Below are positions 1-32,000 of a stretch of 32,000 nt of DNA, in pieces. The position numbers and the translations under genes were made by a program. How positions within the stretch are numbered: position 1 is the stretch's first letter; every line of letters starts with the position of its first letter. Under the pieces are notes generated by a model. It searched no databases. It worked only from the letters and a program-made list of their open reading frames with translations, and had not been told where the DNA came from. Origin of the DNA: Okeania sp. (lineage in GTDB: Bacteria > Cyanobacteriota > Cyanobacteriia > Cyanobacteriales > Microcoleaceae); contig NZ_JAYKGW010000090.1 of assembly GCF_035285525.1 (NCBI RefSeq), positions 1 through 32,000 on the forward strand, in the 5' to 3' direction.

Positions 1-215
1 TGTTACAGCCGGAAAGTAAGTTCTAATATATGGTAACACAACCATCCTGGTTGTTACAGCCGGAAAATAAGTTCTAAGATATGGTGACACAACCATCCTG
101 GTTGTTACAGCCGGAAAATAAGTTCTAAGATATGGTGACACAACCATCCTGGTTGTTACAGCCGGAAAATAAGTTCTAAGATATGGTAACACAACCATCC
201 TGGTTGTTACAGCCA
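1..215. repeat. 51-bp tandem repeat, about 4.2 units, running off the left window edge
   Basis: Unit TGTTACAGCCGGAAA(G/A)TAAGTTCTAA(T/G)ATATGGT(A/G)ACACAACCATCCTGGT restarts at 1, 52, 103, 154 and 205. Units differ by 1-3 substitutions. Each unit junction can fold (GTAACACAACCA / TGGTTGTTAC). Confidence 0.9.
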
Positions 216-230
216 GGATGGCTGTGTTAC
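186..230. repeat. Hairpin closing the tandem array (18-bp inverted repeat, one mismatch)
   Basis: GTAACACAACCATCCTGG (186-203) pairs with CCAGGATGGCTGTGTTAC (213-230) around a 9-nt loop. Confidence 0.85.
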
Positions 231-285
231 AAATAACTGTACCTTACCATCCTTAGAGGAAAAGCTGAATACTTACAAAAATAAT

Positions 286-376
286 CAGGACTTACGCATA
301 TACGAGACATATAGTGTTTAAAACTATTGTAGAATAGTTTTTTCACCCTACAGATAGTACCTTGGCGTAAGTCCTC
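286..376. mobile_element. MITE-like element, family with CAGGACTTACGC terminal inverted repeats
   Basis: CAGGACTTACGCA at the left end and GGCGTAAGTCCT at the right end. The internal sequence (TAGTGTTTAAAACTAT...) matches the copies at 25901 and 26259. Confidence 0.7.
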
Positions 377-399
377 ATAATAAATGAAGGAAAAAAATA

Positions 400-1539
400 A
401 TGTCTAATCAAAAAAGATCACCTAATCCTGTACGTTACTTCCTAGCTAGATTTAGTCATTTAACAAAACCCTTAGTTTGGGGACCAATTGGTGTTGCTGC
501 TCTAGTGCTATTATTTGCTTGGGAATTATCAGTTCACCCAGAATGGTTAGCCATTGAAGATGATGATAATGATGATTCAGTATCAAACGGTAATGCTATT
601 ACTGAAACTTTATCTCCGGAAGAAGCTTCTGTTATAAACGATATTGGTAATTCTTCAGTTTTAAAGAAAGAATTAGAAGCTGCTAAACAACAAGAAATTA
701 ATGCTCTACAAAATTTTCAGATTAATTTATTAGATAGATTAGAAGAAGAAAATGCCAAGAAATCTAATAAAGAGAAAAAAGCTACAAAACCTGAAGAATA
801 TATAGCTAAACCTCTGCCTAAAGTTAATATTTATGAAAGTAATAAAAGTCAAAATTTGTCTCCAAAAAATCAACCTCTGGTAAATAAGATCAATCTATTA
901 GAGCCGACAAATAAGGAGGCAATGAAGGAAAAACCAGTCAATGCTCTTCAAACTGCTATGGATAATTATCTAGGTTTGCAAACTAAATCTGAGTCTTCCT
1001 CGAATGATCAGTCTCAAACAAATAATATTAACCTCTCTCCCACAGAAATAAAGCCAAAGGATATTAAACCTTCTCCTTTTGTAAATATACCAAGATCGAA
1101 TATTTCTAAATCTCAAGAAACGAGTAATTTTAATTCCGTTTCCGAACCTATAAATGTTACTCCTCCAAAACCTTACTATACTGACTTATCAGGAGGAGTA
1201 AATCAGACAAATTCGACACATAATCCCACTAATTTACCAAGTTATAATTATTCTCTTCAAAGACAATCTACTAATCCAAATTTACCTCCATTAAATCCTG
1301 TTACACCTAATGGATTAATCAATAATCAAAATCAGATAAATGGAGTTAATAATTATTATGGTAATCAAGTATATACACAAAATCAACAACAACAATATAA
1401 TTATGGAGTTAATCCTAATCAAGTAAATCAAAACTTATCACAAACTCCTCAGAATAATCCTGATTCTACAAATAATAATAATTTTAATAATCGCGGATAT
1501 AGCCAACCTTGGAATAATCCTTTTAAAAATCAGAATTAA
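400..1539 (+). CDS. Hypothetical single-pass membrane protein with a long low-complexity N/Q/S/P-rich region
   Basis: 379-codon ORF with a purine-rich stretch (GAAGGAAAAAAA) just upstream of the ATG. One hydrophobic helix (WGPIGVAALVLLFAW) is followed by an acidic patch (EDDDNDD). The C-terminal ~120 aa are dominated by N, Q and Y. Confidence 0.7.
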   Translation: MSNQKRSPNPVRYFLARFSHLTKPLVWGPIGVAALVLLFAWELSVHPEWLAIEDDDNDDSVSNGNAITETLSPEEASVINDIGNSSVLKKELEAAKQQEINALQNFQINLLDRLEEENAKKSNKEKKATKPEEYIAKPLPKVNIYESNKSQNLSPKNQPLVNKINLLEPTNKEAMKEKPVNALQTAMDNYLGLQTKSESSSNDQSQTNNINLSPTEIKPKDIKPSPFVNIPRSNISKSQETSNFNSVSEPINVTPPKPYYTDLSGGVNQTNSTHNPTNLPSYNYSLQRQSTNPNLPPLNPVTPNGLINNQNQINGVNNYYGNQVYTQNQQQQYNYGVNPNQVNQNLSQTPQNNPDSTNNNNFNNRGYSQPWNNPFKNQN

Positions 1540-1553
1540 ATAAGGTTTCCTAA

Positions 1554-1853
1554 ATCTGTAAAAACTTTTAGATTTAATCAGCAAACCCTAAATAGATTGT
1601 CAGATTTGAGGATAAGGATTTAGTTTCCAAATCCCTTATGTGCTTGGGTTTGGAGACCAAACCCCTACAGTTTTTTCTCACCAATAATTTCTAATACCTA
1701 TATATATCTTTAAAATAGCATTTTCAAAGACTAAAAACTTTATCTGTAAAAACTTTTAGATTTAATCAGCAAACCCTAAATAGATTGTCAGATTTGAGGG
1801 TAGGGATTTAGTTCCCAAATCCCTTATGTGCTTGGGTTTGGAGACCAAACCCC
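1554..1853. repeat. Direct repeat pair of ~113 bp (1554-1666 and 1742-1853, spacing 188 bp)
   Basis: ATCTGTAAAAACTTTTAGATTTAATCAGCAAACCCTAAATAGATTGTCAGATTTGAGG...GGGTTTGGAGACCAAACCCC occurs twice with few changes. The ACTTTTAGATTTAATCAG core recurs near 18985 and 25665. Confidence 0.85.
1646..1676 (+). terminator. Candidate intrinsic terminator after the 400-1539 gene
   Basis: 8-bp stem GGGTTTGG/CCAAACCC with a 3-nt loop, then CTACAG and a TTTTTT run. It belongs to a dispersed hairpin family. Confidence 0.4.
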
Positions 1854-1882
1854 ACTAAATTTTATTGGAAAAATTATCGGGG

Positions 1883-3667
1883 TTATTTAAGATTATTATT
1901 GTTTAATTTAAGTAACTCATTCTGAATACATGATGTTGGTAATAATGCTATTTTTTTACTGTTTAATACAGTACAGCTTTCTAAAGTAGTTGATAAAGCA
2001 GGAATAATATTTTGTTTTAGTTGCTCAATAATTGAATCTGGTAAATTATACTGACGAATTAACTCTTTATCAGCTACATATCTAGGGTCAAAAGCATTCA
2101 GATCGAGTAACCAAAAATCAACTTCATAATTCTGAATAAAATTATTAACTTGTTCTGGTTTAGAGGTATATTGAGCCTGAATTAAATCTATAGCTTTTTG
2201 ACTAAATTGACTGTAATAACCGACATGATAAGGTAAGCTATATTCTTGAGCTACTAAAGTAGAACGTTGAGCAAAAGTAGGAATATTATTTGATTCCTTA
2301 GATATGGAAGCAATTAATGTATTTTTAGGTTGTGCTAATAAATATTTATATAATTCTATTTCTTTACCTTTAACGTAGGATTGATTATTGATAGTTAGGT
2401 CTTGAGAAAAAGGAATAAGACTCAATATTACTAATAATATAGTTGTACATCCGATAGATATTTTTTGTGAGAAAGTTAAACCTTTTTCTGACTCAGAAAT
2501 AATTTGCTTTAAATAATTATCCAGCCAAATTATTAAGGCAATACCAGCAGCTATTGCCATTGTTACTCGCATACTATGATAAATATATCTGTTGGGAAAA
2601 TGAAGATCAAATAAAAATATATGAGCTAGAAAAAATAATCCTATTGATGCTATAAAAATTTGACCTAATATTTCTACTTTTGTAGATACTTCTTTGGCTA
2701 GAGGAAATTTTTCTTTTTTGAGCAAAAAAGGTAATAGTAATGAACCTATAGCTAGTGGTGAAAATAATCCTAAAAATAAGATACCACTCCTCGGTCCTGT
2801 GAGCCAAAAAACTAAGGGGTTTTGATGAAAAAAGAATGCTCTCCCGTATTTACCATCAACATAATTGAAAATAGGTTGGATTTTGGCTGCGGTAGTAGTA
2901 ATAATTGGTCCGAACTCCGTAGCAGGTAATTTATATGGTAAAAGTATGATTGTGGCAGTTATTATTCCTCCCAACCAAAGCCAATAATTTAACTTGATTG
3001 AGGTAAATTTTAACCGTTTTTTATGATAGGAGAATAGTCGAATAGTGATGATAGTTAGTGATAATAAAACTGTGTGGGGATAAAAAATTGCTTGGAGAGC
3101 GATCGCTACCAAAACCGGAAATAAATAACCTTGGAGTAAGTAATATAAAAATGCTAAAAAAAGTGGATAGAAAAATGCCCTGGGAGTAGCAGAAACTAAG
3201 TCATCTTCCATCCATAAAGTTTGATTTAAAATGAATGAGCTAAAAAATCCCACAGCAGGAATTGGCAAAATTTGTAAACTGATTCCGAAGCAGTAAAATG
3301 TAGAAATTAATGCCAGAAATATTGGTAATAATTTACCTAAAAAAATTGGGTCGATACCTAGAGACGTAATTAACCAATAAAAAGTTTTATAACCCCAAGG
3401 TGCTACTGACTGAAAATAGTCAGCAATTAAGTCATTAGGGAATAATTCTGCATCTAAAAAACGACGCATCCAAAATATATGTTGTCGGGCATCATCTTGG
3501 ATTATATATTCAGTTTCAAAAGTGGCTTTTAGAGATTCAATACCATAAATTAATAGAACTGCTATGCTTAAACCTAACCAAAATATCCGGCTTCTAGTTA
3601 TTAGGTTTTGATGTAAGATTGATAAAAATTTAGTTATTTTTGATTTTAATATTAAAGGATTTGACAT
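1883..3667 (-). CDS. Polytopic integral membrane protein, possibly a GT-C-type glycosyltransferase
   Basis: 594-codon ORF with more than 10 hydrophobic segments. An acidic DD motif (YIIQDDARQH) sits in the first loop after TM1, as in GT-C enzymes. The C-terminal ~170 aa look soluble. The function is inference only. Confidence 0.75.
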   Translation of the reverse strand: MSNPLILKSKITKFLSILHQNLITRSRIFWLGLSIAVLLIYGIESLKATFETEYIIQDDARQHIFWMRRFLDAELFPNDLIADYFQSVAPWGYKTFYWLITSLGIDPIFLGKLLPIFLALISTFYCFGISLQILPIPAVGFFSSFILNQTLWMEDDLVSATPRAFFYPLFLAFLYYLLQGYLFPVLVAIALQAIFYPHTVLLSLTIITIRLFSYHKKRLKFTSIKLNYWLWLGGIITATIILLPYKLPATEFGPIITTTAAKIQPIFNYVDGKYGRAFFFHQNPLVFWLTGPRSGILFLGLFSPLAIGSLLLPFLLKKEKFPLAKEVSTKVEILGQIFIASIGLFFLAHIFLFDLHFPNRYIYHSMRVTMAIAAGIALIIWLDNYLKQIISESEKGLTFSQKISIGCTTILLVILSLIPFSQDLTINNQSYVKGKEIELYKYLLAQPKNTLIASISKESNNIPTFAQRSTLVAQEYSLPYHVGYYSQFSQKAIDLIQAQYTSKPEQVNNFIQNYEVDFWLLDLNAFDPRYVADKELIRQYNLPDSIIEQLKQNIIPALSTTLESCTVLNSKKIALLPTSCIQNELLKLNNNNLK

Positions 3668-3690
3668 ATTAAATTAGGTAGTAGAAAGTA

Positions 3691-4180
3691 GTAGACTGAC
3701 ACACCTTAAATGGTACAATAGGAAATGGGGTGATGGGGGGATGGGGTCACGAAAAAAGCGCTCTGCACTATTTTAGCTGAAACAATGTAGTAGTAGATTG
3801 ACACACCTTAAATGGTTCAATAGCTCTAGGTTGGGTTGAGGAACGAAACAAGGACAAAAATTTTGCTCCCCGACTTCCCGATTTCCCGACTTCCTAATGC
3901 ACAAAATTAGCTGTGTCAATCCAGTAGGAAGTGGTAGACTGACACACCTTAAATGGTGCAATAGATGTAGGTCCTTGTTGTTCCCGTTAGGGTTGCGGAG
4001 TATGGAACCCCGAAACCCAACAAAAATCTTTCTCTCCTACTCCCCCATTCCCCTACTCCCTAACGCACCAAATTTTTAGGTCGGTCAAGTAAGGTGTATT
4101 AGGGTCAGCGTTACGCACCAAATTTTTAGGTCAGTCAAGTAAGGTGTATTAGGGTCAGCCTAACGCACCAAATTTTTAGG
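3691..4180. mobile_element. Cluster of three abutting MITE-like elements plus a 50-51-bp tandem tail
   Basis: GTAGA(C/T)TGACACACCTTAAATGGTnCAATAG restarts at 3691, 3794 and 3934. TAACGCACCAAATTTTTAGGTC(G/A)GTCAAGTAAGGTGTATTAGGGTCAGC repeats at 4061, 4112 and 4161. A related copy lies at 13681. Confidence 0.7.
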
Positions 4181-4290
4181 TTATAAATTAGCATCTCTAG
4201 TAGAATGTTTTAGCAAATAATTAATTAGTGCTTTATAGAAGTGCGCCTAACGCACCCTACTAAACTTTTTACTTTTAACTTTTGAATTGA

Positions 4291-5469
4291 TTAACGAGAA
4301 GCTTTTCCTAACAATAATAACGCTACTCCAAGACCGATAAAATTTGGTAGCCATCCAGCCAAAAAAGGAGTTAAAACTTCTTTTTGCCCCATTGCTCCTG
4401 TCATAAAAGAAAGTAAATAATAGGTAAAAATAATTATCACACTAATACCAAAGCTAGTACCTCGATTAGAATTTCTATGAGGTCTAACTCCTAAAGACGC
4501 TCCTACCAAACCCATTACTAAACACACAAATGGTAAAGCCAATTTTTGTTGAATCCTAACCTGAGTTTTCACAACTTTTCGATAATTTCCACTGAGTCGC
4601 ATTAACTCTAAATACTCATAAGATTGAGCAATATTCATTTGTGTATAAGTACGTTTTTTTCCTGCTAAATCTAAAGGCGCTCTAGAAAGCTTTAATTGCT
4701 GATGGTCAAACTTAACAATATTACGATATGAACCATCTGAAGATACCAAATAAATAGTACCATTAAACAAATCCCAAATATTTTTTGTTGGATTCCAAGT
4801 TGCTGATTCAGAAGATACAATTTGCTCAACTCCATACTTAGAACGGTCTAAAATAGTTATACCTTTCATGTATTTACCATCAAACTTTTCGGCATAAAAT
4901 AACCGAGTAAGTGTATCATCTCGACTACCATCTGGTCGTCTAACTTTGCCAAATTCTGGGTAGAATATATTTTCCTCTTTGAAAGGAGGGTTGTCTTGCT
5001 CCAAAGTTTTTTCTAAGATGAGAGAGCTTTGATAGTTAGCATTAGGTACAATTACCTCATTGAGAGCAAAGGTCAAACCAGTTGCCATTAAACTAACTAT
5101 AACTGCCGGTATAATTATTCGCGATACACTAACACCACAGCTACGGAGAGCAACTATCTCACTATTACTAGACATCTCACTGTAAACCATCAGAGTGGCC
5201 AGTATCATTGCCATAGGTAATGCTAAAGCAATAAATTCTGGCATTTTTAAGAGAAATACTTGGATGGCAATGGAAATAGGTAGTCCAGATTCTGTAACTT
5301 TTCGGACTAACTCAAACATTGCTCCGACTGTGACACCAATAGATGAAAATAATCCGACACCAAAAATGAAAGGCCCAATTAATTCTGTGATGATGTAGCG
5401 ATCCATGACAGAAATTGTTGGTCCAAATATTGGGAGGGGAGATAAGGATTTTGAGGTAGTACGCTCCAT
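4291..5469 (-). CDS. LptF/LptG (YjgP/YjgQ) family permease
   Basis: MDRYIITELIGPFIFGVGLFSS...FELVRKV...LLKMPEFIALALPMAMILATLMVYSEMSSNSEIVALRSCGVS is the typical family N-terminus. A periplasmic middle domain and C-terminal TM helices follow. An alternative start is the ATG at 5406 (MDRYI). Confidence 0.85.
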   Translation of the reverse strand: MERTTSKSLSPLPIFGPTISVMDRYIITELIGPFIFGVGLFSSIGVTVGAMFELVRKVTESGLPISIAIQVFLLKMPEFIALALPMAMILATLMVYSEMSSNSEIVALRSCGVSVSRIIIPAVIVSLMATGLTFALNEVIVPNANYQSSLILEKTLEQDNPPFKEENIFYPEFGKVRRPDGSRDDTLTRLFYAEKFDGKYMKGITILDRSKYGVEQIVSSESATWNPTKNIWDLFNGTIYLVSSDGSYRNIVKFDHQQLKLSRAPLDLAGKKRTYTQMNIAQSYEYLELMRLSGNYRKVVKTQVRIQQKLALPFVCLVMGLVGASLGVRPHRNSNRGTSFGISVIIIFTYYLLSFMTGAMGQKEVLTPFLAGWLPNFIGLGVALLLLGKASR

Positions 5470-5568
5470 ATTCTTTAGATTTAGGGTTGAATCTACAATT
5501 GCAGAATTGACTATTAGTTAGCTTTTAATTCTATCCTTTATTAAATATATGTTTGAGGATGTTATTTA

Positions 5569-5664
5569 AGGTTAGCTTAATTTCAATCCTATGTTTCTAG
5601 TACAATGGTGCTTAAAACTAGGTTGCAATAGTTTTATATATATAGTACCTTTGCGTAAGTCCTG
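5569..5664. mobile_element. Degenerate copy of the CAGGACTTACGC MITE family
   Basis: The right half, GGTGCTTAAAACTAGG...TATAGTACCTTTGCGTAAGTCCTG, matches the copies at 25901 and 26259. The left end is eroded. Confidence 0.4.
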
Positions 5665-5852
5665 TTTATATTAAATCTGCTATAATTATGAGAAATAACT
5701 ATTCAAAAAAATGATTACTGAAATTATAAATATCAAAAAATTAAACAGTGATCGCCTTACCATTCTATCAAGTCCGCTAGCATCAGTTTTATTCAGCATT
5801 TACAGCCAAGTAGCGATAGCACATCCGTTCCGTTTCGCGATCGCTTCTTTTC

Positions 5853-6098
5853 ATGCTTATTGATGTTTAATTCATCTATTGACCAATAGTAATTAAATGG
5901 GAAATACAATCAAATTTTGCGATCAATTACCACAAAAATACCAAGCAAATCCATTATTTATGAGATTTTGATCAATCCAAGGAAAGTAGGGATATAAGCT
6001 CTGTTCGGCTTTGCCACACACTATTTACGCAACCACTCATTGTCATCTTATTGATGTATGATTCATCTATTGGCCAATAGTAATTAAATGGGAAATTA
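5853..6098. repeat. Two copies of a ~55-bp sequence (5853-5907, 6044-6098) containing a CTATTGRCCAATAG palindrome
   Basis: CTTATTGATGT(T/A)T(A/G)ATTCATCTATTG(A/G)CCAATAGTAATTAAATGGGAAAT occurs twice, 191 bp apart. The palindromes sit at 5876-5889 and 6067-6080. Confidence 0.8.
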
Positions 6099-6110
6099 CA
6101 GTAATGAGTG

Positions 6111-6156
6111 GTAACACAACCTTCCAAGTTATTACAGCAAACGAAGGCTGTGTTAC
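6111..6156. repeat. Palindromic element related to the hairpin at 186-230
   Basis: GTAACACAACCTTC (6111-6124) pairs with GAAGGCTGTGTTAC (6143-6156). The GTAACACAACC/GGCTGTGTTAC ends match those at 186-230. Confidence 0.7.
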
Positions 6157-6230
6157 TCTGGATAGAGATTAATCTTCAACTGTACTTCACTATGCTCAAA
6201 AGTGCGGTAAGTTCAACTATCATTAATACA

Positions 6231-6320
6231 CAGGACTTAGCGATTAACGCTATGGGCAGGGTGTGTTAGCGCCAGTGAACGCGCCAATAGTCTATATGTA
6301 GTGCCTTAACGTAAGTCCTG
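6231..6320. mobile_element. MITE-like element, CAGGACTTA...TAAGTCCTG family (variant core)
   Basis: CAGGACTTAGCGATTAACGCTATGGG...GTGCCTTAACGTAAGTCCTG. The core is related to the copy at 30979-31134. Confidence 0.65.
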
Positions 6321-6454
6321 ATACAAAAAGACGGCATAGATAATTTAGTTATCTAAAGATGACTTAAGCTAAAAGCCCACGGATTTCAATGCTTGGCGAG
6401 AATAGTTAGGAAAAACAGGAAACTGGGGAATTATAGAGAGGATAGTCAGAAGAA

Positions 6455-6483
6455 TTGTCCCTTAATTTTTCTGCCATTATTCT
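6455..6483 (+). promoter_or_regulatory. Candidate sigma70-type promoter of HEAT cassette 1
   Basis: TTGTCC (6455-6460), a 17-nt spacer, then TATTCT (6478-6483). This lies inside a ~100-bp leader (6400-6499) conserved upstream of cassette 2. The SD GAGGAGG is at 6489-6495. Confidence 0.3.
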
Positions 6484-6499
6484 GGTTTGAGGAGGAAGT

Positions 6500-8404
6500 A
6501 TGAACCCTACTACTATTCAAATAGCACTAGCTGCTGTATTGGCGACAAAAGCTTTGGAAAAAACAGGAGAAAATATTGATGAGGTAGTCTGGAATCAAAG
6601 TGCTAAATTTATAGAATCTCTGAAACAACAATCTCCAAATACTGTAACTGCCATTGAAAAATCATCAGAGCAACCTTTAAATTATCGTCAGGTGGTTTTG
6701 CAAATTCTGGGAGCAGTAACTAATCGTAATGTAGCTCAGACAATACAGGAGTTAGCAGCAGCAGTAGAAGAAAATCCTCATCCTAAAATCAATCAAGTTT
6801 TACAAGAAATAGAAAAAATACTAAATTTTCAGCAGCAAACAAAAGCACAGTTGTATAGTCAGTTAGTAGAAGAGTTTTATCACTCTCAAAGCGATCGCTT
6901 TCCCATTCACAAAACTAGGCGACAGGAATTAGAAAAAGCTTTGGGTGAACTAGCAAAACAAAATATTGACTCTAATAGCGATCGCTCCCCATTACAGAAA
7001 AATTTGATTGAGCAAATATTGGGAGTTGCTGATGATGAAAATTCTTTATTTGATGTAGCATTGCAAATTGGTTGGCTAAATAATGTGCAGGTAGCAGCAG
7101 GTTCACCCACAGAAAAAGTCTATGCTTTTTTTCATCCCAGGTTTGAAGAATATTTTGCTGCCATAGCGATCAATAATTGCAATTTTTTCTTCCCTCCCCC
7201 AGAGAATAATAAACCTGTAAAACTTGAACGTTATCGAATTTTTCAGCCACAGTGGAAACAAGTGATTTTGCTGTGGTTAGGGAGAGAGGATTTGGAGGAG
7301 GAAAAGAAAGAAGAATTTATTAAAGCTTTAACCAAGTTTAAGGATAGATATGGAGACTTTTTGATTCAAACCGGAAAAAAAATTTATACATATCAGGCTT
7401 ATTTTCTAGCTGCTGCTGGAGTTGTTGAATTTCCCCAATGCAGCCAAACTGATAAAATAGTGAACACAGTAGTTTATTGGGCATGCAATCATAGGTTAAA
7501 GGAAATAGAAACAAAAGCTCAAAGGATTTTACTAGAAACTCCCAGAAAAAAAACTATCAATGCTTTAGTCAAATTGTTGGGGTACACTTCTGATAATAAG
7601 ACTCGCACTCAAGCAGCAGAAAGCTTAGGCAAAATTGGCACCGGAAATGAATATGCAATTGATAGTTTGGTAAATTTGTTACAGTCTACCCCCAATCGTT
7701 GGACTCGCAACCAAGTAGCAGAAAGCTTAGGCAAAATTGGCACCGGAAATGAAAAAGCTATTAATAGTTTAGTGTATTTATTGAAATCTACCTTTGATGA
7801 TACTCGCAGGAAAGCAGCAGAGACCCTAGGAAAAATTGATCCTGGCAATCAAAAAGCGATTGATAGTTTAGTGCAATTATTGGAGTCTACTTCTAATAAT
7901 CAGATTCGCAGACAAGCAGCAGAAACCCTAGGAAAAATCGATCCCGGAAATCAAAAAGCGATTGATAGTTTAGTACAATTATTGGAGTCTACTTCTGATG
8001 ATAAAACTCGCAGACAAGCAGCATATAGCTTAGAGAAAATTGGCATGGGCAATGAGAAAGCAATTGATGGTTTACTACAATTATTAGAGTCTACTTCTGA
8101 TGATTCTACTCGCTTGATAACAACCTATAGTTTAGGGAAAATTGGTATCGGTAATCAGAAAGCCATTGATAGTTTAGCAAATTTATTAAAGTCTAGTTCT
8201 GATAAGTATATTCGCTGGGGAGTAGGAGAATCTTTAAGAAAAATTGACCCTGGTAATCAAACAGCAATAGATAGTTTTGCGTATTTACCGGGGTCTACTT
8301 CTGATCATACTGGCTTTCGAGCCAAAAAACATCGTTGGTTATTTTTATTGCTATGCTTTTTGTTAGGAATAGCCCTAGTCTTGACACTTCCTTTAATCTT
8401 TTAA
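6500..8404 (+). CDS. HEAT-repeat protein: N-terminal helical module, NACHT-like C-terminal remnant without a P-loop, about 7.5 HEAT-like repeats, hydrophobic C-terminal tail
   Basis: 634-codon ORF behind a strong SD. VYAFFHPRFEEYFAA followed by YRIFQPQWKQVILLWLGRED resembles the post-NTPase region of cyanobacterial NACHT proteins (from memory). I see no GxxxxGK[ST]. The 34-aa units AIDSLVxLLxSTSDxxTRxxAAExLGKIGxGNxK run from about 7556 to 8290. The last 22 aa are hydrophobic. Confidence 0.85.
   Translation: MNPTTIQIALAAVLATKALEKTGENIDEVVWNQSAKFIESLKQQSPNTVTAIEKSSEQPLNYRQVVLQILGAVTNRNVAQTIQELAAAVEENPHPKINQVLQEIEKILNFQQQTKAQLYSQLVEEFYHSQSDRFPIHKTRRQELEKALGELAKQNIDSNSDRSPLQKNLIEQILGVADDENSLFDVALQIGWLNNVQVAAGSPTEKVYAFFHPRFEEYFAAIAINNCNFFFPPPENNKPVKLERYRIFQPQWKQVILLWLGREDLEEEKKEEFIKALTKFKDRYGDFLIQTGKKIYTYQAYFLAAAGVVEFPQCSQTDKIVNTVVYWACNHRLKEIETKAQRILLETPRKKTINALVKLLGYTSDNKTRTQAAESLGKIGTGNEYAIDSLVNLLQSTPNRWTRNQVAESLGKIGTGNEKAINSLVYLLKSTFDDTRRKAAETLGKIDPGNQKAIDSLVQLLESTSNNQIRRQAAETLGKIDPGNQKAIDSLVQLLESTSDDKTRRQAAYSLEKIGMGNEKAIDGLLQLLESTSDDSTRLITTYSLGKIGIGNQKAIDSLANLLKSSSDKYIRWGVGESLRKIDPGNQTAIDSFAYLPGSTSDHTGFRAKKHRWLFLLLCFLLGIALVLTLPLIF
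7556..8290 (+). repeat. In-frame 102-bp (34-codon) tandem repeat, about 7 units
   Basis: GCnATTGATAGTTTAGTnCAATTATTGGAGTCTACTTCTGAT... recurs with a 102-bp period. One unit is 33 codons. Confidence 0.9.
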
Positions 8405-8528
8405 CAAAAAATGCTATTCAAAAAGTTGAAAAATACTCAAAAAGAATAGTTAGCAAAAATGGGGAATTTGGAAATTTAGGAATTTCAGAATTATAATTGG
8501 GGGATTATCGAAAAGGTAGTCAGAAGAA

Positions 8529-8557
8529 TTGTCCCTTGATTTTTCTGTAATTATTAA
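8529..8557 (+). promoter_or_regulatory. Candidate sigma70-type promoter of HEAT cassette 2
   Basis: TTGTCC (8529-8534), a 17-nt spacer, then TATTAA (8552-8557). The leader 8444-8572 is paralogous to 6400-6499. The SD AGGAGG is at 8563-8568. Confidence 0.3.
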
Positions 8558-8572
8558 ATTCTAGGAGGAAAT

Positions 8573-11500
8573 ATGGATTCTACTACTATTGCAATAGCCC
8601 TATCTGCTGTATTGGGGACAAAAGCTGGGGAAAAAACCGGAGAAAATATTGGGGAGGAACTTTGGGACAAAAGCGTTAAATTTCTGGAATCTCTCAAACA
8701 AAAATCTCCCGATATTTTAACTGCTATTGAACAAGTTTCAGAGCAGCCTTTAGATTACGGTGAGAAGGTTTTGGAAATGCAGAAAGGAGTAGCTAATCCT
8801 GATGTCGCCAAGACAATGCAAGAATTAGCAATAGCAGTAGAAGAAAATCCTCATCCGATAATCATTGATGGTATCGTGCAATTGTTAGGGTCTACTTCTA
8901 ATGATAATACTCGCACTCTAGCAGCAGAAAGCTTAGGGAAAATTGGTAAAGGCAATAAGTACGCAATTGATAGTTTGGTACATTTGCTGGGATCTACTTC
9001 TAATTATTTGACTCCCAGGAAAGCAATATATAGCTTAGAGAAAATTGGCATGGGGAATAAGTATGCCATTGATAGCTTGGTAAATTTATTGGGGTCTACT
9101 TCTAATGATAATACTCGCTTGATCGCAGTATATAGTTTAGAGAAAATTGGCATGGACAATAAGTATGCCATTGATAGTTTGATAAATTTGTTGAAGTCTA
9201 CTTCTGATGATAATACTCGCAGAAAAGTAGCATTAAGCTTAGGAACAATTGCTATAGGTAACAAGTATGCCATTGATAGTTTGGTAGATTTATTGAAGTC
9301 TACTTCTGATGATAATACTCGCTTGATCGCAGTACATAGCTTAGAGAAAATTGGCAAGAGCGACCAGTATGCAATTGATAGTTTGGTGCATTTATTGGAG
9401 TCTACTTCTGATAATTTAACTCGCAGAAGAGCAGCAAAAATTTTAGGAAAAATTGACCCCGGCAATCAAAAAGCCATTGATAGTTTGATAGATTTGTTGC
9501 AGTCTACTTCTGATCGTGAGACTTGCATAGAAGCAGCAGAAACTCTAGGGAAAGTTGGCACAGGCAATCAAAAAGCCATTGATAGTTTGGTAGATTTGTT
9601 GCAGTTTACTTTTGATGATGATACTTCCAGGGAAGCAGCAGACAGTCTAGGGAAAATTGGTTGGGGCAATAAATCTGCAATTGATGGTTTAGTGCAATTA
9701 TTGATATCTACTTCTGATGATTATACTCGCACTATAGCAGCAGAAAACTTAGGGAAAATTGGCACAGGCAATCGGAAAGCCATTAATAGTATGGTGCAAT
9801 TATTGAGGTCTACTTCTGATGATTATACTCGCACTATAGCAGCAGAAACTCTAGAGAAAATTGGCTGGGGGAATAAGTATGCAATTGATGGTTTGGTGCA
9901 ATTGTTGGGTTCTACTATTGATGATGATACTCGCACTATAGCAACAGAAACCCTAGAGAAAATTGGCATGGGTAATCAAAAAGCCATTGATGATTTGATG
10001 CCTCAGTTGGAGTCTAATTCTGATAATTCTACTCCCACTATAAAAGCAAAAAACTCAGGGAAAATTACCACCAGCAATGAGAAAGCCATTGATGATTTAG
10101 TAAATTTATTGGGTTCTACTTCTGATAACTATACTCGCTTGCGAGCAGCAGAAACTCTAGAGAAAATTGGCATGGGTAATGAATATGTAATTGATGGTTT
10201 AGTGCAATTATTAAGATCTACTTTTGATGATAATACTCGGACTCTAGCAGCAGAAACTCTAGAGAAAATTGGCATGGGTAATGAGTATGCAATTGATGGT
10301 TTAGTGCAATTATTGAGGTCTACTTCTGATAATTCTACTTGCACTATAGCAACAAAAACTCTAGAAAAAATTGGCATGGGTAATGAGTATGCAATTGATG
10401 GTTTAGTGAAATTATTGAGGTCTACTTCTGATGATTATATTGGCACTATAGCAGCAGAAACTATCAAGAAAATTGGCATGGGCAATGAGTATGCAATTGA
10501 TGGTTTAGTGAAATTATTGAAGTCTACTTCTGAGAATAAGACTTGTTGGCGAGCTGCAGAAACTCTAGGGAAAATTAGCATGGGCAATCAAAAAGCCATT
10601 GATGGTTTCGTGCAATTTTTGGTGTCTAACTCTACTCTTTGGATTCGCAGGAAAGTACCAGAAACCATAGAGAAAATTGGCATAGGTAATCAGAAAGCAA
10701 TTAATGGTTTGGTGCAATTATTGGAGTCTACTTCTGACAAGAATACTCGCTGGCGAGCAACAGAAACCTTAGAGAAAATTGGCAGGGGAAATCAGAAAGC
10801 TATTGATGGTTTAGTGCAATTATTAGGAACTACTTCTGATGATTATCTGCGCACTATAGTATCAGAAATCATCAAGAAAATTGGCAGGGGAAATCAGCAA
10901 GCTATTGATAGTTTAGTTCAATTATTGGGGTCTACTTCTGATTATTTTACTCGCATTATAACAGCAGAAATTCTTGAGAAAATTGGCAGGGGAAATCAGA
11001 AAACTATTGATATTTTTCTAAAATTGTTAGCATCTAGTTCTGATAAAAATACTCGCACTTTAGCAGCACAAACCCTAGAAAAAATTGGCAGGGGAAATCA
11101 GGAAGCAATTGATAGTTTGCTGCAATTATTAGGCTCTACTTCTGATAAGTATACTCGGACTACAGCAGCAGAAACCCTGGAGAAAATTGGCAGTGGAAAT
11201 CAGAGAGCAATTGATAGTTTAGCACATTTATTGAAGTCTACTTCTAGTGATAGTTTAGCAGATTTATTAGAGTCTACTTCTGATGATTTAACTCGCTCAA
11301 TAGCGGCAAAAAGCTTGGAGAAAATTAGTACAGGCAATCAAAAAGCTATTGATAGTTTGGCAGATTTATTGCAGTCTACTTCTGATTATTCTACTCGCTC
11401 GATAGCAGCAGAAACTTTAGAAAAAATCGGCATAGGCAATCAAAAAGCTATTGATAGTTTGGTGCATTTATTGGAGTCTACTTCTGATTATTTTACTCGC

Positions 11501-11800
11501 TCGATAGCAGCAGAAACTTTAGAAAAAATTGGCATAGGCAATCAAAAAGCTATTGATGATTTAGTACATTTATTGAGGTCTACTGCTGATGATTATACTC
11601 GCTTGATAGCATCAGAAACTCTAGAAAAAATTGGCTGGGGAAATCAGAAAGCTATTGATGGTTTTGTACAATTGTTGGCGTCTACTTCTGATGACAAAAC
11701 TCGCTGGAAAGCAGCAAAAAGGTTGGATAAAATTAGCATGAGCAATCAAAAAGCTATTGATGATTTAGTACATTTGTTGGGGTCTACTATTGTTCCTTGA
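8573..11800 (+). CDS. Giant HEAT-repeat protein: the same N-terminal helical module fused directly to about 29 HEAT-like repeats
   Basis: 1075-codon ORF behind a strong SD. Residues 1-95 are about 64 percent identical to gene 1 by hand alignment (61/95). At ENPHP|IIIDGIVQLLGSTS the protein enters the repeat array and stays in it to the stop codon. Confidence 0.85.
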   Translation: MDSTTIAIALSAVLGTKAGEKTGENIGEELWDKSVKFLESLKQKSPDILTAIEQVSEQPLDYGEKVLEMQKGVANPDVAKTMQELAIAVEENPHPIIIDGIVQLLGSTSNDNTRTLAAESLGKIGKGNKYAIDSLVHLLGSTSNYLTPRKAIYSLEKIGMGNKYAIDSLVNLLGSTSNDNTRLIAVYSLEKIGMDNKYAIDSLINLLKSTSDDNTRRKVALSLGTIAIGNKYAIDSLVDLLKSTSDDNTRLIAVHSLEKIGKSDQYAIDSLVHLLESTSDNLTRRRAAKILGKIDPGNQKAIDSLIDLLQSTSDRETCIEAAETLGKVGTGNQKAIDSLVDLLQFTFDDDTSREAADSLGKIGWGNKSAIDGLVQLLISTSDDYTRTIAAENLGKIGTGNRKAINSMVQLLRSTSDDYTRTIAAETLEKIGWGNKYAIDGLVQLLGSTIDDDTRTIATETLEKIGMGNQKAIDDLMPQLESNSDNSTPTIKAKNSGKITTSNEKAIDDLVNLLGSTSDNYTRLRAAETLEKIGMGNEYVIDGLVQLLRSTFDDNTRTLAAETLEKIGMGNEYAIDGLVQLLRSTSDNSTCTIATKTLEKIGMGNEYAIDGLVKLLRSTSDDYIGTIAAETIKKIGMGNEYAIDGLVKLLKSTSENKTCWRAAETLGKISMGNQKAIDGFVQFLVSNSTLWIRRKVPETIEKIGIGNQKAINGLVQLLESTSDKNTRWRATETLEKIGRGNQKAIDGLVQLLGTTSDDYLRTIVSEIIKKIGRGNQQAIDSLVQLLGSTSDYFTRIITAEILEKIGRGNQKTIDIFLKLLASSSDKNTRTLAAQTLEKIGRGNQEAIDSLLQLLGSTSDKYTRTTAAETLEKIGSGNQRAIDSLAHLLKSTSSDSLADLLESTSDDLTRSIAAKSLEKISTGNQKAIDSLADLLQSTSDYSTRSIAAETLEKIGIGNQKAIDSLVHLLESTSDYFTRSIAAETLEKIGIGNQKAIDDLVHLLRSTADDYTRLIASETLEKIGWGNQKAIDGFVQLLASTSDDKTRWKAAKRLDKISMSNQKAIDDLVHLLGSTIVP
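8858..11797 (+). repeat. In-frame 102-bp tandem array: 28 full units plus 2 partial units
   Basis: My segmentation of the translation gives 28 units of 34 aa, one 13-aa partial unit and a 15-aa terminal partial unit (95+952+13+15=1075). Neighbouring units reach about 94 percent DNA identity, e.g. 11345-11446 vs 11447-11548. Confidence 0.9.
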
Positions 11801-11818
11801 TTTTGCTGCAATTATTCA
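11790..11818 (+). promoter_or_regulatory. Orphan third copy of the cassette promoter/leader motif, overlapping the gene 2 stop codon
   Basis: TTGTTC, a 17-nt spacer, then TATTCA. The context ATTGTTCCTTGATTTTGCTGCAATTATT parallels ATTGTCCCTTGATTTTTCTGTAATTATT at 8528-8555. No SD, ATG or N-module follows. Confidence 0.3.
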
Positions 11819-12563
11819 GTGCTACCCACCTATCAGTTCCCAAAAAAAAGTATTAGGATATTAATAAAATTAAAATTATTTACAACCAATAGTTTTGGGT
11901 TTAGCTCATAGCTGAAAGCTAAACCATTAAGGTTATAAATTATATTTATGACGTTGGGCTTCAGCAAATTCATCAAAAGAACTAAATATATTCTTGATAA
12001 TTTAATGTTGTTTATTTTAACATAGTGGGCTTCTTCAATTACTAAAATTCAAAAAGATAGTACAATTTAAAATTAAGCTTTGGCTGGAAAATTGGCGCTT
12101 GGTAGTGGATAGAAAAGCTGGTATTCTGACTTTAGCAATGGATAATTAATAATTAATAATTGATAATGAATTAAAATACTAAACTTTGTAATAAACTCTT
12201 TTTTTAGAGAAGAAAAATGTAATCTTTTTTTTAATCTAATACAAAAGTTTTTCAACTAAATAATTATTCATTATCAATTATCTATAGATGCTTTGATATT
12301 TATTCAGAAAGCCCTAGCTATGTTCAGGCGATCGCTTTTTTCCAGTTTTCAAGTTCAAAAAGACTTAGAGATTTTGTTAAAGCAATTTATCCTAATTCTA
12401 TTAAAGCTAAATAAGTTGGATGTTTGAAAGAATTTTTTCTAAAACTTTCTATCACCTTCTATTTCTCATGCTCAGAACCAAACTTTTTTTCTGTTGTGCT
12501 AATAAGATCTTTTGCTAATCGCTCGCTAAATCCCACCACAAAAGACAAAGAAAATAGAGACAT

Positions 12564-13454
12564 TCATCTTTGCTCTTGTCTCGTTTCATTATCAAGTTCG
12601 CCAAAAGTAATAGGAATAATTCTTCCCTGTAAAACAGCAAAGATTAAAATACCAAATGTACCTCCGATTAGAGGCTTATAAAAACCAACTAAGATAGGAA
12701 TTATAGAGTCTTGATACTGATAATCTTCTTCAGATTGTTGATAATTACTCAGTCTAGATAAGATACTAATTATGCTACCTATAGCACCAGCAGTAAAACA
12801 CAAGTCGCCTAACCAAACTGTCATTTTAAAATCGTTTATATACATATCTGGCGAGTCATTTGTTCTGCTAGAAATATCTGATGAAAGAATTCCTTTTGAC
12901 TCTAGAAAAATTTCTAAATTATCGCTTCCCGACAATAAACCTAGAGGAGTAAGAATATAAAATGGAATTCCTATAATTAACCCTAGTAAAATTTTCAGAA
13001 TAATCTTAGAGGTAACTTTTCGATAAAAATTAATAGGTAAAGCTAGCCAAAAATTTTTAATTCTTCTGATTCTAAATTCTCCATCTATTCGCAGTCTTTT
13101 AATCAGCAGTATTTGAGGATTATGCTGAAAAGATTGAATGGCAATCTTAAGATTCAATAGTAAATTAGCTACTTCTGATTTTTTGTGAATATTTTTAATT
13201 AATTTTCCAGATAGATATAGAGTTTTGATATCTAAGAGTAATATCAAAATTTTAGAAACTTCTTCTTGATTTTCTTCACTTAATTCCTGGATAAAATTAG
13301 GGTCGGTAATTAGTTCATTGATTTGGGCTAATAAATCATATACTTGGGTATCTATTTCATCAATAACCTGAAGATAATGTTGTGCCTCGGAAACTGGCTT
13401 TTTTTCCGAATAATTTAATTCAGAATTATTAAAATCATGTTTTGGCTGAATCAT
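12564..13454 (-). CDS. Hypothetical membrane protein: helical N-terminal half and three C-terminal TM segments
   Basis: The ORF track gives 12564-13469 from a TTG start. The first ATG (MIQPKHDF) is at 13454. Predicted TM segments are ILKILLGLIIGIPFYILTPLGLL, VWLGDLCFTAGAIGSIISILSRL and IIPILVGFYKPLIGGTFGILIFAVL. I recognise no family. Confidence 0.6.
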   Translation of the reverse strand: MIQPKHDFNNSELNYSEKKPVSEAQHYLQVIDEIDTQVYDLLAQINELITDPNFIQELSEENQEEVSKILILLLDIKTLYLSGKLIKNIHKKSEVANLLLNLKIAIQSFQHNPQILLIKRLRIDGEFRIRRIKNFWLALPINFYRKVTSKIILKILLGLIIGIPFYILTPLGLLSGSDNLEIFLESKGILSSDISSRTNDSPDMYINDFKMTVWLGDLCFTAGAIGSIISILSRLSNYQQSEEDYQYQDSIIPILVGFYKPLIGGTFGILIFAVLQGRIIPITFGELDNETRQEQR

Positions 13455-13626
13455 ATTTATATATAGCAATCCTATTTTATTCGTGTCAAAAATCTTACTA
13501 CTTTTTCGGGAACAAGTAAGAGTTACGGTTCCCGATAAATCAGTTTTTTTATCTACTTTTTGATTTGTCGCAACCTAATTTAGGGTTGCGATAAAGGGGT
13601 GGATTAACTTCCCCTCCTGGGAGGGG

Positions 13627-14011
13627 TTATATCAAATCCGGTAGTATCGGTGTAAAAAGAGTGTGGGAAGGTTGGTAGGTAGTGGACTGTTTCATCTTAA
13701 ATAATGCAATAGATGTAGGTTGGGTTGAGGTACGAAACAAGGGCAAAAATCTTTTCTCCCCTACCCTCCTACTTCTCTACTCCCTAATGCACTATTTTAG
13801 GTGAAACAGTCCAGTAGGTTAAACTTGCTGTTTCTGACAACACCTTCAGGTAGAGCGTGCCATCTTTTTCGTATAGCTCTGGATATCCACTGGTAATGCG
13901 ATGAGAATGTCCTGTCACTTCTCCTTTTGCTAAAATCAGATGGGATAGTTTATTGTCTAAAGTTAGTTCGGTTGGTTGCCAGATAACGTCACCTTGTCGA
14001 ATTGGTTACAT
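13627..14011 (-). pseudogene. Inactivated small gene (RQGDV...GEVTGHSHR type) with a nonsense codon at position 2 and a MITE insertion
   Basis: The minus strand reads AGGAG, 9 nt, then ATG TAA CCA ATT CGA..., giving M*PIRQGDVIWQPTELTLDNKLSHLILAKGEVTGHSHRITSGYPELYEKDGTLYLKVLSETASLT. The frame then enters the MITE at 13815. Removing the MITE and one AGGT copy restores a frame ending at TAA (13627-13629), about 81 codons in all. Confidence 0.6.
13681..13815. mobile_element. 135-bp MITE with candidate AGGT target-site duplication
   Basis: The ends AGTGGACTGTTTCATCT and AGGTGAAACAGTCCAGT are inverted repeats. AGGT flanks both sides (13677-13680 and 13816-13819). The core resembles the copies at 3794-3930 and 3934-4060. 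Confidence 0.7.
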
Positions 14012-14127
14012 TGCGATTTTCTCCTAAACTATTAAATAAATGGCAGATTATTATATTTCTCTGTAAATTACAGGATACATCATTTCATATTTATTTATCA
14101 ACTATAGCAATTTAATATTTTACCGTA

Positions 14128-14159
14128 GGGGTTTGGTCTCCAAACCCTACAGTTTTTTT
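14128..14159. repeat. Palindromic hairpin element GGGTTTGG-TCT-CCAAACCC followed by a T-run
   Basis: Same family as 1646-1664, 1834-1852, 14329-14348 and 14375-14395. Confidence 0.8.
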
Positions 14160-14374
14160 AACAAATAATCACGGTAATAAAAAACTCAAAATATAACTTT
14201 TATCCAACTTTTCCCAATCCCATTTTGGAACTTGATTGGGAAACTAAACCCCGATATTTTTTTTCTCAAATGCTTGAAGATTACTATAGATTTTATGATT
14301 AATTTTTGGGGAAATTTTCCAAATTAATGGGGTTTAGAGACCAAACCCAGACATCTTTATTTCTCAAAATTAAA

Positions 14375-14409
14375 GGGGTTGGGAGACCAAACCCCTACAG
14401 TTTTTTTTT
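14375..14409. terminator. Hairpin with T-rich flanks on both strands, a candidate terminator for the oxidoreductase gene
   Basis: GGGGTTGGGAGACCAAACCCC is followed by TACAG and T9 on the plus strand. On the minus strand the same hairpin is followed by TTTAATTTTG. It lies about 53 nt past the stop at 14448. Confidence 0.4.
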
Positions 14410-14447
14410 AGAAATAATTACTGTAATAAAAACTTCAAAATCTAACT

Positions 14448-16673
14448 TTAATTCAACTTTTCTAAACTCACCAAAGCATTATAATCAGGCACACCTTCCA
14501 CAGAACGTTTACCTTTATCTAATAATACATTTCCTTCCGGCCAATGTACTTGTAAATTACCTGGTTTCATCGGTGCTAAAAATACTTTCCCAAACAACAA
14601 ACCAAAATCATTTTTTAACCGTACATTATCCCCATCTTTCAATCCTAATTTTTCCGCATCAAAAGGATTAATTAAAACTGCTTCTCGTACCGCACCAGTA
14701 ATTGCATCTTTCTGAGACTGCACCATACTATTAAATTGTTTACCTCGGCGAGTTGCTACTAAAAAATATCCCTCCGGCAACTCTTCTTTTGGTGGAGAAA
14801 GGATAGAAAATTTCGCCTTACCATCTGACGTTGGAAAATTCCAACCAAAACATAAATGAGAACCTCCATATTGAAAATTATCTCCTGGTTCTTTTAAATG
14901 TTGAATACCTGAATATTGAGAAATTACCAAAGCAATTTCTTGACGAATTTCTTCAGTATTTTTAAATTCTAACTTATCTGCTAATTCCGGACGCACTAAC
15001 TTTGCTAAATCCATAAAAACTTCCCATTCCGGACGAGATTCCCCAATTCTCGGACCGGGAATTTCCGGACTAAAAATCACCCTTCTTTCCGTGGTAGTTT
15101 CTGTTACTCCTCCCGGAATTTCATAACGAGTCGTCGCAGGTAATAATATTACAGTTTCTCCTGGTTCAACTAACATTTGATTAGAACAAACAATATCCTG
15201 ATGTACTCGCAAAGCCACCCCTTTCATAGCAACTTCCACATAATCTGGAGCTGGCAAAACTTCTAAAAAATTTCCCCCTACAGAAAACAAAACATCCAAC
15301 TTTCCATCTGCCGCATTATCAATCATTTCTGAAGCAATTAAACCAGGATTATTCGGCACAGAAAAACCCCAAAAATTACTCATAACTTCAGCATTTTCAG
15401 AATTAATTTTTCTGCCTCCTGGAAACACCGTAGAATAACAACCCATTTCGGCTCCACCTTGCACCCCAGAATGACCCCGAATCGGCATTAAACCACAACC
15501 TTCTCTACCAACAAAACCTTTAGTTAAAGCCAAATTAATAATAGCCCTAACATTATCTTCCCCACACTCATGTTGAGTAATTCCCATACTCCAAACAAAC
15601 ACCGCTTTTTCGGCTTTTTTCACCATTTTAGCAAAGGCAAACATTTCATCTTTACTAGCTCCAGAAAAACGTTCTAAATCTGACCAAGATTGAGAATTTA
15701 AAGAACTTTTTAATTCCTCAAATTTATTAGTATAATTATCAATAAAATGTCTATCTATCCAATCATTAGCAATCAAATGTTTAATAGTTCCATTAATAAA
15801 TGCCATGTCTCCATTAACATTAACTAAAAAGAAATCTTCAGCAAATTTTGTACCAAATAAAGCACTTTCTGGAATAGACGGAACCCAATAACGTTCCATC
15901 CCCGGTTCCCGATAAGTATTAATCACAACAATTTTTGTACCTGCTTTTTTTGCCCAGTGCAAATATTTAACAGTAACAGGTTGATTATTTGCTACATTTG
16001 AACCAATAAATACCAATAAATCAGTACCAATCCAATCTTTATAAGAACAAGTAGTAGCAGCAGCACCAATAGTAGTTTTCAACGCTCCCGTGCTAGGAGA
16101 ATGACAAATGCGAGCAGCATTATCAATATTATTAGTACCGATCGCCCGTGCAGCTTTTTGCGCAGCATAATAAGTTTCATTGACAGTACCGCGACTCGTG
16201 AGATAGAAACCTGTGCGATCTGGGTGAGTAGTTTTCAGGCGATCGCTAATAACTGCCATCGCTTCATCCCAACTAATACGCCGAAACCCTTTGTCACCTT
16301 TGTCACGGCGCATGGGATAAGGTAATCGCCCCATTTCTCGCAGTTCCCCACTACTTTTATTTTCCAGTTGAGAAACATCTGCCAGTATTTCCGGGTTAAA
16401 TGCTGACATCGTATTCAGACGCAATAATCGGAGGCGAACATTACAGAGATGAAAACCATCCAGAGTCCAGTCTTTCATGCCTGTTGTGCCGAGGGAACAA
16501 CCATCACAGACTCCTTTGTTGAGTATTTCCCAAGCGTAGGGGAGTTGATCGAAGTTTTCAATGCCAGCGCGGATAACTTCCCAGTAGTTATTGGGGTATT
16601 GTTCGCCAATACCGAATGGTTTCCAACTTGCCCAAATTTTCGGATTCCAGATTTTGTTTGGTTTAGGTAACAT
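14448..16673 (-). CDS. Molybdopterin oxidoreductase, FdhF/YdeP-like (formate dehydrogenase alpha-like) family
   Basis: 741 aa. There is an N-terminal Cys cluster (CDGCSLGTTGMKDWTLDGFHLCNVRL). The molybdopterin-binding core follows (FYLTSRG, ICHSPS, VFIGSNVANNQP, GHSGVQGG) with a C-terminal beta-barrel-like end. The size and N-terminus fit YdeP-type enzymes. Confidence 0.85.
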   Translation of the reverse strand: MLPKPNKIWNPKIWASWKPFGIGEQYPNNYWEVIRAGIENFDQLPYAWEILNKGVCDGCSLGTTGMKDWTLDGFHLCNVRLRLLRLNTMSAFNPEILADVSQLENKSSGELREMGRLPYPMRRDKGDKGFRRISWDEAMAVISDRLKTTHPDRTGFYLTSRGTVNETYYAAQKAARAIGTNNIDNAARICHSPSTGALKTTIGAAATTCSYKDWIGTDLLVFIGSNVANNQPVTVKYLHWAKKAGTKIVVINTYREPGMERYWVPSIPESALFGTKFAEDFFLVNVNGDMAFINGTIKHLIANDWIDRHFIDNYTNKFEELKSSLNSQSWSDLERFSGASKDEMFAFAKMVKKAEKAVFVWSMGITQHECGEDNVRAIINLALTKGFVGREGCGLMPIRGHSGVQGGAEMGCYSTVFPGGRKINSENAEVMSNFWGFSVPNNPGLIASEMIDNAADGKLDVLFSVGGNFLEVLPAPDYVEVAMKGVALRVHQDIVCSNQMLVEPGETVILLPATTRYEIPGGVTETTTERRVIFSPEIPGPRIGESRPEWEVFMDLAKLVRPELADKLEFKNTEEIRQEIALVISQYSGIQHLKEPGDNFQYGGSHLCFGWNFPTSDGKAKFSILSPPKEELPEGYFLVATRRGKQFNSMVQSQKDAITGAVREAVLINPFDAEKLGLKDGDNVRLKNDFGLLFGKVFLAPMKPGNLQVHWPEGNVLLDKGKRSVEGVPDYNALVSLEKLN

Positions 16674-16707
16674 AATTTATTTGATTACAGCAGTTTTCAT
16701 TTCAGTA

Positions 16708-16803
16708 AACCACTGTAGGGACGTATTGCTAACGCAAAGCTCCGCTAACGCTGCGCGACATGAAACGCATTTTTGTTATGCAACGTCCCTACAGAGTGTG
16801 GTT
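16708..16803. mobile_element. MITE-like element with AACCAC(T)CTGTAGGGACGT inverted ends
   Basis: AACCACTGTAGGGACGT (16708-16724) pairs with ACGTCCCTACAGAGTGTGGTT (16783-16803). A related GTAGGGACGT...ACGTCCCTAC hairpin is at 30895-30922. Confidence 0.65.
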
Positions 16804-16980
16804 CATTGGCCTGAAAACGGATGTAATTTTTTGGTAAGTCCTGAGAATATAATTTTTATTTGTTAATATTATTTAATTTTTTTGAAGTTAAAGGTGAATT
16901 TTTCTTATAGGTTATATAATGCCGGATAAAAACACAAGGAAACAATTTCAGATGCATACTTTAATAAAAATAGGAAGTCG

Positions 16981-17304
16981 AGGAGAAGACCAAAAGTAGA
17001 AGATGAATAAACATTTCTTACTTTCTTACTTTCTTACTTTCTTACTTTCTTACTTTTGACTTTTGAATTTTAAGTTTTGAAAAAAACCAAAAGACCAAAA
17101 GTAGAAGATGAATAAGCATTTCTTACTTTTGACTTTTGATAACATTTCCTTACTTTCTTAACTTTTGACTTTTAACTTTTGACTTTTGAATCTTAGAAAA
17201 AAACCAAAAGACCAAAAGTAAAAGATGAATAAACATTTCTTACTTTTGAATTTTCAATTTTGACTTTTGAATTTTGAATTTTAAGTTTTGACTTTTGAAT
17301 TTAA
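16981..17304. repeat. Three tandem ~105-117-bp units built from heptamer/octamer repeats (TTTCTTAC, ACTTTTG/ATTTTGA)
   Basis: (A)CCAAAAGACCAAAAGTAGAAGATGAATAAACATTTCTTAC... restarts near 16990, 17086 and 17203. Each unit ends in ACTTTTGACTTTTGAAT-type heptamers complementary to its CAAAAGACCAAAAGT head. The array abuts the ndhH stop codon. Confidence 0.85.
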
Positions 17305-18489
17305 CTACCTATCTACAGACCCCATAATAATGTCAATACTACCTAAAATAGCCACAAGATCTGCCACTTTTGCACCCTGCAAAATATGAGGAAAAACCTG
17401 TAAATTCACAAAATCTGCTGCTCTAATCTTAAAACGCCAAGGGAACATATTATCATCACCAATAATATAAATCCCAATCTCTCCCTTACCACTTTCAATC
17501 CGAACATAATGCTCACCTTTGGGAATCTTAAAAGTCGGAGGAATTTTCTTACCTAAAAATTGGTAATCAAAACCATTCCACTCAGACTTAGGCCCTTCAG
17601 CCATCCGTTTAGCTTCCAGATTTTCATAAGGTCCTCCAGGAAGTCCCTGAATAGCTTGACGAATAATCTTCACCGACTCCCGCATTTCTCGAATCCGCAC
17701 CAAATATCGCGCCAAACAATCCCCATCTTTTTCCCAGTGAACTTCCCAGTCAAAATCGTCGTAACATTCATAATGGTCAACCTTTCGTAAATCCCACTTA
17801 ACTCCAGAAGCTCGTAACATTGGACCAGAAAGCCCCCAGTTAATCGCATCTTCCCGACTAATCACACCCAACCCTGTGATTCGGCGACGGAAAATTGGGT
17901 TATTAGTAATCAGACGTTCATATTCATCAACCTTGGGCAAGAAATAATCACAAAAATCTTCACATTTATCCACCCAACCATAAGGTAAATCAGCAGCTAC
18001 CCCACCAATACGGAAATAATTATTATTTACCATTCGATAACCTGTAGCAGCTTCCCACAAATCATAAATCATTTCCCGTTCCCGGAAGATATAGAAGAAA
18101 GGAGTTTGGGCACCCACATCGGCCAAGAATGGGCCAAGCCATAACAAATGATTAGCAATCCGGTTTAGTTCCAACATTATGACCCGGATATAACTCGCCC
18201 TTTTCGGAACTTCAATATCCGCTAATTTCTCTGGAGCATTAACTGTTACAGCTTCGTTAAACATTCCCGCAGCATAATCCCAACGACTAACATAAGGAAC
18301 AAACATTGTATTGGTGCGGTTCTCAGCAATTTTTTCCATGCCCCTATGTAAGTAACCAATCACAGGTTCACAGTCAACTACATCTTCTCCATCTAATGTG
18401 ACAATTAACCTTAATACCCCGTGCATTGAGGGATGATGAGGCCCCATGTTAATGACCATGGGTTCGGTTCTAGTTTGAATTTGGCTCAT
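17305..18489 (-). CDS. ndhH: NAD(P)H-quinone oxidoreductase (NDH-1) subunit H
   Basis: 394 aa. [48 protein letters not shown] and the C-terminal DIIMGSVDR are hallmark NdhH/NuoD motifs. Confidence 0.95.
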
Positions 18490-18528
18490 TTTGAATATTT
18501 TCCTATGACTTAGATAATTATAGAAATA

Positions 18529-18588
18529 CTAGGTCATTTCAGTTATTAGTTATCAGTACCTCTAGCTGTTTGCGCAGCATGACCTAGG
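18529..18588. repeat. 59-bp element with CTAGGTCAT/ATGACCTAG ends, inverted relative to the copies at 19347 and 19511
   Basis: Its reverse complement, CCTAGGTCATGCTGCGCAAACAGCTAGAGGTACTGATAACTAATAACTGAAATGA, closely matches 19511-19565. Confidence 0.8.
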
Positions 18589-18767
18589 GAAGCCCTATGC
18601 TTGAAAAACTATTGCGCAAGAGAATATATAGCGTTTAAACCCTCAAAATCTCTCTTCAACTATTCTGACAAAACTCTCAAATAAAAAATTAGAAATTGAT
18701 AAGATATTTTTATAGCAAATTTCTCTAAGATTTTCCACCTCAAATGGAGAGAGAAACACTACTGCAT

Positions 18768-18872
18768 TGTTTCACCTAAAATGGTGCATGGGGTAGGGGC
18801 GGGTTTTTCAGGAAATTTTCATCTCTTTCTAGGATTTACATAAACCCCCCCTCTGAGACCTATCCATTACCA
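18768..18872. mobile_element. Composite MITE-like sequence (TAGGGGCGGGTTT...CCTATCCATTACC family)
   Basis: TTTCACCTAAAATGGTGCA, then TAGGGGCGGGTTTTTC...AAACCCCCC...CCTATCCATTACCAAC, parallels 28022-28100. Confidence 0.45.
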
Positions 18873-19270
18873 ACATAATTAGGATTTGCTGAAAAAGTCT
18901 TACCCAGATACTCACTTTTTCTAATCAGGCGAAAATCTGCTACTTTTTCAGTATCTTAAAAGCCTAAAACCTTTACCAGTAAATACTTTTAGATTTAATC
19001 AGCCAGCCCTAATTATTTACAATCTTGAAAGCCTGATTAGTTAATGGTTTCGAGATTTAAAAACAGCAGATGGCTTGACTTTTGCCAGCATCTATGCTAT
19101 TTACCATATCCCGCCCTTTCTGACCTTCCTAATGCTTAATCCCTGCTTTTTGAGAAATGTTAAGAAAGATGTGGGTCAAGCATAGCCCTGAGACGCGACT
19201 TATATTATGGGGCTGGTTTATCTGACAATCTATGGAAAACTCTATGATATAATAATAAGTTTTGAGCGAA

Positions 19271-19568
19271 AAAATTAGGTCTAAAGTCTCCCCTTTTCCA
19301 ATAAACTAAGAGAAAATAAACTTCAGTATTTCAATGCCAATGTTTTCCTAGGTCATGCTGCGCAAACAACCAGAAATAATGATAACTGATAACTGAAATA
19401 ACTTTTGCATAATATAATATTAAATTTTAACTGGAAAATAGGGTCTAAAGTCTCCCCTTTTCCAATAAACTAAGAGAAAATAAACTTCAGTATTTCAATG
19501 CCAATGTTTTCCTAGGTCATGCTGCGCAAACAACCAGAAATACTGATAACTGATAACTGAAATGAACC
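19271..19568. repeat. 165-bp tandem duplication of the rsmH leader, each copy ending in the 59-bp element and CTGATAA heptamers
   Basis: AAAAT(T)AGGTCTAAAGTCTCCCCTTTTCCAATAAACTAAGAGAAAATAAACTTCAGTATTTCAATGCCAATGTTTTCCTAGGTCATGCTGCGCAAACAACCAGAAATA(A/C)TGATAACTGATAACTGAAAT starts at 19271 and 19436. Copy 1 ends in ATA and copy 2 ends in the rsmH ATG. Confidence 0.85.
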
Positions 19569-20413
19569 ATATACCAGTTTTAAGTAATGAATTAATTTCA
19601 GGTTTAGCTATCCGTCCAGGAGGTATCTACTTAGACGCAACCTTGGGATATGGTGGTCATACTCAGTTGATTTTAGCTGCTGCTCCAGATGTTAAAGTAA
19701 TAGCTATAGACCAAGATGAACAAGCGATCACTAACTGCCAAACCTCATTAGTCCATGAAAACTCTAATATCGAATTTTGGCACGGCAACTTTGCCAATTA
19801 TCAACCAGAAAATATTCAATTTGATGGTATAATTGCCGATTTAGGAGTAAACTCTGTACAATTGGATACTCCAGAACGTGGATTTAGTTTTCGGTATGAG
19901 GCGAAATTAGATATGCGGATGAATCAGCAACAAACTATAACAGCAGCCGAAATAATTAATCACTGGGAAGAAACCAAATTAGCAAATATTTTTTATACCT
20001 ATGGGGAAGAACGCCTATCCAGACGTATAGCTAGAAAAATAGTAGAAAGTCGTCCTTTTGAAACTACGACCCAGTTAGCAGAAGCGATCGCCCACTCTGT
20101 ACCCCGCAAATACCGTTATGCTAGAATACATCCAGCAACCCGTGTTTTTCAAGCTCTGAGGATAGAAGTTAATCAAGAACTTTCTAGCCTAGAAATTTTT
20201 CTGAAAAAAGCTCCTAATTGGCTCAAGATTGGAGGTAGAATTGGAATGATTAGCTTTCATAGTTTAGAGGATCGTTTAGTTAAACATGGCCTAAGAGATT
20301 CGTCTATTTTGCAAGTATTGACAAAAAAACCTATTCAACCTCAAGATCATGAAATATCTATGAATCCAAGGGCACGTTCTGCTAAATTAAGATTGGCAGA
20401 AAGGTATTGTTAG
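19562..20413 (+). CDS. rsmH: 16S rRNA (cytosine1402-N4)-methyltransferase
   Basis: 283 aa. [17 protein letters not shown] (SAM site), [23 protein letters not shown] and [12 protein letters not shown] are RsmH/MraW signatures. Confidence 0.9.
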
Positions 20414-20615
20414 ATTTATACTAGAAGTTCTGAGGAAAGAGGGAGTAGAGGAGAATAATTGATAATTTATGTGGAATAATTGACTTAACTTTTAATTATT
20501 CAAGATATCTATATGTTATTTATTTTGTAAAGCAAAAATATTTTGTTTTCAAATACATTAACAGCCAATATGAGAGTATAGGAATTAAAAATTTTTCTGG
20601 GAGTCAGATTATAGC

Positions 20616-22268
20616 ATGAGTCGGCGAGAAACGAAACTAAAATTGATGGTAGTCGATGACGAACCAGACAACCTAGATTTGTTGTACAGGACGTTTCGGC
20701 GAGACTTTAAAGTTTATAAAGCAGATAGTGCCTTCAGTGCAATGGACGTTTTAGAAGCAGAAGGAGAAATGGCACTGATTATCTCTGACCAAAGAATGCC
20801 AGAAATGAATGGCACAGAATTTTTGGGCAAAACCTTAGAAAAATTTCCAGACACAGTTCGGATTCTACTTACAGGCTACACAGATGTAGAAGATTTGGTA
20901 GAAGCTATCAACTCGGGTAAAGTATTTAAGTATATCACCAAACCATGGAATCCAGAAGAACTAAAAGTAGTAGTTCAACAAGCTTCAGAAACCTATAAAG
21001 TAGTTAAGCAACGGACCAATACTTTAACTTTGGCTTTGCGACGAGAGTCAATATTTAATGAAGTAATGAGTGCCATTAGAGAATCATTAGATTACTCTAG
21101 TATGTTATCCACAATAGTAGAAACAGTAGGACGAACTTTTGCAGCTACAGAAGGTAAATTATGGCCAGTAGTAGGTAATCGCCTCATGTCTGAGCCTTTT
21201 TCTTATCAGAGCGCTGAAAATTCTCCCAACGAGTTTCCCATCTCCGAAGAACTACTACTGGAAATATTGCAGAATCCTCAAACCTACTTTGAAGAAGGTT
21301 CAGATAAAAGTAGTTGTAAATTAATCATCCCTCTAATTTATCAGCAAGATTTATTAGCAGTTTTAGCCCTTAATCAAGAAAATAGTCATAACTTTTGGTC
21401 TACTGAAGATGTTGATCTTATAGAAAGTGTACTATCTCAGGCAGCCTTGGCATTATCCCAAGCCCAACTGTATCAAAAGACTAGAAAACTAGCGGAACAA
21501 ATGAGTAATGAGCTAGAAGTAGCTCGTCAGATCCAAAGCAACTTATTACGTCAAAGTTGGCCGGAGTTTGAAACAGTCAAAATACAAGGTTGTTGCTATC
21601 CTGCTAGAGAAGTAGGAGGTGATTTCTTTGAAGTTTATACTCATTCTCAAGGAGATATTTGGTTAGCATTAGGAGATGTTTCTGGTAAAGGAGTACCTGC
21701 GGCCTTATTCATGGCAAGTGCTATTTCGGTCATGCGACGAGAACTTTCTCAAGAAAATCCCCCAGACCCCTATGAAGTAATGCTAAATCTAAATAGCATT
21801 CTGGCAGACGATTTGATTAGTAACAATTGCTTTATTACAATGGTCTTAGCTCGTTACACACCAGAAACCGGATTATTAGCTTATGCAAATGCTGGCCATA
21901 TATATCCCTTAGTTTGGTCTAAAACCTCATTACAAAAAGATTCCGAGGAAGTAAAACCAAGTTTTCTCAAAGAACGTGGCATTCCCATAGGAATATTACC
22001 AAAATGGAGGGGAAAAGCAGGTACGATAGATTTAAAATCAGGGGATGTATTCCTACTCACAAGTGATGGAATCACAGAAGCTACGGTAGTTCAAGGAACT
22101 GCTGATGGTAGGGAAACAACTCGTGTCATGTTGCAACAAGAAGGTTTATGGAGACTCTTAAAGGAGCATAAAGACCAATTAAACCTCGATAAATTATTGG
22201 CCTATATTCGAGCCGATAATCAAGTTCAAGAAGACGATCAAACCATACTATCTCTGGAGGTTCTGTAA
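20616..22268 (+). CDS. Response-regulator receiver / GAF-like / PP2C (SpoIIE-type) serine phosphatase
   Basis: The receiver shows VVDDEPDNL, IISDQRMPEMNG and KPW. The middle ~150 aa look GAF-like. The PP2C part shows GGDFFEV, GDVSGKGVPAALFM and LLTSDGITEA. Confidence 0.85.
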   Translation: MSRRETKLKLMVVDDEPDNLDLLYRTFRRDFKVYKADSAFSAMDVLEAEGEMALIISDQRMPEMNGTEFLGKTLEKFPDTVRILLTGYTDVEDLVEAINSGKVFKYITKPWNPEELKVVVQQASETYKVVKQRTNTLTLALRRESIFNEVMSAIRESLDYSSMLSTIVETVGRTFAATEGKLWPVVGNRLMSEPFSYQSAENSPNEFPISEELLLEILQNPQTYFEEGSDKSSCKLIIPLIYQQDLLAVLALNQENSHNFWSTEDVDLIESVLSQAALALSQAQLYQKTRKLAEQMSNELEVARQIQSNLLRQSWPEFETVKIQGCCYPAREVGGDFFEVYTHSQGDIWLALGDVSGKGVPAALFMASAISVMRRELSQENPPDPYEVMLNLNSILADDLISNNCFITMVLARYTPETGLLAYANAGHIYPLVWSKTSLQKDSEEVKPSFLKERGIPIGILPKWRGKAGTIDLKSGDVFLLTSDGITEATVVQGTADGRETTRVMLQQEGLWRLLKEHKDQLNLDKLLAYIRADNQVQEDDQTILSLEVL

Positions 22269-22273
22269 AATTT

Positions 22274-22705
22274 ATGAAGACCGAGCTTCAAGTACCAAGC
22301 AAACTAAATTTTCTAACTATAGTTGAAAATTGGTTATTAAGCAGTCTAGAAGTAGAGCTAGGAGAAGATATTGATTGGCCACGTCAATCCAACCGTTTAC
22401 GCTTGGTACTGGCTGAAGCTTACTCCAATGTAATCCGTCATGCTCATAAGGACAAACCTCATTTACCAGTTTTAATACGTTTAGAAATTAAAGACCGTAA
22501 TATTGCTTTAGAAATTTGGGATTATGGTCAAGGTTATCAGACAGGAGATTATAATCCACCGACACCAGAGGACAAACAAGAAAGTGGTTATGGGTGGTTG
22601 ATTATTAATAGACTAATGGATAGTGTAGAATATGTTTTACACATAGATGGAGATGGTAGAAATTGTCTCAAGTTGGAAGCGATTATGCCAGACAAAGCTA
22701 ATTAA
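22274..22705 (+). CDS. Anti-sigma-factor-type serine kinase (RsbW/SpoIIAB-like, HATPase_c)
   Basis: 143 aa with an N-box (AEAYSNVIRHAH) and a G-box (WDYGQGY). It starts 5 nt after the upstream stop, so it is probably co-transcribed. Confidence 0.8.
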   Translation: MKTELQVPSKLNFLTIVENWLLSSLEVELGEDIDWPRQSNRLRLVLAEAYSNVIRHAHKDKPHLPVLIRLEIKDRNIALEIWDYGQGYQTGDYNPPTPEDKQESGYGWLIINRLMDSVEYVLHIDGDGRNCLKLEAIMPDKAN

Positions 22706-22746
22706 TAATTAATAATTACCTATGTTGATAGACAATAGAATTGGCT

Positions 22747-22769
22747 AAAAGGTTTTTTCCTTTTTTTTT
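22747..22769 (+). terminator. Weak AT-rich hairpin plus T9 run after the kinase gene
   Basis: AAAAGG-TTTTTT-CCTTTT is followed by TTTTT. It lies about 40 nt past the stop at 22705. Confidence 0.3.
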
Positions 22770-23306
22770 CGATAAATGGAGATAATTTATACCTTAATTT
22801 TTAGGTAAAAATATTTGCTGAAATTCTAACAAGCTAAAAATATTTTTTCTGGAGTTGCAGTCTTTTTTTCCATATCTCTCATTATTAAGTGTTGAGGAAT
22901 TTCAATTACTGGTTATTAGTATGCAAGACTGAAACTTGATAATTGAAATAGAGTGCTAGACCCTAGGGAAAACTTAACTGGTAATAGGATAGGATGCTGT
23001 TAAAGGATTTCATAGTTTATAAATGTCTGCGCTCTTTCCTTTTACTGCTATTATAAAAAAAAATGCTTATTACCTTAGAAATGGTAGGGTTAATATCTTA
23101 ACTTATTAGTCAGCTTTTGAGTACCTGGGAAATGGAAATATGGAATTGATAAAATCAACATAGGCAACTTAAATAAATAATTTAATATTTTAACTGAGAT
23201 GAATAAAAGAGACTGCTATTTTTATATATATTCTTTTATTTAAAATTAGTTGTATATAATAAGAAGAATCTTGAGGAAAGTTTGGTTTTAAAAACAAATT
23301 AGGTTA

Positions 23307-24233
23307 ATGAAATCTCCTATTAGCAGTAGTCAAATCAAAGAAAAAACTTTAGAAATAGGATTTCATAAAGTGGGAATAGCTTCAGCTAATGAATTTGGGT
23401 CAGAAATAAATAGATGGCAAAGTTGGTTGCATAAAGGTTATCAAGCAGACCTGGAGTGGATGGCCAGCTCCAAACGTCAAAATTTAAAGGGGGTCATGCC
23501 AGAGGTACAGTCTATTATTTGTGTAGCCCTCAACTATTATACACCACATAAACACTCTGAAGATAGTGAAATTGGTAAAATTTCTCGCTATGGTTGGGGT
23601 AGAGATTATCACAAAGTGATGCAAAAAAAGTTAAAAGCTTTGGCACACTGGTTACAAGAGCAAGGTAAAGAGATTTTAACCCGCTATTATGTAGATACTG
23701 GCCCTATTATGGAAAAAGCATTGGCGCAGCAAGCTGGATTAGGTTGGATCGGGAAAAATGCTAATGTGATTACTAGAGAATATGGTTCATGGGTATTTTT
23801 AGGAGAGATACTGACGAACCTGGAGTTGACAAGCGATCGCTCCCATACTGAACATTGTGGTAGTTGTACTCGTTGTTTGGAAGCTTGTCCAACTAATGCC
23901 ATTGTAGAACCTTTTGTTGTTAATGCAAATCTTTGTATTGCTTATCATACGATTGAAAATAGAAATTCAGACTTGCCAGAACATATTAAGTCAAATTTAA
24001 AAGGGTGGGTGGCAGGTTGTGATATTTGCCAAGATGTTTGTCCTTGGAATCAAAGATTTGCTCAAGAGACAGATGTTAATGATTTTCAGCCATATCCTCA
24101 TAATTTAGCACCTCAGTTAACAAAATTAGCGAAAATATCAGAAGAAGATTGGAATAAGCAATTTACCGCTTCTGCACTACGACGTATTAAACCGGAAATG
24201 CTGCAAAGAAATGCTCGTGCTAATCTTGAATAA
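23307..24233 (+). CDS. queG: Epoxyqueuosine reductase
   Basis: 308 aa. KISRYGWGRDYH, two 4Fe-4S motifs (CGSCTRCLEACPTNAI and CDICQDVCPWN) and a C-terminal HEAT-like end fit QueG. Confidence 0.9.
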   Translation: MKSPISSSQIKEKTLEIGFHKVGIASANEFGSEINRWQSWLHKGYQADLEWMASSKRQNLKGVMPEVQSIICVALNYYTPHKHSEDSEIGKISRYGWGRDYHKVMQKKLKALAHWLQEQGKEILTRYYVDTGPIMEKALAQQAGLGWIGKNANVITREYGSWVFLGEILTNLELTSDRSHTEHCGSCTRCLEACPTNAIVEPFVVNANLCIAYHTIENRNSDLPEHIKSNLKGWVAGCDICQDVCPWNQRFAQETDVNDFQPYPHNLAPQLTKLAKISEEDWNKQFTASALRRIKPEMLQRNARANLE

Positions 24234-24419
24234 GTATTAATTAGGGTTTAGGGAGTAGGTAGGGACTTATGCAACGTCCGTACAAAGTCAAGAGGGATAG
24301 AAGTTATAGAATAATTGTATCTTAATTTTTCTGTTCTAGTGAGCCTTTTGTGCTAATATGTCTGAACTTTTTTGACCTAAAAATGCTAAAAGCTTTATCT
24401 GTCATCCGAGTACCTCTTC

Positions 24420-24739
24420 TATAGAACCCCTAAGCGGATCTATAAAATTAGCTGTGGAGTAGGTGAGTATGGGAGTAGGGGAGATCAGGAAATGGTGCAT
24501 AATGGGGGTACTTTTATACTTTTTTTCCTATTCTCTAACTTAATCTCGTAACTCCTGTCTCCTGAGTCCTGAATCCTGACTCCTGTCTCCTAATCCTCAC
24601 TAAGGAAATGGTGCATAATGGGGGTACTTTTATACTTTTTTTCCTATTCTCTAACTTAATCTCGTAACTCCTGTTTCCTGATTCCTGAGTCCTGTCTCCT
24701 AATCCTTACTTTTGCAAAGATACGCTTAGGGGTTCTATA
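24420..24739. mobile_element. MITE-like element with perfect 17-bp TIRs (TATAGAACCCCTAAGCG) and an internal 116-bp tandem duplication
   Basis: The TIRs are at 24420-24436 and 24723-24739. AGGAAATGGTGCATAATGGGGGTACTTTTATAC...TCCTGAnTCCTGAn restarts at 24487 and 24603. Confidence 0.75.
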
Positions 24740-24751
24740 ACAACTCCCTTC

Positions 24752-24804
24752 AACTTTTAACTTTTAACTTTTAACTTTTAACTATTCCCTACTCCCTACT
24801 CCTT
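24752..24804. repeat. STRR-like heptamer arrays (AACTTTT x4, then CCCTACT x2) directly upstream of the HAD gene
   Basis: AACTTTTAACTTTTAACTTTTAACTTTTAACTATTCCCTACTCCCTACTCCTTC ends 3 nt before the ATG at 24808. Confidence 0.85.
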
Positions 24805-24807
24805 CTA

Positions 24808-25437
24808 ATGATAAAAACAATTATTTTTGATTTTGATGGTACATTAGCAGATACTTTCGAGCTAATTTTTGCTATTACAAATCGTCTATCAATTGAATTT
24901 GGATATAAACAAACAAAGAAAGAAGAAATCAAAAAAATTGAAAAATTAAGTCCTATAGAACTTATTAAAGAGTCAGGAATCTCTCTGTTTAAAGTACCTT
25001 TTTTGCTGAGAAAAATCAGAACAGAGTTTCAAAAAGAAATTAATAATGTGAGATTATTTTCTGGAATTAAAGAAGTTTTAATTTCACTTAAACTTGAAGG
25101 TTATACAATAGGGATAGTTACTTCTAATGCTCTAGATAATGTAGAACTTGTTTTACAAAAATATGATTTGTTAATTTTTGATTTTATAGTTTCCAGTAAA
25201 ACACTTTTTAGTAAACATAGAGCTATTGAAAAATACTCTAAATCTGAGAATATTCAGCCAGAAGAAATAGTTTATGTTGGAGATGAAACTAGAGATATTA
25301 ATTCTGCAAAAAAAGCTAAAGTTAAGGCAATAGCTGTGACTTGGGGTTTTAATTCTAGAGAAGCTTTATCAGAATATAAACCAGATGCTTTGGTTGATGA
25401 ACCTCAAGAATTAATTGAAGTAATTAATAAACTATAG
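24808..25437 (+). CDS. HAD-superfamily phosphatase (phosphoglycolate phosphatase-like)
   Basis: 209 aa. It has motif I (FDFDGTLADT), motif II (IVTSN) and motifs III/IV (K...VGDETRDI). The substrate is unknown. Confidence 0.8.
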   Translation: MIKTIIFDFDGTLADTFELIFAITNRLSIEFGYKQTKKEEIKKIEKLSPIELIKESGISLFKVPFLLRKIRTEFQKEINNVRLFSGIKEVLISLKLEGYTIGIVTSNALDNVELVLQKYDLLIFDFIVSSKTLFSKHRAIEKYSKSENIQPEEIVYVGDETRDINSAKKAKVKAIAVTWGFNSREALSEYKPDALVDEPQELIEVINKL

Positions 25438-25451
25438 CAATCTTATTTTAA

Positions 25452-25495
25452 GGGAGTAGGAAGTAGGGAGTAGGGATTAGTTAAAAGTCAAGAGT
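25452..25495. repeat. Inverted copy of the heptamer arm found upstream of the HAD gene
   Basis: The reverse complement, CTTGACTTTTAACTAATCCCTACTCCCTACTTCCTACTCCC, aligns with 24770-24804. A similar GGGAGTAGG...AAAGTCAAGAG is also at 24250-24296. Confidence 0.75.
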
Positions 25496-25900
25496 TGGAG
25501 AGAGTTATAAAGGAGGTACAAGGTTTCCGAGAAATCAGAAAAATTTTCTCTTACATTTTTTTTTGCCTCTATCTTGCTTGCCTAAATACTAACTTTTTTA
25601 CCTTTAAGGAGCGAAAATATGGCACTTTTTATACACCTAAAAATAATAAAATATTTATCTATAAATACTTTTAAATTTAATCAGTAAGCCTTATTTAGGA
25701 TTGCTATAGTAAGTAGAAATTTTTGAGTAAAAAACATTTACTACTAAAAGTTAGGAAGTAGTAAATACTGGTAAATGATTCTAAATTTTTAAATGCTAGA
25801 GCGCTATTCACAAGACAGTCGAATCTGGAACATTTTGTCAAATTTCTGATACCAATTCCTCAAAATAATGGTATACTTTTTCGGAGCTTTAGTTATTAAT

Positions 25901-25990
25901 AGGACTGACGCATAAACCATAGATATAGTGCTTAAAACTATAGCGCTATAGTTTTTTGACTCTATAGGTAGTACCTTTGCGTAAGTCCTG
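25901..25990. mobile_element. MITE-like element, CAGGACTTACGC family
   Basis: AGGACTGACGCATAAACCATAGATATAGTGCTTAAAACTATAGCGCTATAG...GTACCTTTGCGTAAGTCCTG. Confidence 0.75.
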
Positions 25991-26145
25991 ATTAAGTAAT
26001 AGAGCGTTTCTCAAGTTCTTGAAGTACAGTTGTTTTTATCTGCCTTACCAAAAAATGAGGGTATGTGTCTCCTCTTTTAAGGGGATGAAAAAATATTTAA
26101 CTCAGTATTTCAAGCCTGCAACTTTAGTCGGAGGTTCACTGTCTA

Positions 26146-26176
26146 CTGATAACTGATAACTGATAACTAATAACTG
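26146..26176. repeat. CTGATAA heptamer array (STRR-like)
   Basis: CTGATAACTGATAACTGATAACTAATAACTG. The same heptamer abuts the rsmH start codon. Confidence 0.85.
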
Positions 26177-26258
26177 TCCATTTCTCTACTTCTTGCTCCT
26201 TTTTATGACACTAATTCCCCTGAATAATGGTATACTTTGTCTATGCTTTAGTTATTAA

Positions 26259-26333
26259 CAGGACTTAGGCATAACCATAGATATAGTGCTATAGTTTTTT
26301 AAATCTATATGTAGTACCTTTGCGTAAATCCTG
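26259..26333. mobile_element. MITE-like element, CAGGACTTACGC family (shorter copy)
   Basis: CAGGACTTAGGCATAACCATAGATATAGTGCTATAG...GTACCTTTGCGTAAATCCTG. Confidence 0.7.
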
Positions 26334-26562
26334 ATTAAGTAATACCATTTCTGAAAAGCTTTTCTATGCTTTATTGAGTAGGGAAGTGGGGGAAAGTAAA
26401 AACAAGAATAATTCACATTATTCATAGCCAAAATTAGGAAAAAAGTCAAAGAGCGAGTGCTAATTAATGAATAACTGAAGTGTTACTCAAGTATAGCATG
26501 AATTATGGGAATTGTTATAATACAGCGTTTCTCAAGTTATGGAGGTACAGTTGTTTTTATAC

Positions 26563-26597
26563 TCCCCTACTCCCTACTCCCTACTCCCTACTCCCTA
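26563..26597. repeat. CTCCCTA heptamer array (x5) just upstream of the M16 gene start
   Basis: TCCCCTACTCCCTACTCCCTACTCCCTACTCCCTA ends 8 nt before the ATG at 26606. Confidence 0.85.
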
Positions 26598-26605
26598 TTT
26601 TCCCA

Positions 26606-27850
26606 ATGATTAATCAAACAAAAATAAATCGAACAGTTTTAAATAATGGCATAGTTGTAATTACAACAGAAAATATGGTTGCTGATATTGTATCAGCCAA
26701 AATATTCTTGCGAATAGGTAGTCGTTATGAAGCGAAAAAACAATCAGGAATTTCCCATTTATTAGCAGCAGTTTTGACAAAAGGAACAGACAAATTATCG
26801 TCTTTAGAAATTGCTCAGAAAATTGAATCAGTAGGAGCAAGATTAGGAAGTGATACAACAGCAGATTATTTTTTAGTAAGTATAAAAACTGTATCAGCAG
26901 ACTTTGATGATATCTTTCACTTATCAGGAGAAATAATCAGATATCCCTCCTTTCCAGAAACAGAAATTGAATTAGAAAAAAGGATAACTATTCAAAGTAT
27001 TCGTTCTCAAAAAGAACAACCTTTTACGGTAGCATTCTCTCAATTACGAGAAATGATGTATCAAAACCATCCTTATGCTTTATCAACTTTAGGTAGAGAA
27101 AATACAGTATCTAAAATCACCCGCCAAGACATTCAAGAATTTCATCAAACTTACTTCCGTCCAGATAATATAGTCATATCTATAGTAGGGAAAATTAGTA
27201 ACGAAAAAGCTATTTCTTTAGTTGAAGAAATATATGGAGATTGGCAACCACCAACTACACCTTTACCAAGTTTAAATTTACCAACAATAACTCCTCAACC
27301 TTTCATAGCAAAAAAATACCAAGAAACTCAACAATCTATTATTATGCTTGGCTATTTAGCAGCAAATGTTAGTAGTTCTGACTATGCTCCTCTAAAATTA
27401 CTTAATACTTATTTGGGAAATGGTTTATCAAGTCGTTTATTTGTAGAATTAAGAGAAAAAAAAGGTTTAGCTTATGATGTTTCTGCATTTTATCCTACCC
27501 GTTTCCATATCTCAAACTTTACAGTTTATATAGGTACAGCAGCAGAAAATACAGCCCTCGCTGAAGCAGGATTAAAAACAGAAGTAGAACGTTTAGTTAA
27601 TTATTTGCTTAGTGAAGAAGAGTTAGAAATTTGTAAAAATAAATTATTAGGTCAATATGCTTTGGGTAAACAAACAAATTCACAAATTGCTCAAATTTTA
27701 GGATGGTATGAAGTCTTAAATTTAGGAATATATTTTGATAGTAAGTTCCAGGAAAATTTGGCAATGGTAACGAGTGTTGAAGCACAACAAGTTGCTAATA
27801 AGTATTTTATAGAACCTTATATTTCAATTGTCGGACCAGAGATCAAGTGA
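26606..27850 (+). CDS. M16 (pitrilysin/insulinase) family peptidase homolog, predicted non-catalytic
   Basis: The track ORF starts at GTG 26480 but reads through heptamer repeats. I place the start at ATG 26606 (MINQTKINRTVLNNGI). The zinc-motif position reads GISHLLAAVLTKGT rather than HxxEH. Confidence 0.8.
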   Translation: MINQTKINRTVLNNGIVVITTENMVADIVSAKIFLRIGSRYEAKKQSGISHLLAAVLTKGTDKLSSLEIAQKIESVGARLGSDTTADYFLVSIKTVSADFDDIFHLSGEIIRYPSFPETEIELEKRITIQSIRSQKEQPFTVAFSQLREMMYQNHPYALSTLGRENTVSKITRQDIQEFHQTYFRPDNIVISIVGKISNEKAISLVEEIYGDWQPPTTPLPSLNLPTITPQPFIAKKYQETQQSIIMLGYLAANVSSSDYAPLKLLNTYLGNGLSSRLFVELREKKGLAYDVSAFYPTRFHISNFTVYIGTAAENTALAEAGLKTEVERLVNYLLSEEELEICKNKLLGQYALGKQTNSQIAQILGWYEVLNLGIYFDSKFQENLAMVTSVEAQQVANKYFIEPYISIVGPEIK

Positions 27851-27978
27851 TTAGTAATATCAAGTTTGATGGTTTTTTGTTATACTTTATGGGTTGTGGA
27901 GTAGTTCGGACTGAAGAAAAAAAAGCCTAGTAGAGACAGGTTTAAGCAAAGACTTCCGTGGTTAACTCAAATTTAACT

Positions 27979-28100
27979 AAACCCGCCCCCAATGATGTAA
28001 TGCAATATTTTTCATCAACAGTAGGGGCGGGTTTATCTAATTTCTAGATGCTCGTTAACTTAACTGAGAAACCCACCCCTACCTATCCATTACCCACATC
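27979..28100. mobile_element. MITE-like element(s) with AAACCCGCCCC/GGGGCGGGTTT inverted ends
   Basis: AAACCCGCCCC (27979-27989) pairs with GGGGCGGGTTT (28024-28034). TAGGGGCGGGTTT then pairs with AAACCCACCCCTA (28069-28081), followed by CCTATCCATTACCCAC as at 18858. Confidence 0.6.
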
Positions 28101-28497
28101 TTCATCTAATATAAAACTTGACAAAATAGATAAATTGTGTTATTTTAAATGATTTGCTTTTTAGCTAGAAACAAAGTATATCAAATTACATTTTTTCGAT
28201 AAATCAAGTAATTTTACTCAGCTACTATCATTCTTTTTCCTTTCTCCCCTGTTCCCTGCTATCCTTATTGGCACAAGGATTTCAAGACTTATGGGTAGAC
28301 CATATCTTTTAGGGAAAAGTAATGATCCATTGTCCATTATCCATTATTCATTAATGAACCTTACCCCTATAAGTCCCACCCTCTCCATACTGCTTTTTTC
28401 AGATTTTAGCCATGAATTTTGTACTTTAGTAACAAACTTAGTCAAACGTGTTACACTTATAGACGTAATTATATAACTTAATATTAAGAAAATCTGT

Positions 28498-29472
28498 GTG
28501 CCTAAATCAGAACGTAAAATTCTATTAGATTTTGAAAAGCCTCTGGCAGAATTAGAAGACCGGATAAATCAGATTCGTGAACTAGCCAAAGATTGCAATA
28601 ATGTAGATGTTTCTGACCAAATTCATCAACTAGAAGCAAAAGCAACTCAACTACGTCAAGAAATTTTTAGTAGTCTTTCCCCTGTCCAAAAACTACAATT
28701 GGCCCGCCATCCCAGACGACCAAGCACTCTTGATTATATCCAAGCCATCTGTGATGAGTGGATAGAACTGCATGGCGATCGCGGCGGTAGTGACGACCCA
28801 GCAATAGTAGGAGGATTAGCAAGAATAAATGGCCAACCTGTAGTAATTATTGGTCATCAAAAAGGACGAGATACCAAAGATAATGTAGCTCGTAATTTTG
28901 GTATGGCCTCAGCAGGAGGATATCGAAAATCAATTAGATTTATGGAACATGGCAATCGTTTTGGAATGCCAATCATAACATTTATTGATACCCCTGGTGC
29001 ATGGCCAGGTATAGAAGCTGAAAAATTAGGACAAGGAGAGGCGATCGCCTATAATCTACGAGAAATGTTCCATCTAGATGTACCAATAATTTGTACAGTA
29101 ATTGGAGAAGGTGGTTCAGGTGGAGCATTAGGTGTGGGAGTAGGCGATCGGCTGCTGATGCTAGAGCATTCTATATATACAGTTGCTAGTCCTGAAGCTT
29201 GTGCAGCTATTCTGTGGAAAGATGCTAGCAAAGCTCCTCAAGCAGCAGAAGCTTTGAAGATAACTTCCTGGGATTTAAAAAATGTAGGAATTATTGATGA
29301 TGTAGTTCTAGAACCAAACGGTGGCGCTCATGCTAACCCCCTGCAAGCAGCAGAGAATCTGAAAAAGGCCATAATGATAAATCTAGATGAATTAAGTAAA
29401 CTAAGTGGGCAACAACGTCGAAAACAGCGTTATCAAAAATTCCGTTCTATAGGAGTATTTGTGGAAACATGA
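28498..29472 (+). CDS. accA: Acetyl-CoA carboxylase carboxyltransferase subunit alpha
   Basis: 324 aa from a GTG start. [34 protein letters not shown] and [10 protein letters not shown] are AccA signatures. Confidence 0.93.
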
Positions 29473-30062
29473 AATATCATAGATCGCAATTATACAGTGT
29501 GAATAGGAATAGATTATCTTTGATAATTCTGTGTAGAGGAAGTTTTAATTCCAGGAGGATGTTACTATTACTTAATAGTAGTTAATTAACCTAAAAATTG
29601 TATCTTAAATTTTGTCCTTCTGGTGCAATATTTTTGTTACGTTTTGCTACAAAAAATTATGTTATAATTTCAGTGAATCTAGTACCAAGTTATTTATGAT
29701 TTTGTTAATTCCCTCTTTTTAGAATTAAAAAACTAATGGGGATCAATTTTAAACAACTTGACTATGATAAAATTTTCAATATAGTTGCACAGTAAATTAT
29801 CAATGCTTTCCTGATACCAACTCAAACAGAAATTTACCTGATTTTATAGTTATTGACGAATTGTGAAAATAAATTTCTCCTTGGTATCAAACTTACAGTA
29901 GAGAAATTGGTAAATTCTCATAATTATAGTTCATTGCTAATTAATAACTAAAATTGATTACCTCCAATCAGTAAAGAATTAAAGCTCTTAGCTAAATGGC
30001 CTAGCAAAAGTTAGGTCAGGATATAACCTGCTTTTTTGAAATCTTTTCCGGATCTACTAAAT

Positions 30063-30794
30063 ATGACTCAAACTTTTTCTAACGGTTCCAATCCTAGCAA
30101 AACACTTAGTCTCAATGGTCTGAAGACTGCTAGTACAAATGGAAATGGTAAAATTGCCTATAGACCTGACCGTAACTCCTCATCCAATGGTCATTCAATA
30201 GTGCAACAACCTCCTGCTGAAGAGAGCAACGAGGAAATGATTGCAGCAGTAAGAACAATGCTACTTTCAGTAGGAGAAGATCCTGAGCGAGAAGGATTGC
30301 TCAAAACTCCGAAGCGAGTAGCAGAAGCAATGCGGTTCCTGACAGGTGGTTACAATCAATCCCTAGAAGAAATTGTGAATGGTGCTATCTTTGATGAAGG
30401 TCATAACGAAATGGTTTTAGTTAGAGATATTAATCTGTTTAGTCTTTGTGAACATCATATGCTACCCTTCATGGGAAAAGCTCATGTAGCCTATATTCCT
30501 AATCAAAAAGTAGTTGGATTAAGCAAACTAGCTCGCATTGTGGAAATGTATTCTCGTAGATTACAAGTTCAGGAACGGCTAAATCGTCAAATTGCTGAAG
30601 CAATCCAAACAGTATTAGAACCAAAGGGTGTAGCAGTTGTGATTGAAGCTACTCATATGTGCATGGTAATGCGGGGGGTACAAAAACCTGGTTCTTGGAC
30701 TGTCACCAGTGCAATGGTTGGTGTTTTTGAAGAAGATCAGAAAGTTAGAGAGGAATACTTCAATTTAATTCGCCATCAACCCTCATTCTTTTAA
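30063..30794 (+). CDS. folE: GTP cyclohydrolase I
   Basis: [32 protein letters not shown] and RLQVQERL are present. The track ORF begins at TTG 30036. I prefer the first ATG at 30063 (MTQTFSNGS). Confidence 0.9.
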
Positions 30795-30804
30795 TAGCTA
30801 TTAG

Positions 30805-30922
30805 TAGGGTGCGTTAGCGGTAGCGTAACGCACCAATACCCTATATAGAGTTTTGGTGCGTTATAAAGTGCGCTTTTCATTTGAATAAACGATAGTAGGG
30901 ACGTTCCATCCAACGTCCCTAC
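30805..30922. repeat. Two palindromic elements downstream of folE
   Basis: TAGGGTGCGTTAGCGGTAGCGTAACGCACCAATACCCTATA is at 30805-30845. The 10-bp-stem hairpin GTAGGGACGT-TCCATCCA-ACGTCCCTAC is at 30895-30922. Confidence 0.7.
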
Positions 30923-30978
30923 TGGATTATCATTTTTTGAGCGTGGTTTATTGACCTGAAAACTGCTTTAAGCTACAT

Positions 30979-31134
30979 AGGACTTACGCATTAACGCTAT
31001 CCGTAGGGTGCGTTTTCCGCGCTGGAGCGGACATGGAAAGCGAAGCATTCCGTCAGGAAAACGCTACGCGATATGAAAAGCCTATCTCGTAACGCATCGG
31101 TACTCCATATCTAGTGCCTCCCGTGTAAGTCCTG
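30979..31134. mobile_element. MITE-like element, CAGGACTTACGC family (long variant)
   Basis: AGGACTTACGCATTAACGCTATCCGTAGGGTGCG...CTAGTGCCTCCCGTGTAAGTCCTG. The core is related to 6231-6320 but carries extra internal sequence. Confidence 0.65.
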
Positions 31135-31150
31135 CGACATTTACTAATTT

Positions 31151-31254
31151 AGGACTTACACGGGAGGAACCCGGTTTCTAAGATAAATTGTTGTTTTGAG
31201 CAATAGATATCTAGGCTCGTGCCGGGTTTCTGGGTTCACACGGCTTTAGTCCTG
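31151..31254. mobile_element. MITE-like element with AGGACTTACACGG / CGGCTTTAGTCCTG ends
   Basis: It lies 16 bp from the previous copy. An internal inverted repeat pairs GGGAGGAACCCGGTTTCT with AGGCTCGTGCCGGGTTTCTGGG. Confidence 0.55.
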
Positions 31255-31465
31255 TAATTAATAAATTCCGACTCCTGAGTTCTTTTTAGTAACTTTTGTT
31301 ATTTTTTCCCTTCTTTTCTATAACTATAAACGGCAAAAGGAAAAAAAATAGAGTGAGAAAGTACAAAGTTTTTCATCAACTAATTATCCGGATTTGATTA
31401 TGAAAGGCTGAGATTTAAACTAAATAACTGAAACCAAAAAATATACACATCAAGAGATTTCTGAT

Positions 31466-32000
31466 ATGGCTAAACCAATCAAATTTGGAACAGATGGCTG
31501 GCGCGGTGTTATAGCTGATGATTTTACTTTTGAAAGAGTTGCTTTAGTAGCTCCTATTGCGGCTAGAATTTTAGAGAAAAATTATGCAGATTCTACTAAT
31601 AATAGTAAAACAATAATTGTCGGCTATGACCGTCGCTTTATGGCTGAAGAATTTGCTCAAGTAGCTGCGGAAGCTATTCAAAATGCAGGATTTGATGTTT
31701 TATTAACCGATGCTTACGCTCCTACTCCTGCTTTTAGTTTGGCAGCATTTCAAAAACAGGCTCTGGGGGCTATTGTGATGACTGCTAGTCATAATCCAGG
31801 AAAATATTTAGGATTAAAAGTTAAGGGCGCTTTTGGTGGTTCGGTACCTCCCGAAATAACTAAACAAATAGAAAGTTTATTAACAGTTGAAACTGAAAAA
31901 GATGGGGTAGAAAAAGGTAAAAGAGAAACTTTTAATCCTTGGCCGAGTTATTGCGAAACTCTGCAAAAAATGGTAGAGATTGAGAAGATTAAGTCGGCTA
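31466..32000 (+). CDS. Phosphoglucomutase/phosphomannomutase family protein, 5' part, truncated by the window edge
   Basis: It is not in the ORF track because it has no stop in the window. My translation from ATG 31466 is MAKPIKFGTDGWRGVIADDFTFERV...IVGYDRRFMAEEF...GAIVMTASHNPGKYLGLKVKG. It contains the GxDGxRG and TASHNP active-site motifs and stays open to position 32000. Confidence 0.85.
   Translation, partial: MAKPIKFGTDGWRGVIADDFTFERVALVAPIAARILEKNYADSTNNSKTIIVGYDRRFMAEEFAQVAAEAIQNAGFDVLLTDAYAPTPAFSLAAFQKQALGAIVMTASHNPGKYLGLKVKGAFGGSVPPEITKQIESLLTVETEKDGVEKGKRETFNPWPSYCETLQKMVEIEKIKSA

What the first reader, a model, noticed from the sequence alone, without database searches (positions are those of the whole stretch)
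6400..11820. Tandem cassettes encoding NTPase-less relatives of NACHT-HEAT (STAND) sensor proteins
Two adjacent same-strand genes are each preceded by a paralogous ~100-bp leader (6400-6499 vs 8444-8572) with a strong GGAGG Shine-Dalgarno. Both proteins combine the same ~95-aa N-terminal helical module with a C-terminal array of 34-aa HEAT-like repeats. In bacterial STAND proteins, an N-terminal effector or adaptor and a C-terminal repeat sensor flank a central P-loop NTPase switch. Here that switch is missing. Gene 1 retains only sequence resembling the region after the NTPase core, and gene 2 joins the N-module directly to the repeats (ENPHP|IIIDGIVQLL). Both frames are nevertheless long and uninterrupted (634 and 1075 codons) in AT-rich DNA, which argues against simple decay. 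They could be NTPase-independent sensors, decoys or regulators that pair through the shared N-module with full-length paralogs elsewhere, or very recent deletion derivatives. I know of no description of such switch-less pairs.
Basis: partly seen in the sequence, partly recalled or inferred. Interest (0 to 1): 0.7.

Follow-up and report, generated by a model that had tools for sequence, protein, structure and literature searches.

The report
Switch-less Bell–HEAT immune gene fusions
Two neighbouring cyanobacterial genes are old, conserved in-frame fusions that join a putative membrane-attacking 'Bell' cell-death domain directly to a HEAT-repeat sensor, having lost the NACHT NTPase switch and the amyloid signalling tail that normally link them; this is a new variant of bacterial NLR-type immune cassettes.

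Summary
Two same-strand ORFs (6500-8404, 634 aa; 8573-11800, 1075 aa) share an ~80-bp leader with a GGAGG site, a 96-aa helical N-module (64% identical) and 34-aa HEAT repeats. Neither has a Walker A/B motif or a NACHT match. The interpretation needs correcting. The N-module is not the N-terminal domain of a STAND protein. It belongs to the Bell-domain family: small (130-170 aa) putative membrane-targeting death effectors encoded just upstream of NLR genes and coupled to them by paired amyloid (BASS) motifs. At the same chromosomal site (next to lptF/G), Dapis and Hydrocoleum carry Bell (161 aa) plus NACHT-HEAT (952 aa). Gene 1 joins Bell residue ~112 to NLR residue ~313; gene 2 joins Bell residue 95 directly to a HEAT repeat. 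Both junctions recur in other Okeania genomes at 57-68% identity, in synteny and once in the same tandem order, with dN/dS below 1. They are therefore old, maintained genes, not recent deletions. The mechanism is inferred: ligand-gated, nucleotide-independent Bell-HEAT proteins, or modulators of canonical pairs that coexist in sister genomes. Verdict: new variant of a known kind, moderately interesting.

The parts
4291..5469 (-). lptF/lptG permease gene. It serves as the synteny anchor that identifies this site as the same locus as in relatives.
   Evidence: The source names it an LptF/LptG family permease. It is 83-84% identical to the LptF/G gene that flanks the Bell cassettes in L001, L002, L004, L005 and L017.
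6421..6499 (+). Leader 1: the native 5' region of a Bell gene, with a GAGGAGG ribosome-binding site.
   Evidence: It is 85% identical to 8495-8555, with a score far above shuffles. It is also homologous to the L017 leader and, more weakly, to leaders of Okeania and Dapis Bell genes. No Rfam hit and no conserved RNA structure were found.
6500..8404 (+). Gene 1 (634 aa), the 'type B' fusion: Bell, post-NACHT module, 7 HEAT repeats, hydrophobic tail.
   Evidence: ORF. The source annotates it as a HEAT repeat domain-containing protein, WP_324236216.1, from Okeania sp.. Orthologs with the same junction are L004, L005 and P0089/L084.
6500..6835 (+). Gene 1 Bell domain (aa 1-95) plus linker helix (aa 96-112).
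   Evidence: Homologs are small standalone proteins upstream of NLR genes. The AF2 model has pLDDT 92 and six helices.
6836..7534 (+). Gene 1 post-NACHT helical / winged-helix region (aa 113-345), including YAFFHPRFEEYFAA. The fusion junction lies at codons 112|113.
   Evidence: It aligns to Dapis NLR residues 313-545 at 49% identity. BLAST alignments to many NACHT proteins start sharply at residue 113/114. The AF2 model shows helices plus a beta-hairpin.
7535..8293 (+). Gene 1 HEAT-repeat array (34-aa units).
   Evidence: Pfam HEAT_2 and HEAT_PBS. TRF finds a 102-bp period at 7586-8277.
8336..8401 (+). Gene 1 C-terminal hydrophobic helix WLFLLLCFLLGIALVLTLPLIF, preceded by RAKKHR. Putative membrane tail anchor.
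   Evidence: The same tail is found in the Dapis NCC-H fragment, L017, L085/L086 and P0089. The AF2 model has a helix at 605-633.
8495..8572 (+). Leader 2, paralogous to leader 1, with a TAGGAGG ribosome-binding site. A promoter-like TTGGAA-N18-TATAAT lies at 8468-8497.
   Evidence: The promoter match is a consensus hit only.
8573..11800 (+). Gene 2 (1075 aa), the 'type C' fusion: Bell joined directly to about 29 HEAT repeats. It lacks the C-terminal tail.
   Evidence: ORF, Pfam. The same junction occurs in L017 and in L084+L085.
8573..8857 (+). Gene 2 Bell domain (aa 1-95). The fusion junction lies at codons 95|96 (NPHP|IIIDG).
8858..11797 (+). Gene 2 HEAT array. Variability is concentrated at repeat positions 11, 14, 19, 20, 23, 24, 26-28 and 34. 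The array is truncated at its 3' end.
   Evidence: TRF. Repeat dissection and per-position entropy. There is no homology to the downstream regions of relatives beyond about 11790.

Best explanation
What it is (high confidence, about 0.9). Genes 1 and 2 are tandem members of a Bell/NLR cell-death cassette family of filamentous cyanobacteria. The ancestral unit has two genes. The first is a small Bell-domain protein: a ~95-aa helical bundle with an N-terminal hydrophobic 'MEPIS' helix, then a linker and an amyloid-forming tail. The second, immediately downstream, is a NACHT-HEAT NLR. In-frame deletions fused the 5' part of the Bell gene to the NLR gene. In gene 1 the join is at NLR residue ~313, which keeps the winged-helix/helical module, the HEAT repeats and a C-terminal hydrophobic anchor. 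In gene 2 the join is directly at a HEAT repeat. Both deletions removed the Bell amyloid tail, the NLR N-terminus and the entire P-loop NTPase. Both fusion types are old and have been kept open by selection in several Okeania lineages. How it works (inferred, about 0.4). These are one-piece, nucleotide- and amyloid-independent sensor-executioners, with MLKL-like logic. The hypervariable HEAT surface binds a ligand from an invader or a non-self cell. Binding, or clustering on a multimeric ligand, releases or concentrates the Bell domain, whose N-terminal helix then attacks the cytoplasmic membrane. In gene 1 the C-terminal anchor would hold the protein at the membrane.
For: Origin. The N-module has 205 homolog clusters (150 listed); nearly all listed ones are 70-220 aa standalone proteins. 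In 80 genome loci the small ORF is in most cases followed by a large ORF with a Walker A motif. In 21 of 60 such pairs the small protein's tail shares a 20-30 aa motif with the NTPase N-terminus (z>=4). These motifs (…KLADKIGQVVMPGGTGNI / KFADKIGAFAAPG..VNI) match the BASS5 Bell/NLR pairs listed in Table S2 of Dyrka et al. 2020. The family shows the published Bell features: about 100 aa, helical, hydrophobic first helix, an acidic residue at position 2-4, collinear with and upstream of an NLR gene. The syntenic locus in Dapis and Hydrocoleum is lptF/G, then Bell (161 aa), then NACHT-HEAT. Gene 1 residue 113 aligns to NLR residue 313. Maintenance. The type B junction is identical in L004, L005 and P0089 at 58-68% identity. 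The type C junction is identical in L017 and L085. The tandem B+C order recurs in Okeania SIO3B3. For L004 versus L005, dN/dS is 0.10 in Bell and 0.29 in the post-NACHT region. For gene 1 versus L004 it is 0.37-0.58, with dS similar to the flanking lptF/G gene. In a neutral simulation, 5% divergence leaves under 1% of these ORFs free of stop codons. Sensor-executioner reading. All invariant Bell family residues are retained. The fold is predicted with confidence. Repeat variability sits at a few positions. The hydrophobic tail is conserved. Independent NTPase-less Bell-repeat fusions exist in Hormoscilla (L027, HEAT) and Nostoc (L062, TPR). Bab/Agp shows that a Bell-type effector can be driven by a sensor that has no NTPase.
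Against: No experiment or expression data exist. The acidic residue of the N-terminal motif is present in essentially all free Bell proteins but missing in gene 1 (MNPTTI), L017, and both SIO3B3 fusions. The SIO3B3 type B gene also lacks the canonical start codon. This may mean the killing function was altered. dN/dS on Bell is relaxed in the window lineage (0.47-0.62). Gene 2 has lost its 3' end and anchor. Foldseek found no significant PDB match for the Bell model (best E about 1). No Bell HMM was available, so membership rests on homology to loci that carry published BASS5 pairs. The nearest two-gene relatives (Dapis, Hydrocoleum, most Okeania) show no detectable tail/N-terminus motif match. 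No known route exists for oligomerising a Bell domain without a NOD module or amyloid templating.
Confidence: 0.42

Rival explanations
1. Same origin, different role. The fusions are modulators of canonical Bell + NACHT-HEAT pairs encoded elsewhere. They could be decoys that soak up ligands or phage inhibitors through the HEAT array, or dominant-negative or priming partners that co-assemble with free Bell through the Bell domain. They would not kill on their own. This would be analogous to CARD-only/PYD-only proteins or truncated plant NLRs.
For: Okeania SIO3B3 and SIO3C4 carry both the fusions and a standalone 168-aa Bell gene, which in SIO3B3 sits next to a NACHT gene on the same contig. The fusions lack every known activation device: amyloid tail, NLR N-terminus and NTPase. 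Four of six Okeania-type fusions have lost the N-terminal acidic residue, and one has lost its start codon. Mutations in this motif region impair Avast2 defence.
Against: A 29-repeat diversified HEAT array and a membrane anchor are costly features for a simple cap. No interaction data exist. It is unknown whether the window's genome has a canonical pair. The closest canonical pairs show no evident amyloid coupling to interfere with.
Confidence: 0.3
2. The genes are non-functional deletion relics (pseudogenes) of a Bell/NACHT-HEAT cassette that merely happen to remain open.
For: The NTPase, normally considered essential for NLR function, is gone. Gene 2 is truncated at its 3' end, with unrelated DNA downstream. 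The locus shows decay products in relatives: an 85-aa Bell stub in SIO3B3/3C4 and a split NCC-H ORF in Dapis. dN/dS is raised compared with the housekeeping neighbour.
Against: The same junctions are retained across genomes that differ by 16-28% at the nucleotide level, with frames intact over 634-1180 codons. The simulation gives under 1% survival of the ORF at only 5% neutral divergence. dN/dS is 0.10-0.29 between L004 and L005. The ribosome-binding site and leader are conserved.
Confidence: 0.13
3. One reading: the N-module is the N-terminal adaptor/effector domain of full-length STAND paralogs, and the NTPase-less proteins pair with those full-length proteins through homotypic N-module contacts.
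For: The N-module is shared and conserved. N-terminal fusion of this module to an NTPase does occur with dynamin-like GTPases (P0140, P0152, P0191). Dyrka et al. report rare 'all-in-one' Bell-NLR proteins.
Against: No Bell-NACHT single polypeptide was found among the 150 listed representatives of 205 clusters or among the 80 loci of this subfamily. The module is normally a separate small protein.
Confidence: 0.05
4. The genes are ordinary HEAT-repeat housekeeping proteins of the phycobilin-lyase / NblB type.
For: Weak NCBIfam hits to CpcE, NblB and CpeY.
Against: Scores are far below the curated cut-offs (63 and 167 versus 330; 39 versus 300) and come from the repeats alone. The N-module, the post-NACHT region and synteny all tie the genes to NLR cassettes.
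Confidence: 0.02

Closest known systems
Bell-domain / NLR gene pairs with bacterial amyloid signalling sequences (BASS1-10), Dyrka et al. 2020 (bioRxiv 10.1101/2020.01.06.895854)
   Same: The N-module family has the published Bell features. Its homologs include loci with BASS5 motif pairs matching those in the paper's Table S2. The small gene is collinear with and immediately upstream of a NACHT NLR gene. The family occurs in filamentous cyanobacteria.
   Different: In the window the two genes are fused into one. The amyloid tail, the NLR-side motif and the whole NACHT NTPase are deleted. The repeats are HEAT rather than the TPR/WD repeats emphasised in the paper. That paper excluded Bell proteins longer than 200 aa from its analysis.
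Bab/Agp antiphage abortive-infection system of E. coli ECOR25 (bioRxiv 10.1101/2024.11.07.622273)
   Same: A Bell-type ('Babybell') helical effector with the N-terminal MEPIS helix is controlled by a repeat-containing sensor (TPR) that has no STAND NTPase. Activation is associated with membrane alteration and cell death.
   Different: Bab and Agp are separate proteins coupled by an amyloid motif (BASS11), and Agp carries GreA/B-C and PIN domains. Here the effector and the repeats are covalently fused, and no amyloid motif remains.
'All-in-one' bacterial NLRs with an N-terminal MEPIS/Bell-like helix (Avast2/Avs2, bNACHT02/11/23)
   Same: A Bell-like N-terminus and C-terminal sensor repeats sit in a single polypeptide.
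   Different: Those proteins keep the central NACHT/STAND NTPase, which drives oligomerisation. Genes 1 and 2 have none.
Fungal HET-S / NWD2 and mammalian MLKL executioners (HeLo / 4HB superfamily). Based on my own knowledge and on statements in the two preprints above.
   Same: A helical membrane-targeting executioner domain is held in check by an attached regulatory module. MLKL shows that such a domain can be gated without an NTPase switch.
   Different: There is no detectable sequence or significant structural match. MLKL, Rx-CC and Bcl-2 appear only as non-significant Foldseek hits (E>=1). The regulatory module here is a HEAT array, not a pseudokinase or a prion-forming domain.
Truncated NLR derivatives in plants and animals (RPW8/CC-only and TIR-only proteins, CARD-only/PYD-only proteins). 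Based on my own knowledge.
   Same: These are derivatives of NLR systems that lack the NOD module yet are retained, often as regulators or helpers.
   Different: They usually keep only the signalling domain. Here the signalling domain stays attached to the sensor repeats, and only the NOD module is excised.

Membership tests
Bell domain (bacterial HeLo/Hell-like cell-death execution domain) | [quoted passage not shown] | tested here: met
   The AF2 model of gene 1 residues 1-114 has pLDDT 92 and pTM 0.86, with helices at 3-22, 28-44, 46-53, 62-72, 76-91 and a linker helix at 95-113. The same elements appear in the full-length model.
Bell domain (bacterial HeLo/Hell-like cell-death execution domain) | A hydrophobic N-terminal helix with an acidic residue at position 2 or 3 (the 'MEPIS' motif). 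| tested here: inconclusive
   Family members start with MEPITI, MDPITI or MEPLTT. Of 78 free forms, 58 have D/E at position 2-3, and nearly all the rest have E at position 4 (MILETAAI/MIFETAAI) or a mis-set start. Gene 2 (MDSTTI) fits the motif. Gene 1 (MNPTTI) has the hydrophobic helix but no acidic residue.
Bell domain (bacterial HeLo/Hell-like cell-death execution domain) | Occurs mainly as short (about 120-170 aa) proteins encoded collinearly and immediately upstream of NACHT or NB-ARC NLR genes. | tested here: met
   This holds for the homologs. The window genes are the fused exceptions.
Bell domain (bacterial HeLo/Hell-like cell-death execution domain) | A C-terminal amyloid motif (BASS) that is matched at the N-terminus of the adjacent NLR. 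| tested here: not met
   The feature is met in relatives: 21 of 60 pairs have z>=4, and their motifs match published BASS5 pairs. In genes 1 and 2 the tail is deleted. It is also undetected in the closest two-gene relatives.
Bell domain (bacterial HeLo/Hell-like cell-death execution domain) | A match to the authors' Bell profile or seed sequences (ONI86675.1 and others), or to the solved Babybell structure. | not testable with these tools
   Pfam, NCBIfam and PADLOC hold no Bell model. Foldseek and sequence searches of the PDB gave no significant hit. The link is indirect, through homologous loci that carry the paper's BASS5 pairs.
Bell domain (bacterial HeLo/Hell-like cell-death execution domain) | Membrane targeting or pore formation that causes cell death. 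| not testable with these tools
   This requires experiments.
STAND / NLR NTPase (NACHT clade) | A P-loop NTPase core with Walker A and Walker B motifs (Pfam PF05729). | tested here: not met
   There is no Pfam NACHT or AAA hit even at E<=10 on the isolated middle region. Neither motif was found, and tblastn finds no NACHT remnant in the window. The syntenic Dapis protein has NACHT at residues 86-240.
STAND / NLR NTPase (NACHT clade) | A post-NTPase helical / winged-helix module with the conserved F-H-x-x-F-x-E-Y-(F/L)-A-A motif. | tested here: met
   Gene 1 residues 113-345 are 49% identical to Dapis NLR residues 313-545, and the motif YAFFHPRFEEYFAA is present. Gene 2 lacks this module.
STAND / NLR NTPase (NACHT clade) | A C-terminal array of superstructure-forming repeats that acts as the sensor. 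| tested here: met
   HEAT_2 and HEAT_PBS arrays are present in both genes.
Phycobilin lyase / NblB HEAT proteins (CpcE, CpeY, NblB) | A score above the NCBIfam equivalog cut-off. | tested here: not met
   Scores are 63 and 167 bits against a cut-off of 330 (CpcE), and 39 against 300 (NblB).

The most novel reading that the evidence does not exclude
Conserved Bell-HEAT proteins that lack both the NOD NTPase and the amyloid motif are autonomous one-component immune receptors. A repeat sensor would directly gate a HeLo/Bell-type membrane executioner, possibly at the membrane through a C-terminal anchor. This would show that the nucleotide switch and prion-like templating are both dispensable for NLR-derived cell-death signalling, and that repeated excision of the NOD module is an evolutionary route to new receptors.
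Probability: 0.3. Interest if true: 0.75.

Novelty: new variant of a known kind. Interest (0 to 1): 0.58.

Why it matters
NLR/STAND immune receptors in animals, plants, fungi and bacteria are thought to depend on the central NTPase for switching and oligomerisation. In Bell/NLR pairs they are also thought to depend on amyloid templating to fire the executioner. Here the executioner and sensor modules of such a cassette have been welded together, with both coupling devices cut out. The result has been kept under selection in several Okeania lineages, in one case in the same tandem order. Similar NOD-less Bell-repeat fusions arose independently in Hormoscilla and Nostoc. If these proteins are active, they offer a minimal, experimentally tractable system for asking how a HeLo/Bell-type domain is gated. 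If they are regulators, they would be a bacterial counterpart of the truncated NLR or CARD-only modulators of eukaryotes. In either case the work corrects the annotation ('HEAT repeat domain-containing protein') and identifies the lptF/G-adjacent site as a dynamic cassette array.

Tried and rejected
- Family libraries. Pfam, NCBIfam and PADLOC scans of the isolated N-module and of a complete small Bell protein gave nothing significant. PADLOC hits on the full proteins come from the HEAT repeats only.
- Structure searches. Foldseek of the N-module model against the PDB gave no match with E<1; Bcl-2, Rx-CC and MLKL appear only as noise-level hits. Foldseek of the full gene 1 model was dominated by HEAT/ARM repeat proteins (alphaRep, Rpn2) and said nothing about the post-NACHT module. 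PDB sequence searches with the Bell profile and with the Dapis NLR N-terminal half gave nothing.
- RNA in the leader. Rfam found nothing in 5400-12700, and RNAalifold predicted no conserved pairs in the leaders. The leader is therefore not a known riboswitch or structured RNA. The promoter and terminator scans were not enriched over shuffles.
- Frameshift hypothesis for gene 1's tail. I suspected the hydrophobic C-terminus was a frameshift artefact. I rejected this because the same tail follows NCC-H in Dapis and ends the type B and C proteins of other Okeania genomes.
- Recent deletion. Rejected.
- Phycobilin-lyase reading. Rejected.
- Source genome look-ups. Gene 1's encoding contig and P0063's contig were not on record. 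A search for a NACHT paralog from the window's own MAG found no hit named for it among the top 120, which is inconclusive.
- Literature. A full-text search found no description of NTPase-less Bell-HEAT proteins in the held library.

Full report
**1. The observation**

- Their first 96 residues are 64% identical.
- Both carry 34-aa (102-bp) HEAT-type repeats. Gene 1 has about 7 units at 7586-8277 and gene 2 about 28-29 units at 8864-11788.
- Upstream of each ATG is a paralogous leader. The core is 6421-6481 versus 8495-8555, 85% identical, with a local score of 77 against at most 29 in 500 shuffles. It ends in GAGGAGG/TAGGAGG.
- Neither protein matches NACHT or any AAA model, even when the middle of gene 1 is scanned alone at E<=10.
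- Neither has a Walker A or Walker B pattern, and tblastn with a related NACHT domain finds no remnant anywhere in the window.
- Gene 1 residues 113-345 align to many cyanobacterial NACHT proteins, always starting sharply at residue 113/114 and always just after the subject's NTPase core.

**2. Source and context**

Exact look-ups place the window on a 68-kb contig of an 'Okeania sp.' MAG. Gene 1 is WP_324236216.1, annotated only as a 'HEAT repeat domain-containing protein'. The rest of the window encodes housekeeping genes: lptF/G, fdhF, ndhH, rsmH, queG, accA, folE and others.

**3. What the N-module is**

A profile of the two N-modules retrieves 27 close relatives in one database and 205 clusters in the 1.84-billion-protein representative library. 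Nearly all of the hits listed are standalone proteins shorter than about 220 aa (typically 130-170 aa for complete ones), and none has a family annotation.

A scan of GTDB species genomes found 131 loci, of which 80 were fetched. In most of them the small ORF is followed on the same strand, within 0-400 bp, by a large ORF carrying a Walker A motif.

In 21 of 60 testable pairs, the tail of the small protein shares a 20-30-residue motif with the N-terminus of the downstream NTPase (z>=4 against shuffles). These motifs include ILAMPNLEKLADKIGQVVMPGGTGNI / KFADKIGAFAAPG..VNI and EKLADKIGMVVMSGGTGTINTMN. They match entries listed as BASS5 Bell/NLR pairs in Table S2 of Dyrka et al. 2020.

That paper defines the Bell domain as follows:
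- a helical domain of about 100 aa;
- a hydrophobic first helix with an acidic residue at position 2-3;
- found in 120-140-aa proteins collinear with NLR genes in multicellular bacteria;
- carrying a C-terminal amyloid signalling motif that is mirrored at the NLR N-terminus.

A later preprint (Bab/Agp) shows that a Bell-type protein executes abortive infection with membrane alteration, and names the conserved N-terminus the 'MEPIS' motif.

The family found here begins with MEPITI, MDPITI or MEPLTT. AlphaFold models gene 1 residues 1-114 as a confident helical bundle (pLDDT 92). I therefore identify the N-module as a Bell domain.

Two caveats apply. No Bell HMM or matching solved structure was available to me. 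The identification therefore rests on homology to loci that carry published Bell/BASS5 pairs, plus the shared defining features.

**4. How the two genes arose**

The site is syntenic across relatives. A 377-383-aa gene, a ~600-aa gene and lptF/G (392 aa, minus strand) precede the cassette in the window, in Dapis BLCC M172 (L002), and in Okeania SIO1I7 (L004) and SIO2B3 (L005). In Hydrocoleum CS-953 (L001) and Okeania SIO3I5 (L017) the fetched DNA shows lptF/G directly upstream of the cassette.

Dapis and Hydrocoleum carry the canonical pair at this site: Bell (161 aa), a 63-nt spacer, then NACHT-HEAT (952 aa in Dapis, with NACHT at residues 86-240).

Gene 1 ('type B') has this composition:
- It matches free Bell proteins through residue ~112, which covers the globular domain plus the linker helix.
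- From residue 113 it matches the Dapis NLR from residue 313: QTKAQLYSQLVEEFY versus ETKAELYREFVEYFY.
- One in-frame deletion therefore removed the Bell tail, the spacer, the NLR N-terminus and the whole NTPase.
- What remains is the winged-helix/helical module (with YAFFHPRFEEYFAA), the HEAT repeats and a hydrophobic C-terminal helix.

Gene 2 ('type C') joins Bell residue 95 directly to the start of a HEAT repeat (NPHP|IIIDGIVQLL).

**5. Age and selection**

The type B junction is identical in four other Okeania genomes:
- SIO1I7 and SIO2B3 (61-62% identity to gene 1, same synteny);
- SIO3B3 and SIO3C4 (P0089/P0270; 68% identity, and the same NCC-H-less hydrophobic tail as gene 1).

The type C junction is identical in SIO3I5 (L017, 1180 aa, next to lptF/G) and in SIO3B3. 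In SIO3B3, two overlapping contigs reconstruct the same tandem order as in the window, type B then type C, followed by an 85-aa decayed third Bell stub.

dN/dS results:

| Comparison | Region | dN/dS |
|---|---|---|
| L004 vs L005 (close pair) | Bell | 0.10 |
| L004 vs L005 | post-NACHT module | 0.29 |
| L004 vs L005 | HEAT | 0.67 |
| Gene 1 vs L004 | across the three regions | 0.37-0.58 |
| Gene 2 vs L017 | across regions | 0.47-0.66 |

For gene 1 versus L004, dS is 0.27-0.60, comparable to the flanking lptF/G gene (dS 0.59, dN/dS 0.15).

In a substitution-only neutral simulation, 5% divergence leaves a stop-free frame in 0.4% of gene 1 replicates and 0% of gene 2 replicates. The real orthologs differ by 16-28% at the nucleotide level. 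The fusions are therefore old and have been kept open by selection, and 'recent deletion' and 'simple decay' are both rejected.

Gene 2 in this window has nevertheless lost its 3' end. Orthologs end with the hydrophobic tail, whereas here the array stops at about 11790 and the downstream DNA is unrelated.

Additional NTPase-less Bell-repeat fusions with different junctions exist in Hormoscilla (L027: Bell + tail + HEAT) and in Nostoc (L062: Bell + BASS5 + post-NB-ARC-like region + TPR). Excision of the NOD module has thus happened repeatedly, although I have no conservation data for those two.

**6. Mechanism (inferred)**

In the canonical system, the NLR is thought to oligomerise through its NTPase, fold its N-terminal amyloid motif, template the Bell tail and thereby release Bell helix 1 for membrane attack. 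Genes 1 and 2 have none of these coupling devices.

They do retain:
- the Bell fold and all family-invariant residues;
- a long HEAT array whose variability sits at a few repeat positions (11, 14, 19, 20, 23, 24, 26-28, 34). From my own knowledge, this pattern resembles the hypervariable binding surface of alphaRep-type HEAT repeats, which are also the best structural matches;
- in type B and most type C proteins, a basic-flanked 22-residue hydrophobic tail.

The reading I favour (about 0.4) is a one-piece, nucleotide-independent, ligand-gated executioner with MLKL-like logic.

The main rival (about 0.3) is that they modulate canonical pairs. Supporting this, SIO3B3 and SIO3C4 carry both kinds of gene. 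In addition, four of six Okeania-type fusions, including gene 1, have lost the acidic residue of the N-terminal motif, which is present in essentially all free Bell proteins, and one has lost its start codon.

A relic explanation retains about 0.13, mostly because of gene 2's truncation.

I could not determine whether the window's own genome has a canonical pair.

**7. Comparison with what is known, and novelty**

The components and the two-gene system are known: Bell/BASS/NLR pairs, Bab/Agp, and 'all-in-one' NLRs with a MEPIS N-terminus. Conserved fusions that excise the NOD module and the amyloid motif while keeping executioner and sensor together are not described in the library I could search. 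Dyrka et al. explicitly filtered out Bell proteins longer than 200 aa.

Membership tests give these results:
- The genes fail the defining NTPase test for STAND proteins.
- They meet the Bell fold and context criteria, but they lack the BASS tail.

I file this as a new variant of a known kind, with interest about 0.58. It gives specialists a clean natural experiment on whether the NLR switch is dispensable, but its function is untested.

Noticed in passing
window 5470-6500: The 1-kb intergenic region between lptF/G and gene 1 has no sizeable + strand ORF. It contains two direct-repeat families: a 50-nt repeat at 5856-5905 / 6047-6096 (94% identical) and a 28-nt repeat at 5637-5664 / 6293-6320 (86% identical).
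   Followed up: no
window 11800-13469: Gene 2's HEAT array ends abruptly (…LLGSTIVP*). The DNA downstream has no homology to the downstream regions of related loci, which carry a hydrophobic tail, Rce1-like or other genes. The next ORF (12564-13469, minus strand, 301 aa) has no Pfam hit and no homolog in any fetched locus. This looks like a rearrangement breakpoint.
   Followed up: partly
L009 7829-8700; also L018 and L019: The Bell tail and the NLR N-terminus share a strong paired motif (…IHNENKSKLQEKGFINQGVQ / …IHNQNQGKLQEKGFINQGNQ; z up to 15). This motif is not in the BASS1-10 table of Dyrka et al. and may be an undescribed amyloid-signalling motif family in Okeania- and Hormoscilla-like cyanobacteria.
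   Followed up: partly
L001, L002, L008, L010, L012-L014 (Dapis, Hydrocoleum, Okeania two-gene loci): The closest canonical pairs have Gly/Lys/Ile-rich Bell tails (KEIKAEKGGIAIGKNEMGKDGIVGG…KIDKRTTI) with no detectable counterpart at the NLR N-terminus. Amyloid coupling may already have been lost or changed in this clade.
   Followed up: partly
P0140, P0152, P0191 (metagenomic proteins, 823-901 aa): The same Bell-type N-module is fused N-terminally to dynamin-family GTPases, with Dynamin_N at about residues 195-420 and weak PADLOC LeoA/LeoBC similarity. This suggests that Bell effectors are also coupled to dynamin-like defence NTPases.
   Followed up: no
L062 9956-13162 (Nostoc sp. P2123) and L027 10001-12130 (Hormoscilla sp.): These are independent NTPase-less fusions. 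The Nostoc protein is Bell + intact BASS5 motif + post-NB-ARC-like region + TPR (1068 aa). The Hormoscilla protein is Bell + full tail + HEAT (709 aa). Neither has a Walker A motif.
   Followed up: partly
L031 1595-2722 (Okeania sp. SIO3B5): A Bell domain is followed by about 270 aa of acidic low-complexity repeats (…ENNEVEQENVEKENILDLDGLEAEEF…), with no Pfam hit.
   Followed up: no
window 6500-6517; L017 4526; L084 1470 and 3929: The fused Bell domains of gene 1 (MNPTTI), L017 (MNPTKI) and both SIO3B3 genes lack the acidic residue at position 2-4 that is present in essentially all free Bell proteins. The SIO3B3 type B gene has GTA at the canonical start position and is annotated with a 37-aa N-terminal extension.
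   Followed up: partly
L002 13427-13615 (Dapis BLCC M172): The NCC-H domain and the hydrophobic tail of the Dapis NLR are called as a separate 62-aa ORF just after the 952-aa gene. This suggests a frameshift or sequencing error in the 'canonical' reference locus.
   Followed up: no
window 8468-8497: The best sigma-70-like match in the region (TTGGAA-N18-TATAAT, 10 of 12) lies in leader 2, so gene 2 may have its own promoter. Promoter-like hits overall are not enriched over shuffles.
   Followed up: no
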